Assembly (NCBI GenBank): GCA_947476215.1 | Contig: CANJQI010000001.1 | Coordinates: 29,260-93,259 of the forward strand | Reading direction: 5' to 3' | Length of the DNA: 64,000 nt | From: Betaproteobacteria bacterium | GTDB lineage: Bacteria; Pseudomonadota; Gammaproteobacteria; Burkholderiales; SG8-41 | In this document: in pieces, positions 1 to 64,000 of the stretch | How the letters are laid out: every line of letters starts with the position of its first letter | Numbering within the stretch: position 1 is the stretch's first letter | Made by a program: the position numbers and the translations under genes | The notes under the pieces: generated by a model | What the model was told of the DNA's origin: nothing | What the model saw: only the letters and a program-made list of their open reading frames with translations | Database searches by the model: none

Positions 1-792
1 GACCGCCACCGGCGCCTTGATCGCCGGATGCGGATCGTAGTTCTCAAGCGTGAAGTCTTCATACTTGAAATCAAACAGGTTCTTCACCGCAGTGCTGAGC
101 CGTATGGTCGGCAAGCTGCGAGGATTGCGTGTCAGTTGTTCACGCGCCTGTTCGAGGTGGTTTAGATACAGATGCGTATCGCCGAAGGTATGCACGAAGT
201 CACCGAGTTTCAGGCCGCATGTCTGCGCCATCATCATCGTGAGCAGAGCGTAGGACGCAATGTTGAATGGCACGCCCAGAAACAGGTCGGCACTGCGTTG
301 ATACAGCTGGCAGGAGAGTTTGCCGTCGGCGACGTAGAACTGGAAGAACGCATGGCACGGCATCAGCGCCATGCGGTCGAGATCTGCCACATTCCATGCC
401 GAGACGATCATGCGCCGGGAATCGGGATTGTTCCTGAGTTGTTCCATGACCTGGCTGATCTGATCGATATGCCGGCCGTCGGGTGCGGGCCAAGTGCGCC
501 ATTGAAAGCCGTAGACCGGGCCGAGTTCGCCTTTTGCATCCGCCCATTCGTCCCAGATTCTGACGCCATTTTCCTTAAGGTATTTGACGTTGGTCTCGCC
601 TTTCAGAAACCATAGCAGCTCGTGAATGATTGACTTGAGGTGGACTTTTTTGGTCGTCAGCAGCGGAAAGCCGGCACTGAGATCAAAGCGCAGTTGCGCG
701 CCGAAGATGCTTAGCGTGCCGGTTCCGGTGCGGTCGCACTTGCGTGCGCCGTGATTCAGAACTTGTTGCATCAATTCAAGGTACTGTTGCAT
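1..792 (-). CDS. thyA: thymidylate synthase (N-terminal part; C-terminus lies beyond window start)
   Basis: Absent from the ORF track because no stop lies inside the window. My reverse-complement translation from ATG 792-790 reads [68 protein letters not shown], the canonical ThyA N-terminus. Confidence 0.9.
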
Positions 793-841
793 TTTCCCGC
801 GGGCCTGTGGAGCATTGAGTTTCGCACAACAACGCGATGAC

Positions 842-926
842 GCGCCCTCATTCCCACCCCTCTCCCCGCAGGAGAAGGGCTTGTCTTCCCTCTCCCACGG
901 GGAGAGGGGCCGAGGGTGAGGGCGCT
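842..926. repeat. GC-rich imperfect palindromic (REP-like) element, probable terminator for the upstream hydrolase gene
   Basis: GCGCCCTCA..CCCCTCTCCCCG on the left pairs with CGGGGAGAGGGG..TGAGGGCGC on the right. That is a 12-bp inner and a 9-bp outer stem around an internal loop. It lies between the hydrolase stop (939) and the thyA start (792). Confidence 0.6.
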
Positions 927-938
927 CAATAATCGATT

Positions 939-1742
939 TTATTCGATATTGACGGGATAGGGCTTTTTCAGCATCCAATTGACGATGGCGTCTACCGTTT
1001 CCGTCTCTCTGCCGAGATAGCCATGGGGCGTAAAGGCTTCGCATGGCACGGACGTCGGCGGATTGCCCCCGCTTACGCTGATCAGAGGGTAACGCTGCGA
1101 TTCCGCAAGTTGCTTCGCATCACGGTACGGTGATTCTCTGCATCCGTCATTGACGTGATGCACGACCAGCACCGGCGTGCTGATTTTTGAGAAGTCAAAT
1201 CCATCCAGTGCCGGACCGAAGCGGGCACCCCCGCGAAAAAGCGTCGAAGTGAGCGTGGCTCCCGCAATGCTGCTACCCAGTATTCGTCCAAGACTGGCGA
1301 CTGAGATCGAGCCTCGGCTGGTCCCTGCCAGGAAAACGGGGATGTTTACGTAACGTTTCCGAAGTTCGGTGACGACGGCCGCAACGTCGGTCGCGTGATT
1401 GTCACCGAGCCGGAATCGGTCGTCCATTCCCTGTGCCTGGTCCGACGGAGCGTCCATGACGGCCGCCACGACGCCGCGTTCGACGAACAGTTGGCGCGAG
1501 CGCACCAGAAAATTGCCCTCGCCAAAGCGGATGCGTCCACCTTCATTGCGCAGCCGAATGAGGCCTGAACCACCTGGAAACAGGATTGCAACTGCCTCGG
1601 GAGCGCTCTTTTCGGGGCTCGCCAACAGGAACGACTGCGTAGTTCCAGCACGTGTCGATATTGTCACAATTTCCTCGGCACGAGGTTCGAACGCAACGAA
1701 TAGCAAGGTCACCAGAGCAGCAGCAGCGAGATTCGATTGCAT
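939..1742 (-). CDS. secreted alpha/beta-hydrolase (dienelactone-hydrolase-like)
   Basis: 267-aa ORF with an N-terminal signal peptide ([24 protein letters not shown]). GxSxG nucleophile elbow (AGTSRGS) and a later VVHHVNDG His region. Confidence 0.6.
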
Positions 1743-1820
1743 TCGCGGTTCCGAAGGAACGTGATGGAACCATTATAATCCCAGGATAATTTGTTTCCGC
1801 TCGCCACTAAAAGGATAAAC

Positions 1821-3278
1821 ATGCTCGCCAGGCTGCAGCAACATGCGGATGTTCCGCCGCTCGCAAATCTGCGAAAACACTCGCATATCCTGTTTGTTCT
1901 TCCGCAGGCCAGCCACATATCAAGTCAGTGCCCGGCGCGCGAGATCATCGAGTCCCTGCTCAAAAGACGCGGCATGATCGCGGCTGAACTCGGCAAGACA
2001 CCTTTGGCGGGCACGCTCGCGCATGGCGCATTAGCGGCGTGGGCAATGCTTGATGCTGCGAAACCGACCTACGATTCGCACGCGACTCTGCGAAGTGCGT
2101 TGCAGTTGTTGCTGTCCGAAAAACCCTCATCGATTGCAATCGTCGTGCTCGGAACTGCCGCTGAACGCAAGCATGCCGCCGGGTTGGCGGCCTATTGCGC
2201 CTGGGTTAACGGCGCTGCACTGCCTGTTCGCAAAAAGAAAGATGACAGGAAGCCTTTGATTACAATAGATTTATTTGGCCATGTGGAGCAGGGTGGGCTG
2301 GATGCGCTGCGTGCGCGCTCCGAAGGCAACACCTTGTGTCGTGAGTTGACTGTATTGCCACCAAATGAATTGACCCCCGCCACGTACCGCGGACGCATCA
2401 AAGCCCTGGCAAAGCAGTGTCGGTGGCGCCATGAAGAATATGACTTGCGGAAACTCAGGCGCATGGGCGCGGGAGCGTTTTGCGCCGTCGCTCAGGGCAG
2501 CGCCACCAAGGATGCAGCGATCGTGCATCTGCGCTACTCGCCGTCAGGCGCGAAACGCAGGATCGCGCTGGTCGGCAAGGGCATATGTTTTGACACCGGC
2601 GGGCACAACCTCAAGCCGGCACGCTATATGCACGGCATGCACGAAGACATGAACGGCTCCGCGGTCGCGCTCGGAATATTACTGGCGGTGACACGCATGA
2701 AGCTGCCCGTCGCCATCGAGTGCTGGATGGCGCTGGCGCAGAATCACATCAGTCCCGCCGCGTACAAGCAGAATGAAGTCGTCACTGCGCTTAACGGCAC
2801 TACGATAGAAATTGCCCACACCGACGCAGAGGGCCGCATGGTGCTGGCCGATACGCTGACTTTGGCGGCGCGCGGCAAACCCGATTTGATCGTGGACTTC
2901 GCCACGCTGACGGGCAGCATGCATGTTGCACTGGGCACGCGCTACAGCGGCGTGTTCGCAACGACCGATGAACTGGCGGCGCGGGCGGTCGCCGCAGGCA
3001 GGATTTCCGGCGAACGCATATGCGCGTTTCCAATGGACGACGACTACGACTCGGCACTCGACAGCAAGATTGCGGATGTCATGCAGTGTACCCTCGACGG
3101 CGATGCGGACCATATTCTGGCGGCGCGCTTTCTCAGGCGTTTTGTCGGCGACATTCCATGGATACACGTCGACTTGTCGGGCAGCAGTTGCAAGGGGGGA
3201 TTGGGCGCGGTCAATTCGGATGTCACCGGATTCGGCGTAGGCTGGGGCACGGAGTTCGTCCGGACATTTATGAAGTGA
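1821..3278 (+). CDS. M17 leucyl aminopeptidase family protein
   Basis: M17 catalytic motifs LVGKGICFDTGGHNLKP and HTDAEGRMVLADTL. ORF opens at 1791, but the ATG at 1821 follows AAAGGA and is the more likely start. Confidence 0.85.
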   Translation: MLARLQQHADVPPLANLRKHSHILFVLPQASHISSQCPAREIIESLLKRRGMIAAELGKTPLAGTLAHGALAAWAMLDAAKPTYDSHATLRSALQLLLSEKPSSIAIVVLGTAAERKHAAGLAAYCAWVNGAALPVRKKKDDRKPLITIDLFGHVEQGGLDALRARSEGNTLCRELTVLPPNELTPATYRGRIKALAKQCRWRHEEYDLRKLRRMGAGAFCAVAQGSATKDAAIVHLRYSPSGAKRRIALVGKGICFDTGGHNLKPARYMHGMHEDMNGSAVALGILLAVTRMKLPVAIECWMALAQNHISPAAYKQNEVVTALNGTTIEIAHTDAEGRMVLADTLTLAARGKPDLIVDFATLTGSMHVALGTRYSGVFATTDELAARAVAAGRISGERICAFPMDDDYDSALDSKIADVMQCTLDGDADHILAARFLRRFVGDIPWIHVDLSGSSCKGGLGAVNSDVTGFGVGWGTEFVRTFMK

Positions 3279-3296
3279 GCATGTAGGGACGCCCGA

Positions 3297-5180
3297 ATGT
3301 CCGAGTCCAGCCAGTTTGCGCTACTGCGCGAGCGCCGCTTCCTGCCGTTTTTCTGCGCCCAGTTTCTGGGCGCGTTCAACGACAACGTCTACAAGAATGC
3401 GCTGGTCACCTTGCTGGCGTTTCAAGTTACATCGGCGGCCGTCGCCGATTCCGGCACGTTGATAGTCCTGAGCGGAGCGTTGTTTATATTGCCGTTCTTT
3501 CTTTTCTCGGCGACTGCCGGTCAGCTTGCCGACAAATATGAAAAATCGCGGTTTATCCAGTATGTAAAACTGCTCGAGATCTTGATCATGATCATAGGGT
3601 CAGTCGGTTTTGTTACGCACCATCTTGCGTTGCTGCTCGTCGCTCTGTTCCTGATGGGATTGCATTCGACGCTGTTCGGGCCGCTCAAGTACGCGATTCT
3701 TCCCCAGCATCTGGCCAAACACGAACTGGTGGGCGGCAATGCGCTGGTCGACACCGGCACCTTTATTGCCATTCTGGTTGGAACCATAATCGGAATTGTG
3801 CTGATCAGTTCCGGCAACGCCGGTATTGCCCTGGTGTGCGCCGGAACCATCGGTATCGCAGTGCTGGGTTGGTTGGCGAGTCGCGCAATTCCGCATTCTC
3901 CGGCGCCCGTGCCGGACCTCCACATCAACTGGAATCCTTTTACCGAAACAATGCGCAATCTGGCATTTCTGAAGACCAATCGCACGGTCTTTCTGTCGGT
4001 GCTCGGGATTTCCTGGTTCTGGTTCTTCGGCGCCACATTCCTATCGCAGTTTCCGCTGTACGCGCGCGACTATCTGGGCGGCGATGAAAAGCTTTACATG
4101 CTGTTGCTGGGCATATTTTCGATTGGCATCGGCGCCGGCTCGCTGCTGTGCGAGAAACTGTCGGGGCACAAGATCGAAATAGGTCTGGTGCCGTTCGGAT
4201 CCATAGGCTTGACGGTGTTCGCGTTTGACCTGTATTTTGCGACGCCTGCGGCAGGCGCCACCGCGCACGGCGTGGTCGCGTTTGCCACCGACCCCGCGCA
4301 TTGGCGGCTGCTCGCCGACCTGCTGCTGATAGGCATATTCGGCGGTTTCTACATAGTCCCGCTTTATGCGCTGATACAAAGCCGCAGCGAGCCGACGCAT
4401 CAATCGAGAATCATCGCCGGCAACAACATACTCAATGCGCTGTTCATGGTGGCTTCCGCCCTGCTCAGCATCGCGATGTTCAAGGCCGGCTTTACGATAC
4501 CGGACTTGTTTCTGGCGACTGCGCTGCTCAATGCGCTGGTCGCAGTTTATATTTATACACTGGTGCCGGAATTTCTGATGCGGTTTCTGGTGTGGCTGCT
4601 GATCCACTCCATCTACCGGCTCGACAAGAGCGGGCTCGAAAAAATTCCGGAGCACGGGCCCGCGGTGCTGGTATGCAATCACGTGAGCTTTGTCGACGCG
4701 CTGATCATCGCCGCGGCGTGCCGCCGGCCCATCCGGTTCGTGATGGACCACAACATATTCCGCGTGCCCTTGCTCAACTTCATTTTTCGAACCAGCAAGA
4801 CGATCCCGATTGCGTCGGCAAGGGAAAACCCGAAACTGCTGGAGCAAGCCTATGACGATATCGCGGCGGCACTGAGCAACGGCGATCTGGTTGGAATTTT
4901 TCCAGAAGGCCGCATCACGGATACCGGCGAGCTGTATCCGTTTCGCGCCGGCATCAGTCGCATCGTGGCGCGTACGCCGGTGCCGGTGATGCCGATGGCG
5001 CTGCGCGGATTGTGGGGCAGCTTTTTCAGCCGCAAGGACGGTCGCGCGATGTCGCGGCCTTTGCGGCTGGCGCCATTCAAGAATATAGGACTCACGGTCG
5101 GCGATCCGGTTACGCCGGCGCAGGTCACACCAGACTATCTGCAGTCTATCGTGCTGGCCATGCGTGGCGATCGGAGATAG
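3297..5180 (+). CDS. MFS (LplT-like lysophospholipid transporter) fused to a PlsC-type acyltransferase domain
   Basis: 627 aa. The N-terminal ~400 aa are multi-TM MFS. The C-terminal domain has the HX4D acyltransferase motif NHVSFVDALII and FPEGRIT. Confidence 0.8.
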   Translation: MSESSQFALLRERRFLPFFCAQFLGAFNDNVYKNALVTLLAFQVTSAAVADSGTLIVLSGALFILPFFLFSATAGQLADKYEKSRFIQYVKLLEILIMIIGSVGFVTHHLALLLVALFLMGLHSTLFGPLKYAILPQHLAKHELVGGNALVDTGTFIAILVGTIIGIVLISSGNAGIALVCAGTIGIAVLGWLASRAIPHSPAPVPDLHINWNPFTETMRNLAFLKTNRTVFLSVLGISWFWFFGATFLSQFPLYARDYLGGDEKLYMLLLGIFSIGIGAGSLLCEKLSGHKIEIGLVPFGSIGLTVFAFDLYFATPAAGATAHGVVAFATDPAHWRLLADLLLIGIFGGFYIVPLYALIQSRSEPTHQSRIIAGNNILNALFMVASALLSIAMFKAGFTIPDLFLATALLNALVAVYIYTLVPEFLMRFLVWLLIHSIYRLDKSGLEKIPEHGPAVLVCNHVSFVDALIIAAACRRPIRFVMDHNIFRVPLLNFIFRTSKTIPIASARENPKLLEQAYDDIAAALSNGDLVGIFPEGRITDTGELYPFRAGISRIVARTPVPVMPMALRGLWGSFFSRKDGRAMSRPLRLAPFKNIGLTVGDPVTPAQVTPDYLQSIVLAMRGDRR

Positions 5181-5309
5181 CCTCGCCGCGGGTGCCCCAT
5201 TGCACCGCATGGTGTTTGATAAATTTGCACCACAAAGTCATTCAAGCTCAAAAAGTGACCCGGAACAGTGTCAAAATGCGGGTCCGCTCCACTAAATGGC
5301 ATCCGTACC

Positions 5310-7946
5310 ATGTTTACAAACCCGTTCAGAAAAGACATGACCAACCAAACTGGGGCGATCAATGACGATAACCCGCAGCTAAAAGCAGCACCATCGGATC
5401 CAGGAGTTCAGGTTGATGATGCGCAAGTCTGGACCGATAAGATACGTGCTGCCGCATTCGACGATGTAGTGTTGCTACAGCTCGCTCATCAGGCGCCGAC
5501 CGTCGAATTGAAACTGGCGGCACTCAATGCCCTGACGCATGAAAGCGCGCTCAAGCAGGCCATGCGCGAGTTTCGCGATCACGATAAGCGTTTGCATCGT
5601 CTGGCGCGTACGCGCTGGTTGGCAGCCAGCAATAAACGCATCGCCCTTGCCGAGGCCGGTGCATTGCTAGCAAATGCACGTGCGTTGCTCGAACAGGAAT
5701 CCGTTTCCGCGAACCGTATCGTCGAACTCGACCGTGCATGGGCGGCGCTGGATTCCGAACTGCTGGATGCGGCATTACCCACTGAGTTCGTCGCGCTGCG
5801 CGAGCAATTGGCTGCGAAGGCACGCGCGCATGGCGAGGGCGAACAGGCCATTGTCCGGTGGCTCGCCACATCAGACGCTGCCATTGCGCAATTGCAGGCG
5901 AGCCTGCCGGGTGTCGCGCAGGGTGACGCGCTGCCAGCTACGGTTTCGGCGCTCGCTGCAAACTTGTTGGGATTGATAGGTGACGTACCTGATGCGCTGG
6001 ACATGCGCTGCAATAGCAAATCTGACACCGCCAACCGGACGCTGGCGCTTGCGTCCAGTGTCGTGCAGCGTGCGGAATTCCTGCAGTTGTTGCCTGCTTC
6101 GGGAACGATCGACGAAACAGACGAAAAGCTCAAAATCGAGCAGTGGCGGGCGTTTCCGGAAGTATTTGACAAGGATTTGCAAGCAGTACTTGCGCGGCGC
6201 TTTGCGGATTGGCGCAACGCGGGAAGCGACGAACGGCAGCGCGAGCATGAAGTGCGTCGCGCCAAGGAACAGGAGACAGGCACGGAGGAGAGAAAGCTGC
6301 GGCTGGATGCATTGCGCGGAGACGTCGAATCGGCGGAGGCGGCGCAGGCGGCCGGAAGCACCGCCGATCTGACGCGCCTGATGGCGCAGATTGAACGCGT
6401 TCTTAAATCGGGGGCGGCAAACACGACACTGATGCGGCGTATTGATGCGCTGCGGCAGGAACAGAAGCGGCTGCGCGACTGGCAACGCTGGAGCGGCAAA
6501 CAGGGGCGCGAGCAACTGGTCGCGGAAGCGCAGGCGCTGTCCGCCGCCGCAGCCGGCAAGGTGGCTGTCAAAACGCACGGCGAAGCCATCGATAAACTGC
6601 GGGATCGATGGAAGGAACTGGACAAGCTGGGCGGTGCCACCAACCAGACGCTGTGGCTTGCCTTTGATGGCGCATTGAAAGCGGCGTATGCGCCGGTTGC
6701 GGCGCATCTCGATAAACTCAAGGCGGCACGCAACGAGAATCTCGCGGCACGCGAGAAGATCGTTGAAGAATTGACGCAGGCGGCGGCCAGGCTGTTACCG
6801 GTTGCGATTGAATGCGCTGCTCCCGCGCCTGGCAGTCCGGACCTGCGCGCGCTCGCGCGCGCGATCGAAGACGCGCAGGTGGCGTGGCGGAAATTGGGGC
6901 CTGTTGAGCATACCGTTCCACGTAAGGCGCAAAAGGGCGAGAACGCGATTACGACACGCTATGCGCGAGCCATGCAGGTGCTGGAAACTCCGCTTGCGGA
7001 CGCGTATCGGTCTGCCACGCTGGAGCGTGAACAGCTTATTGCCGCGGCGAAGGGGCTCGCCGGCGTCGACGCGATGGCGCGCGATGCTCTCGACAAGGTG
7101 CGGGCATTGCAATCGCGTTGGCAGGCCAATGCCAAATCCCTTGCACTGCCGCGTCGCGACGAGAACCGTTTGTGGGCGGAATTCAAAACGGCCACCGACG
7201 CAATATTTGTCGCGCGCGATGCGGCGCGCGCCGCCAGGGAAGCCGAATTCAGCGCAAAGTTCAAGGAGCGCGAGGATATTATCGGGCCGCTGGCTACACT
7301 GACGCCGGCATCAAAGGGACCCGATATCAAACGTGCGATGGCCGAAGCGGAGACGGCCTGGCGCGCCGCCGCCGAAGTTCCCAAGCCGCAGGCAGTAAAG
7401 CTGGAGGCGCGCTATCGCGCCGCGCGTGACAGCGCCGGCAAGCTGCTCGCCCAACTCGCCGCGAATGTGGCGCAGGCTCGTTATGACGCGCTGATCGCCA
7501 AGATGGAGCTTTGCCAGGAACGCGAGCTCGCTGCGGATGCAGGCGCCGGACTCGATGCGGAAAATGCAGCCGAGCTTGAGGCACGCTGGAGCGCGGTCGA
7601 AAATTTCCCGGACGTATGGAAGTCTGCATTGGACGGGAGGTTCCGCGGGCCAGCCTCTGTCCAGGCGGACATGAAACCGCTCTCAGGATCGGCTGACAGT
7701 TTGGCCGACTTGCTGCTGAAACTTGAGGTTGCGTGCGGCCTTGAGAGTCCGGGTGAATTTTCAGCGGCGCGTCAGGCTCTAAAACTGCGTGCTCTCAAGC
7801 AGGCGATGGAAGGACGCCAGGCGACGGTCACCACGCCCGCGGATATTGAACGCTGGCTGCTCTCGGCGGCGGCTGTTCCACGCCCTGATGATGGTTCGCG
7901 AGTCCGGCTGCTGAAGATTATATCGGCTGTGCGGGTGCGTCGATAG
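5310..7946 (+). CDS. DUF349 repeat protein
   Basis: Long Ala/Glu/Arg-rich helical protein with about 5 repeats of the DUF349 type: W(R/K)xLG...LWxxF...A.D.F. Examples are RWKELDKLGGATNQTLWLAFDGALKAA and RLWAEFKTATDAIFVARDAA. ORF opens at 5268; MFTNPF at 5310 is a plausible start. Confidence 0.7.
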   Translation: MFTNPFRKDMTNQTGAINDDNPQLKAAPSDPGVQVDDAQVWTDKIRAAAFDDVVLLQLAHQAPTVELKLAALNALTHESALKQAMREFRDHDKRLHRLARTRWLAASNKRIALAEAGALLANARALLEQESVSANRIVELDRAWAALDSELLDAALPTEFVALREQLAAKARAHGEGEQAIVRWLATSDAAIAQLQASLPGVAQGDALPATVSALAANLLGLIGDVPDALDMRCNSKSDTANRTLALASSVVQRAEFLQLLPASGTIDETDEKLKIEQWRAFPEVFDKDLQAVLARRFADWRNAGSDERQREHEVRRAKEQETGTEERKLRLDALRGDVESAEAAQAAGSTADLTRLMAQIERVLKSGAANTTLMRRIDALRQEQKRLRDWQRWSGKQGREQLVAEAQALSAAAAGKVAVKTHGEAIDKLRDRWKELDKLGGATNQTLWLAFDGALKAAYAPVAAHLDKLKAARNENLAAREKIVEELTQAAARLLPVAIECAAPAPGSPDLRALARAIEDAQVAWRKLGPVEHTVPRKAQKGENAITTRYARAMQVLETPLADAYRSATLEREQLIAAAKGLAGVDAMARDALDKVRALQSRWQANAKSLALPRRDENRLWAEFKTATDAIFVARDAARAAREAEFSAKFKEREDIIGPLATLTPASKGPDIKRAMAEAETAWRAAAEVPKPQAVKLEARYRAARDSAGKLLAQLAANVAQARYDALIAKMELCQERELAADAGAGLDAENAAELEARWSAVENFPDVWKSALDGRFRGPASVQADMKPLSGSADSLADLLLKLEVACGLESPGEFSAARQALKLRALKQAMEGRQATVTTPADIERWLLSAAAVPRPDDGSRVRLLKIISAVRVRR

Positions 7947-8248
7947 AACAGTGGGTCAGAACCTCGGTAGCATCACATCAATGGCGTAGTCAGAAGATCG
8001 AGCGCCAAACAAGTGCCAGTCGCGTGCGCCAGCCACCAGGCGGGACTGCCGGCGTGGTCTCGTCACCGGGAACTATCTGCGTGTGCTCGAGATTCGGTGT
8101 GATGTTGTTATTGTTACCATCGTCGTGTGGTACGTTCCCGGCTGGGGCGATCACGCGTTCAGTCTGTGTGTCGGGCGCCGTGCACAACGCAGTCATACCT
8201 TTGATCATCGTGGTCCTTGACGCGGAGAGTCTCGCGGCCGCAATGTAA

Positions 8249-8815
8249 GTACCGGCTGCTGCCACCGAGTGCGTCAAGAGTTTCCGGTTGTCTCCCAGAC
8301 CCACTGCCGGTAGTCTGTTGAGCATCTGCGCCAATCTGGGATGGTCATTGGTTGCCAGCCAGACGCCCGGAATGTCGGCCCCCCAGTTCCAGCGGCAACT
8401 CGGATTGCCGCGTTACGAGACTGCTTTCCAGATTCTTCACAAACTGCGGGCCGGCATGGTGCGCCCCGACCAGGATCGGATTGGTGGTAACCACGGAGAG
8501 CACGTCGCGGCCGATGAAACCTACGGCGGCGGCCGCACTCGCGGCAAGGCCCGAGGCGGGCACGACATGGCGCTTGTCGCCGGTGCCGTCGAGCTTAAAC
8601 AGCGCAAGCCCGGTGGCAGCCTCAACAAGCGGAGGACTGGACGCTACGCCGGACGTGTTCGGCTTGCGGTGGAGCCAGACCGAAGTGCCAAATCGTTGTG
8701 TGGCTTCATCGAGCGGACCGTTAAACCCGGCGCTGCCATCATCACCGATGACTGGAGCGGTTACGCGAAGCTGGGCATACGCGGTTATTGCCATACTGCC
8801 GTCGCGGAACGGGGT
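8249..8815 (+). mobile_element. IS1595-family (ISXO2-like) transposase remnant, truncated at both ends
   Basis: Translation ...GMSAPQFQRQLGLPRYETAFQILHKLRAGMVRP...AADETYGGGRTRGKARGG...GRVRLAVEPDRSAKSLCGFIERTVKPGAAIITDDWSGYAKLG..GYCHTAV matches the central HTH and DDE region of IS1595 transposases. No N-terminal zinc ribbon, an in-frame stop at 8246, and no C-terminal part. Confidence 0.7.
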
Positions 8816-9216
8816 GACACGCCCAGTCATGACGACCGCCGGTGCCAGTTGCATGGGGCCGTCGGCCATCAACGTTTGCGCGAGGGTGGCGCCGTCCACA
8901 TATTCGAACACACGACATAGGGACAGCCTTCGTGCATGCCGGCTTTAAACACGGGGACGATGTTGGGATGGCTCAAGGCGCTGGCGGTACTCGCGGTCTC
9001 GATCAGCTGTTCTGCCAGGTTCTTGTCGGATGCGTCGCCCAGTAACAGCGTTTTGATGGCTACGTCGCGGTCGAGTTTTGGGTCTCTGGCCAGGTAGACG
9101 ATGCCTTCGCCGCCGCGACCCAGTTGTCTGACGACGCGAAATCTGCCGATAGACTCCGCATGGCTGGCGGATTGAGCGGTCGACTGCGCGTGGTCGGCGG
9201 GTTGATCGGATGGCAT
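8806..9216 (-). pseudogene. Ser/Thr protein kinase, N-lobe only, frameshifted and truncated
   Basis: FRVVRQLGRGGEGIVYLARDPKLDRDVAIK...HPNIVPVFKAGMHEGCPYVV in ORF 8869..9321 continues as FEYVDGATLAQTLMADGPM in a different frame (ORF 8345..8911). Kinase similarity then stops where the antisense IS remnant begins. Confidence 0.7.
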
Positions 9217-9452
9217 CGTGTGGGTGAGCCGACAATGGGCTACGCGATTGTTACGGCTGCGTTGGTGGGTAACTTGAGTCGGACGGCAAGCGGGTTCTCC
9301 TTCCGCGATGGCCGCCCACAACCGACTTTGTTCAACGCTCTATCATCAGTATTGCGCGGTGACGGCCTTGGCCGTTTTGGGATGCGTGCTGCGCCGACTA
9401 TCGGGCATGCGAGGAGTTTCTAAAAAAAATATTTTACATCGACTTACGAATA

Positions 9453-9956
9453 TTATTCGATACTGATCCAGCGCAGCGCGAGCATCGCGGCAATACCCAC
9501 CAGGGGTGGAATCATGATGGAGCTGGCAAGGCGCAGCAGGATAAATCTGCCGCCCATCATGGGTAGTTCGAAGTTGAGCGTGCGATGTACCGCATAAACC
9601 GACCACGCGGTGAGCAGGGCCATCATTTGCGGCGCACCGACGCCGGCCTTGAATAGCGCTACCGCGATCGGGAATGACAGAAAAGGGCCACCGGGCAGCA
9701 ATGCGCCGGCCACGGAAGCGATCATGATGCCCGCGATACCGGATTCCGCACCGATGGAATCTCGCATCAGCTCCGGCGGCAGAAGTTCCACCAGAAATGT
9801 CGTTGCCAGTACGGCGAGCGGTATGCGCAATAGCAGCATACGGCCCTGGTCCGCGCTGGCGCGGACGGCCAGCCCCAGCGTCGCTTTTGATCGGCGCAAC
9901 GCAATTATCCCGAGAATCAGCACGAGACTCCAGATGATGATCAGGGATTCAATCAT
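9453..9956 (-). CDS. permease family protein, second half of a split pair
   Basis: Real start is MIESLIIIWSLVL, with ATG 9956-9954 overlapping the upstream stop as ATGA. Multi-TM, with an ALLPGGPFLSFP motif paralogous to the upstream gene. Confidence 0.6.
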   Translation of the reverse strand: MIESLIIIWSLVLILGIIALRRSKATLGLAVRASADQGRMLLLRIPLAVLATTFLVELLPPELMRDSIGAESGIAGIMIASVAGALLPGGPFLSFPIAVALFKAGVGAPQMMALLTAWSVYAVHRTLNFELPMMGGRFILLRLASSIMIPPLVGIAAMLALRWISIE

Positions 9957-10507
9957 TTCACGATCGACTCCGTGGTGCTCCACCCCCACTGCTTTGCCCA
10001 CCGCCGAGCCAGCCAACCGGCGAAAATGCCTGCGGGCAGGCAAATGACGAATCTGAGCAAAGAGAATTTGGCACCCAGAAACGGGATCTCCCACACGATC
10101 AGGCGCATCACGCCTATGGTGGTCCAGGCTGTCAGATAGGTAATCAGCACACCGATATCCGCCCCCGCTTTTCCCAGCGCATAGACGAGCGGAAAGGAAC
10201 CGAAAGGACCACCCGGTGTCAGCGCTCCAGCGAACTGCGCGATCCATAGCCCGCGCATTCCGGATTTTTCACCGAGCCAGCGCGCGACGATTTCTCTAGG
10301 AACCAGCACCTGCACCAAACCCGCAACCAGCAGCCCACCGCTAATCTGTGGAACCACCTGCAGCATGAAGTCACCCGCATTGATCAGTGCCCGCTCGACG
10401 CCCGCCGTCCCTTTGAGCCATAGAGTCAGGCCGGCACCGAGCAATGCCGCGAGCACGAATGCGATGGTCGTGCGATCGAAGAGAGGCGCTTTTTCATTTT
10501 TCGCCAT
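9953..10507 (-). CDS. permease family protein, first half of a split pair
   Basis: 184-aa multi-TM protein with GALTPGGPFGSFP. Paralogous to the downstream partner and translationally coupled to it. Confidence 0.6.
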   Translation of the reverse strand: MAKNEKAPLFDRTTIAFVLAALLGAGLTLWLKGTAGVERALINAGDFMLQVVPQISGGLLVAGLVQVLVPREIVARWLGEKSGMRGLWIAQFAGALTPGGPFGSFPLVYALGKAGADIGVLITYLTAWTTIGVMRLIVWEIPFLGAKFSLLRFVICLPAGIFAGWLARRWAKQWGWSTTESIVK

Positions 10508-10638
10508 GGGGGGGAAGGGAATTGAGTTTTATCTGTGACGGAGTGAGCTCAGGCGTTTAACTCGTCGCGCGCGCCTGATGGCAAGGCCCGCTATGTTAAA
10601 CTCTTGCCCTACAATTTGCGAATCGAACCGGGCACACC

Positions 10639-11802
10639 ATGTCAGGCAATACTCTCGGCAAACTGTTTTGCGTGACGTCTTTCGGCGAAAGTCACGGCCC
10701 CGCGATAGGTTGCGTGGTCGACGGATGCCCGCCAGGAATGGCGCTGTCCGAGGCCGACATACAGACTGACCTCGATCTTCGCAAACCTGGCACTTCGCGT
10801 CACGTTACGCAGCGCCGCGAAGACGATATCGTGGAGATACTGTCCGGTGTTTTCGAAGGCAGAACCACTGGCACGCCGATCGGGCTACTGATACGCAATG
10901 TTGACGCGCGTAGCAAGGACTACTCCAAGATCATGGACAAGTTCCGCCCGGGCCACGCCGATTATACGTACTGGCAAAAGTACGGACTGCGCGATTATCG
11001 GGGCGGCGGGCGCCAGTCGGCGCGTGAAACCGCGGTGCGCGTGGCTGCCGGTGCGATAGCCAAAAAGTGGCTGCGCGAGAAATATGGCATCGTGGTGCGT
11101 GGTTATTTGTCCCAATTGGGTCCTATCGAAGTGCCATTTGTGAGCTGGGACGCGGTGCACGACAATCCTTTCTTTGTCGCCGACGCCGGCGTTGTGCCGC
11201 AACTAGAGGCTTTCATGGACAAGCTGCGAAAATCCGGTGATTCAGTGGGCGCCAAAATCACCGCCATCGCATCCGGCGTGCCGGTCGGCTGGGGAGAGCC
11301 GGTGTATGACAAGCTCGATGCCGATCTTGCCTACAACATGATGAACATCAACGCCGTCAAAGGCGTCGAGATAGGCGCCGGGTTCGCCGCGGTGGGGCAA
11401 AAAGGCACCGAGCATTCCGACGAAATGACGCCGCGGGGTTTCGCGACCAATAATGCGGGCGGCATACTCGGCGGCATTTCGACCGGTCAGGATGTTGTCG
11501 TTAATGTCGCGATCAAACCGACCTCGAGCATACGGCTGGCGCGCCATACGATCGATAAAGCGGGCAATCCAACCACCATAGAAACGCATGGGCGGCACGA
11601 TCCGTGCGTAGGCATTCGTGCCACGCCGATCTGCGAGGCCATGCTCGCACTGACGCTGATGGACCACGCGTTGCGTCACCGTGCACAGAATGCCGATGTC
11701 GACTGCGCGACGCCCAGGATAGCCGCGCAGGCGCCGCCGGATGTCGTCGAACGCATGCGCCAGGGTTCAGGTAACGAAATTCGGGGGCAAGACCCTGAGT
11801 GA
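10639..11802 (+). CDS. aroC: chorismate synthase
   Basis: [33 protein letters not shown] and full-length AroC-like sequence. Confidence 0.95.
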
Positions 11803-11828
11803 CACGGCGCGCCGCGCGCCGTAGCGTC

Positions 11829-12971
11829 ATGCGTGATATACCGTACTGGAGGCTCTCCGGAGTTTACTTTTTCTACTTTGCCTACCTCGGTGCATTCGCG
11901 CCGTACTTCAGTATTTATCTGAGCGAGCTGGGCATGAGCGCGGTGGGTATCGGTACCATCATGGCGCTGCCGCAGCTAGTGCGTATAGTCGCGCCGCACC
12001 TTTGGGGGTGGTTGGCGGATCGCGGCGGAGGCATCCTGCCGATTGCGCGCTTCGGGTTGCTGCTGGGCACTGTCGTCTACTGCGGTTTGTTCGCGGCGCG
12101 CGGATTCGAGGCGTTGTTCGCGGTGGTGCTGACCATGAGTTTTTTTCTGAGTGCGCCGCTGCCGCTGGTCGAGGTTGCCACGTTTACGCACCTCGGAGAA
12201 CAGGCGGCCCGGTACGGACGTATCCGGGTGTGGGGTTCCGTCGGATTTATCGCCGCCGTGCTGATCATCGGCTACATTCTGGATGTTCTGCATGTCAGCG
12301 CCTTGTTATGGATCATGCTCGCGTTTCTGCTGGGAACGCTGGTACTGCTGATGCTCGTTCCGGACCCGCCGCGCACGCGCCACGCGCACAATCCGGTGCC
12401 GATATCCCGCATCATCCGCAGTCCGCAGGTCGTGGCATTGATCGTGGCGTGTGCGCTGATGGCGGTCGCGCATGGGCCGTATTACACGTTTTATTCCATC
12501 TATCTCGTAGACCACGGGTACAGCAAGGGTGCGGTCGGCTGGTTGTGGAGCATAGGCGTCATCTGCGAGATCGCGATATTTTTCTGGATGTCGCATCTAT
12601 TCAACGCTTACACGCTGCGCCAGGTTTTGATCACGAGTTTCGGGCTCGCGACGATACGGTTTCTGATGATTGCGTGGTGCGCGGATAATCTCGTGGTCAT
12701 TTTGCTCGCGCAGGCTCTGCATGCCGCCAGTTTTGGTTCGTTTCATGCCGCCGCGCTCGGTTACATCAATCACCACTTTCGCGACCGCTACCAGGCGCGC
12801 GGCCAGGCGATATATACCAGTCTCACGTTTGGTCTGGGCGGCGCAATAGGCGGTTTTTATGCGGGCTACGGCTGGGAACGACTGGGCCCCGACCTGACTT
12901 TCACGGGCGGTGCGGTGTGCGCGTTGGCGGGCATGCTGATTCTGTGGCGGCATCTGGAGGAGCCGCGCTGA
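11829..12971 (+). CDS. MFS transporter (HcaT/PPP-like subfamily)
   Basis: 12-TM MFS. MRDIPYWRLSGVYFFYFAYLGAF is the typical N-terminus. ORF opens at GTG 11799, overlapping the aroC stop. Confidence 0.75.
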   Translation: MRDIPYWRLSGVYFFYFAYLGAFAPYFSIYLSELGMSAVGIGTIMALPQLVRIVAPHLWGWLADRGGGILPIARFGLLLGTVVYCGLFAARGFEALFAVVLTMSFFLSAPLPLVEVATFTHLGEQAARYGRIRVWGSVGFIAAVLIIGYILDVLHVSALLWIMLAFLLGTLVLLMLVPDPPRTRHAHNPVPISRIIRSPQVVALIVACALMAVAHGPYYTFYSIYLVDHGYSKGAVGWLWSIGVICEIAIFFWMSHLFNAYTLRQVLITSFGLATIRFLMIAWCADNLVVILLAQALHAASFGSFHAAALGYINHHFRDRYQARGQAIYTSLTFGLGGAIGGFYAGYGWERLGPDLTFTGGAVCALAGMLILWRHLEEPR

Positions 12972-13123
12972 TCGGGCGTGCGCCGGTTTGACGCGAGTTG
13001 CAGGGGGGCGGGGGGTAGGCGACTCGTTGCCGGCGGGTGCTATGATTTCGTCCCGGGTCGGACGACCGTGTGACATCATAAGGTATCGTCGAAGTCGACC
13101 GACAGCAAGAGCTCCGAGGAACT

Positions 13124-14096
13124 ATGCGTACAGCGCAGATGATGAGAAGAGCGATGACGGCCGTGTTGGCGATCGTGAGTTCGGACAGTGCGCTCAGCCA
13201 GGACTATCCCAGCAAGTCTGTCCGCATGCTGACCACGGAGGCCGGCGGTACTGCGGATTTTCTGGCGCGCCTGTTGGCGCAGGGACTGTCCGTCAGCCTG
13301 GGGCAGCAGGTTATCGTGGAAAATCAGGGCGGTGGCGGCGGTATCAGCGGCGGACTGACTGTCGCGAAAGCGCAACCCGACGGCCATACCTTGTTATTCT
13401 ATGGCAGCAGTATCTGGCTGTTGCCGTTCCTGAGGAAGGAAGTGCCTTGGGATCCGGTCAAAGATTTCGCCCCCATAACCATGACTAACCGAACGCCCAT
13501 GGTATTGTTGGTGCACGCTTCGGTGCCGGCCGATTCCGTCAGGTCGCTCGTTGCCTTGGCCAAGAGCAGGCCAGGCGCCCTCGACTACGCATCCGGATCG
13601 GTGGGGTCCATTCCACACTTGGCTGCGGAGTTGTTCAAGAACATGGCAGCGGTCAATATCCAGCAAATCAATTACCGTGGCGCGGGACCATCGATGATCG
13701 CGTTGATACGTGGCGAAGTGCAGGTCCTGGGTTTCCAACATGGGTTCTGTTGAGCCACACTTAAAGTCTAGGCGGTTGAAAGCCTTGAGTGTCAGCACGA
13801 TGAAGCCTACGCCATTGGTCCCGGGGATCCCGACGATAGCGGCAGGAGGCTTGCCCGGATTCGAAGTTGAGTCGGCGCAGGCCTTGTTCGCTCCGGTACG
13901 AACGCCGGTGAGCATTATTGACCGATTGAATCAGGAAACGGTGCGCCTGCTCAACAGGCCCGAAGTTAAGGAGAAACTCCTGGGCGCGGGTGTCGAAGGC
14001 GTGGGCAGTACTCCTGAGCAATTTGCCGCAAAAATGAAATCCGACATGCTCAAATGGGGTAAGCTGATTCGGGAAGCTGGCATACGCGCCGAATAG
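13124..14096 (+). pseudogene. Bug/TctC-family tripartite tricarboxylate transporter substrate-binding protein, frameshifted
   Basis: ORFs 13124..13753 and 13710..14096 are the N- and C-halves of one Bug protein: ...RGEVQVL | VSNMGSVEPHLKSRRLKALSVST.... Frame changes at the GGG run 13729-13731, and removing one G restores LVSNMGS. Confidence 0.75.
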
Positions 14097-14193
14097 TGCT
14101 GGAAGACGTCTGGTCAGGTCCTGACATGGTATGAGATAATCCCACGTTTCCAACGGCTTACGCAATTAATTTACTCTCCCGGATATACTCTCA

Positions 14194-15603
14194 ATGGTCG
14201 CGCAAACCCTGTATGACAAGCTTTGGAGCAACCACCTCGTGCATGAGGAGGCGGATGGCACCGCGCTTATCTATATCGACCGCCATCTGGTTCATGAGGT
14301 AACCAGCCCGCAGGCCTATGAAGGATTGAAACTCGCGGGACGTAAGCCGTGGCGCGTCGGGTCCATCGTTGCAACGGTGGATCACAATAATCCGACCAAG
14401 GATTGGGATCTAGGCATACAGGACCCGATTTCGCGCATACAGGTTGAGACGCTGGATGCCAATATCAAGGAATATGGCGCGCTGACTTATTTTCCTTTCC
14501 GCGACGAGCGCATGGGTATAGTGCACGTGATCGGCCCGGAACAGGGTGCAACATTGCCGGGTATGACCGTGGTGTGTGGCGATTCTCACACCAGCACGCA
14601 CGGCGCGTTTGGATGCCTGGCATTTGGCATAGGAACTTCCGAAGTCGAACACGTGATGGCCACGCAGTGCCTGGTCATGAAAAAAGCGCAGTCGATGCGG
14701 ATTGCGGTTGACGGCAACGTAGGCGCGGGCGTTACAGGCAAGGATATTGCGCTGGTGATTATCGGCAAGATAGGAACCGCGGGTGGCACCGGCTGTGCGG
14801 TTGAATTCACCGGCTCGGCAATCCGCGCACTATCCATGGAAGGCCGCATGACCTTGTGCAACATGGCGATCGAAGCCGGTGCGCGAGCCGGCATGGTTGC
14901 GGTCGACGATGTCACCATTGCCTATGTCAAGGATAGGCCGCTCGCGCCCAAGGGACAGCAGTGGGATCAGGCAGTCGCGTACTGGCGCACGCTCAAAAGC
15001 GATGATGGCGCTACGTTCGACAAGATTATTACTCTGGATGCGGCGACGATCAAACCGCAGGTAACTTGGGGTACCTCGCCGCAGATGGTGACCACGATCG
15101 ATGGTTATGTCCCCGATCCTGCCAAGGAGGCGGATCCGGTTAAACGCGAGGGCATAGAACGTGCGCTCAAGTACATGGGACTCGCTCCCAACACGCCTAT
15201 CGCCGGTATCGCGGTAGACAAGGTATTCATAGGATCCTGTACCAATTCGCGTATTGAAGACCTGCGTGCCGCGGCGGTCGTTGCGCGCGGCAGAAAAGTG
15301 GCGGGCAACGTGAGGCTGGCCATGGTGGTTCCCGGTTCAGGGCCTGTCAAAAGGCAAGCGGAAGCGGAAGGTCTGGACAAGGTTTTTATGGCGGCCGGCT
15401 TCGAATGGCGCGAGCCGGGCTGTTCGATGTGTCTGGCGATGAATGACGACAAGCTGGATCCGGGCGAACGTTGCGCTTCGACTTCGAATCGCAATTTTGA
15501 AGGGCGCCAGGGAACTGGCGGACGTACGCATTTGGTGAGTCCCGCTATGGCTGCCGCTGCAGCGATAGCCGGACATTTTGTCGATGTGCGTAGTTTTACA
15601 TGA
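14194..15603 (+). CDS. leuC: 3-isopropylmalate dehydratase large subunit
   Basis: [14 protein letters not shown] and [12 protein letters not shown] Fe-S ligand motifs; 469 aa. Confidence 0.95.
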
Positions 15604-15616
15604 CGAGGAGACGGTG

Positions 15617-15751
15617 ATGAATATGCTGAGACTGCTGGGGTTATTGGTCTGCGCACTGACGTTGTCGGCCTGCAACACGATGGAAGGTATCGGCAAGGAC
15701 GTCAAGAAGGCCGGCGAGAAGATAGAGATAGCCGCGGACAAGGTCAAGTAA
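15617..15751 (+). CDS. entericidin EcnA/B-family small lipoprotein
   Basis: Not in the ORF track (44 aa). My translation is [44 protein letters not shown], with lipobox L-S-A-C. The stop overlaps the leuD start as TAATG. Confidence 0.75.
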
Positions 15752-16386
15752 TGGATAGATTTGTATCTCGCGAAGGGCTGGTGGCGCCGCTCGACCGTTC
15801 CAACGTCGACACCGACGCCATCATACCCAAGCAGTTTCTGAAATCGATCAAGCGTACGGGCTACGGCCCCAATCTGTTCGACGAGTGGCGTTATCTCAAC
15901 CACGGCGAACCGGGGATGGATAATTCCAAGCGCCCGCTGAATCCGGATTTCGTGCTCAACCAGCCGCGCTATCGGGGTGCGCAGATTTTGCTTGCCCGCG
16001 AGAACTTTGGCTGTGGTTCTTCGCGCGAACATGCGCCATGGGCCTTGCTGCAGTTTGGTTTTCAGGCGGTCATCGCACCGAGTTTTGCGGACATCTTTTT
16101 CAACAACAGTTTTCAGAACGGCTTACTGCTGATTACGCTCGATGCCGCGACGGTTGACCGCTTGTTCAGGGACGCCCAGTCAGCACCTGGGTTCCGACTG
16201 GCGGTCGATCTGGAACAACAAAGCGTGAAGACCCCGAGTGGAGACATACTGAAATTCGACATCGACCCGTTTCGCAAGCATTGCCTGCTCAACGGCCTGG
16301 ATGAGATCGGACTTACGCTGCAGCGTGCCGACAAGATCAGGGCTTACGAAGCCCAGCGACGCGAGCAGCAGCCGTGGCTGTTTTAA
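15751..16386 (+). CDS. leuD: 3-isopropylmalate dehydratase small subunit
   Basis: [14 protein letters not shown] motif; 211 aa; follows leuC. Confidence 0.95.
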
Positions 16387-16433
16387 GGGCAGGATGTGGA
16401 GTCGAGGATTGAGGGTAGCCCGAAGTCACCATG

Positions 16434-16475
16434 CCGATTCTCCTCACTCCTGACTCTTCACTCCTGATTCCTAAT
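16434..16475 (+). repeat. 7-nt periodic G-poor tract (6 units) immediately upstream of leuB
   Basis: ccgattc tcctcac tcctgac tcttcac tcctgat tcctaat, ending 14 nt before the leuB ATG. An inverted purine-rich copy, ggatgtg gagtcga ggattga gggtagc, lies at 16392-16419. Confidence 0.8.
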
Positions 16476-16489
16476 TTCCGAGAAAAAAC

Positions 16490-17566
16490 ATGAAAATCGC
16501 AATATTAGCGGGCGACGGCATAGGCCCGGAGATCATCGCGCAGGCCGTCCAGGTGCTCGAACTGCTGAATGCCGACGGACTCAAGCTCGAACTCGAAGAT
16601 GCGGCGTATGGTGGCGCAGGATACGACGCGCATGGAGATCCCCTGCCGGAGGCAACGCTTAGGCTCGCTCGCGCCGCCGATGCGGTGCTATGCGGCGCGG
16701 TAGGCGGACCACAATACGATGCGTTGCCACGCGAAAAACGCCCGGAACAGGGTTTGTTGCGGATACGTAAAGAACTTGGATTGTTTGCAAACCTGCGTCC
16801 GGCGCTGTTGTTCGAGGAACTCGCCAGCGCATCGTCTCTCAAACCGGAACTGGTGGCCGGACTCGATATTCTGATCTTGCGCGAACTGACCGGGGACATT
16901 TATTTCGGCGAACCGCGCGGGCGGCGGACCAATGCAAGGGGGGAGCGCGAGAGCTTCGATACCATGCTGTACTCGGAGTCCGAAATCCGTCGCATTGCCG
17001 AGGTCGCCTTTAAGGCAGCCGTGAAGCGCCGCAAGAAATTGTGTTCGGTCGACAAGGAGAACGTGCTCGAGACCAGCCGGCTATGGCGCGAGGTGGTCAA
17101 GGATGTCGCGAAAAACTATCCGCAGGTCGAGTTGTCGCACATGTATGTCGACAATGCCGCCATGCAGCTGGTGCGTATGCCGAAACAGTTTGATGTTATT
17201 GTTACCGGCAACATATTTGGTGATATTCTGTCTGACGAAGCATCGATGTTGACCGGCTCTATCGGCATGTTGCCGTCGGCTTCCCTGGATTCGAACAATA
17301 AGGGACTGTACGAACCGGCACACGGTTCCGCGCCAGATATCGCCGGTAAAGACATTGCGAATCCGCTGGCGACGATATTGTCCGTTGCCATGATGCTGCG
17401 CTATACGTTAAACCTTGAGCAAGCAGCAGTGCGCATCGAAACCGCTGTAAAGAAAGTCCTTGCGGAGGGCTATCGTACCGCCGACATCTATCAGCCGCAC
17501 ATGCGCCGGGTTGGTACGCGAGAAATGGGCGCGGCCGTGTTAAACGCACTAAAGCACGGATTATAA
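16490..17566 (+). CDS. leuB: 3-isopropylmalate dehydrogenase
   Basis: [26 protein letters not shown] motif; 358 aa. Confidence 0.95.
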
Positions 17567-17596
17567 ACAATAAGTTAAGATTGTTGAGAAATTGGA

Positions 17597-18724
17597 ATGA
17601 TGCACGTCGGTTTTGTCGGATGGCGGGGGATGGTTGGCTCGGTGCTGATGCAGCGCATGCAGGCCGAACGGGATTTTGATTTTATCGACCCCCATTTCTT
17701 TACCACCTCAAATGTCGGGGGTAAGGCACCCGCCATAGGCAAGGACGTTGCGCCGTTAAAGGATGCGCGCGACGTGGCTGCGCTCAAGACCATGGACATC
17801 ATCGTCACCTGTCAAGGCAGCGACTATACGTCCGAGATTTATCCGAAACTGCGCTCGGCAGGTTGGAGCGGTTACTGGATAGACGCGGCCAAGACGCTGC
17901 GCATGCAGGACGATGCGGTAATCATACTCGACCCGGTCAATGCGCCGGTTATCAGAAACGCGCTGGCAAAAGGCATACGGAATTATATCGGCGGCAACTG
18001 CACAGTGAGTTGCATGTTGATGGGGATGCACGGGCTTTTTCAGCACGATCTTGTTGAATGGATGACCTGCATGACCTACCAGGCTGCATCGGGCGGAGGT
18101 GCGCAGCATATGCGCGAGTTGCTCATGCAGTTCGGGCAGCTAAACGCCGAAGTTGCTGCGCTGCTTGCGGATCCAGCGTCGGCGATTCTTGAAATCGACC
18201 GTAGAGTGCATGCAAAGCAGACTGATGGCAGCCTGCCGATGGAAAACTTTGGCGGCGTGCCACTGGCCGGCAACCTGATTCCGTGGATAGACAAGGATAT
18301 GGGCAGCGGCATGTCACTCGAAGAATGGAAGGGCGGCGCGGAGACCAATAAAATACTGGGACGTGGAAAACTTTTCGATCGTCCTGAAACGCCGATAGAC
18401 AGCCTTTGCGTGCGCGTTGGAGCGATGCGTTGTCATAGTCAGGCGTTGACCATCAAGCTCAAGAAGGATGTACCTCTGGACGAAGTTTTGAGCATCCTCG
18501 CCGCGGCTAACCAGTGGGTGCGGGTGATTCCAAACGAGCGAGAGCGGTCCATGCGAGAATTGACGCCGGCGGCGGTGACCGGGCGTCTGGAGATACCTGT
18601 CGGCCGCCTGCGCAAATTAGCGATGGGCGGGCAGTATTTGTCGGGTTTTACGGTCGGCGATCAACTGCTATGGGGGGCTGCTGAACCATTGCGCCGAATG
18701 CTACGTATGCTTGCCGACCAATAA
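17597..18724 (+). CDS. asd: aspartate-semialdehyde dehydrogenase
   Basis: [16 protein letters not shown](P) fold and active-site IGGNCTVS; 375 aa. Confidence 0.95.
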
Positions 18725-18918
18725 ATTTTGGCAATTCCGGCATTATTTTGGTTGATTTAGACCTGAAGTCGAGTGGTTTTCGGTGCCTGTCTGTTGCTGA
18801 ACATGGGACTAAATGACAGGAAGATGTCGAAATCGTCTGGTTATAGTAAGGGTTAGCTTGCAACCCTAACTATTTGATGTTAATTTACAAATCCCCGAAA
18901 ATAAAAAAAGGGTGAGCG

Positions 18919-21723
18919 GTGCGCACATTCCGATCTATGACAGGGCTGTTGGTGGGAATTATCCTGCTCATGCCGATGATAGCCCCCGCGGCCGGTTTGG
19001 GCAGACTCAACATTCTTTCAGCACTGGGTCAGCCGCTGATAGCGGAAATTGAACTGATATCAGTGCAGATGGACGAATTGTCCACGCTGTCGGCTCGTCT
19101 TGCGACTCCCGAGGCTTTTCACCAGGCAAATATTCAATTTAGTCCGGCATTGGTCGGTGTTCGCATGGTTGTGGAACGCCGTGCGGGCGGCCAGCCTTAT
19201 ATCAGGATTAGTTCTACGCGTCCGGTCAACGAGCCATTCATTGATTTATTGGTGGAGTTGAGTTGGGCGCAAGGCCGCTTGGTTCGTGAATATACGGCTT
19301 TGGTGGATCCGCCTGCGTTTGCGCCTACGGCAGCCGCGCCGGCGCCTGTCGTTGTTGCGCCTCCCGTCGTCGGTGACACTCGCGCAATTGCGCCGGCGCC
19401 GGCTGCGACAGCGAGCGCGTCCGCAGAATCACGCCCTGCTGCTCCCGCCGCCAAAGCGCCTGTCGTGGCGGCACGTCCTGCCGGCCCCGCAAGCGACAGC
19501 AAGGAGTATGGCCCAGTCAAACGCGGGGATACGCTTTCCAAGATTGCGTCTAGTGTCAAACACGAAGGCGTAACACTCGAACAAACGCTTGTTGGGCTTT
19601 TCCGCAGTAATCCGGACGCATTTGCCGGCAACATGAATCTTCTGAAGACCGGCAAGATCTTACGAGTGCCGGAAAAGGAACAGCTATCCGCGACCGGGCG
19701 GACCGAAGCGGCTAAGGAAGTGCGGGTGCAGGCAACGAACTGGAGTGCTTATCGTCAAAAACTGGCCGATAGTGCCGGTGCGGCTCCTGCCCGTGAGGCC
19801 AAGACTGCCGCCAGTGGCAAAATTACCACAGCGGTTGAAGACAAGGCGGCAGGTAAGCAATCACCTAAGGAAGTCCTGAAGTTATCCAAGGGTGAACCGG
19901 GTGCCGCGTCAGGCAAGGCGGCGTCGGCACAGGATAGGACACGTATACTCGAAGAAGAATCGACCGCGCGTCAAAAAGCGTTGATTGAAGCCAATGAGCG
20001 AATTGCACAGCTAGAAAGCACCATTAAGAAAATGGAGCGCCTGATCGAAGTCAAGGGGCAGACTCCAGCCGCGCCGCCACCGGTTAAAGGTGATACGGCT
20101 GCGAAGGCGCCAGCTGCGCCAGTGCCAGCGCCCAAGGCCGAACCGGTCAAAGAGGCTGCGAAAGCGGAACCGACAAAGGATGTAGTTAAAACTGATCCCG
20201 CGAAAGACGCGGGCAAGTCGACGGACATTGCCAAAGGTGAACAAAAAGTGCCTCCTTCTGCCGATGCGGCAAAGGCCGAACCGCCGAAGAGTGATGTGGT
20301 AGCGGAACAGCCCAAGCCAAAACCAAAAATAGCTCCGCCACCCCCGCCGGACCTGATAGACCAAATTACCGGCGAGCCCCTGTATCTGGCTGGCGGCGGC
20401 GGATTGCTGGCATTGGTGGGTGGACTGGGATATTGGTTTGTGCGCCGACGCAGTGCAGCCGGCGCAAGCACCGATGATATTGTTCCCAAGCAAGCGCCTA
20501 AGCTCGCGGTGAGCGCTCCCGCTGCGGTTGCGGCATCTGCCGCGGCTGCTGGCGCGGATGATGTGGACCCACTTGCGGAGGCGGATCTTTATCTGAATTT
20601 TGGGCGCGATGCACAGGCTGAGGAAGTGCTCAAGGAAGCGCTGGAGAAAAATCCCGAACATGCACAAGCCAAGCTCAAGCTGCTGCAAATCTATGCGGGA
20701 CGCAAGGACAAGGCCGAGTTTGAAAAGTTGGCGCGGAATCTTCAAACGCAATGTCGTGCCGACAGCGAAGACTGGTTGAAAGCCGCGGCGATGGGGTATG
20801 CATTTGACCCTGAGAATGCTTTGTACGACGCCGGAAAATCAGCGCCCACGGTCGCGATGCCTGCGGCGGGCAACGCGACGACGAGTACCACCGACCTCGA
20901 CTTCGATCTTGAATTGGCGCCGGCAGCCAATGTCACGGGAACTGATATTGAACTTGAAGCCGGCAAGACGGTGATTATGGAGCCGGGTGCATTTTCGGGC
21001 ATGGCGGATCCGGGTGCGACTCAGGACATCACCGGGGATTCGGCCGTTCGCGCTGCGCTGGCAGATGCCGATTTCGTTACGGTCGTGCCGGATATTGCAT
21101 TTGATGGCCCGGATACGAGTGCTCCGGTCGAACCCGACATCACGCTGGATGCGCCTACGGAAGGAGCCGCCACGCAGGTCGATTTTGCGGAGACTAGAGT
21201 TGAGGCCGATGCGCCGGCAGGCAACATGATCGATTTCAATTTCGATGTAGCTACACCATCCGCGCCTGCAGCGGCCGATGCAGGGCAGGCATTTACACAC
21301 GATGGGACGGTCATCCTCAGTCCGGAAAAGGCAGTGGCATCGACGGTGGAAATGGATATGGACGCCACCGCCAAGCTCGATCTCGCTATGCCTGACAATC
21401 CTGTGACGGAAGCTCCCAATCCTAACGAGTTGGATGCGCAGGCATCCAGCACCGAATCGGCTCCGCCGATGTTGCCGGAGTTCAAGCTTGACGACATAAA
21501 TCTGTCTTTGGATGACAATCCCAATACAGATCTGCTGGCGACCCCGGCGGGAAGCGTAAAAGACGACCATTGGTATGACGTTCAAACCAAATTCGATTTA
21601 GCGAAGGCATATCAGGAGATGGGGGACAAAGATGGTGCGCGAGAAATACTCAATGAGGTCATACAGGAAGGTGACGCTGCACAGCAGGCGGAGGCGAAAC
21701 AATTGCTTAGCTCGCTTGGCTAA
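18919..21723 (+). CDS. fimV: FimV-type peptidoglycan-binding pilus-assembly/polar-organising protein
   Basis: Signal/TM N-terminus and a LysM motif (YGPVKRGDTLSKIASSV). Pro/Ala/Lys low-complexity linker and a central TM (LYLAGGGGLLALVGGLGYWFV). Acidic region and C-terminal TPR-like FimV motif (KFDLAKAYQEMGDKDGAREILNEV). Confidence 0.85.
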   Translation: MRTFRSMTGLLVGIILLMPMIAPAAGLGRLNILSALGQPLIAEIELISVQMDELSTLSARLATPEAFHQANIQFSPALVGVRMVVERRAGGQPYIRISSTRPVNEPFIDLLVELSWAQGRLVREYTALVDPPAFAPTAAAPAPVVVAPPVVGDTRAIAPAPAATASASAESRPAAPAAKAPVVAARPAGPASDSKEYGPVKRGDTLSKIASSVKHEGVTLEQTLVGLFRSNPDAFAGNMNLLKTGKILRVPEKEQLSATGRTEAAKEVRVQATNWSAYRQKLADSAGAAPAREAKTAASGKITTAVEDKAAGKQSPKEVLKLSKGEPGAASGKAASAQDRTRILEEESTARQKALIEANERIAQLESTIKKMERLIEVKGQTPAAPPPVKGDTAAKAPAAPVPAPKAEPVKEAAKAEPTKDVVKTDPAKDAGKSTDIAKGEQKVPPSADAAKAEPPKSDVVAEQPKPKPKIAPPPPPDLIDQITGEPLYLAGGGGLLALVGGLGYWFVRRRSAAGASTDDIVPKQAPKLAVSAPAAVAASAAAAGADDVDPLAEADLYLNFGRDAQAEEVLKEALEKNPEHAQAKLKLLQIYAGRKDKAEFEKLARNLQTQCRADSEDWLKAAAMGYAFDPENALYDAGKSAPTVAMPAAGNATTSTTDLDFDLELAPAANVTGTDIELEAGKTVIMEPGAFSGMADPGATQDITGDSAVRAALADADFVTVVPDIAFDGPDTSAPVEPDITLDAPTEGAATQVDFAETRVEADAPAGNMIDFNFDVATPSAPAAADAGQAFTHDGTVILSPEKAVASTVEMDMDATAKLDLAMPDNPVTEAPNPNELDAQASSTESAPPMLPEFKLDDINLSLDDNPNTDLLATPAGSVKDDHWYDVQTKFDLAKAYQEMGDKDGAREILNEVIQEGDAAQQAEAKQLLSSLG

Positions 21724-21742
21724 CATTTTCTCCATCCTTTCC

Positions 21743-21782
21743 ACTGCCGCCAGTTCGACGAACTGAGCGGCAGTTGTTTTTT
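21743..21782 (+). terminator. rho-independent terminator after fimV
   Basis: ACTGCCGCCAGTT-CGACG-AACTGAGCGGCAGT stem-loop followed by TGTTTTTT. Confidence 0.7.
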
Positions 21783-21799
21783 GAACGCTCCGAATACAA

Positions 21800-22597
21800 A
21801 TGCCGCGCATTGCGTTAGGTCTGGAATACAACGGAGCTACTTTTTGTGGATGGCAGACCCAGCCGTCGGGATGTGCGATACAGAACGCCCTGGAGCGTGC
21901 GCTCCGCGGCATCGCTGGCGGGACACTCGCGACAGTTTGCGCAGGACGTACGGATGCCGGCGTCCATGCTTTGGGCCAGGTGGTGCATTTTGATGTCGAT
22001 GTCGAACGTCCGGAGTCCGCATGGACACGGGGCGTCAACGCATTGCTGCCGGGCGGCGTGGCGGTCATGTGGGCACGCACGGTCGCGGACAAGTTTCATG
22101 CTCGTTACTGCGCGCTTGAACGTTGCTACCGGTATGTCCTGCTAAACCACCGCCTGCGGCCGGTTATCAAGCACGGGCTGGTTGGATGGTGTCATCTCCC
22201 GCTGGACGTAGAGCGCATGCGCGAGGCGGCGCGGCATCTGGTCGGCATTCATGATTTCAGCGCATTTCGCTCATCCGAATGTCAGGCGAAGTCTCCCGTC
22301 CGCGAGTTGCGCAGGCTGGATATAAGGAAAAGCGGCGACTACATCATATTCGACCTGACTGCGAATGCATTTCTCCATCATATGGTGCGCAATATCGTCG
22401 GGTCGCTGGTCTATGTCGGTAATGGCAGGCACGGGCCGACGTGGATGCACGAGCTGCTGGGGACGCGCGATCGCAAGCTTGCGGCGCCGACATTCGATGC
22501 GGCCGGCCTGTACCTCGCGCAAGTCGGCTATGATGCGAAATGGGGCGTGCCGGATATCGTGCGTCCACCATGGTTCGATGAAAGTGCGCTGACATAA
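21800..22597 (+). CDS. truA: tRNA pseudouridine(38-40) synthase
   Basis: GRTDAGVHALGQVVHF catalytic Asp motif; 265 aa. Confidence 0.95.
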   Translation: MPRIALGLEYNGATFCGWQTQPSGCAIQNALERALRGIAGGTLATVCAGRTDAGVHALGQVVHFDVDVERPESAWTRGVNALLPGGVAVMWARTVADKFHARYCALERCYRYVLLNHRLRPVIKHGLVGWCHLPLDVERMREAARHLVGIHDFSAFRSSECQAKSPVRELRRLDIRKSGDYIIFDLTANAFLHHMVRNIVGSLVYVGNGRHGPTWMHELLGTRDRKLAAPTFDAAGLYLAQVGYDAKWGVPDIVRPPWFDESALT

Positions 22598-23220
22598 TGA
22601 CAATTCCAGTAAAAATATGCGGTATTACCCGGATTGAAGATGCTCTGGCGGCAGTGGATCTCGGCGTGCATGCGCTGGGATTCGTGTTTCATAAGAAAAG
22701 TCCCCGTTATGTTGCTCCTGCGCGCGCCGCGGACATTATCCTTCGGTTACCACCGTTTGTGAGCAGCGTGGCGCTGTTTGTCGATGCCGATGCCCGCGTG
22801 GTCGAGAACGTTCTCGAGCACGTACCTGTCAGTTTGTTGCAATTTCACGGCGACGAGCCGCCAGACTTTTGCAGTGCGTTTCATCGGCCCTATATCAAGG
22901 CGGTTCGAGTAAAACCCAATATGGATTTGTTACAATACGCCCAGATTTACCGCGCCGCGCGTGGTTTGCTGCTCGACGCATTTGTCGCCGGCACGCATGG
23001 TGGTACGGGTACTATGTTCGACTGGAGCCTGTTTCCAAACGCGTTTCCCCTGCCGCTGGTACTGGCGGGCGGGCTCAATCCTGTCAACGTCAGCGACGCA
23101 ATACGCCGCGTCAGGCCGTCAGCAGTTGATGTCAGTTCCGGGGTGGAAGCGAGCCCAGGCATCAAGGATGCCCTAAAAATGGCCGCATTTGTTCAAGGTG
23201 TAGTCGATGCAGATGTATGA
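22597..23220 (+). CDS. trpF: phosphoribosylanthranilate isomerase
   Basis: [13 protein letters not shown]-terminus; 207 aa; TAATG overlap with truA. Confidence 0.9.
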
Positions 23221-24406
23221 TTTTCCGGACCGCAACGGGCATTTTGGGCCCTACGGAGGTGTTTTCGTCGCGGAGACGCTGATAGATGCGCTCGACGAGC
23301 TGCGTAGCGCTTACGAACAATGCCGCAACGATCTGAAATTCCGTACTGAGTTCGAGTATGAGCTCAAGCATTATGTGGGTCGCCCAAGTCCGATCTATCA
23401 CGCGAAGCGCTGGTCCGAGCATTTCGGCGGCGCGCAGGTCTATCTCAAGCGCGAGGATCTGAATCACACCGGCGCTCACAAGATCAATAATACAGTCGGC
23501 CAGGCCTTGCTGGCCAGGCGCATGGGTAAGCCGCGCGTCATTGCTGAAACCGGAGCCGGTCAGCATGGCGTCGCGACGGCGACCGTGGCGGCGCGCTATG
23601 GCATGGAATGCGTCGTATACATGGGGTCGGAAGATGTAAAGCGCCAGGCACAGAATGTGTACCGCATGAAACTGCTGGGGGCGAGCGTGGTGCCGGTGGA
23701 AAGCGGTTCAAAAACCCTCAAAGACGCGTTGAATGAGGCGATGCGCGATTGGGTTACGCATGTCAGCGACACGTTCTACATTATAGGCACCGTGGCAGGC
23801 CCCCATCCTTATCCGATGATGGTGCGTGACTTTCAGTCGGTCATAGGCATTGAAGCCATCCAGCAGATGAAGGAGTTGGCGGGACGTCAGCCGGACGCCG
23901 TATTGGCATGCGTCGGCGGCGGATCCAATGCAATGGGATTGTTCTATCCTTATATTGAGGACACAAGCGTCCGCCTTATCGGCATCGAGGCCGCCGGGTT
24001 CGGGCTTGAAAGCGGTAAACATGCTGCCACGTTGTGCGCGGGAAAACCTGGTGTGCTGCACGGGAACCGCACCTATTTGATTCAGGATGACAACGGCCAG
24101 ATCATAGAAACCCACTCCATTTCAGCGGGGCTTGACTATCCGGGCGTAGGCCCGGAGCATGCGTGGCTGAAGGACAGCGGTCGTGCCGAGTACGTCGCGG
24201 TGACCGACGACGAAGCGCTGGCGGCTTTCCACCACCTGTGCCGGATGGAAGGCATCATACCCGCGCTTGAATCCAGTCATGCGCTGGCTTACGCCGCCAA
24301 GCTGGCGCCACGCATGAAGAAAGAGCAGATACTGCTGGTGAATCTGTCCGGTAGGGGCGACAAGGACATGCACACCGTCGCTGAAAAATCTGGTATCAAA
24401 TTTTAG
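23207..24406 (+). CDS. trpB: tryptophan synthase beta chain
   Basis: [16 protein letters not shown] (PLP lysine) and GGGSNAMG. Confidence 0.95.
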
Positions 24407-24457
24407 TAAGAGGGAAACGGTGAGCAGTGAACTGAAAAAACGAGAATTCGAAGCCCG

Positions 24458-24492
24458 TCGCTACCGCTTTCCGCTTACGGTTCACCGTTCAC
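24458..24492 (+). repeat. 7-nt periodic tract (5 units) upstream of trpA
   Basis: tcgctac cgctttc cgcttac ggttcac cgttcac, ending 10 nt before the trpA ATG. The inverted partner GTGAGCAGTGAAC at 24420-24432 can pair with 24480-24492. Confidence 0.8.
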
Positions 24493-24502
24493 GGATGTCC
24501 TG

Positions 24503-25300
24503 ATGTCTAGAATAGCCGCTACTTTCGCTGCGCTCGCGGAACGGAAACGCAAGGGGCTGATACCGTTCATCACCGCCGGCGATCCTGATCCCGAATTGAC
24601 CGTACCGCTCATGCATGCGTTGGCGGGTGCCGGTGCTGATTTGATTGAACTCGGCGTTCCCTTCTCGGACCCCATGGCGGACGGACCGACGATACAACGT
24701 TCCAGTGAGCGCGCCTTGAGTCATGGAACCAGTCTGGTGCACGTGCTCGGATTCGTGTCGGAATTTCGCAAGACCAACGGCAGAACGCCGGTCGTGTTGA
24801 TGGGCTACGCGAACCCAATCGAGGCCATGGGTTATGAACGTTTTGCGGAAGCTGCACGCGTGTCCGGTGTAGATGGCGTGCTGGTGGTCGATTATCCGCC
24901 GGAAGAGTCCGCACAGTTGTCCGAGTTTCTCGAAAAAAGGGAAATCGATGCCATATTCCTGCTCGCGCCCACATCCTCGGCATCGCGAATTGAAAAGGTT
25001 GCACGATACGCGCGTGGCTATGTTTACTACGTCTCGTTGCGTGGCGTAACCGGCGCGGCACACCTCGATCTTGGCGAGATCGCGCACAAGATTCCCCTGA
25101 TACGCACCCACATCCATTTACCTATCGGCGTCGGCTTCGGCATTCGAGACGGACAAACCGCACGGGACGTGGCTAAATTTTCCGACGCCGTGATCATAGG
25201 CAGCCGGCTGGTGCAGGAAATCGAGGAGAGTCCTCGATCGCGAGTGATAGACAATGTCTCGGCCCTGGTCAGGGACATTCGTGGCGCGATGGATAAATAG
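24503..25300 (+). CDS. trpA: tryptophan synthase alpha chain
   Basis: [17 protein letters not shown] motif; 265 aa. Confidence 0.95.
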
Positions 25301-25312
25301 GATGACAAGATC

Positions 25313-26179
25313 GTGAGCTGGCTGCAGAAATTATTGCCGCCCAAGATCAAGCGTGATACGGGTAGCCCGAAAAAGGTTGTTCCGGAAGGACTGTGGAGCA
25401 AGTGCGACAAGTGCGAAGCGGTGCTCTATCGTACGGACCTGGAAAAGAATCTGTTTGTTTGCCCGAAGTGCAGTCACCACAACCGGATATCGGCCCGAGA
25501 ACGCCTTGAGTGCCTGCTGGATGCCGAGGGACGCTTTGAAATCGGCTATGAAGTGGTGCCCGTCGACTGTCTGAAATTCAAGGACAGCCGGCGTTACACC
25601 GAGCGTTTGGAAGAAGCAAGGAAACAGACCGAGGAGGAAGATGCGCTGGTGGTTGTCCAGGGCAGCATAAAGACTATACCTGTGGTCGCGGCGGCCTTTG
25701 AGTTCAAGTTTCTTGGCGGATCCATGGGGTCGGTGGTCGGTGAACGGTTCGTGCGCGGCGTGCAGGTATGCCTGGAGCAGAAGACGCCTCTGGTGTGCTT
25801 TAGCGCGAGCGGCGGTGCACGGATGCAGGAAGGTCTGTTTTCACTGCTGCAGATGTCAAAAACCTGTGCTGCGTTGACGCAACTGGCTTCCGAGAAGCTT
25901 CCGTTCATCTCGGTGCTCACAGACCCGACCATGGGCGGCGTTTCGGCGAGTTTTGCCCTGATCGGTGATGTCGTGCTTGCCGAGCCTGGTGCGCTTATCG
26001 GCTTCGCGGGTCCGCGCGTAATCGAGCAGACGGTACGTGAGACACTGCCCGAAGGTTTTCAGCGCGCCGAGTTCCTGCTGCAGCGTGGGGCCATAGACTT
26101 TATCGTCGATCGTCGCGAAATGCGGGATAAGCTGGCCAACTTGCTGACCATGCTGCTCAAAGTACCCGCAGTGTCGTGA
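25313..26179 (+). CDS. accD: acetyl-CoA carboxylase carboxyltransferase beta subunit
   Basis: N-terminal zinc ribbon [26 protein letters not shown] plus a carboxyltransferase domain. Confidence 0.95.
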
Positions 26180-26198
26180 TTGCCGGCGATCGTCCCTG

Positions 26199-27515
26199 TT
26201 GCCCGGGCCCCGATTGAATTCTCGTAACCTCGGTGCGACGCCGAATACTTTGGATGGGTGGCTGGCCTACCTTGATCGCCTGCACCCGCAGGCGATCGCG
26301 ATGGGGTTGGAGCGCGTCGAGCGCGTCAGGCAGGCACTTGCACTTTCCCCCCGATTCCCCGTTATTACCGTCGGTGGGACCAACGGCAAGGGTTCGTGCT
26401 GTGCCATGCTCGAATCAATTTTGATGTGCGCGGGATATCGCGTCGGCACCTATACCTCGCCTCATCTTCTGCGTTACAACGAACGCGTCCGTGTCGCGGG
26501 TGTGGAAGCATCCGATGATGTTTTGTGTCGTGCATTTGAGCGCATTGAACGGGTGCGCGGAGATATCTCATTGACTTACTTCGAGTTTGGCACGCTCGCG
26601 GCCATGCTCGAATTTGTCTCGGCCGAAATCGACGTGGCAATCCTGGAAGTGGGGTTGGGCGGAAGACTGGATGCGGTTAATGTATTTGATGCGGATTGCG
26701 CGCTCGTTGCCAGCGTGGATCTTGATCATATGGAATATCTGGGGACTTCGCGCGAAGCAATCGGCCTGGAAAAGGCCGGAATCTTTCGCTCCGGAGTGCC
26801 CGCCATATGCGCGGATGCGGACGCGCCGGCAACACTGCAAGACAGGGCCCGCGAAGTCGGCGCAGAGTTGATGTTGATCAATCGTGAATATGGGGTGCGT
26901 GCCGACACTACTCAATGGCAATACTGGGGGCCGGCTGGCAAACGCCATGGACTGCCCTACCCGGCGTTGCGCGGTGCTTTTCAGTTGAGCAACGCCGCGA
27001 CATGCATCACGGCACTCGATAGTTTGCGCGACAAGCTGCCGGTGACTGCGCAAGACGTTCGCAGCGGTTTGCTGCAGGTTGAACTCACCGGACGTTTCCA
27101 TGTGTTGCCGGGCCGCCCCTCCGTGATACTGGACGTTGCGCACAACCCACACGCGGCACGTGCGTTGTGCGCAAATCTCGCCAGTCTGCCCAAGTCGGCC
27201 AAGACCATCGCCGTTTTTTCCATGCTGAACGATAAGGATATTGCCGGGGTGATTGCGGCAGTTAAGGACCGCGTTACGCATTGGCATGTGGCGCGCGTTG
27301 AAAGTCCGCGTGCGGCAAGTATCGCGCAGCTGTTATCGGCGATGGCGGAAGCGGGTGTCGAGTCGATGCCGACTCAGTTCGAGGATGTTGCCGGCGCTTG
27401 GCGGGCCGCCTGTGTTTTAGCGGCCGAAAATGATAAAATTATTGTTTTCGGATCATTTCTGACCGTCGCCGCAGTCATGCGCGAGCGTCAGGCGCAATCC
27501 CTGCAACGTAAGTAA
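26199..27515 (+). CDS. folC: bifunctional folylpolyglutamate synthase / dihydrofolate synthase
   Basis: VGGTNGKGS P-loop and Mur-ligase-like body. Start is a non-ATG codon (TTG at 26199 or 26214). Confidence 0.9.
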   Translation: MPGPRLNSRNLGATPNTLDGWLAYLDRLHPQAIAMGLERVERVRQALALSPRFPVITVGGTNGKGSCCAMLESILMCAGYRVGTYTSPHLLRYNERVRVAGVEASDDVLCRAFERIERVRGDISLTYFEFGTLAAMLEFVSAEIDVAILEVGLGGRLDAVNVFDADCALVASVDLDHMEYLGTSREAIGLEKAGIFRSGVPAICADADAPATLQDRAREVGAELMLINREYGVRADTTQWQYWGPAGKRHGLPYPALRGAFQLSNAATCITALDSLRDKLPVTAQDVRSGLLQVELTGRFHVLPGRPSVILDVAHNPHAARALCANLASLPKSAKTIAVFSMLNDKDIAGVIAAVKDRVTHWHVARVESPRAASIAQLLSAMAEAGVESMPTQFEDVAGAWRAACVLAAENDKIIVFGSFLTVAAVMRERQAQSLQRK

Positions 27516-27532
27516 GGCGTGGTTTCCCTGTC

Positions 27533-28216
27533 ATGGTGAATGCAGTTAGCGAAGAGGAGTTGCAGCTTAGAAAACGCGCGCGCCGTCGCCTGATCGGTGC
27601 CATAGTATTGGTGAGCGCGGTCGCTGTCTTTCTTCCCATGGTGCTTGACCATGAGCCTAAGCCGCTCAGTCAGGACATCAGCATACAGATACCCGCGCCG
27701 AACAATGCCGGGACCTTCACCTCAAAAATTGTCCCAATTGCACCGGGCGATGCACCGACCGGCGGCCAACCCTCCACCGCAACACCTTCTGCAGTAGTGG
27801 AAAAGCCGACATCCCAGCCCGATTCGACTGCCAAGGAACCCCCCGCCCACGATACGGAGGCGGCACCGCCCCTACGTGCCGACGCGGAAAAATCGGCGAC
27901 GGAACCGCCCAAACCGGTCGTCAAGCCGATAGAAAAACCCCGCGTCAAGAGTCCTGCAAATCCCAATGACACGAAAAAGGCGGCTGCCCGCGGATTTGTC
28001 GTTCAGGTGGTGGCGTTGAACGATGCGAAAAAGGCCAAGGAACTTCAGCAGAAGATATCGGGTAGCGGCGTAAAATCCTACGTTGAAGTGGTACCGACCA
28101 CCAAGGGTAACGTGACGCGTGTGCGTGCGGGCCCCTATGCCACACGCGCCGAGGCGGAAAATATAAGTAATAAAATCAAAGAGTTAGGTTTTGGCAGCAA
28201 TATAATCCCGAAATAG
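27533..28216 (+). CDS. dedD: SPOR-domain cell-division protein (DedD-like)
   Basis: N-terminal TM, Pro-rich linker and C-terminal SPOR domain (GFVVQVVALNDAKKAKELQQKI...RVRAGPYATRAEAE). Sits in the conserved folC-dedD-cvpA-purF position. Confidence 0.8.
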   Translation: MVNAVSEEELQLRKRARRRLIGAIVLVSAVAVFLPMVLDHEPKPLSQDISIQIPAPNNAGTFTSKIVPIAPGDAPTGGQPSTATPSAVVEKPTSQPDSTAKEPPAHDTEAAPPLRADAEKSATEPPKPVVKPIEKPRVKSPANPNDTKKAAARGFVVQVVALNDAKKAKELQQKISGSGVKSYVEVVPTTKGNVTRVRAGPYATRAEAENISNKIKELGFGSNIIPK

Positions 28217-28222
28217 CGCGTA

Positions 28223-28723
28223 ATGACCTGGTTTGATTATGCGGTCCTTGCTATTGTTGGTATTTCGGTGCTGTTCAGTATCATGCACGGCTTCGTTCGG
28301 GAACTGTTGGCGCTCGCGTCGTGGGTGGTTGCGTTCCTGGTCGCACAGTTATTTGCCACCGAAGTAGCACCGATATTGACGGGCATAACCAATCCGTCGT
28401 TGCGCTTGCTGGTCGCGTTCCTTGCGGTGTTCGTTGCAACATTCATTGCAATGACCGTGCTGGCTATCCTGCTATCCAGTATGATCAAGCGTGCGGGCCT
28501 GGGCGCGGTCGACCGGTTATTGGGCGCGCTGTTTGGGTTGGTGCGTGGATTGGGGGTCGTCATGGTGGCGGTCTTGTTGGCCGGCATGACCGCGTTACCC
28601 CAGCAGCCGGATTGGCGGCATGCGCTTCTAAGTCCTCCGTTGGAATCACTGGCCGGCATCGTGAAGGTGTGGCTTCCCGACGGTTTATCCAAGCATATAC
28701 ATTACGAAAAAGTGAGCGGCTAA
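28223..28723 (+). CDS. cvpA: CvpA-family membrane protein
   Basis: 166-aa four-TM protein (MTWFDYAVLAIVGISVLFSIMHGFVRE) directly upstream of purF. Confidence 0.85.
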   Translation: MTWFDYAVLAIVGISVLFSIMHGFVRELLALASWVVAFLVAQLFATEVAPILTGITNPSLRLLVAFLAVFVATFIAMTVLAILLSSMIKRAGLGAVDRLLGALFGLVRGLGVVMVAVLLAGMTALPQQPDWRHALLSPPLESLAGIVKVWLPDGLSKHIHYEKVSG

Positions 28724-28727
28724 TAAT

Positions 28728-30245
28728 ATGTGCGGCATACTAGGGGTGGTGGCAAAAACCGCTGTCAACCAGCTACTGTATGATGGTTTGCTGGTCCTGC
28801 AACATCGCGGGCAGGACGCGGCGGGCATTGTGACGGCTGAGGGCGCCACGTTTCACATGCACAAAGCCAAGGGTTTCGTGCGAGATGTGTTTCGTACCCG
28901 CGACATGCGCACTCTGCTGGGCGCTTGTGGAATCGCGCATACGCGTTATCCCACGGCTGGTTCGGCATCATCGGCGGCCGAGTCTCAGCCTTTTTATGTG
29001 AATTCTCCGTTCGGGTTGGTGCTGGGCCACAATGGCAATCTGACCAATACCGCGCAGCTCAAGAGCGAGTTGTTTCGCCAGGATTTGCGGCACGTCAATA
29101 CCAACTCCGATTCCGAGGTTTTGCTCAATGTGCTTGCGCATGAACTGCAGGAAGGCGCGGCGAATTACAAGCTTGATCCGGCCACGATATTCGCGGCGGT
29201 ATCCGGTGTGCACCGCCGCTGCAGAGGTGCCTACGCGGTAGTTGCGATGGTCGCTGGCTACGGCTTGCTGGCATTCCGCGACCCGTATGGCATTCGGCCG
29301 CTGGTGTTCGGCAAGCAGGAAACCGATCATGGCACGGAATATCTGGTCGCTTCGGAGTCGGTCGCGCTGGATGCTCTAGGCTATGAACTGGTGCGGGACG
29401 TGGCGCCGGGAGAAGCGATCTTTATCGACGAAGACGGAAATTTTTATTCACAGCAATGTGCTGCCAGTCCGTCCCTGAACCCTTGCATCTTTGAATACGT
29501 GTATCTGGCGCGGCCGGACTCGGTTATCGACGGCATATCGGTATATGACACGCGGTTGCGCATGGGAGAGAGCCTGGGCGACAAGATCAAGCGCGAGCAC
29601 GGTAATCTCGACATCGACGTGGTGATTCCGATTCCGGATTCGAGCCGTCCATCCGCGATGCAGCTCGCCAATCGGCTGAATCTGCCTTATCGCGAAGGAT
29701 TCATCAAGAACCGCTACATCGGACGCACTTTTATCATGCCGGGTCAGGCAACACGCCGCAAGTCCGTGCGGCAGAAACTGAATGCCATCGGGATGGAATT
29801 CAAGGGGAAAAACGTGCTCCTGGTGGACGATTCCATAGTGCGCGGCACGACCAGCAGGGAAATCGTCCAGATGGCGCGCGAAGCCGGTGCACGCAAAGTG
29901 TTTTTTGCGTCGGGCGCCCCTCCCGTGAGATTTCCCAATGTCTACGGGATAGACATGCCAACCTGCGAAGAACTGATCGCAACCGGTCGCAGCGATGAGG
30001 AAATAGCACGCGAAATCGGCGCGGATCAGCTTGTTTATCAGGATCTGGACGCGTTGATAGAGGATGTGCATTCGGTGAACCCTGCGGTCACGAGTTTTGA
30101 GGCTTCCTGCTTCAGCGGTATCTATGTCACCGGAGATGTGACGCAGGAATACTTGAATGATGTCGAAGCCCAGCGCCGCGACGGTGGCAGAGGTGCCGGC
30201 CGGTCCGCGACACAGTTGGACCTGAATCTGGAAGTCGTCGACTGA
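28728..30245 (+). CDS. purF: amidophosphoribosyltransferase
   Basis: MCGILGV N-terminal nucleophile Cys and PRTase motif LLVDDSIVRGTTS. Confidence 0.95.
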   Translation: MCGILGVVAKTAVNQLLYDGLLVLQHRGQDAAGIVTAEGATFHMHKAKGFVRDVFRTRDMRTLLGACGIAHTRYPTAGSASSAAESQPFYVNSPFGLVLGHNGNLTNTAQLKSELFRQDLRHVNTNSDSEVLLNVLAHELQEGAANYKLDPATIFAAVSGVHRRCRGAYAVVAMVAGYGLLAFRDPYGIRPLVFGKQETDHGTEYLVASESVALDALGYELVRDVAPGEAIFIDEDGNFYSQQCAASPSLNPCIFEYVYLARPDSVIDGISVYDTRLRMGESLGDKIKREHGNLDIDVVIPIPDSSRPSAMQLANRLNLPYREGFIKNRYIGRTFIMPGQATRRKSVRQKLNAIGMEFKGKNVLLVDDSIVRGTTSREIVQMAREAGARKVFFASGAPPVRFPNVYGIDMPTCEELIATGRSDEEIAREIGADQLVYQDLDALIEDVHSVNPAVTSFEASCFSGIYVTGDVTQEYLNDVEAQRRDGGRGAGRSATQLDLNLEVVD

Positions 30246-30252
30246 CGGAACT

Positions 30253-31437
30253 GTGATGACTGACAAATATCAATTAGACACGCTTGCCGTTCGGGCTGGC
30301 ATAGAGCGCAGTCAGTTCGGCGAGCATTCGGAAGCGCTGTACCTGACGTCGAGTTTCGTTTTCAAGTCGGCCGCTCAGGCGGCGGAGCGCTTTGCGGAGC
30401 GCGAGCAAGGGCCTATTTACTCGCGCTTTACCAATCCTACCGTCAAAGTTTTTGAGGAACGTCTCGCTGCGCTGGAGGGGGCCGAGTGTTGCATCGCAAC
30501 CGCGTCTGGGATGTCGGCGATACTGTCCACGGTGATGGGGCTGCTAAAAGCAGGCGATCACGTCGTAGTCTCACAAAGCGTGTTTGGTGCAACCATACAA
30601 TTGTTTGTTGCCATACTCGGTCGCTTTGGTGTCGAGTCGACGTTTGTTTCCGCGACGGATGTCTCGGCTTGGCAGAGAGCCGTCAAGCCGAATACGCGGT
30701 TGTTCCTGCTCGAAACACCGTCTAACCCATTGACGGAGATTTCCGACATAGCGGCGCTTGCCGCTGTGGCGAAAAGGGCCGGTGTGCTGCTGGCGGTGGA
30801 CAATTGCTTCTGCACGCCGGTATTGCAGAAGCCGCTCGATTTGGGCGCGGATATCGTGATTCATTCCGCCACCAAATATCTGGATGGTCAGGGCCGGGTG
30901 CTGGGTGGCGCTGTGCTGGGAAAACGCGACGTCATACGCCAGGGCGTGCTCGGATTCCTGCGCACTGCCGGTCCTACACTTTCCGCATTTAATGCGTGGG
31001 TGATACTGAAAGGTCTGGAAACGCTGAAATTGCGCGTTGAGGCCCAGTCAGCGGCCGCCCTGCAACTCGCGCGCTGGCTGGAACAGCAGCCGCAGGTCGA
31101 ACGGGTTTATTACCCCGGACTCCCTTCACATCCTCAGCATGAGCTTGCGATGCGGCAGCAGCGAAATGGCGGTGGTATCGTCTCGTTCGTGGTCAAGGGG
31201 GGGAAGAACGCAGCCTGGAACGTGGTGGATAACACGCGGTTGATATCGATTACGGCCAACCTTGGCGATACCAAGACCACGATTACGCATCCGGCAACGA
31301 CGACTCACGGGCGAATTACGCAGGAGGCTCGCGATGCCGCGGGCGTCAGTGATGGACTGCTTAGAGTCGGCGTCGGACTGGAAGCGCTGGACGACTTACG
31401 GGCGGATTTGCTTCGCGGCATCAGCCGATCCGCATAG
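30253..31437 (+). CDS. metZ: O-succinylhomoserine sulfhydrylase (Cys/Met PLP family)
   Basis: PLP-lysine motif HSATKYLDGQGR; N-terminus LDTLAVRAGIERSQFGEHSEALYLTSSFVF is typical of MetZ. Confidence 0.85.
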   Translation: MMTDKYQLDTLAVRAGIERSQFGEHSEALYLTSSFVFKSAAQAAERFAEREQGPIYSRFTNPTVKVFEERLAALEGAECCIATASGMSAILSTVMGLLKAGDHVVVSQSVFGATIQLFVAILGRFGVESTFVSATDVSAWQRAVKPNTRLFLLETPSNPLTEISDIAALAAVAKRAGVLLAVDNCFCTPVLQKPLDLGADIVIHSATKYLDGQGRVLGGAVLGKRDVIRQGVLGFLRTAGPTLSAFNAWVILKGLETLKLRVEAQSAAALQLARWLEQQPQVERVYYPGLPSHPQHELAMRQQRNGGGIVSFVVKGGKNAAWNVVDNTRLISITANLGDTKTTITHPATTTHGRITQEARDAAGVSDGLLRVGVGLEALDDLRADLLRGISRSA

Positions 31438-31491
31438 CCGCCCACATTTTCGTCCCTATGGCCGCTGGATACACCGGCGCGTCTGTGTTGT

Positions 31492-32514
31492 TTACTCGGC
31501 TGCTTTCTTGCTGGGATCCCAGCCGGCAGCGTGCAAAAGCTTTTCAAAACGGGCGGCATCCGCACGCAGAAAGGCCGTAAATGCCTCAGGTGACGAACCC
31601 ACGGCTTCGGCCCCCACCGCGATCAGCCTTTCCTGGATGTCAGGACTCTTGAGCACGCTTAACACATCAGCGTTGATTCTGCGTACCAGATCTCTGGGCG
31701 TGCCTAACGGCAAAAACAAGCCATACCAACCGGGAAACTCAAAACCGCTTACGGCCTCTGCTATCGTCGGCACGCCCGGGACCAGTCGAGTGCGCGCGCG
31801 CGTGGTAACGCCGAGCATGCGCAACTTTCCACTTTGCGCAGCCCCCGTGTAAGCGGGTGCTGCTGCGCACGTGGCATGTACCTGTCCGCCCATCAGGTCG
31901 GTAAAAACTGGGCTGGTTCCTTTATAGGGAACATGTACCATGTCGATCCCTGTCATGGCGCGGAACTGCTCCATGCACAAGTGCGAGGAGCCCCACTGAC
32001 CCGACGAGCCATACAACAACTTGCCACCGCGCGCCTTCGCGTGCGCGATGAATTCCGCGGTAGTCGTAACCGGAATTGAAGCGGAGACGGAAATCACAAA
32101 TGGGGTCGACGCCAGATAACTTACGGGGATGAAATCCCTGGCCATATTAAAGCGTTGGTGCATGGACATGCTGAGCAGCTGGGTCAGTGTGGCGACCCAC
32201 AACGTGTATCCGTCCGGCGCGGCCTTCGCCACATACTCGGCGGCGAGCAGGCCGGCGGCACCGGCGCGATTGTCGACAACAATCTGCTGCCCCCAGTTTT
32301 CCGTCAATTTGACGGTCAGCAGCCGTGCCACTGTGTCTGGCGCGGAACCTACGGTGTTGGATATGATCATCCGAACTGGTTTAACCGGGAATGACGGTGT
32401 GGCGGCCCACACGATCTGAGTAGTCATGGCCAGTATTGCAAGAAAGGCCACGCGCTTTGCGTCGCCTATTCGTTGCCTACGCGGCGCTATCATTGCCTGC
32501 TCGATGGTAGTCAT
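31492..32514 (-). CDS. Bug/TctC-family tripartite tricarboxylate transporter substrate-binding protein
   Basis: Signal peptide, then FPVKPVRMII...VVDNRAGAAG...VPYKGTSP..DLMGGQV, the typical Bug family pattern; intact 340 aa. Confidence 0.8.
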   Translation of the reverse strand: MTTIEQAMIAPRRQRIGDAKRVAFLAILAMTTQIVWAATPSFPVKPVRMIISNTVGSAPDTVARLLTVKLTENWGQQIVVDNRAGAAGLLAAEYVAKAAPDGYTLWVATLTQLLSMSMHQRFNMARDFIPVSYLASTPFVISVSASIPVTTTAEFIAHAKARGGKLLYGSSGQWGSSHLCMEQFRAMTGIDMVHVPYKGTSPVFTDLMGGQVHATCAAAPAYTGAAQSGKLRMLGVTTRARTRLVPGVPTIAEAVSGFEFPGWYGLFLPLGTPRDLVRRINADVLSVLKSPDIQERLIAVGAEAVGSSPEAFTAFLRADAARFEKLLHAAGWDPSKKAAE

Positions 32515-32535
32515 TTGGTGTCCCGGTCATTGGAT

Positions 32536-33261
32536 TCATAATGACAGCACCGTGACTTGGCAGCCCTGCGCGTCGCAACGCAGATAACTCCCCCCGGTAT
32601 ACCAGTCCGCCAGCACCCAGCGTTCGCACATTTGCCCATCGACCATGTGCCGGTGCATGTTGGGTCTGTGCGTATGGCCATGAATCAGGCGTGAGCATTG
32701 ATGGGTGCGGAAAGCCGATTCAACCGCGGAGGCAGTGACGTCCATGATGGTATTGGACTTGCTCGCCTTGTCTTGATTGCTGTCACTGCGCAGGCCTTCG
32801 ACGATTTTCCTGCGCGAGACCAGTGATTGGGCGAGAAAGCGTGTTTGCCACGACGCACCCCTGACTTCGGCGCGAAACGCCTGGTACCTGGTGTCGTCAG
32901 TGCACAGCGTGTCGCCATGCATCAACACTGTTGCTGTGCCATGCACCTCGATCACCGTGGGATCGGGTAACAACGTTGCACCGCTGGCGGCGGCAAAATG
33001 CCCGCCAAGCAGGAAATCGCGGTTTCCGTGCATGACATAAAGTTTGACTTGGTTATTCGCAAGCTGGCGCAGCGAGGCCAGTATAGCCGCGTTAAATGGA
33101 TCGTCGTCATCGTCTCCGGGCCAGTATTCAAATAGGTCGCCGAGTATGTAGAGTGCTTCGGAGCAGGCGGCTGGCCCACGCAGAAATTCGTGGAATATCC
33201 GGTTGATCGCCGGGCGACTGGCGCACAGATGCAGATCGGAAACAAATATGCTGTGCGGCAT
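32536..33261 (-). CDS. lpxH: UDP-2,3-diacylglucosamine diphosphatase
   Basis: Calcineurin-like metallophosphoesterase motifs FVSDLHL, GDLFEYW, GNRDF and HGHTHRP; 241 aa. Confidence 0.9.
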   Translation of the reverse strand: MPHSIFVSDLHLCASRPAINRIFHEFLRGPAACSEALYILGDLFEYWPGDDDDDPFNAAILASLRQLANNQVKLYVMHGNRDFLLGGHFAAASGATLLPDPTVIEVHGTATVLMHGDTLCTDDTRYQAFRAEVRGASWQTRFLAQSLVSRRKIVEGLRSDSNQDKASKSNTIMDVTASAVESAFRTHQCSRLIHGHTHRPNMHRHMVDGQMCERWVLADWYTGGSYLRCDAQGCQVTVLSL

Positions 33262-33296
33262 GGGATGGAGGATAGTGGCGTGGTGGGTAGTGGTAT
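33262..33296 (-). repeat. G-poor 7-nt periodic tract abutting the lpxH start codon
   Basis: The minus strand reads ataccac tacccac cacgcca ctatcct ccatccc, followed directly by ATG. No purine-rich SD. CTATCCTC at 33301-33308 can pair with GAGGATAG at 33269-33276. Confidence 0.7.
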
Positions 33297-33318
33297 TGCG
33301 CTATCCTCAATCCTGCAC

Positions 33319-33810
33319 TCAAGCTATTTCCGCGGTCTCGATAATCACATCCTCTACTGGCACGTCCTGGTGCCCGCTGCGAGTTCCGGTTTTCACACCT
33401 TTGATTTTTTCGACGACATCGGTGCCATCCGTCACCTTGCCAAACACGCAATATCCCCAGCCTTGCGGGTTCGGGGCCGTGTGATTGAGGAAGTCGTTAT
33501 TGGCTATATTGATGAAAAACTGCGCGGTCGCCGAATGCGGATCTCCGGTTCGTGCCATTGCGATCGTGTACTTGTCATTCTTGAGATTGTTGTCGGCTTC
33601 GTTCTTGATTTGCGCGCCGGTCGGCTTCTGTTTCATGCCGGGCTCGAATCCGCCGCACTGGATCATGAATCCGTCAATGACGCGATGAAATAGCGTGTTG
33701 TTGAAGTGCCCGCTCTTGACGTAGTCCAGGAAGTTCTCGACGGTGACGGGCGCTTTGGCGGCATCCAGTTCGAGAGTGATGATGCCAAAATTGGTATGTA
33801 ATCTGACCAT
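33319..33810 (-). CDS. ppiB: peptidyl-prolyl cis-trans isomerase B (cytoplasmic cyclophilin)
   Basis: [14 protein letters not shown] cyclophilin motif; no signal peptide; 163 aa. Confidence 0.9.
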
Positions 33811-33819
33811 GTTTTTCCT

Positions 33820-34401
33820 TTATTTGGTGGTTGGTTTTTCCGCGGCAAGAATTCTTGCGTCTTCGATCACGACCGCTTTGCGCGGGACATTCTGGTGCGG
33901 AGCTGGACTGGATCCGGTTTCCACTGCCTCGATTTTTTTTACGACATCCATACCCTTGATGACCTTGCCGAATACCGCATAGCCGTGTCCATCCGGACTG
34001 GGTCGGTTGAGGCCATCATTGTTGGCGACATTGATAAAAAACTGCGCCGTCGCCGAATCGGGATCACCGCGACGTGCCATCGCGATAGTACCCGCATCAT
34101 TGCGTAATCCGTTGCGCGCTTCATTGGGGATGGCGTCACGGGTTTTTTTCTCGACAAATCCCGCCGTAAAGCCACCCGCCTGTATCATGAACCCCGGGAT
34201 CACCCTGTGGAATATGGTGCCCTTGTAATGCCCATCCTTGACATACTGCAGGAAATTTTCGACGCTCTTCGGCGCCTTGTCGGCGTAAAGTTCAAGTGTA
34301 ACGGTACCCATGGTGGTCTTGATTTCGACTTGTGGGTCGGCCGAAAACGCCTGGTTGGCGTACAGCATGGCTGAAAGTGCGACAATTAAAGTCAGTTTCA
34401 T
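33820..34401 (-). CDS. ppiA: peptidyl-prolyl cis-trans isomerase A (periplasmic cyclophilin)
   Basis: Signal peptide MKLTLIVALSAMLYANQAFSA and FHRVIPGFMIQAGG. Confidence 0.9.
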   Translation of the reverse strand: MKLTLIVALSAMLYANQAFSADPQVEIKTTMGTVTLELYADKAPKSVENFLQYVKDGHYKGTIFHRVIPGFMIQAGGFTAGFVEKKTRDAIPNEARNGLRNDAGTIAMARRGDPDSATAQFFINVANNDGLNRPSPDGHGYAVFGKVIKGMDVVKKIEAVETGSSPAPHQNVPRKAVVIEDARILAAEKPTTK

Positions 34402-34472
34402 GTCAATTTCTCAGTGAGTTAAAGAAAAGCTGCATCGGAAGGATGGGCAACGTTGTGTGCGCTTAACACCTA

Positions 34473-35708
34473 TTACGCCGCGCCTTCGTAAAGTATGCGC
34501 CATGTACCACGTTCGTTGATCCAGTATTGGCGTTTTTTCATTCTATTCGAAAGATTGTTGCTCGAATAATCCTGCTCGAACGTCGCTACCGCCAGATTGT
34601 CGCGTCCGGGATAAAGAAAAATGCTGACGCGTTCCAGTTTGACTTTGATCCAGGATTTGGACGCATTGACCTCGCGTTTTTGCTTCGACCAGGCCGCCAG
34701 ATTCTGGCCGCCGGATGAAAATCCAGGGGCGTAATGACTGAGGTAGTTTGCCGTATTGAGGCTTTCCCAGTTTTCGCGCCACGTTTCAATATTTTTCAGC
34801 AGATCCTTGCGCAGGCTGGCCAGCGTGTCCGATTTCACCCAATCTATACCGTCTGCAATGATCACCGGTGTGATTCCGACCTGCATGCTGGTGCTGATAG
34901 CTTCAAGATCGTTATTTGTCAGCACTACGCATCCGTCGCTGGCGCGCGGCGGCCTGCTGTAAGTGTCGGAGGGGGTTCCGTGCAGCCAGATGCCATTTCC
35001 GTCACGGCCCTCGCGCCGGTCCCACTCGTTGGGATAGCTGATGGGGAATGCGCCGGCGCCATAAAAATCACTCAGCTTGGTGCGTGACAGGCTTGCTGTT
35101 ACGTGATAGACCCCCAGAGGCGTCTTCTTGTCGCCTTCCTTGCGCTTCGCACTGCCGTTCTTGCCGCTGGTAATGTAGTAGTCGGCAACATAACGCGGCG
35201 TACCATTGTTGTTCTCGAATACGAACAGTGTTGAACTTCGGATGTCGACGATAAGTGCATGCTTTTGCTGAGGATTCAGTTGCAGCAGGTACTTGGGCAC
35301 GCGATCCGTAGGGCGTTTGAGCTGATACCGGGCAAGGCGTACTCGCGCTTCGTCGCGCAGGTCCTCGACCCTGTCCAAGGGCGCATTCGGTGCGTCACCT
35401 AGACCGCGCAATGGTCGCGCGCGGGCCGCCAGCAGATCGCCCTTGATCAAGTGAGCGAGGCGAAAATTCGGGAAACGCTGTATGACCTTGTCGACTTCCA
35501 GAAGGGCCGCGTCCAGGCGATTGCTGCCCATCTCAATCAAGGTTTTCGCCAGCATGGCGCCGGGCTCAGACGATTGCCCGTCAGCGGCCCTAGAAGGGGG
35601 GGGGGGCGATACTGCCGCAATTGCAGCGTGGGAAGTGGCGGCGGCAGTGACTGCCAGCAGTGCCAGCACGGCGTAAAGTCTAGTAAAGAGAGTTCCTGAG
35701 CGGCGCAT
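34473..35708 (-). CDS. L,D-transpeptidase (YkuD) family protein with a C-terminal NTF2-like module
   Basis: YkuD catalytic region GIWLHGTPSDTYSRPPRASDGCVVL. Likely start is MRRSGTLF... (ATG 35708-35706, TGATG overlap with the upstream gene), followed by a signal peptide. Confidence 0.8.
   Translation of the reverse strand: MRRSGTLFTRLYAVLALLAVTAAATSHAAIAAVSPPPPSRAADGQSSEPGAMLAKTLIEMGSNRLDAALLEVDKVIQRFPNFRLAHLIKGDLLAARARPLRGLGDAPNAPLDRVEDLRDEARVRLARYQLKRPTDRVPKYLLQLNPQQKHALIVDIRSSTLFVFENNNGTPRYVADYYITSGKNGSAKRKEGDKKTPLGVYHVTASLSRTKLSDFYGAGAFPISYPNEWDRREGRDGNGIWLHGTPSDTYSRPPRASDGCVVLTNNDLEAISTSMQVGITPVIIADGIDWVKSDTLASLRKDLLKNIETWRENWESLNTANYLSHYAPGFSSGGQNLAAWSKQKREVNASKSWIKVKLERVSIFLYPGRDNLAVATFEQDYSSNNLSNRMKKRQYWINERGTWRILYEGAA
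35596..35606 (-). repeat. homopolymeric C11 (G11 on + strand) tract inside the L,D-transpeptidase CDS
   Basis: Plus strand reads tagaa-GGGGGGGGGGG-cgat. On the coding strand it encodes SPPPPS directly after the signal peptide. Confidence 0.9.
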
Positions 35709-36757
35709 CAACTGCCAACACGTTCCTGCTGTATCATCCAACGATCGCCGTTCTTGACCATCATCAGCGTCTTGGTGCTCGCGACTTTGAACCCGGGCGA
35801 GCGATAATCCTGTCTGAAGGTGACCGAGACGCGATTGCTGTCCGTGATTTTCACTTTCGGCGTTTCAACACGCACTTCGATTTTCTTTTTTCCTATACGC
35901 AGCCGGCGTGCGGCTTCCCAATCGCTGCGCGGCTCGCCCTTGGGCGTCTGAAAATTGGGCGCGTAAAAGCCGAGATAACCTTTGATGTCATTGTCCGACC
36001 ACGCTTTTGCCCAGCTGTTTACTGTTTTGATGACTTCGCTCGATGGATCAGCGGCAGGCGGTTTTGCGGTTTCGGCTGGCTTGGTAGCGGCAGCTGGCTG
36101 CGCGGCGGGTTGGGTAACTGCTGCGGCCTGAACAGGCGCGGCGGGCGGTGGGGGGGCTGGTTTGCTAGCGACAACAGGAGAGACCGTGGCCCTGGTCGAC
36201 GTGTCGGTCTTGCTGGCCGGCGGTTTGTTGCCGCGTGTATTGCTTGAGAACAGTTCCTTGATAAGTCCCAGCTTTGTTTCCGCGGCCGCATTGCCTTTGT
36301 CCAACTGCAACGCTTTGTCATAGGCCTGCGACGCCATCTTCGCGTAAATGTCGCCGAGGTTTTCATGGGCGGTTGCGTAGCTGGGGTGCGTGCGTATCGC
36401 CATTTCGAGCGCACCGCGCGCTCTGTCGTACTGCCCTTGCGATGCGTAGAGCACGGCGAGATTATTATAGGGCTCGGGCAGTTCTGGAAAATCTTCGGTC
36501 AGACTGGTGAATATCTTGATCGCATCCGCAGGTTTGCTCTGCTCGGTGAGTATCAGGCCCTTGAGAAATCGTGCTCGAGCGTCCTTGGGCGTGCTCTTAA
36601 GTATGTTGTCCACGCGTTCTAAGGCCTGCGCGTGCTGACCGGCGCGAAATAATTTCGACGCCTCCTGGTACTCATCGCTTTGCCCATGGACGAAGGTTGA
36701 AAGAATTACACTCGCGAGCAGAAGGAGAATTCGGGTTACGCCGGGCATATTTACCAT
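35708..36757 (-). CDS. TPR-repeat periplasmic protein with a C-terminal NTF2-like (Cds6-type) domain
   Basis: Signal peptide, TPR repeats (AQALERVDNIL..., YNNLAVLYASQGQYDRA...) and a Pro/Ala linker. The C-terminal domain is WAKAWSDNDIKGYLGFYAPNF...VTFRQDYRS. Confidence 0.7.
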   Translation of the reverse strand: MVNMPGVTRILLLLASVILSTFVHGQSDEYQEASKLFRAGQHAQALERVDNILKSTPKDARARFLKGLILTEQSKPADAIKIFTSLTEDFPELPEPYNNLAVLYASQGQYDRARGALEMAIRTHPSYATAHENLGDIYAKMASQAYDKALQLDKGNAAAETKLGLIKELFSSNTRGNKPPASKTDTSTRATVSPVVASKPAPPPPAAPVQAAAVTQPAAQPAAATKPAETAKPPAADPSSEVIKTVNSWAKAWSDNDIKGYLGFYAPNFQTPKGEPRSDWEAARRLRIGKKKIEVRVETPKVKITDSNRVSVTFRQDYRSPGFKVASTKTLMMVKNGDRWMIQQERVGS

Positions 36758-36959
36758 TGTGCTATACTTTTCGATATTTCAGGGGGTTATATACACCAAC
36801 TGCAGGCATTTTACCAAGATCCACGGCCAAATTAAATACGTCTCGACGTGTTTCTGGTGCCGCGGACAAATCCAGGAACCAAAGCGTCCAGCAGGTTCTC
36901 GTGGGCTTTGAATATCACTCAATATCGTCCGGCATTCCGGACATTCCTCATACTCTGCC

Positions 36960-38345
36960 ATGCTCAAGCTCTACAACACCCTTGCCCGCGAGAAGCAGGC
37001 GTTCCGCCCCATAGTGCCCGGGCAGGCGCGCATCTATGTGTGCGGGATCACCGTTTACGATTTCCTACACTTGGGCCATGCACGCATGATGGTGGTGTTC
37101 GACATGATAACGCGCTGGCTTCGGGCCTCGGGGTTGGACGTCACCTACGTGCGTAATATCACCGACATCGACGACAAGATCATTAAACGGGCCGCGGAAA
37201 ACAAGGAGCCGATCGCCTCGTTGACAGCGCGGTTTATTGCTGCCATGGACGAAGATGCGGCGGCACTGGGGATTGTGAAACCGGATTTCGAGCCGCGTGC
37301 GACCGAGTACATCACCCAAATGCAGGAAATCATACGGTTACTCGAAGCGAAAGGCCTCGCGTATCTGGCGCTGGATGGCGATGTCAACTACTCGGTGCGT
37401 GATTTTCCGGGGTATGGCAAGCTGTCCGGAAAATCGCTTGAAGACCTGCGCGCCGGTGATCGTGTTGAGATTACGCAGGCCAAGCGCGATCCACTCGATT
37501 TTGTGTTATGGAAGCATGCCAAGGAGGGCGAGCCGGCATGGTCCAGTCCCTGGGGTTCCGGACGTCCGGGCTGGCATATCGAGTGCTCGGCGATGTCCAG
37601 CGCGTTGTTGGGCGAGCATTTCGATATTCATGGGGGCGGCCAGGATCTGCAGTTTCCGCATCACGAAAATGAGATTGCCCAGTCCGAAGGCGCGCATGAC
37701 CATACGTTCGTCAACTACTGGATGCACAACGGATTCGTGCGTGTCGACAATGAAAAAATGTCCAAGTCGCTGGGCAATTTTTTTACGGTACGCGAAATCC
37801 TCACCCGCTATGACGCCGAAGTCGTTCGGTTTTTCATACTGCGCGCCCATTATCGCAGTCCGCTCAACTATTCGGACCATCACCTAGATGATGCGCGTCA
37901 GAGCCTGCAAAGGCTGTATACCGCATTAAATGCGCACGACGTCAGCGCGGGACCTGTCGACTGGAAATCTCCGCACGCCGCACGGTTTCGCGAGGCGATG
38001 GACGACGACTTCAACACGCCGGAAGCGGTTGCGGTCTTGTTTGAGCTTGCAAACGACGCCAATCGCAACAAATCGCAGGAAGCCGCGTCGCTGCTGAAAT
38101 CGCTGGCGATGCTGCTGGGGTTGCTGCAACGCAAACCCTCCGATTTCCTGCACGGCGCGCCGGACGACAACGCATGGTCGCCGGATCGTATCGAGAACAT
38201 GATTTCGGCGCGAGCCGCGGCCAAGAAATCGAAGAATTTCCCGGAGGCTGATCGTATCCGCCAAGAATTGCTGTCGGCCGGTATTGTGCTCGAAGACACG
38301 CCCAAGGGAACCGTCTGGCGCCGCGGCCAGCCTGCGGCGCCCTAA
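36960..38345 (+). CDS. cysS: cysteine--tRNA ligase
   Basis: HIGH-type motif (HLGHARMM) and KMSKS; 461 aa. Confidence 0.95.
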
Positions 38346-38357
38346 CGAGGCAGGATA

Positions 38358-39611
38358 GTGCTTTCAGTCGCGCAGAGCGCATTCGGTTTTCTCGCGATAC
38401 TTGTGTTCGCTTGGTTGGTTAGCGAAAACAAGCGCATAGTGGCATGGCGTACTGTCGTGGCGGGCGTGATTTTGCAACTGGGACTTGCCGCGGCTCTGCT
38501 CAAGGTCGCATTGTTCAAGCAGTTTTTTCTGGCGCTTAACGACCTCCTGCTTGCGCTTGAAAAAGCGACCTTGGCCGGCACCTCATTCGTCTTTGGTTTT
38601 CTTGGCGGCGCACCAGCCCCATTTGCAGAGTCGGGCGCGGGTTCAAGTTTTACGCTCGCATTTCGAGCCTTGCCGTTCCTGCTAGTCGTGAGTGCGTTGA
38701 CCTCTCTGCTATTCTATTGGCGGGTCTTGCCGTGGATAGTACGCATGCTCTCGCGGGTGCTGGAAAAGACCATGGCCGTGGGCGGCGCTGTGGGATTGTC
38801 GACCGCGGCGAACATCTTCGTCGGCATGGTCGAGGCCCCCATGTTTATTCGACCTTATCTGGCGCACTTGTCCCGTGGAGAGTTGTTTATCGTGATGACG
38901 TGCGGCATGGCCGGCGTTGCCGGCACGGTAATGGTCATTTACGCGAGCATGCTGAGCGCGGTCATGCCCGACGCGCTCGGCCATATCCTCACTGCATCCA
39001 TCATCAGCGCGCCTGCCGCCATCATTATTTCGGTGCTCATGGTTCCGCTTGAAGGCAAACCCACGTCAGGAGAACTGGATGGCGTGGAGCATGCGTCCAG
39101 CAGCATGGATGCCGTTACCAGGGGCACGCTCGATGGCCTGAACCTGCTGCTTAACATAGTCGCATTGCTGGTGGTGCTGGTGGCATTGGTGACGCTGGTC
39201 AATATCATGTTCGAAGCATTGCCGCCCGTGTGGGGCAAACCGGTAACGCTGCAGCGCATGCTGGGTGCCGCGCTGGCGCCGCTGGCCTGGTCCATAGGCG
39301 TACCGTGGAGCGAGGCGCCGGCGGCAGGTGCGCTGCTGGGCACCAAGACAGTACTCAACGAATTTATCGCCTACCTCGATCTGGCGCACCTGCCTGAAGG
39401 CGAGCTGTCATTGCGCAGCCGCATGATCATGACCTATGCACTGTGCGGGTTCGCGAACTTCGGCAGCCTGGGCATATTGATAGGCGGCATGGCGACCATG
39501 GCGCCGCAGCGCCGTGATGAAATCGTCGCGCTAGGCTTGAAATCCATAGTCGCGGGCACGCTCGCGACGTGCATGACCGGCGCAGTCGTCGGCATGATGT
39601 GGATGGAATAG
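38358..39611 (+). CDS. NupC/NupG-family concentrative nucleoside transporter
   Basis: 417-aa polytopic protein with CNT-family pattern (FRALPFLLVVSALTSLLFYW..., NEFIAYLDL, CGFANFGSLGI). Confidence 0.85.
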   Translation: MLSVAQSAFGFLAILVFAWLVSENKRIVAWRTVVAGVILQLGLAAALLKVALFKQFFLALNDLLLALEKATLAGTSFVFGFLGGAPAPFAESGAGSSFTLAFRALPFLLVVSALTSLLFYWRVLPWIVRMLSRVLEKTMAVGGAVGLSTAANIFVGMVEAPMFIRPYLAHLSRGELFIVMTCGMAGVAGTVMVIYASMLSAVMPDALGHILTASIISAPAAIIISVLMVPLEGKPTSGELDGVEHASSSMDAVTRGTLDGLNLLLNIVALLVVLVALVTLVNIMFEALPPVWGKPVTLQRMLGAALAPLAWSIGVPWSEAPAAGALLGTKTVLNEFIAYLDLAHLPEGELSLRSRMIMTYALCGFANFGSLGILIGGMATMAPQRRDEIVALGLKSIVAGTLATCMTGAVVGMMWME

Positions 39612-39652
39612 GTTGCACTACCGCACTCGAAAACACGCGGCAATCAGTAGGT

Positions 39653-41470
39653 TCACTGGGCGTGTTTGTCGCACCATGCTACCCACATGTCGCGAAACGC
39701 GGATTCAAGATTGCGCGCGCACGTCCGGCCGTCCGTCGTGGGCGAGGATGTCATCATTCCGCGCAGACGGGCGCGCAGTTGCGCAAGACGCGCAAGGTCG
39801 CCTGTAAGCCGCGTCGCGATATCGATGTATTCATCGCCGCTGCTTGCCACGAGTTGCGGCAAGCCCACATTGTTCAGCATCGAGACGTCCGCGCGCGTAG
39901 CGTGCGTAGTTCCCGCCAGCACCACCACGGGTAGTCCCATCCAGAGCGAAAAGCAGGTGGTCGTCGCGCCGTGATATGGAAACGTATCCAGCGCGATGTC
40001 GACGCGGTTGAATGCCGCAAGATAGTCGTCGAAGGGCAGCCGCGGCAGGACATGCACGCGGTCGGACGCGATCCCGCACTCGGCAAACAATGCACGCACA
40101 TGTTTTTTCGCATTTTCGCCGCTGATCGCCATGACTTGCAGGCGTGCGTTCGGCACTTGCAGCAGTATGCGTGCCCACAGCTTCACGATGGTTCCTGTAA
40201 TCTTGAATACGCTGTGAAACGTGCCGAAGGTCACGTGGCCATTCGCGAGCGCAGGCAACGGCGTAACCTCGGGGACGGTGTCCGGCGGCTTCCACGCCAT
40301 ATAGATGCGAGGCAGGCGTATCAACGTTTCGGAATTCAGATGCTCGCTCATGCCCGGCGGGTCGCAATGCACGTCGGTGATGCGGTAATCCATGCTGTCC
40401 ATGCCGGTGGTGCACGGAAATCCCAGCCAGTTGACCTGTACCGGCGCCGGCTTGCGCGCGAAGGCAAGCAAACGGTTGCCGGCCGTGTGCCCGCTTAGGT
40501 CGACAAGGATGTCTATTACGTCATCGTGTACGAGCCGGGCGAGCTCCGCATCGTCCAATTTTGCGGTCGAACGCCAGCACGCGCCGTGCGCCTTGAGGCG
40601 TTCCGAATAAGCATCGGGACGCGCCACGTCGGCATAGAGGAATATTTCGAAATTGTCAGGGTCGTGGTACTCAAGGACCGACTCAAGAAAAAAGGCCACC
40701 GCATGTTTGCGCAAGTACGGTGATACGAATCCGACGCGTAGCCGGCGCGACGGATCAGGGCGGTTATTGTAAAAAAATTGTTTAAATTCAAATTGTTGTG
40801 CGTGTATTTTGGCCCACGTCCGGTGTTCGTTGTAGATTGCGACCGGATCCTGCCGGTCCGAGTAGTTCAATGCGCGCAGCAGTTCGCTGTGTGCTCTGGC
40901 ATCTTTGGGATCCAGCTTGACCGCATCGCGTAGCGACGCAATCGCGGCATCGACTCGTCCCTGTTCGAACAATATCGTGCCGAGCAGGTGGTGGAGGGCG
41001 GCATGGTGCGGGTGATCCCGCAGTCCATCTCGACAGCAGCGTTCCGCGTCGTCGTAGCGGGCGAGTATTTTCTGCAGCATGCCCAGCTTTTCCCATGCCT
41101 CAACGTGTTTGCTGTCCAGTCCGACGGCGGCACGATAACTTTCAGTGGCGCCATCGAAGTCACCGGTCATTGTAAGAACTTCACCCAGCAGGATGTGGCT
41201 CTGGGCTGTAGCCGCCAGTGAGCTCGACCTGCGCAGTTGCGCAATTCCCTCCTTGGTTTGACCAAGGGCGAGCAATTCCGTAGCCAGCAGACTGAGAACA
41301 TCAGCGTTATCGGGATCCTGTATCAATGCAATCCGGCATTGCGCTATAACCTCCTGATGATGGCCCTGTTGCCGCAGGCGCAGCGTATTTTCGAGCCAGC
41401 GCAGGTCGATTTTTTTCCGACCAGCGGGATTTCTAGGGCGGAGCAGCGTTCTGATCAGGCTGGCTAGCAT
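39653..41470 (-). CDS. TPR-repeat protein with a C-terminal GT41 (SPINDLY / O-GlcNAc-transferase-like) glycosyltransferase domain
   Basis: N-terminal ~220 aa are TPRs. The C-terminal part (RLRVGFVSPYLRKHAVAFFLESVLEYHD...NWLGFPCTTGM..DYRITD...) matches the COG3914-type predicted O-linked GlcNAc transferases. Confidence 0.75.
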   Translation of the reverse strand: MLASLIRTLLRPRNPAGRKKIDLRWLENTLRLRQQGHHQEVIAQCRIALIQDPDNADVLSLLATELLALGQTKEGIAQLRRSSSLAATAQSHILLGEVLTMTGDFDGATESYRAAVGLDSKHVEAWEKLGMLQKILARYDDAERCCRDGLRDHPHHAALHHLLGTILFEQGRVDAAIASLRDAVKLDPKDARAHSELLRALNYSDRQDPVAIYNEHRTWAKIHAQQFEFKQFFYNNRPDPSRRLRVGFVSPYLRKHAVAFFLESVLEYHDPDNFEIFLYADVARPDAYSERLKAHGACWRSTAKLDDAELARLVHDDVIDILVDLSGHTAGNRLLAFARKPAPVQVNWLGFPCTTGMDSMDYRITDVHCDPPGMSEHLNSETLIRLPRIYMAWKPPDTVPEVTPLPALANGHVTFGTFHSVFKITGTIVKLWARILLQVPNARLQVMAISGENAKKHVRALFAECGIASDRVHVLPRLPFDDYLAAFNRVDIALDTFPYHGATTTCFSLWMGLPVVVLAGTTHATRADVSMLNNVGLPQLVASSGDEYIDIATRLTGDLARLAQLRARLRGMMTSSPTTDGRTCARNLESAFRDMWVAWCDKHAQ

Positions 41471-41492
41471 GTTGCTGCGCCGGGCGCGTTGT

Positions 41493-42356
41493 TCAGGAGC
41501 GCGCCATCGCGGTGCCGCCGCCGGTCGGCTGTTTGATCAGCACGGATTCGCGGTTTCCGAGCACGACAAATGGCAGCTTGCGTTGATCGCAGAAATCGTC
41601 ACACGCTTTTTTGGCGCCGGGACAGAATATAGAGCCATCGCACACAATGATGCCACCCGGATTGAGGCGTGGATAAAAGTAATCCAGCGCGCGCAGCGTG
41701 GGTTCGTATAGCGTAACGTCGATGTGGACAAATGACCAGTCGCGCTCGGGCAGCGTGGCAAATACCTGTGGTATCCAGCCCGCGCACAGGGTTGTATCCG
41801 GAAACTCGCCGAAATATCCGCGCACCAGTTCCGGTGAGATGTCGGCCTTAGCGACCGGAAAGAACGCCTCGCGTCGCGGCATGCCGTCATCGCCGCGTAC
41901 CGGGATCAGATCGTGTTTCCCAGAAACGCTGGTGCCGACAAAGCTGTCTATCAGGTAAAAGTCTTTCCCCCTGAAATCGGCCTGTGCACTGCGCCATGCA
42001 TGCGCCAACAGCAGCGCGGACGCGCCGCGATAGACACCGCATTCAGCACGCGCACCGGGCACGGCTAACGTTGCAAGAAAGTAACGCACGAGGTCGCGGC
42101 GGCTCTGGAAGCGGTGGAACAGGTTGAATGGCGTAACGGGCGTTTTCGTCTCATGCAGGCAGCGCCAGTACAGATCCACGTAGTTTTCGCCGCCGATCAC
42201 GTCGTTGTGGAAGAGCACCCGCAGGTGCTGGTCGACCGGCGCGCGGCCATGCAGCTCGTTGAGCCTGCGCTCGGTCTCGAGCGGATATTCGGTGATAGGG
42301 GGAGTGTTGCCGCGCATCAGCCGCCGGGCTGCGCGCAGAAGATGAACTAAGGGCAT
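41493..42356 (-). CDS. class I SAM-dependent methyltransferase, TylF/MycF (macrocin O-methyltransferase) type
   Basis: ECGVYRGASALLLA (SAM glycine-rich loop), FYLIDSFVG, and HIDVTLYEPTLRALDYFYPRLNPGGIIVCDG, typical of the TylF family. Confidence 0.7.
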   Translation of the reverse strand: MPLVHLLRAARRLMRGNTPPITEYPLETERRLNELHGRAPVDQHLRVLFHNDVIGGENYVDLYWRCLHETKTPVTPFNLFHRFQSRRDLVRYFLATLAVPGARAECGVYRGASALLLAHAWRSAQADFRGKDFYLIDSFVGTSVSGKHDLIPVRGDDGMPRREAFFPVAKADISPELVRGYFGEFPDTTLCAGWIPQVFATLPERDWSFVHIDVTLYEPTLRALDYFYPRLNPGGIIVCDGSIFCPGAKKACDDFCDQRKLPFVVLGNRESVLIKQPTGGGTAMARS

Positions 42357-42378
42357 GTGCGCATGCCTTGCACAGGTA

Positions 42379-42837
42379 TCAGCTCTTGGCGTCGGTCAGA
42401 TGCTTGTTGAAATTGTTGAAAAATGTCTCCGCCATTTTTTTTGCCACGCCATCGATCAGGCGTGCCCCGATCTGTGCGATCTTGCCGCCAACGTTGGCCT
42501 TGGCTGCATAGTTCAGCCGCGTGGCATGGTCCTCGGTGGTCAGTGTAACGTCGGCCTCGCCCTTGGCAAACCCCGCGACGCCGCCCTGTCCCTCGAATAT
42601 CAGCTTGTAGGAACTGGGCGGGTTCACCTCGGTGAGCGTGATCCGCGCCTTGAACTTCGCGCTGACCGGGCCGACTCGTGCACTCATGGTCATCTGAAAT
42701 TCCAAGTCGGAGATTTTTTCCATGGAATCGCAGCCGGGTATGCATATTTGCAGTACCGCGGGATCGCAGATCGCGTTCCACGTCTGCTGCTGCGCCTTGG
42801 GTATGAGCTGGTTGCCGGTGATTTCCATAAGGGTCAA
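42379..42837 (-). CDS. SRPBCC-fold CoxG-family protein
   Basis: EITGNQLIPKAQQQTWNAICDPAVLQICIPGCDSMEK...GPVSAKFKARITL matches the CoxG (CO dehydrogenase subunit G-like) family. Confidence 0.75.
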   Translation of the reverse strand: MTLMEITGNQLIPKAQQQTWNAICDPAVLQICIPGCDSMEKISDLEFQMTMSARVGPVSAKFKARITLTEVNPPSSYKLIFEGQGGVAGFAKGEADVTLTTEDHATRLNYAAKANVGGKIAQIGARLIDGVAKKMAETFFNNFNKHLTDAKS

Positions 42838-42896
42838 TATGTTACCGCGAGTTTACTCATCGCGCGACTGTTATCGGCATACGGAGTGCGATGGAC

Positions 42897-44240
42897 TCAC
42901 TTTGCCGATGCGCGCGACAAACCGCAACCGCGTGCGAGCTTGGTGATTTGATGGGATGCGGCCACCCGGTGCTCGGCGACGAAAGCCTGATGATTGCGCT
43001 CGACGTCGTCCAGGTGATAGACATAGTTGACCATGATGCCGGCAGAGTTCCGCAAGCCGCGCTTCGAGGTGTCGGCGAGCCAGTTAAGCCGCTCCATGCG
43101 TGCACCGTTTCCGAGGTGGAACCGCGCCACCGCGTCGCGCGGTTCGTCGTTCTTTCTCGCTTTGGTAAGGTACCAGGCGCAAAGAGACATGAGGACGGGT
43201 TTGAGGCGCGCGGCCAGGTCCGCTTTATCCCGCCAGTCCGGGTCGTGCAGGGATTTAAGTAATGTGGTGGCATCTAATCCTTGCGGCAAGGTGTCGAACT
43301 GAGGTTGTGTTTCAACAAGCCAGGACATGAAACCGGGAACAGGCGACAGTGTGGCGAACGTTCTGAGGCGCGGGAATTCGCGATTGAGTTCGAATACCAC
43401 CTGTTTGATTAACAGATTGCCGAATGAAATGCCACGCAGTCCTTCCTGGCAATTGGTGATTGAATAAAAAATAGCGCAGTCGGCGCGCGTCGGGCTCAAT
43501 TCGACCAAATTCGGATCGAGCAGCGGTTGCACTGCGTCGCTGACGCGATTGGTCAGTGCCACCTCGATGAAGATCAACGGATCTTCCGGCAGCGCGGGGT
43601 GGAAAAATGCAAAGCAGCGGCGGTCCGCGGCCAGGCGCCGGCGTAAATCCGTCCAGCCCGCGATCTCGTGCACTGCTTCGTAGTGGATGAGTTTTTCGAG
43701 GATGATGGCAGGCGTGTTCCAGTCGATTCTCTTGAGGTGCAGAAATCCGCGGTTGAACCATGCGGTCAGCAAATGCTCGAAATCAGCGTCGACCGCGAGC
43801 CAGTGCGGATTCGATTTCAGATTGCGCAGCAGGCGTCGCCGTATGTCAACCAGCACCGGTGTGCCGCCCGGCGCCATATTGAGCCGGCGGATCAGTTCTT
43901 GGCGCGGCGATTCCACGGCTTGCTGCAACGCGATCAGATTTGCCGCTGAGTGATCCAGTTCATAGTTTGCGGCTGCGGTCGCAATCTCCGCCGGGGCCGG
44001 TGAGAATTCGTCGGCGAGCAGATTGAGGAAGGGCGCCAGCGCATTCTCCGGTAGCGCCGCGTAGGCCGCGAGTGCTTCGCTCGCCAGCGCGGCACCCGAA
44101 ACTTCTCCGCGCTCCGACAATAGGGCATGAAAAAGGGTAATGACGTTACGTGCTTGACGTGCTGCCGAACGCTGCTTGTCGACGGGTTGAACGACGCGTC
44201 GCAACAGTGTTTTCAGAAACGATGGCTCGCTCAAATTCAA
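42897..44240 (-). CDS. malonyl-CoA decarboxylase
   Basis: MCD-family signature region FYSITNCQEGLRGISFGNLLIKQVVFEL and family-typical length. The start codon in the track is TTG. Confidence 0.85.
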   Translation of the reverse strand: MNLSEPSFLKTLLRRVVQPVDKQRSAARQARNVITLFHALLSERGEVSGAALASEALAAYAALPENALAPFLNLLADEFSPAPAEIATAAANYELDHSAANLIALQQAVESPRQELIRRLNMAPGGTPVLVDIRRRLLRNLKSNPHWLAVDADFEHLLTAWFNRGFLHLKRIDWNTPAIILEKLIHYEAVHEIAGWTDLRRRLAADRRCFAFFHPALPEDPLIFIEVALTNRVSDAVQPLLDPNLVELSPTRADCAIFYSITNCQEGLRGISFGNLLIKQVVFELNREFPRLRTFATLSPVPGFMSWLVETQPQFDTLPQGLDATTLLKSLHDPDWRDKADLAARLKPVLMSLCAWYLTKARKNDEPRDAVARFHLGNGARMERLNWLADTSKRGLRNSAGIMVNYVYHLDDVERNHQAFVAEHRVAASHQITKLARGCGLSRASAK

Positions 44241-44466
44241 CCTTTCCGGCTGGTTCGCGGACTTTCATTTTTCCCGCAAGCCGTGTTGATTTTCATTGCG
44301 ACAGATATCGTTGGTATCGCGCCGATGCTAGCGGATGCGTGGGCCGTCTGCAACCGGGTTGTTGTAGCCGTGACCTGCGTTGGTCGCGGCTTGACCCTTT
44401 CGCATGCGATGCATTACCCTAGCGTCGAATTGAACCAACAGGGCGAAAGTCCGTCTATGGTGCATC

Positions 44467-45492
44467 ATGGATAGTGTAGATACCGAAGTTCTCAAGTGCG
44501 CTGTTACATGGCTGGCGGACGGACACAGGGCGACGCTCGCGACGGTTGTAAGAACCTGGGGATCGGCGCCGCGCCCGATCGGAGCCATGCTTGCGATACG
44601 CGACGACGGGCATGTCGTGGGGTCGGTATCCGGCGGTTGTGTCGAGGACGATCTGATAGCGCGCGTCAAGGACTTTCAGACGAAAAATCAGATCGCGGAT
44701 GGGAAGCCGGAAGTGGTCAGCTATGGTGTCACCACGGAGCAGGCGGCGCGCTTTGGACTGCCGTGCGGCGGGACCCTGCAGCTGGTGCTGGAACCCGTCA
44801 GCGTCGGCGCCAAGCTCGGCGAATTGCTGGCGACGATAGAACGCCATGAATTGGTCGCGCGATTCCTGGATATGGATACGGGCGGCGTGCGGCTGGAGGC
44901 CGGCCGCTGGTCGGATGCCCTTGAATTCGATGGCAAAACGCTCAAGTCCATACATGGTCCGCGCTGGAGATTGCTCATCATAGGCGCGGGGCAGACCTCG
45001 CGTTTCCTGGCGCAAATGGCGCAGGCGCTCGACTATCAGGTCACGGTGTGCGATCCGCGCGAGGAATACGCGGACGAGTGGAATGTTGCCGGAGCGACAT
45101 TGGTGCGCGGTTACCCGGACGACGTGGTCCTGGAAATGAATCCCGATGCGCATCTGGCGGTGGTCGCTGTCACACACGATCCCAAGCTGGACGATGCGGC
45201 GCTCCTGGAGGCGCTCAAGTCGCCGGCTTTTTATGTCGGCGCGCTGGGATCTAGGGCCAACAATGAAAAACGCCGCAAGCGGCTTGCAGACTTCGATCTT
45301 TCGGCCGCCGAAATTGCGCGTCTCTTCGGTCCCGTTGGACTCAAGATCGGCAGCAAGACGCCACCGGAGATTGCGGTTTCCATACTCGCGGAAATGACGG
45401 CGGTGCGGCGTGGCGTGAAACTCGAATTGATCGGAGTGGCCGCCGTATCAACGCCTGTCACAAACAACGATCCGTTTGCCTGCAACAGTTAG
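44467..45492 (+). CDS. XdhC/CoxI-family molybdoenzyme maturation accessory protein
   Basis: N-terminal XdhC_CoxI domain (ATVVRTWGSAPRPIGAMLAIRDDGHVVGSVSGGCVE) and C-terminal Rossmann-like LLIIGAGQTSRFLAQMAQALDYQVTVCDPR. Confidence 0.8.
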   Translation: MDSVDTEVLKCAVTWLADGHRATLATVVRTWGSAPRPIGAMLAIRDDGHVVGSVSGGCVEDDLIARVKDFQTKNQIADGKPEVVSYGVTTEQAARFGLPCGGTLQLVLEPVSVGAKLGELLATIERHELVARFLDMDTGGVRLEAGRWSDALEFDGKTLKSIHGPRWRLLIIGAGQTSRFLAQMAQALDYQVTVCDPREEYADEWNVAGATLVRGYPDDVVLEMNPDAHLAVVAVTHDPKLDDAALLEALKSPAFYVGALGSRANNEKRRKRLADFDLSAAEIARLFGPVGLKIGSKTPPEIAVSILAEMTAVRRGVKLELIGVAAVSTPVTNNDPFACNS

Positions 45493-45521
45493 CCAGGTTC
45501 TTGTAAAGCTCGATTTTTCTG

Positions 45522-46631
45522 CTATTCCGCAAAAAATTCCTTGACCTTGCCCATCCAGGACTTGGCGCGCGGGTCGTGGCGGCCGGCGTTCTTGACGTTG
45601 ATATCTTCCAGTTCGGCCAGTAGTTCACGCTGCCGCGTGGTGAGGTTCACCGGAGTCTCTATAACGACGTGACACATCAAGTCACCGAAGGTGGTGGAGC
45701 GCACCCCTTTGATGCCCTTGCCGCGCAGGCGGAAAACTTTTCCGGTCTGGGTTTCGGCGGGAACTTTGATCTTGGCATAGCCGTCTAGCGTCGGAATCTC
45801 TATATCTCCGCCGACCGCCGCAGTCGAGAAACTGATCGGCATTTCGCAGTGCAGGTCATTGTGGTCGCGCTGAAAGACCGCGTGCGCTTTCAGATGTATG
45901 ACGACGTAGAGGTCGCCGGTAGGGCCACCGTTGACGCCGGCCTCGCCTTCGCCGGAGAGACGGATACGGTCACCTTCATCGACGCCTGCCGGGATCTTCA
46001 CGGACAGCGTCTTGTGCTGTTTGATGCGGCCTGCGCCGTGGCACTGCAGGCATGGCGACTTCACGACCTTGCCGCTGCCGTGACATTTCGGGCAGGTCTG
46101 CTGGATCGAAAAGAAGCCTTGTTGCATGCGCACCTGGCCGTGACCGCCGCAGGTTGCGCACGAGGTTGGTTGGGTGCCGGGTTTGGTGCCGCTGCCGTGA
46201 CAGGTTTCGCAGGCCTGCATGGTTGGTATGCGTATCTTGGTTTCGGTGCCGCGCGCGGCTTCCTCAAGCGTAACCTCAAGGTTGTAGCGCAAGTCGGCGC
46301 CGCGATAGACGCTGGAGCGGCTGCGTCCGCCGCCGAAGATATCTCCGAAGATATCACCGAATGCTTCGCCGAAACCCGCAGCTCCGGCACCGCCGCCGGC
46401 TGACGGATCCACGCCGGCATGGCCGTACTGGTCATAGGCGGCGCGCTTGTTGGCATCGGTCAGGATTTCGTAGGCTTCCTTGGCTTCCTTGAACTGCTCT
46501 TCGGCTTTAGGATTGTCCGGATTCCTGTCCGGATGAAATTTCATCGCCAGCCTGCGATATGCAGTCTTGATCTCGGGTTCCGCCGCGTCCCGGTTGACGC
46601 CAAGAACCTCGTAATAGTCGCGTTTTGCCAT
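45522..46631 (-). CDS. dnaJ: molecular chaperone DnaJ
   Basis: J-domain with HPD (KFHPDRNP), a G/F region and four CxxCxGxG zinc motifs. Confidence 0.95.
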
Positions 46632-46678
46632 TTTTGATTGCAGTAATAGGGTTGGTTATCAGGCCGGTACAAAGGGAA

Positions 46679-46707
46679 AAGGGGTGAAGAATTTTTCCTC
46701 ACCCCTT
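46679..46707 (-). terminator. hairpin between dnaK and dnaJ (partial terminator/attenuator)
   Basis: AAGGGGTGA-N11-TCACCCCTT, a perfect 9-bp stem. On the coding strand it is followed by TTCCCTTTG. Confidence 0.5.
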
Positions 46708-46730
46708 AAACCCCTGGGCATATCGGACGA

Positions 46731-48662
<1,932 letters not shown>

Positions 48663-48720
48663 TTGCTTGCCCCTATTCCTTAAGAAATTGTATTTCGGCC
48701 GGTGTGGATTGTTATTGACG

Positions 48721-48748
48721 AAATGGGCATTAATTATGCCTTTTCAAC
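48721..48748 (-). promoter_or_regulatory. sigma-32-type heat-shock promoter for dnaK
   Basis: The minus strand reads gTTGAAA-aggcataattaatg-CCCATTTc. Consensus is CTTGAAA-N13-15-CCCCATNT. It overlaps the grpE stop codon. Confidence 0.55.
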
Positions 48749-49267
48749 CGCTTTTGCCACCGAGACCATGGCGGGGCGCAGCACGCGCTCATTGAGCAGA
48801 TAGCCTTTTTGAAACACCTGTACAACGCTGTTCGGTTCGGCGTCTGATTCCACGGTGGTGATGGCCTGGTGGCGGTGCGGATCGAATTTCTGTCCGACCG
48901 GATTGATATCGACGATATTGAATTTCTCGAATACCGAACTCAATTGCTTGTGGGTCAGTTCGACGCCGCTCTTGAGGCTCTCGGCGGTGACGTTTTCGGT
49001 GGCGAGCGCGGCTTCGAGGCTGTCCTTCACGGCGACCAGTGCTGTCGAAAAGTTCTCGATTGCGTACTTGTGGGCGCTCGCGACGTCGGTCTGGGCTCGC
49101 TTGCGGATATTTTCGGTCTCGGCCTTGGCACGCAGCCATGCGTCGTGGTGTTCCTGCGCCTTGAGTTCGGCCTGCTTGAGCAATTCCTCAATGCTGGGCA
49201 TGACCTCCGGTGTGGCGGTGGTGTCAGCGGTGTTCGCTGGTTCATTGGGCTGCTGCGGTTCTTGCAT
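48734..49267 (-). CDS. grpE: nucleotide exchange factor GrpE
   Basis: GrpE family sequence ([14 protein letters not shown]..., [14 protein letters not shown]); 177 aa; directly upstream of dnaK. Confidence 0.95.
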
Positions 49268-49290
49268 CGAAAATCCTCCTTAAGTTCTAA

Positions 49291-49319
49291 TTAATTGGGG
49301 CACATTCCGAGAATTCAAG
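49291..49319 (-). promoter_or_regulatory. sigma-32-type heat-shock promoter for grpE
   Basis: The minus strand reads CTTGAAt-tctcggaatgtg-CCCCAATTa, followed about 13 nt later by AGGAGG and the grpE ATG. Confidence 0.65.
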
Positions 49320-49364
49320 TCTGTAAATAGACCGTTGATTTAAAAGGAATTTTTATTTCTGGCG

Positions 49365-49395
49365 TGGAAAAGAACAAGCCCCACCGAAGCGGGGC
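49365..49395 (-). terminator. rho-independent terminator after the hemH/yvlD-like unit
   Basis: The minus strand reads GCCCCGC-TTCG-GTGGGGC followed by TTGTTCTTTT. A second perfect hairpin, GCGCGGAC-N6-GTCCGCGC, lies at 49473-49494 right after the stop. Confidence 0.7.
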
Positions 49396-49497
49396 CCCTA
49401 ATGCACAATCTCTTCATCGTCTGGCCAGACTTACTGCCAAGCAGGACTTGGTCGCCGACTCTAACACTAAGCGCGCGGACTCTGTGGTCCGCGCCGT

Positions 49498-49848
49498 TCA
49501 CTTATCGGGCCGGGCCCGGAGCAGCGCGCTCAGCGCCCAACTGATCACGCTGTAAACGATCGCGCCCCATACCGCTGACCAGAATCCGGTGACGAAAAAA
49601 CCTTGCACGAAAGAGGCGACGAACCAGAACAGCAGACCGTTGATGACGAATGTAAACATGCCCAGCGTCAGAATATTGATGGGCAGCGTCAATAGTATGA
49701 GTATCGGTCTGATGAGCGTGTTGATCAGTCCGAGTGCGAGCGCGGTGATCAGTGCAGTGTAAATACCGTCTACCCTGATGGAGTCGAAGATGTAGGGCAG
49801 GACCAGCAGTGCCAGCGCGTTGATGATCCACACCACGATGAGCTGCAT
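49498..49848 (-). CDS. phage-holin-family-4 / YvlD (DUF360)-type small membrane protein
   Basis: 116-aa protein with 4 TMs (MQLIVVWIINALALLVLPYIF...LINTLIRPILILLTLPINILTLGMFTFVINGL). Confidence 0.8.
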   Translation of the reverse strand: MQLIVVWIINALALLVLPYIFDSIRVDGIYTALITALALGLINTLIRPILILLTLPINILTLGMFTFVINGLLFWFVASFVQGFFVTGFWSAVWGAIVYSVISWALSALLRARPDK

Positions 49849-49857
49849 GGTTTTTTC

Positions 49858-50952
49858 TCAGCCCCTTGCACCCATCGCGCGTGCACGCAGTTTCGATTGT
49901 TCCAGCACGTCCGGAGCGGGTGGCGTTTTCGTCCACCCGAGCAGGTGACGTGCCGCGATATCGGTGAGGGCGTGCAACCAGTCGTCGCGTTCGTTCAGGC
50001 ACGGAATATAGTGATACGCCTTGCCTCCCGCACTGAGGAAGACAGCCTTGCCCTCGATGGCGATTTCCTCGAGCGTTTCAAGGCAGTCGCTCACAAACCC
50101 CGGACAAATCACGTCGACCCGTTCCAGTCCCTGCTCACCGAGCGTGTTCAGGGTCTCGGCGGTGTAAGGTTTGAGCCATTCGGTGCGCCCGAAACGCGAC
50201 TGGAATGTCACCTGATATTTGTCTGGCGCAAGTTTCAGGGCTTCGGCCAGCAGTCGTCCCGTGACTTGACACTCGCAGTGGTACGGGTCGCCCTTGTCGA
50301 GGGTGTAGCGCGGCACGCCATGAAAGCTCATGATCAGCTTGTCGGGACGACCGCATTTCATCCAGTACTCGTTGACACCGGCGGCCAGTGCATTGATGTA
50401 ACCCGGGTCATCGTGAAAATTGCGCACGCTGCGCAGCGCCGGCTGATTTCGCATCCGTGCAAAGGCGGCACCGACGGCATCGAACGCAGTGGCGCTCGTA
50501 CTTGCGGCATATTGCGGATACAACGGCAGCAGCAAGATACGGTCGCAACCCTGTGCCTTAAGGCTGTTGAGTGTCGTACTGATGGAAGGCTGGCCGTAGC
50601 GCATCGCATAGTCGACCACCAACGGCGTGCGAATACGTTCGCCCAGGTAACCCTTGAGCATGCGTGCCTGGCGCTCGGTATGCACCTTGAGTGGCGAGCC
50701 ATCGCCTGTCCAGACCTGTGCATAGCGCTTTGCGGATTGCTTGGGGCGCAACGGCAGAATAAACAGGTTAAGTATTAACCACCACAGTGGGCGAGGGATC
50801 TCCACCACACGTGGATCGGACAGAAATTCGCGCAGATAGCGGCGCACGGCCGGCACGGTAGGCGCATCCGGTGTGCCAAGATTTACCAGCAGGATGCCGG
50901 TTTTGGGTGGTGTGCCGTGCGCGTAGGGCGGTTCAGGGTCGTGGCGGGTCAT
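49858..50952 (-). CDS. hemH: ferrochelatase
   Basis: [29 protein letters not shown] and a C-terminal EEIAIEG region; 364 aa. Confidence 0.95.
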
Positions 50953-50971
50953 GGGCTACGTCTTGGACTTC

Positions 50972-51006
50972 AGTGAGGAGCGATAAGTGACGAGTGATGA
51001 GCGGGC
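50972..51006 (-). repeat. 7-nt periodic tract (5 units) upstream of hemH
   Basis: The minus strand reads gcccgct catcact cgtcact tatcgct cctcact, ending 19 nt before the hemH ATG. The unit CnTCACT is the same as in the leuB tract. Confidence 0.8.
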
Positions 51007-51064
51007 GCCAGCAAGCCATGCGGCTTCGGCTTGGTTGCCCAGCCTCGAGACCCGCTCGCCACCC

Positions 51065-52099
51065 CTAGTTCTGTGAAAGCGCACTCGACAGCAACTTTGC
51101 AGTGATGTCGACGATGGGGATCACGCGCTCGTAAGCCATGCGTGTCGGTCCGATCACGCCCAGCGTCCCCACAACCTTGCCGTCGACTTCGTACGGGGCG
51201 GTGACTATGCTGCACTCGTCGAGTGGCACCAGCCCGGACTCGCCGCCTATGAATATCTGCACGCCCTGCGCGCGATTGCTGACGTTCAGCAGTTGCAAAA
51301 GGCTCGCTTTCTTGTCGAACAGGTCGAACAGCTTGCGCAGGCTGTCCATGTTGCCGGACAGATCGTGTACCTGCAGCAAATTGCGCTCTCCGGAAATGAC
51401 CACTTCGTCAGACGCTTCCTGGAGTGCCTGACCGCCGACTTCGACCGCGGCAGTCATCAGGCGCGACATGCTTTCGCGCAGTTGTTTGAGTTCGTCATGA
51501 ATGCGCAGGCGAATTTCATCGAACGAACAGCCGGCGAAGTTCTGATTCAGGATATTGGCCGCCTCGACCAGCTCGGACTGGGTATGGCCGCGATCGGTGG
51601 TGAGGATGCGATTCTGCACGTCGCCCTCGGGCGAGACGATGATCAGCAGGATGCGTTTGTCCGTCAGGCTTACGAATTCGATGTGTTTGAACATCGCGGC
51701 GCGACGCGGCGTCATGACCAGACCCGCGAAGTGCGTCAGTTCCGACAGCAGGAGAGAGGCCGATGAAACGAGTTTTTGGCGGTTTTCGGTGTGCAACTGC
51801 CCTTCGAGCTGATGTATCTCAACGTTGTCTAGCGGTTTGATGGTCAGCAGGGTGTCGACGAAAAAGCGGTAGCCACGCGGCGTCGGTATGCGTCCGGCGG
51901 ACGTATGCGGACTGGCGATAAATCCCATCTCCTCGAGGTCCGCCATCACGTTGCGGATGCTGGCCGGCGACAGATCGAGGCCGGATACCTTGGACAGCGC
52001 GCGTGAACCCACCGGTTGCCCGTCGGTAATATAGCGCTCGACCAGAGCCTTGAGCAGTGTCTGGGCGCGATCGTTGAGGTACGGTATTTCCTGACTCAT
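51065..52099 (-). CDS. hrcA: heat-inducible transcription repressor HrcA
   Basis: N-terminal winged helix ([26 protein letters not shown]) and full-length HrcA pattern; 344 aa. Confidence 0.95.
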
Positions 52100-52132
52100 G
52101 AATTTATTCTACACAAATAGATGGTCAACCGG

Positions 52133-52167
52133 GTAAACAGTGAACGTTGAGCCGTAAACGGCGAGCG
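52133..52167 (-). repeat. 7-nt periodic tract (5 units) upstream of hrcA
   Basis: The minus strand reads cgctcgc cgtttac ggctcaa cgttcac tgtttac, ending 33 nt before the hrcA ATG. Confidence 0.75.
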
Positions 52168-52217
52168 CGATGTCACGATAGACGCGTGTTTCCCGGCACT
52201 TTCCGCCTGCGACTTGC

Positions 52218-52238
52218 GGTTCACCGTTCGCCGTAATC
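52218..52238 (+). repeat. 7-nt periodic tract (3 units) upstream of nadK
   Basis: ggttcac cgttcgc cgtaatc, ending 17 nt before ATG 52256. Opposite orientation to the hrcA tract in the same divergent intergenic region. Confidence 0.7.
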
Positions 52239-52255
52239 TATGGTTTAATGCGGTC

Positions 52256-53128
52256 ATGAATACATCATTCAAGACCGTGGGCCTGATCGGTAAATACAAG
52301 AGCCCGGAGATCGCGGGTCCGTTGCTCAAGCTGGGTGAGTTTCTCGCCCGACGCGGCGTCACCGTATTGGTCGACACACTGACCGCCGCGAACATAGGCG
52401 AGAGCGGATACCCGGTTTTGGCGCTAGAGGAAATCGGGCAACAGGCGGATCTGGCCATCGTCATTGGGGGCGATGGAACCATGCTCAACATCGCGCGCAC
52501 GCTTGCGCCATTTGATGTTGCCCTGGTGGGTGTCAACCAGGGCAGGCTGGGATTCCTGACCGATATCTCGATAGATACCATGTTCGAAACCATAGGCAGC
52601 ATACTCGATGGTTCCTACGTGACCGAGGAACGCATGCTGCTCAAAGCCGAAGTCATCAGCAGCGAGCGCACGGTTTTTGACGTGCTGGCTTTCAATGATG
52701 CCGTTGTTACCAAGGGTATCAAGGGCAGCATGATAGAGTTCGAAGTCAAGATAGATGGGAAACACCTGTATACACTGCGCTCCGACGGTTTCATCGTCGC
52801 CACACCCACCGGGTCCACGGCGTACGCCTTGTCCGCCGGCGGCCCTGTCGTACACCCGTCGTTGTCCGTGATGTCGCTGGTGCCGATATGCCCGCACACA
52901 TTTTCAAGCCGGCCTGTGGTGATCAGCAGCGACAGCGTGGTGGAAATCGCAATCAGCAGCGCCGCCAACGCGCGCGCTCACTTTGACAGCCACTCACGCT
53001 TCGATCTGCGTGATAGGGATCGCGTCATCGTAAGACGCTATGAACATACAATACGCCTGCTACATCCGGTGGGCCACGATTACTACAATATGCTGCGCGG
53101 CAAGCTGCACTGGACAGAGTCGTACTGA
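52256..53128 (+). CDS. nadK: NAD(+) kinase
   Basis: GGDGTML motif and MNTSFKTVGLIGKYKSP N-terminus. The track ORF opens at 52214, but the internal Met at 52256 fits the family. Confidence 0.9.
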   Translation: MNTSFKTVGLIGKYKSPEIAGPLLKLGEFLARRGVTVLVDTLTAANIGESGYPVLALEEIGQQADLAIVIGGDGTMLNIARTLAPFDVALVGVNQGRLGFLTDISIDTMFETIGSILDGSYVTEERMLLKAEVISSERTVFDVLAFNDAVVTKGIKGSMIEFEVKIDGKHLYTLRSDGFIVATPTGSTAYALSAGGPVVHPSLSVMSLVPICPHTFSSRPVVISSDSVVEIAISSAANARAHFDSHSRFDLRDRDRVIVRRYEHTIRLLHPVGHDYYNMLRGKLHWTESY

Positions 53129-53197
53129 GGGCGGCATGACGGCGGGGGGCGAAAATACGAAGAGGTTGGCTGGCGTCAGCGTGGGCGCGGTCTTTTT

Positions 53198-53224
53198 TCA
53201 TCCCTCATCCCTCATCCCTCAACC
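53198..53224 (+). repeat. perfect tandem heptamer (TCATCCC) x3 plus a partial unit, upstream of recN
   Basis: tcatccc tcatccc tcatccc tcaacc, ending 11 nt before the recN GTG start (53236). Confidence 0.9.
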
Positions 53225-53235
53225 TTAGTTCTAAA

Positions 53236-54888
53236 GTGCTCCGTTCCCTTTGCATTCGTGATTTCGTGATCGTCGACCGTGTCGATCTCGAATTTGAAGA
53301 AGGTTTCACGGTTCTGACCGGAGAAACCGGCGCCGGCAAGTCCATCCTGATAGACGCGCTGGCGATGGTGCTCGGACAGCGCGCCGATGCCGACGTAGTT
53401 CGGCAGGGGGCGGAGAAAGCCGAAATCAGCGCCGAGTTCGACGCGGGCGCCTTGCACGCATGGCTAAACGACAACGATCTGACCGGTGATGACGATAGTT
53501 GCCTAGTGCGGCGTGTGATCGATGGCGGTGGACGTTCGCGTGCGTTTATCAACGGCCGCGGCGTAACGCTCGCGCAGTTGCGGGAGGCGGGAGAGTTCCT
53601 GATCGATATTCATGGGCAGCACGAACATCAGTCGCTGTTGCGTCCGGCCGCGCAGCGCAGCCTGCTTGACGCCTATGGCGGCCTGGGCGACATGGCGCAG
53701 GCCGTCGCGGCGGCGTGGCGCCGTAGCCAGGAAATTCGTCAAAACCTGACTCTGCTTGAAACCAATGCAGCGGCATTTGCCGCCGAGCGCGAACAACTTG
53801 AATGGCAGGTGCGCGAACTCGACGCGTTGCGGTTCAGTCCGGCGGAGTGGCAGGAACTTCAGGCAGAGCATGCACGTCTCGCGCATGCGCAGAGCCTGAT
53901 TGAGGGAACTCAGATTGCGGCCGAGTTGTTGTCCGAGGGTGATCATGCGGGTCTCGCGCAGCTTGCGGCGGTGTCGTCCGGACTTGACCGCCTGCTTGAA
54001 TATGATGCGCGTCTCAAGGAAATCGTCGACGTCATTGCCTCGGCCCAGGCGCAGGCCCAGGAGGCTGCTTATATGCTGCGCGACTATCAGCAGCGTCTCG
54101 ATATCGATCCGCGACGCATCCGGGAAGTGGAGCAGCGCCTGGATGCGGTACACGCAAGCGCGCGTAAGTATCGCGCTACGCCTGAAACTATCCCGGATGC
54201 GCTCGATCGCGCCCGAGCGCGTCTGGACCAGTTGGGCGGTAACGACGACTTGGAGGCGCTGCGTGTGCGGGTTGCCGAGGCTCATGCCGCCTTTTTGGCC
54301 GAGGCCGGCAAGTTGAGCGCGGGTCGCGGCAAGGCCGCAAAGGCGCTGTCAGCGAAAGTTACCGCGGCGATGCAGACACTGGCCCTGGCCGGCGGCAGTT
54401 TCGAGGTTGCATTGACCCGATTGCCCGAAGGCAAAAGCAGTGGCCTTGAGCAAGTCGAATTTCTCGTGTCGGCGCACAAGGGCATTGCGGCGAGGCCGTT
54501 GGCGAAGGTTGCATCGGGAGGCGAATTGTCGCGCATCAGTCTCGCGATACAGGCCGCGACGAGCGAGATCGCGCTGGTGCCGACGCTGATATTCGATGAA
54601 GTCGACGCCGGCATAGGCGGGCGCGTGGCGGAGATCGTCGGCCAGATGCTGAAGAAGCTTGGCAGTAAGCATCAGGTCATGTGCATTACTCATTTGCCGC
54701 AGGTCGCCGCTTCCGCCGACAGTCAGTGGCAGGTTACGAAAAGCACGAGTGGCGGCAAAGTCGTGAGCCGTGTTGTGGCGCTCGACGATAAACAGCGCGT
54801 TGAGGAAATTGCACGCATGCTCGGTGGAGTTAAAATCACCGAGACGACGCGCAGACACGCAGCAGAGATGCTGGGCGTCAAGTTCTGA
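53236..54888 (+). CDS. recN: DNA repair protein RecN
   Basis: MLRSLCIRDFVIVD..., Walker A GETGAGKS, coiled-coil middle and C-terminal SGGELSRISLA signature; 550 aa. Confidence 0.95.
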   Translation: MLRSLCIRDFVIVDRVDLEFEEGFTVLTGETGAGKSILIDALAMVLGQRADADVVRQGAEKAEISAEFDAGALHAWLNDNDLTGDDDSCLVRRVIDGGGRSRAFINGRGVTLAQLREAGEFLIDIHGQHEHQSLLRPAAQRSLLDAYGGLGDMAQAVAAAWRRSQEIRQNLTLLETNAAAFAAEREQLEWQVRELDALRFSPAEWQELQAEHARLAHAQSLIEGTQIAAELLSEGDHAGLAQLAAVSSGLDRLLEYDARLKEIVDVIASAQAQAQEAAYMLRDYQQRLDIDPRRIREVEQRLDAVHASARKYRATPETIPDALDRARARLDQLGGNDDLEALRVRVAEAHAAFLAEAGKLSAGRGKAAKALSAKVTAAMQTLALAGGSFEVALTRLPEGKSSGLEQVEFLVSAHKGIAARPLAKVASGGELSRISLAIQAATSEIALVPTLIFDEVDAGIGGRVAEIVGQMLKKLGSKHQVMCITHLPQVAASADSQWQVTKSTSGGKVVSRVVALDDKQRVEEIARMLGGVKITETTRRHAAEMLGVKF

Positions 54889-54924
54889 TTTTCAGGGCAC
54901 CGGATCTGAAAGGAGTGCAATAAA

Positions 54925-55461
54925 ATGGATAAAGTGACACTGGTAATTCCGGAAGCCCCTATTCCGGTCGTTGCCGCGGCCGTCGCTCAGCGCAAGATTG
55001 GAAAAGACGGCGTGCGGCTTGGGGTATTGGACAACAGCAAGGGCAATGCGGATCACTTGCTCAGATTCCTCGTCGAGGGCTTGCGCGCCTTGGTGCCGGT
55101 GGCATCGGTGGTTTCGCTGTACAAGGACAAGGCCAGTCAGCCGGCGCCCAAGCAGGTGCTGGACCAACTTGCGGCGGAGGCCGACTTTGTCGTCTCCGCG
55201 ATGGCGGATTGAGGGTCGTGCACGTCGTGGAGTGTCCACGACATGGCTGAACTCAGAAAACGCGGACTCTCCACGGCGGTGATTTCCACCGAATCCTTCG
55301 TCAAGCTGGGAAAAACGCAGGCGCGCGTATTCGGTGTGCCGGATCTGCCGCTGGTGCTGATACCGCATCCTCTCGGCGGTATTTCGCTGGAACAGGTGGA
55401 AGGCCGGGCTCATGTCGCCATCCCACAGATCGCGGCACTGATCAAGGAGCAGTTGAAATGA
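54925..55461 (+). CDS. probable selenoprotein with a U-G-S-C motif (UGA 55210-55212 read as selenocysteine); function unknown
   Basis: Track ORFs 54925..55212 and 55243..55461 share one frame and are separated by a single TGA. Read-through gives 178 aa with ...DFVVSAMAD-U-GSCTSWSVHDMAELRKRGLSTAVI.... Strong SD (AAGGAG) 9 nt before ATG 54925. A SECIS-like hairpin starts 11 nt after the UGA. Confidence 0.75.
55224..55242 (+). promoter_or_regulatory. candidate bacterial SECIS hairpin
   Basis: GTCGTGGA-GTG-TCCACGAC, a perfect 8-bp (or 7-bp plus AGUGU loop) stem beginning exactly 11 nt 3' of UGA 55210-55212. The apical loop contains G/U. Confidence 0.6.
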
Positions 55462-56573
55462 CTGATCTTGCCGAACTGCTCAGAGCCGAGGACGCCAGCC
55501 TCGAAGCGGACAACGATTTCGATCGGATTAACGAGCTATGCCTGGCGCGCGGATGGAGCGACGGATTGCCCATCGTGCCGCCGACCGCGCAGCGCGTTGA
55601 AAAAATGCTCGCGTACTGCGATCGTCCGTGGGACCGGCCGATTGCGAGAATCGCGCCGCGCTATGGCGAGGCGACTCCATTGCGGCTGGCTGCCAATGCG
55701 GTCATGGCCGGGTGCCGGCCGGTATACTTTCCGCTGTTTATGCTCGCGATTGAAGCCATGTGCGAGGAACCGTTTAACTTATACGGCATACAGGCGACGA
55801 CACATCCAGTTGCGGTACTGACTATCGTGAACGGGCCGATCGCCAGCGAACTTGGTATCAATGCCGGGCACAACGCATTCGGGCCGGGTACGCATAGCAA
55901 TGCCACCATAGGTAGGGCCATCCGGCTTGCACAGTTGAACATCGGGGGGGCGATCCCGACGCTCGGTGACATGGCGACGCAGGGTTCACCCGCAAAATAT
56001 GGATATTTCGCCGCCGAGAACGAAGCCGCGAGTCCGTGGTCGCCGCTGCATGTGGAGCGTGGCTACCCGGCGCAAGCCAGCACCGTGACGCTCATAGGCG
56101 CAGAAGGTCCACACAATGTCAATGACCATGAAAGCCTGAGCGCCGAGGGGGTGCTGATTACGATCGCCGGTACCATGGCGACCACCGGCTGCAATGATCT
56201 GTACTACGACTCTCAGCCGCTGATCGCATTCGGTCCGGAGCATGCGAAGACCGTGGCTGACGGCGGATTCAGCAAGGCGGATGTTAAAAAGTTTTTGTAT
56301 GAGCATGCACGACAGCCGTTGGGCAAATTCTCCAAGGATAATATCGAACGCCGCTTCCGAATGAAACTCAAGGACGCTTATGCCAGCGCCGGGCTGGATA
56401 CCTTGGTGCCTATCGCGCCCAGCGCGGACAGCCTCATCATTGCCGTGATCGGCGGTGCGGGCAAGCATTCGGCGGTGATACCGACGTTTGGTTCGACCAA
56501 GTCGGTGACGCGTGCGTTGAAACTGAAAGATGGGCGACTGGCGAGTTCGGTGGAGGAGTTTCGGGCTGGTTAA
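55458..56573 (+). CDS. conserved-looking protein of unknown function, translationally coupled to the putative selenoprotein
   Basis: 371-aa soluble protein (…LCLARGWSDGLPIVPPTAQRVEKML…AGCRPVYFPL…YGIQATTHPVAVLTIVNGP…). Its ATG overlaps the upstream stop as ATGA, and AAGGAG lies 8 nt upstream. I recognise no family. Confidence 0.7.
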   Translation: MTDLAELLRAEDASLEADNDFDRINELCLARGWSDGLPIVPPTAQRVEKMLAYCDRPWDRPIARIAPRYGEATPLRLAANAVMAGCRPVYFPLFMLAIEAMCEEPFNLYGIQATTHPVAVLTIVNGPIASELGINAGHNAFGPGTHSNATIGRAIRLAQLNIGGAIPTLGDMATQGSPAKYGYFAAENEAASPWSPLHVERGYPAQASTVTLIGAEGPHNVNDHESLSAEGVLITIAGTMATTGCNDLYYDSQPLIAFGPEHAKTVADGGFSKADVKKFLYEHARQPLGKFSKDNIERRFRMKLKDAYASAGLDTLVPIAPSADSLIIAVIGGAGKHSAVIPTFGSTKSVTRALKLKDGRLASSVEEFRAG

Positions 56574-56574
56574 C

Positions 56575-57006
56575 CTAGCTTTTAGCCTTATAAGGACAAT
56601 TCGTCTTAATGCAATCCACGTATAAATGTAACGAATGTTCGTGTATGGTGAAGCCGCGTTCTTGGGCGATTTCGGTTTGCCGTTTTTCGATCGCTTCGTC
56701 GTAGAACTCCTCGACGTGGTCGCATTGCAGGCATACTAGGTGATCGTGGTGCCCGCCCTGATTCAGCTCATATACCGCTTTGCCGCTTTCAAAATGATGG
56801 CGTACCAGTAGTCCGGCGCGCTCGAATTGCGTTAAAACCCGGTAAACAGTGGCTAGTCCGGTATCGGTGCCATCCTTGAGCATGAGCTTGTAGATGTCTT
56901 CGGCGGAAAGATGCCGGACGTTGCTGCTTTGGAACAGCTCTAGTATGCGCAGACGCGGCAAGGTGGCCTTGAGGCCTATGGTTTTGAGGTCGGTCGGGGA
57001 ACTCAT
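56575..57006 (-). CDS. fur: ferric uptake regulator
   Basis: Fur-family winged helix and metal-site motifs HHDHLVCLQCDHVEEF and HEHSLHLYVDC; 143 aa. Confidence 0.9.
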   Translation of the reverse strand: MSSPTDLKTIGLKATLPRLRILELFQSSNVRHLSAEDIYKLMLKDGTDTGLATVYRVLTQFERAGLLVRHHFESGKAVYELNQGGHHDHLVCLQCDHVEEFYDEAIEKRQTEIAQERGFTIHEHSLHLYVDCIKTNCPYKAKS

Positions 57007-57114
57007 TTGCGGTGCGGGCGTCGTAGTAAGGGCGGTGGCGTGTGGGCTGCGTTATCATACTAGGTTTTAACTAGGCAAAGTGTCACGGTCATACGCCGTG
57101 CATCGTAGCGTTAT

Positions 57115-57657
57115 ATGTTTATGAAGATACTCACTATCCTGTTGTCGTTGCTGGCTTTCGCCGGCTGCAAGCAGTTGCCTGACGTGCCGACGGCGATCAG
57201 CCCATATCGCATCGATATACAGCAGGGCAATGTTGTGACCCAGGAGATGATATCCAAACTCAAGCTGGGCATGACACGCTCGCAGGTGCGGTTCGCGTTG
57301 GGTTCGCCGCTGGTTGTCGATCCGTTTCGCACGGATCGCTGGGACTACGTCTACATGTTTCAAAAGCAGGGCAAGGAACTGGAGCGGCGCAATATAACGG
57401 TCATATTCGAGGACGAGAAACTTGCGCGCATCGATGGAGACGTGGTCGCATTGCCGCAGGCGATCAAGGCCCTGGAGCCGCCGGCCGCCAAGCCTCCCGC
57501 CACCTCAAAACCGGAAGTCAAACCTGCAGCCCAACCGGCGGATAAACCGGCTGCCACTACGGGGAATAACTCAGAGGCCGCGAAGGCTGATGCAGCGAAA
57601 GACAATCCCAAGGACGAAAAGGGATTCTTCGGACGCATGCGGGACAGGATTTTCTAA
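57115..57657 (+). CDS. bamE: outer membrane protein assembly factor BamE (SmpA/OmlA) with a low-complexity C-terminal extension
   Basis: Lipobox LAFAGC, a BamE core (IDIQQGNVVTQEMISKLKLGMTRSQVRFALGSP...DRWDYVY), then an Ala/Pro/Lys-rich tail. Confidence 0.85.
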   Translation: MFMKILTILLSLLAFAGCKQLPDVPTAISPYRIDIQQGNVVTQEMISKLKLGMTRSQVRFALGSPLVVDPFRTDRWDYVYMFQKQGKELERRNITVIFEDEKLARIDGDVVALPQAIKALEPPAAKPPATSKPEVKPAAQPADKPAATTGNNSEAAKADAAKDNPKDEKGFFGRMRDRIF

Positions 57658-57666
57658 AATTCGGAT

Positions 57667-58482
57667 ATGAACACCATGGTTGAACTCAAAATTGCAGTGG
57701 CAGGCAGCTCCGGGCGCATGGGGCGCGAACTGCTGGCTGCAGTGTTGCACGGCAATGACCTTGCTTTGGGCGCTGCGCTTGAACAGCCCGGCAACGTGTG
57801 CCTGAACAAGGATGCGGGAGATTTGGTCGGCTTGCCGTGCGGAATTGCGATCAGCGCCGATGCGGATAAAAGTCTTGCGGGTTGCGACACATTGATCGAC
57901 TTCACCCGTCCCGAAGGGACATTGGCTTATCTTGCCGTTTGCCGGAGACTGGGCGTGAAGATGGTGATAGGCACGACGGGTTTCACCGAAGACCAGAAGA
58001 AAATCATAGCCGAGGGCGCGCGTGATATCGCGATTGTGATGGCGCCAAATATGAGCGTGGGCACCAATCTGGTTTTCAAACTCGCCGATGTTGCCGCGCG
58101 CGTTTTAAACGAAGGTTATGACGTGGAGATCATCGAGGCCCACCATAAGCACAAGATCGATGCACCTTCCGGCACCGCTCTGCACATCGGCGAGATTATC
58201 GCGACGGCGCAAGACAAAAAACTTGCTGATTGCGCGGTTTACGGTCGTGAAGGCGTGACCGGCGAACGTAAATCCTCGACCATAGGTTTCTCGGCGGTGC
58301 GCGGCGGTGACATCGTCGGCGAGCACACCGTCATGTTCGCGGGAACCGGCGAGCGCGTCGAGATTGTCGTTAGGTCCGGCAGTCGTGCGACCTATGCTCA
58401 GGGCGCTGTTCGCGCGGCGCGTTTCCTGGCCGGTAAGAAAAACGGCCTGTATGACATGCAGGACGTGCTGGCCCTGCGTTAG
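57667..58482 (+). CDS. dapB: 4-hydroxy-tetrahydrodipicolinate reductase
   Basis: VAGSSGRMG NAD(P) motif and EAHHKHKIDAPSGTA signature; 271 aa. Confidence 0.95.
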   Translation: MNTMVELKIAVAGSSGRMGRELLAAVLHGNDLALGAALEQPGNVCLNKDAGDLVGLPCGIAISADADKSLAGCDTLIDFTRPEGTLAYLAVCRRLGVKMVIGTTGFTEDQKKIIAEGARDIAIVMAPNMSVGTNLVFKLADVAARVLNEGYDVEIIEAHHKHKIDAPSGTALHIGEIIATAQDKKLADCAVYGREGVTGERKSSTIGFSAVRGGDIVGEHTVMFAGTGERVEIVVRSGSRATYAQGAVRAARFLAGKKNGLYDMQDVLALR

Positions 58483-58574
58483 CGTTTGCCGCATTGATGC
58501 GAAAATTTCAAATGGAATCAGACGCCTGAGCAAACATTGCACGCGGATAATCGCGATCCATGCATTGATGGTTG

Positions 58575-58599
58575 GGCGTGATTCGCGTATAATCACGCC
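58575..58599. promoter_or_regulatory. perfect 9-bp inverted repeat overlapping a TATAAT box upstream of carA (candidate operator plus promoter)
   Basis: GGCGTGATT-cgcgtat-AATCACGCC. TATAAT at 58588-58593 spans the spacer and right arm. Confidence 0.4.
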
Positions 58600-58604
58600 A
58601 ATTA

Positions 58605-58631
58605 GCGGGACTGGTCACTGACCTGTCCCGC
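58605..58631 (+). promoter_or_regulatory. strong leader hairpin between the putative carA promoter and the carA start
   Basis: GCGGGACTGGTCA-C-TGACCTGTCCCGC (13-bp stem with one mismatch) followed by TTTCC. It lies 29 nt before the GTG start at 58660. Confidence 0.4.
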
Positions 58632-58659
58632 TTTCCATATCTGCCCCCGGGAGTTCGAC

Positions 58660-59808
58660 GTGTCACAACGTAAACCAGCCATCCTAGTTCTACAAGATGG
58701 CACGGTTTTTCGGGGCACGTCGATAGGCGCGGACGGTTTGTCGACCGGAGAAGTCGTGTTTAACACGGCGATGACCGGCTATCAGGAAATCCTGACCGAT
58801 CCATCCTATTGCCGCCAGATCGTTACGCTGACCTATCCGCATATCGGCAACACCGGCACCAACGACGAGGATGTGGAGTCGGATAAAGTGCATGCGGCTG
58901 GCCTGGTGATACGCGACCTGCCGTTGCTGGCGAGCAACTGGCGCAATACGCAGGATCTGGGTGCGTACCTGCGACAGCAAAATGTTGTTGCCATCGCCGA
59001 TATCGATACCCGCAAACTGACGCGTATCCTGCGCGAAAAAGGCGCGCAGAGCGGATGCTTGATGGGCGGCGACGTCGATGAACTGGCAGCGCTGAAGTCC
59101 GCGCGCGGGTTCCCGGGACTGACCGGTATGGATCTCGCCAAGGTGGTGAGCTGCACAAAACCCTACGGCTGGAACGAAACGACGTGGGAGCTGGGGCGTG
59201 GATATGGCAGGCAGGTGTCGCCAAGATTCCGTGTCGTGGCCTATGATTTTGGAATCAAACGCAATATTTCGCGCATGTTGGCAGCACGTGGTTGCGGCCT
59301 GGACGTTGTTCCCGCGCAAACGCCAGCGCGCGACGTGCTGGCGCGTAAGCCTGACGGCGTATTCCTGTCCAACGGGCCAGGCGATCCGGAGCCGTGCGAC
59401 TATGCGATTCAGGCGATCCGTGAAATTGTCGAATCCGGTGTTCCGGTTTTCGGCATATGTCTTGGGCACCAGCTGCTGGCACTGGCGAGTGGCGCCCGGA
59501 CCATGAAAATGAAATTCGGCCATCATGGCGCGAATCATCCGGTGCAGGATCTTGAGTCGGGCCGCGTCATGATAACGAGCCAGAATCACGGATTCGCGGT
59601 TGATGCGGCGACGCTGCCGGCCAATGTGCGCGTCACGCATAAATCCTTGTTCGACGGCACTCTGCAGGGGTTTGCGCGCACCGATCGGCCTGCGTTCTGT
59701 TTTCAGGGGCATCCCGAGGCCAGCCCCGGGCCGCATGACGTGGATTATTTATTCGATCGTTTTGTGGTGACGATGGAAAAACACAAGGCCGCGGCCGGAC
59801 ATGCCTAA
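58660..59808 (+). CDS. carA: carbamoyl-phosphate synthase small (glutaminase) subunit
   Basis: GATase active site GICLGHQLL and a CPSase small-chain N-domain; 382 aa; GTG start after GGGAG. Confidence 0.95.
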
Positions 59809-62800
59809 AAGAACCGACATCAAGAGCATACTGATCATAGGCGCCGGCCCCATCGTGATCGGCCAGGCCTGCGAGTTCGACTATTCCGGTGCGCAGGCGT
59901 GCAAGGCGCTGCGTGAGGAAGGCTATCGCGTGATACTGGTGAATTCGAATCCCGCGACCATCATGACCGATCCCAACATGGCGGATGCAACCTACATCGA
60001 GCCCGTGACCTGGCGCATGGTCGAGAAAGTGATCGCGATTGAGCGTCCGGACGCGTTGTTGCCGACCATGGGCGGACAGACAGCGCTGAATTGCGCGCTC
60101 GATCTCGCCAAACACGGCGTGCTCGATAAGTATGGCGTGGAAATGATAGGCGCGAAGAAGGAGGCCATCGACAAGGCAGAGGACCGCGAAAAGTTCAAGC
60201 AGGCGATGAGCAGGATAGGTCTGGACAGTGCACGTTCCGCGATTGCACACAGCCTCGAAGAGGCGCTGCAGGTGCAGGCGGTGGTCGGGTTCCCCACCAT
60301 CATCCGGCCCTCGTTTACTCTCGGCGGAACCGGTGGCGGTATCGCCTACAACCGCGAGGAATTCCTGGCGATATGCGAGCGCGGGCTGGACGCGTCGCCG
60401 ACCAAGGAAGTGCTGATCGAGGAATCGGTCATAGGCTGGAAAGAATTCGAGATGGAGGTGGTGCGCGACCGCAAGGACAACTGCATCATCATCTGCTCGA
60501 TAGAAAACATCGACCCGATGGGCGTGCATACCGGCGATTCGATCACCGTGGCCCCGGCGCAGACGTTGACCGACAAGGAATACCAGATCATGCGCAACGC
60601 ATCGATCGCGTGCCTGCGCGAGATCGGCGTCGACACCGGTGGTTCCAATGTGCAGTTCGCGATCAATCCGGACGACGGCCGCATGTTGGTGATCGAGATG
60701 AATCCGCGCGTGTCGCGTTCTTCCGCGCTGGCGTCCAAGGCCACGGGATTTCCGATAGCCAAGGTCGCCGCCAAGCTTGCGGTCGGTTACACGCTCGACG
60801 AATTGCGCAATGAAATTACCGGCGGAGCGACGCCGGCATCGTTCGAACCGACCATAGATTACGTGGTGACCAAGGTGCCGCGCTTCGCGTTCGAAAAATT
60901 TCCTCAAGCCAACGACAGACTCACGACGCAGATGAAGTCGGTTGGCGAGGTGATGGCGATCGGGCGCACCTTTCAGGAATCGTTTCAGAAGGCATTGCGC
61001 GGACTGGAAGTCGGCGTCGATGGACTCAACCAGAAAACAACGGATCGCGAGACGATAGAGAAAGAACTCGGTGAACCCGGGCCGGAACGCATATGGTATG
61101 TCGGCGATGCGCTGGCGAACGGATTCACCCTCGAAGAGGTCTTTCAGCTTACAAAGATTGACCGCTGGTTTCTGGCGCAAATCAAGGAGATCGTCGATCT
61201 CGAAATGGAACTTGATGACCGCAAGCTGGCGGATATCGATGCGGACATGATGCGCATGCTCAAGCGCAAGGGATTTGCCGACCGCAGGCTGGCGTATCTG
61301 ACGAAATCCAGCGAGGCCGAGATTCGCACGCTCCGCCACGGCTTCGGCATACGGCCGGTTTACAAACGGGTGGATACCTGCGCCGCGGAGTTCTCGACCA
61401 ATACCGCCTATATGTATTCGACTTACGAGGAAGAGTGCGAGTCCGCGCCGTCCGCTCGCAGGAAAGTCATGGTGCTGGGCGGCGGTCCCAACCGCATCGG
61501 TCAGGGTATCGAATTCGATTATTGCTGCGTGCATGCCGCGCTGGCGCTGCGCGAGGATGGTTTTGAGACCATCATGGTCAACTGCAATCCGGAGACGGTG
61601 TCGACCGATTACGACACATCGGACCGCTTATACTTCGAACCGCTGACGCTGGAAGACGTGCTCGAGATTGTGCACGTCGAGAAACCGTATGGCGTCATCG
61701 TCCAGTACGGCGGCCAGACACCGCTCAAACTCGCGCGTGATCTCGAGGCGAACGGCGTGCCTATCATCGGTACTTCGCCCGACTCGATCGATATCGCGGA
61801 AGACCGCGAGCGCTTTCAAAAGCTGCTCCACAAACTCAAGCTCAAACAGCCGCCCAATCGCACGGCGCGCAGCGCCGCCAAGGCGCTCGCGCTGGCGGGC
61901 GAAATCGGCTATCCGCTGGTGGTGCGTCCCTCCTACGTGCTCGGCGGCCGCGCCATGGAGATTGTGCATGAACAAAGCGATCTGGAACGCTACATGCGCG
62001 AGGCGGTCAAGGTATCCAATGACTCGCCGGTGCTGCTCGACCGCTTCCTGAATGATGCGACGGAGGTGGATGTCGACGCCATCTGTGACGGCAAGCAGGT
62101 GTTGATAGGCGGCATCATGGAGCATATCGAGCAGGCCGGTGTGCACTCCGGCGACTCGGCGTGTTCGCTGCCGCCGTTCAGCCTGTCGCCGGAAGTGCAG
62201 GACGAATTGCGCCGTCAGACCACCGTCATGGCGCATGCGTTGAAGGTGGTGGGGCTGATGAACGTTCAGTTCGCGATCCAGAAGCAAGGCCAGCAGGACG
62301 TTATCTACGTGCTGGAAGTCAATCCGCGCGCATCACGTACCGTGCCGTTTGTATCCAAGGCGACCGGACTGGCGCTCGCCAAGATCGCTGCCCGCTGCAT
62401 GGCGGGAACGAGTTTGGCGGAGCAGGGTGTATTGAAGGAAGTCGTGCCGCCCTATTTTTCAGTCAAGGAAGCGGTGTTTCCGTTCATCAAGTTTCCGGGG
62501 GCGGATACCATACTCGGTCCGGAAATGAAGTCGACCGGAGAAGTCATGGGCGTGGGCGCGAGCTTTGGCGAGGCGTTCATAAAATCGCAGCTAGGCGCGG
62601 GGGACAGGCTGCCGGTTTCGGGCAAGGTATTTGTCAGTGTGCGCAATGCCGACAAAGCGGGCGCCGTCGAAATAGGCCGGGCGTTGCTGGAGCTGGGCTT
62701 CAGTCTGGTTGCGACACGCGGCACGGCCGCGGCGCTGACGGCCGGCGGCCTCGGTGTGACGCCCATCAATAAAGTTGACGAAGGCAGACCGCACATACTG

Positions 62801-63031
62801 GATATGATCAAGAACGGCGAGATTGCGCTGATCGTCAACACCGTTGAGGACAAGCGCAGCGCAATGCGTGATTCTTATGTGATACGGCGCGCCGCGCTTC
62901 AGGGTCGCATTACGCTCTATACAACGCTGGCCGGTGCGCGGGCGGCATGCACCGGCATGCAGCAATCGCGGGAATTAAAACCGTATGACGTGCAGGGATT
63001 GCATGTGCGAATTCGTGACTCAATTCATTAA
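59801..63031 (+). CDS. carB: carbamoyl-phosphate synthase large subunit
   Basis: 1076 aa with a duplicated ATP-grasp architecture. [30 protein letters not shown] and the second copy [24 protein letters not shown]. Confidence 0.97.
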
Positions 63032-63042
63032 CAGGTGGGAAT

Positions 63043-63519
63043 ATGGCTAAGACTCCGTTGACGATCATAGGCGCGGAAAAAATGCGCGTGGAACTTCATG
63101 ATCTCAAAACCGTGAAACGGCCGGCTATTGTTGCCGCGATTGCCGAGGCGCGCGCGCATGGCGACCTTTCTGAAAACGCCGAATATGCCGCGGCCAAGGA
63201 ACGGCAGAGCTTCATTGAGGGCCGCATTGCCGAACTGGAAAGCAAGCTGTCCAATTCCCAGATCATCGATCCGGCGCTTCTAGACGCTGATGGACGTTGT
63301 GTGTTTGGCGCCACCATCGATCTCGAGGACATGAGCAGCGGTGAGACGGTAACGTACCAGATCGTCGGCGACGACGAAGCCGACATCAAGCACGGCAAGA
63401 TATCGATCAGTTCGCCGATTGCACGGGCGTTGATAGGCAAATCGGAAGGGGATGTCGCAGAAGTCCATGCGCCTGGCGGTGTGCGCGAGTACGAAGTGCT
63501 GAAAGTGAAATATATCTAG
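63043..63519 (+). CDS. greA: transcription elongation factor GreA
   Basis: [24 protein letters not shown] coiled-coil motif; 158 aa. Confidence 0.95.
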
Positions 63520-63529
63520 CGGCGGTGCG

Positions 63530-63985
63530 ATGAAAACCATCGCCGAAGCACTCTACGCTGTTGCCATCACGCTGTGGATAGGTGGCATGTGGACAATAGG
63601 CTATTTGGTCGCGCCCGTGCTGTTTACGCTTTCCGATCGCGTACTGGCAGGCAGTTTGGCGGGCAAGCTGTTCACGCTGATATCCTATGTCGGCATGGGA
63701 TGTGCCGCGTATCTGGTGCTGTTTCGTCTCGGCCGTTTTGGCGGCAGCTGTTTCAAGCAGGGCGCATTCTGGATTATCCTGTTGATGCTGGGGTTGGTGC
63801 TGGTCGGCGAATATGGCGTGCAGCCGCTGCTCGCCAGCCTCAAGAACCAGGCGCTGCCCAGGGAAGTGATGGAAAGCGTGTTCCGTGACCGCTTTTCCAC
63901 ATGGCACGGCGTCGCCAGCGTACTTTATTTGATCGAGAGCGTGCTAGGCGCCATACTGGTTTGGTTGCAGGCGCGGACGCGCTGA
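63530..63985 (+). CDS. DUF4149-type four-TM membrane protein
   Basis: 151-aa membrane protein (ALYAVAITLWIGGMWTIGYLVAPVLF...), the family often found next to greA. Confidence 0.7.
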   Translation: MKTIAEALYAVAITLWIGGMWTIGYLVAPVLFTLSDRVLAGSLAGKLFTLISYVGMGCAAYLVLFRLGRFGGSCFKQGAFWIILLMLGLVLVGEYGVQPLLASLKNQALPREVMESVFRDRFSTWHGVASVLYLIESVLGAILVWLQARTR

Positions 63986-64000
63986 CCTCAGCGCTGAAAG

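Follow-up and report, generated by a model that had tools for sequence, protein, structure and literature searches.

The window analyzed here is the whole 64-kb stretch of betaproteobacterial DNA; together with approximately 1.5 Mb of syntenic loci in relatives, it made up the data. Arrays of 7-nt units were found in its intergenic regions (IGRs) between leuD and leuB, trpB and trpA, ppiB and lpxH, and hrcA and hemH, in the divergent region between hrcA and nadK, and upstream of recN; the names and starts of these genes were checked. No match to the curated RNA families of Rfam 15 at gathering score was obtained across the whole window, and a tRNA scan of the window found none. The features are as follows:

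16387–16415, plus strand: 5′ arm of the leuD–leuB element, purine-rich AGGATGT GGAGTCG AGGATTG AGGGTAG, beginning at the first base past the leuD stop codon.
16441–16471, plus strand: 3′ arm of the leuD–leuB element, the G-poor tract of the first-pass annotation, CTCCTCA CTCCTGA CTCTTCA CTCCTGA; leuB starts at 16490.
24411–24437, plus strand: 5′ arm of the trpB–trpA element, GGTGAGC AGTGAAC TGA, 4 nt past the trpB stop codon.
24468–24501, plus strand: 3′ arm of the trpB–trpA element, CGCTTAC GGTTCAC CGTTCAC GG, 1 nt short of the trpA ATG at 24503, the start context being CTGATG.
33301–33313, minus strand: 5′ arm of the ppiB–lpxH element, GGATTGAGGATAG on the lpxH sense strand.
33263–33275, minus strand: 3′ arm of the ppiB–lpxH element, CTATCCTCCATCC, 1 nt short of the lpxH ATG at 33261.
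50970–51006, minus strand: hemH array, CATCACT CGTCACT TATCGCT CCTCACT on the minus strand, with only the 5′-most units paired.
51051–51062, minus strand: short G-rich partner of the hemH array, GTGGCGAGCGGG, right after the hrcA stop codon.
52127–52157, no strand assigned: left arm of the palindrome in the divergent hrcA/nadK region, GTAAACA GTGAACG TTGAGCC GTAAACG.
52214–52245, no strand assigned: right arm of the same palindrome, CGGTTCA CCGTTCG CCGTAAT, 10 nt short of the nadK ATG at 52256.
53173–53197, plus strand: terminator-like GC hairpin with T6 after nadK, immediately 5′ of the recN array; the sole terminator-like site.
53198–53224, plus strand: recN array, a lone direct repeat (TCATCCC)x3.4, 11 nt before the recN GTG at 53236.

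The tandem heptamers reported in the first-pass annotation were borne out both by TRF and by period-7 scores compared with shuffles. The 3′ arms at leuB and trpA scored 16/21 each and the recN array 19/21; TRF detected the latter with 100% identity (53198–53221, 3.4 perfect copies) and also the region 16440–16472 (period 7/14). The first-pass count of at least seven sites stood in that period-7 arrays are present, but they are weaker at lpxH (12/21), hemH, and hrcA/nadK (14/21 each). The "weaker relatives" proposed at the permease gene, cysS, and leuC scored 7–13/21, no different from other periods.

Among the 27 IGRs of the window, five scored at least 14/21 at period 7 versus 0.07 expected (300 shuffles, maximum 1; 0/300 reached 2). 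Segments of 21 nt with a score of at least 15/21 numbered 36 at period 7 and zero at periods 5, 8, 10, 11, and 13. Intergenic DNA constitutes 6.5% of the window, yet holds 5–6 of the 10 period-7 clusters, about half. Two marks of heptanucleotide long SSRs, head-to-tail 7-nt units above chance and a mostly non-coding location, were thereby found in the window. A compositional or chance artefact of pyrimidine-rich leaders has a negligible probability: it would suit the tracts at the permease gene, cysS, leuC, and lpxH, for which period 7 yields no higher score than other periods do, but it is refuted for the main sites by the excess over shuffles, the lack of signal at other non-triplet periods, and the replication of the pattern in relatives.

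At leuB, trpA, lpxH, and hrcA/nadK, an imperfect inverted repeat is present: the tract forms its 3′ arm, and complementary purine/G-rich heptamers form its 5′ arm. Such inverted purine-rich partners upstream of the tracts had been suggested in the first-pass annotation and were found by RNA folding and by an inverted-repeat search; hairpins beat arm-wise shuffles at four of the six window sites. At leuD–leuB, the RNA fold pairs 16387–16415 with 16441–16471, and the arm complementarity gave z = −3.7 (arm-wise shuffles, Watson–Crick only). The trpB–trpA element pairs in two registers 7 nt apart, 24411–24437/24475–24501 and 24416–24437/24468–24489 (inverted-repeat search), with a fold z of −2.9. 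The ppiB–lpxH arms, 13 nt in length, are 92% complementary (fold z = −4.4), and the 15-mer AGGATTGAGGRTAGC is common to the leuB and lpxH elements. The complementarity of the hrcA/nadK arms gave z = −3.2 with G:U pairs allowed; a promoter-like TTGACC-16-TAAATT (52128–52101, minus strand) lies between the left arm and the hrcA ATG, and the nadK start is 52256 rather than the TTG at 52214.

A 12-nt inverted repeat (50994–51005/51051–51062, 83% complementary) was found at hemH, where the whole-arm complementarity was not significant in the arm-wise shuffle test. The recN array had no convincing inverted partner (arm test not significant); it is the sole array in the window with three GGG tracts on the antisense strand.

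We are highly confident of the structural identity of the elements: an intercistronic palindrome, in which a G/purine-rich array of 3–6 heptamers is followed, after a spacer of 15–60 nt, by a complementary C/pyrimidine-rich array, the whole occupying the space from one gene to the next. An intrinsic terminator was rejected, no T-run being present after the 3′ arms at leuB, trpA, and lpxH. Intrastrand triplex motifs (PMC4666352) were ruled out because the repeats are inverted, not mirror, and integron attC sites, DUS/USS, TRAP-like sites, and leader attenuators were dropped in view of the housekeeping synteny, units that vary, and a location between cistrons.

The anchor point of the elements is the upstream stop codon rather than the start. 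The median stop-to-stem distance was 0 nt (−3 to +6) and the median stem-to-start distance was 14 nt (0 to 44; Wilcoxon p = 4e-5). The G-rich arm came first in 20/21 hairpins, in 20/22 gene-blind arm calls, and in approximately 15/16 elements. The statement that the pyrimidine-rich form always occupies the coding strand of the downstream gene is true but uninformative: it follows automatically, because a G-first inverted repeat reads G-rich and then C-rich on both strands. The 5′ arms carried stops in 1.81 frames versus 1.18 in shuffles; this excess is only modest, and L008 is a counter-example, so three-frame stops were rejected as the cause of period 7. Mismatches showed no sense-strand bias (22 of G:U type versus 19 of A:C type, p = 0.76; 8:5 in a smaller first set), and the sense and antisense folds were about equally stable; selection could therefore act on DNA, not on RNA.

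Close relatives were gathered via a homologous-protein search and then through the contigs encoding the matches. The comparison of orthologous IGRs, proposed in the first-pass annotation as a check, had a positive outcome: the same architecture, built of different heptamers, recurred in the corresponding IGRs of related betaproteobacteria. It was missing from the IGRs compared in Pseudomonas, Janthinobacterium, and Burkholderia. The repeats thus form a genuine intergenic class specific to a lineage, characterised chiefly by the long-range hairpins that the first-pass annotation had suspected. A period-7 score of at least 16/21 was reached in 13 IGR cells of the relatives versus 1 for four control periods combined. 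The trpB–trpA element is homologous to elements in the relatives L105, L109, L110, L111, and L001, and its arms co-vary: across nine orthologous elements, matched arms scored 4.49 and mismatched arms 3.67 (permutation p = 5e-5). The lpxH orthologue of L109 begins with the same CAGGATTGAGGATAGCG and has (CCTCGAT/CCTCAAT)x5 directly against the ATG. Heptamer families proper to individual genomes and common to unrelated IGRs were found, namely GTGAAGG (L109/L110/L111) and GGGGCTA (L007/L029/L048).

The arrays evolve 2–20 times slower than 4-fold sites. With arms and loops given as explicit strings, three comparisons showed an array divergence of 1.6%, 6.6%, and 21% versus 34%, 34%, and 46% at 4-fold sites (p = 5e-9, 5e-6, and 0.002, respectively); loops diverged by 31–62%, and the arrays are thus slower than their own loops. 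Slipped-strand mispairing, moving in steps of 7 nt, created the arrays and reshaped them; its traces are the two trpB–trpA registers 7 nt apart, unit-number differences among orthologues, and a deletion in the strain variant L103, where the recN array is shorter by exactly 14 nt, i.e., two units. The other three elements compared among strain variants differed by SNPs only (6–10 contigs each); the leuD–leuB variants were three SNPs apart with the copy number unchanged.

The IGRs of L113 are compact, and the leuD–leuB gap of L001 measures only 12 nt. Close relatives thus manage without the elements, which are therefore dispensable. In element-free relatives, the trpB/trpA junctions overlap (TGATG, ATGA), and the element-bearing genomes keep CTGATG at the trpA start; from the retained CTGATG and the ancestral overlap it follows that trpA was already a coupled cistron devoid of a Shine–Dalgarno (SD) sequence.

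No long conserved unit in many copies was found in the 64 kb. The 15-mer AGGATTGAGGRTAGC occurred exactly only twice, its count with three mismatches was equalled by 13/100 shuffles, and words resembling GTGAACGGTGAAC were at chance level outside the IGRs. With only one shared 15-mer in the 64 kb, a MITE/REP master sequence is not supported by the window. Target-site duplications longer than 2–3 nt were not found.

The REP/BIME/REPIN elements of enterobacteria and pseudomonads are species-specific imperfect palindromes located after stop codons in operons, and their RNA stem-loops stabilise the upstream mRNA. REPs are copies of one conserved 20–40-nt sequence linked to a RAYT transposase. Liang, Rudd, and Deutscher are said to have found in 2015 that REPs within approximately 15 nt of the stop codon reduce the expression of the upstream gene. 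The elements described here are likewise imperfect palindromes after stop codons inside operons; unlike REPs, they have arms of tandem heptamers that are specific to the locus, and the 64 kb showed no master sequence in multiple copies.

The best explanation as a whole, to which we give about even credence, is that of stop-anchored heptamer hairpins of REP-type behaviour. Since the elements lie inside operons (leuCD-leuB-asd, trpB-trpA, ppiB-lpxH), we infer that they are transcribed and fold as a long stem-loop punctuated by mismatches. The functional part of this explanation, a transcribed stem-loop acting between cistrons, is put forward more tentatively. Such a stem-loop would provide the upstream cistron with a REP-type block of structure at its 3′ end, with effects on the stability of the mRNA segment and on termination. 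Where the stem reaches a start without an SD (trpA, lpxH), initiation may depend on the terminating ribosome unzipping the stem base, which would be coupling of the RNA-unfolding or reinitiation type. Both models are established (review PMC12548453). In an E. coli library studied by Chemla et al., as that review relates it, coupling was reduced by structure just past the upstream stop. The 7-nt period would be the mode of arm growth, not a decoding signal. The G-first order would place stop triplets (TGA/TAG/TAA) in the arm by the gene end and keep SD-like and GTG/ATG words off the arm by the start; only the G-first order would therefore be tolerated in tight intergenic gaps. Points against this explanation are the E. 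coli library result, the lack of sense-strand bias in the mismatches, the dispensability of the elements in close relatives, the recN array without a partner arm, the hemH partner of only 12 nt, and the hrcA-side arm, which seems to lie upstream of a promoter.

A more specific mechanism, a "stop-to-start zipper", is improbable in our estimation. The stem base would join the post-stop to the pre-start nucleotides, and the terminating ribosome would unzip it and hand over or reinitiate across the gap of approximately 90 nt, the 7-nt unit being the footprint of one OB-fold of CSP or S1. CSP or S1 could occupy successive units of the pyrimidine arm and keep it open, and coupling would then depend on temperature or chaperone dose. 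Because the arms pair in several registers, the stem would tolerate slippage.

The first-pass annotation had read the tracts as a replacement for the SD or as an S1-type leader. In a rival explanation of this kind, the pyrimidine heptamers would recruit ribosomes via S1, or be bound unit-wise by a cold-shock/OB-fold protein, in place of the SD, as in the model published for TAACTGA repeats (MacGregor 2015), where only approximately 10% of the repeat IGRs have an SD (PMC4679880). According to the summary in PMC4679880, each heptamer is bound by one CspB molecule, and S1 acts on leaders that lack an SD. All seven tract-linked genes of the window have a weak SD or none, as the first-pass annotation had stated, and their SD strength averaged −0.9 versus −3.6 kcal/mol (MWU p = 0.018); however, about 60% of the other window genes were also weak on rough start calls. 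The array also lies within 0–1 nt of the ATG at trpA and lpxH, both here and in L109, and at trpA, lpxH, and recN direct repeats overlap the expected ribosome-binding site of an SD-less gene; most of the present sets are inverted pairs. In relatives, the deficit was not significant: a weak or absent SD was found in 56% of genes behind a heptamer hairpin versus 41–43% of the same genes without one (p = 0.15–0.18), and where the hairpin ended at least 16 nt before the start, a normal SD was usually present in the gap. The anchoring of the elements is to the stop codon, the hrcA tract lies 5′ of the promoter-like site, recN tolerates a two-unit deletion, and the tracts are C-rich, while S1 prefers A/U-rich RNA; in the predicted folds, moreover, the tract would be base-paired rather than single-stranded. 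We consider this reading unlikely. The proposed resemblance of the units to the 3′ tail of 16S rRNA was no better than that of composition-matched shuffles. For 31 purine arms tested against the anti-SD, the mean z was +0.70, weaker than shuffles, which is partly due to the low k-mer diversity of repeats; SD/anti-SD mimicry was rejected, as pairing with the 16S tail was not above shuffles. The tracts are mostly the second arm of heptamer palindromes, not a new ribosome-binding signal.

Selfish or neutral palindromes (REP/REPIN- or MITE-like, or a self-expanding SSR), which would fill free intergenic space and persist as harmless with any host function incidental, are less probable than the hairpin explanation but deserve some weight. 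The patchy occurrence among close relatives fits them, as do the heptamer families that genomes have of their own across unrelated IGRs (GTGAAGG, GGGGCTA, and AGGATTGAGGRTAGC at leuB and lpxH), wobble pairs without strand bias, and the position of the trpB–trpA element, which, as an insertion would, separates the ancestral TGATG overlap from the last sense codon. The G-first order could be what a survivorship filter leaves, because it gives immediate stops in all frames (1.81 versus 1.18 in shuffles). Neutral decay, however, does not predict arrays that change more slowly than their loops and 2–20 times slower than 4-fold sites, and the arms co-vary at orthologous sites; the lack of a long many-copy unit in the 64 kb, with the 15-mer present only twice without mismatch, and of target-site duplications above 2–3 nt also speaks against this origin. 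Protein-binding arrays, cruciforms, or non-B DNA (G4/i-motif for GGG units) affecting transcription, supercoiling, or replication would agree with the strand symmetry of the constraint, with the one element that occupies a divergent promoter region and lies immediately 5′ of a −35-like hexamer, and with the GGGGCTA/GGGATGA-type units in L007, L029, L048, and recN, given that related GGGNATC arrays form G4 and i-motif in vitro (PMC4692102). Still, the heptamers vary from one IGR of a genome to the next and from one orthologous site to another, which leaves no conserved site for a single protein; most of the units in the window (GTGAACG, GGAGTGA, GAGGATT) are incapable of G4, a 7-bp period puts successive sites on different helix faces, and most elements are within operons, away from promoters. 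A DNA-level role is unlikely on this evidence.

The first-pass annotation held that no such element had been described. This was wrong: the elements belong to a class of repeats, little understood so far, that had been published from other bacteria (Mrazek 2007 SSRs; Xanthomonas GGGAATC, PMC4692102; Beggiatoaceae TAACTGA, PMC4679880). The literature searched gave no account of such hairpins in Nitrosomonadales-like betaproteobacteria.

According to PMC4679880 and PMC4692102, a unit of 7 nt forms the most abundant class of long SSRs (LSSRs) in many prokaryotes, including Burkholderia; these repeats are non-coding, and polymerase slippage was proposed as their source (Mrazek, Guo & Shah 2007). 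The whole-unit slippage observed here, the two-unit indel of recN in L103, is alike; LSSRs as those accounts define them are direct arrays only, whereas inverted pairing, stop-codon anchoring, and slow evolution were found here. The STRR heptamers of heterocystous cyanobacteria (Mazel et al. 1990, cited in PMC4692102) are, in that account, tandem heptanucleotides dispersed in non-coding DNA; unlike the present elements, their units are few and fixed per genome in long direct arrays, and paired inverted arrays are described there as rare in Nostoc.

The Xanthomonas GGGAATC arrays (Rehm et al. 2015, PMC4692102) have approximately 4 units and are about 90% intergenic, mostly between co-oriented genes and much nearer to the upstream ORF; often two are in convergent orientation, the arrangement in which the G-rich arm leads, capable of a stem-loop, and they are not kept at the same genes between species. 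The present elements share the convergent pairing (4/6 window sites), approximately 4 units, the intergenic location, and the closer position to the upstream ORF (0 versus 14 nt). In contrast to the one dominant, G4-prone GGGNATC of Xanthomonas, several families per genome were found here (GTGARNN, GAGGRWT, GGGATGA), most of them not G4-capable. The window units (GGAGTGA/GAGGATT, GTGAACG, GTGANGA, GGGATGA) correspond neither to the GGGNATC consensus nor to the G4 pattern of at least four G3 tracts. The present host is betaproteobacterial, the stop codon is adjacent to the stem or part of it, and the arms are co-varying and constrained.

The TAACTGA repeats of marine Beggiatoaceae (MacGregor 2015, PMC4679880) occur in 2–6 copies in IGRs, a few nt from start codons; the downstream genes are mostly without an SD, and S1, Csp, and CsrA were proposed as binders. 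Heptamer repeats in IGRs near starts are common to both. Unlike that single fixed heptamer, which forms 169 direct sets versus one indirect, the present elements are mostly inverted pairs of variable units, and in relatives their SD deficit did not reach significance. Identity with this repeat was rejected, as TAACTGA was absent from all arrays of the window and the relatives.

Among long simple repeats, heptanucleotides are the most frequent in many bacterial genomes; the present lineage offers a tractable case for the question of why 7, owing to stem-forming pairs, conserved positions in essential operons (leu, trp, lpxH), co-varying arms, slow evolution, and starts exactly at stop codons. 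It becomes testable whether the stem is an mRNA-level insulator or coupler between cistrons and why the order is only G-first; the translation of the SD-less trpA behind a stem of about −30 kcal/mol is also raised. On the practical side, gene callers mis-start genes at the arrays: the TrpA of P0002 was called through the array and is 23 aa too long.

The G-poor tracts preceding leuB, trpA, lpxH and the hrcA/nadK pair are each one half of a palindrome, which the first-pass annotation had not recognised beyond suggesting long-range hairpins at several tracts. On folding of the intergenic regions (IGRs), the pyrimidine tract formed the 3' arm of a long stem with interspersed mismatches, and a complementary purine/G-rich heptamer array formed the 5' arm. 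Arm complementarity was tested against shuffles preserving the composition of each arm and was significant at four sites.

Arm complementarity of the elements in the window
leuB element: significant, z = -3.7
lpxH element: significant, z = -3.7 to -4.7
trpA element: significant, z = -2.3
hrcA<>nadK element: significant, z = -3.2

For the trpA element, the repeat search gave two alternative pairings whose registers differ by exactly 7 nt, as expected if the arms are built of repeats. At hemH, complementarity was not significant against the shuffles and only a basal inverted repeat of 12 nt was present; at recN, a lone direct array without a paired arm lay behind a terminator-like hairpin. Rfam returned no family matches to the elements. 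The hairpin directly preceding the recN array resembles an intrinsic terminator with T6 after nadK (53173-53197); recN has a GTG start, no Shine–Dalgarno (SD) sequence and only ~40 nt of promoter room. Between a pair of co-directional genes (46632-46730, minus strand) there is another strong hairpin, AAGGGGTGAGGAA...TTCTTCACCCCTT with TTTCCCTTT after it; it contains GTGAGGA/TCACC words as in the heptamer arrays but is non-periodic.

The G+C content of the window was 58%, and its leuC-leuD-leuB-asd-fimV-truA-trpF-trpB-trpA-accD-folC block has the betaproteobacterial arrangement. Groundwater-type metagenome contigs carry the same sequence; the nearest species representatives are Burkholderiales/Nitrosomonadales-like MAGs with LeuB identities of 86–87%. 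Genes adjoining the tracts were verified with NCBIfam, and the starts of nadK (52256, not the TTG further upstream) and recN (GTG at 53236) were assigned. An entericidin-like ORF of 44 aa (PF08085; 15617-15751, plus strand), also called on public contigs, was found between leuC and leuD.

Periodicity was scored by comparing each base with the base 7 positions on and counting matches per 21-nt window. Scores of at least 15/21 occurred in 36 windows at period 7 and in none at periods 5, 8, 10, 11 and 13; scores of at least 14/21 at period 7 were found in 5 of the 27 IGRs, the shuffle expectation being 0.07. Half of the period-7 clusters fell in non-coding DNA, which makes up 6.5% of the window. 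TRF reported a repeat of period 7/14 at 16440-16472 and 3.4 perfect copies of TCATCCC at 53198-53221. Thus, the reported heptamer periodicity is real at the main sites; the lpxH tract was weak (12/21), and the proposed weaker relatives before the permease gene, cysS and leuC scored indistinguishably from noise.

The pyrimidine form had been described as always lying on the coding strand of the downstream gene. Such an orientation is uninformative about genes, since a palindrome with its G-rich arm on the left reads G-rich, then C-rich on both strands. This G-first symmetry was found in 20 of 21 hairpins and, in a gene-blind scan, in 20/22 arm calls, both exceptions belonging to one element of L008 (L-numbers denote contigs or loci of relatives). 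In 26 co-directional cases, the stop-to-stem distance had a median of 0 nt (range -3 to +6) and the distance from the stem to the next start a median of 14 nt (range 0–44; Wilcoxon p = 4e-5); its anchor point is thus the end of the gene, as it is in Xanthomonas. The upstream stop was often the first, in-phase array unit, e.g., TGAAACG TGAAGGG TGAAACG; stops in phase with the array were seen in L001, L008, L020, L048 and L109. In 26 elements from the window and the loci, the purine 5' arms had stop triplets in 1.81 frames compared to 1.18 in composition-matched shuffles; L008, with stops in the 3' arm, is a counter-example. G-first may be the only symmetry tolerated in tight gaps, as it provides immediate stops beside the gene end and keeps SD- or start-like words away from the gene start.

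The tracts had been proposed to replace the SD, perhaps as an S1-type leader. All seven tract-linked genes in the window had a weak SD, against ~60% of the others (p = 0.018, with rough start calls); for the same genes in relatives, the SD was weak in 56% with the hairpin and 41–43% without (p = 0.15–0.18). Pairing of the purine arms with the 16S tail did not exceed that of composition-matched shuffles, and the hrcA-side tract lay upstream of a promoter-like -35/-10 pair. Taken together, these results do not support an SD-replacing leader. Where the stem ended at least 16 nt before the start, a normal SD was usually present in the gap; where it ended at most 13 nt before, there was none (trpA and lpxH in the window; trpA or lpxH in L001, L002, L105 and L109). 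The promoter-like TTGACC-16-TAAATT (52101-52128, minus strand) ends 1 nt before the annotated hrcA ATG, and the NCBIfam alignment of HrcA begins at residue 10; hrcA is either nearly leaderless or truly starts further downstream.

In element-free relatives, the trpB stop and trpA start overlap as TGATG (L016) or ATGA (L010, L019). CTGATG at the trpA start was kept in all element-bearing genomes (window 24498-24505), TrpB ended at the same residue, and the new stop came from the first heptamer. The element thus appears to lie after the last sense codon of trpB and before the ancestral coupled junction, which would explain a trpA without its own SD. The public TrpA call P0002 (L105, 195-1061) has 288 aa instead of 265, its upstream extension running through the pyrimidine array, probably due to the absence of an SD at the true start.

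Among IGRs on contigs sharing identical proteins with the window, the leuB, trpA and hrcA<>nadK variants differed by SNPs only. The recN array of strain variant L103 (1662-1786; window 53129-53235) was exactly 14 nt shorter, lacking two units, TCATCCC TCAACCT, with the flanks and GTG start unchanged. This natural two-unit variant is the expected footprint of slippage. That the trpB-trpA elements of orthologues are homologous follows from their common 3' flank, TCACGG N5-6 CTGATG; they differ in their units, the two arms changing in concert (period-7 profile complementarity: matched arms, 4.49; mismatched arms, 3.67; p = 5e-5 by permutation). Array divergence was compared with 4-fold degenerate sites of flanking genes and with loops.

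Divergence of arrays, 4-fold degenerate sites and loops (p, arrays vs. 4-fold sites)
L109/L110, leuD-leuB: arrays 1.6%, 4-fold 34%, loop 31%, p = 5e-9
L111/L109, trpB-trpA: arrays 6.6%, 4-fold 34%, loop 62%, p = 5e-6
Window/L105, trpB-trpA: arrays 21%, 4-fold 46%, loop 42%, p = 0.002

These values indicate constraint on the arrays and, for the loops, a rate of evolution that is about neutral or higher. The constraint had no strand asymmetry (22 G:U-type and 19 A:C-type mismatches), so that RNA and DNA are not distinguishable as the selected form.

The comparison set comprised 80 syntenic loci (1.39 Mb) with 51 period-7 clusters, other non-triplet periods giving 14–24. The clusters were concentrated in the nearest relatives (Gallionella, Sulfuricella, Methylotenera MAGs and other near kin); Pseudomonas loci had none, and Janthinobacterium and Burkholderia loci almost none and none hairpin-forming. 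Among orthologous IGRs located via tblastn (leuD-leuB, leuB-asd, trpB-trpA, trpA-accD), 13 cells scored at least 16/21 at period 7, compared to 1 for four control periods combined, and all 13 were stem-loops in which a purine-rich array is followed, after a spacer, by a pyrimidine-rich one. The heptamer varies by genome (GTGAAAC, GTGAGGC, GTGAAGG, GGGGCTA, GTAGCYN, TCAGCNN and others), and one family is often common to different IGRs of the same genome. Some close relatives lack the element: the leuD-leuB gap of L001 is 12 nt, and L113 is compact throughout.

The data show the element to be a slippage-prone, heptamer-built intergenic palindrome, anchored to the upstream stop and G-first, with covarying and constrained arms. 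It would be transcribed within operons and fold as a REP-like stem-loop. Where the stem extends to a start lacking an SD, translation of the downstream gene should be dependent on the terminating ribosome opening the stem base, corresponding to the RNA-unfolding or reinitiation models of translational coupling (reviewed in PMC12548453). Against such a function stand the wobble pairs without strand bias, the dispensability of the element in close relatives, the unpaired recN array and an E. coli library in which, as cited in that review, structure just after the stop lowered coupling. A selfish or neutral palindromic repeat is a rival reading that we consider unlikely, the arms being covarying and constrained.

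A leader bound by S1/CSP has a precedent in the TAACTGA repeats at SD-less starts of Beggiatoaceae, for which S1, Csp or CsrA were proposed as binders (PMC4679880); the present elements lack the sequence-defining feature of that family, and with the SD comparison in relatives we consider such a leader quite improbable. A DNA-level site, with which the symmetric constraint is compatible, is slightly less probable still. Heptanucleotides are the most abundant long-SSR units in many prokaryotes (Mrazek 2007, as reported in a citing paper). Xanthomonas has ~185 GGGAATC arrays of ~4 units each, 70–75 of them in convergent pairs, ~90% intergenic and closer to the upstream ORF (PMC4692102). Their "convergent" pairing (Rehm et al.) is the same as the G-first symmetry; the architecture is common to both, whereas the sequence-defining feature of the Xanthomonas family is absent here. 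The feature is thus real but not new in kind, belonging to a known but unexplained repeat class. In the literature searched, we found no description of such elements for this clade. The novelty lies in the lineage that hosts them, in variable units of non-G4 type, in the anchoring to the stop codon, and in the evidence that the arms covary and are constrained.

Other unit lengths also build arms or arrays, namely 9-nt GCAGAGGAC and 10-nt CGCCGATRAA (L007 leuD-leuB IGR; L111 17066-17303; L110 17383-17651); period 7 is thus the dominant, but not the sole, period of repeat-built arms. Long single arrays include a perfect (CTAACTT)x11 in a Methylotenera MAG (L048 761-840). In L009, a (CCTGAAT/CCCCAAT)x14 array has its complementary G-rich array not adjacent, but ~450 nt upstream (3822-3919 and 3364-3396). 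In the leuB-asd heptamer hairpin of L007 (11066-11179), the loop itself encloses a GC hairpin that, with the T5 after it, resembles a terminator.
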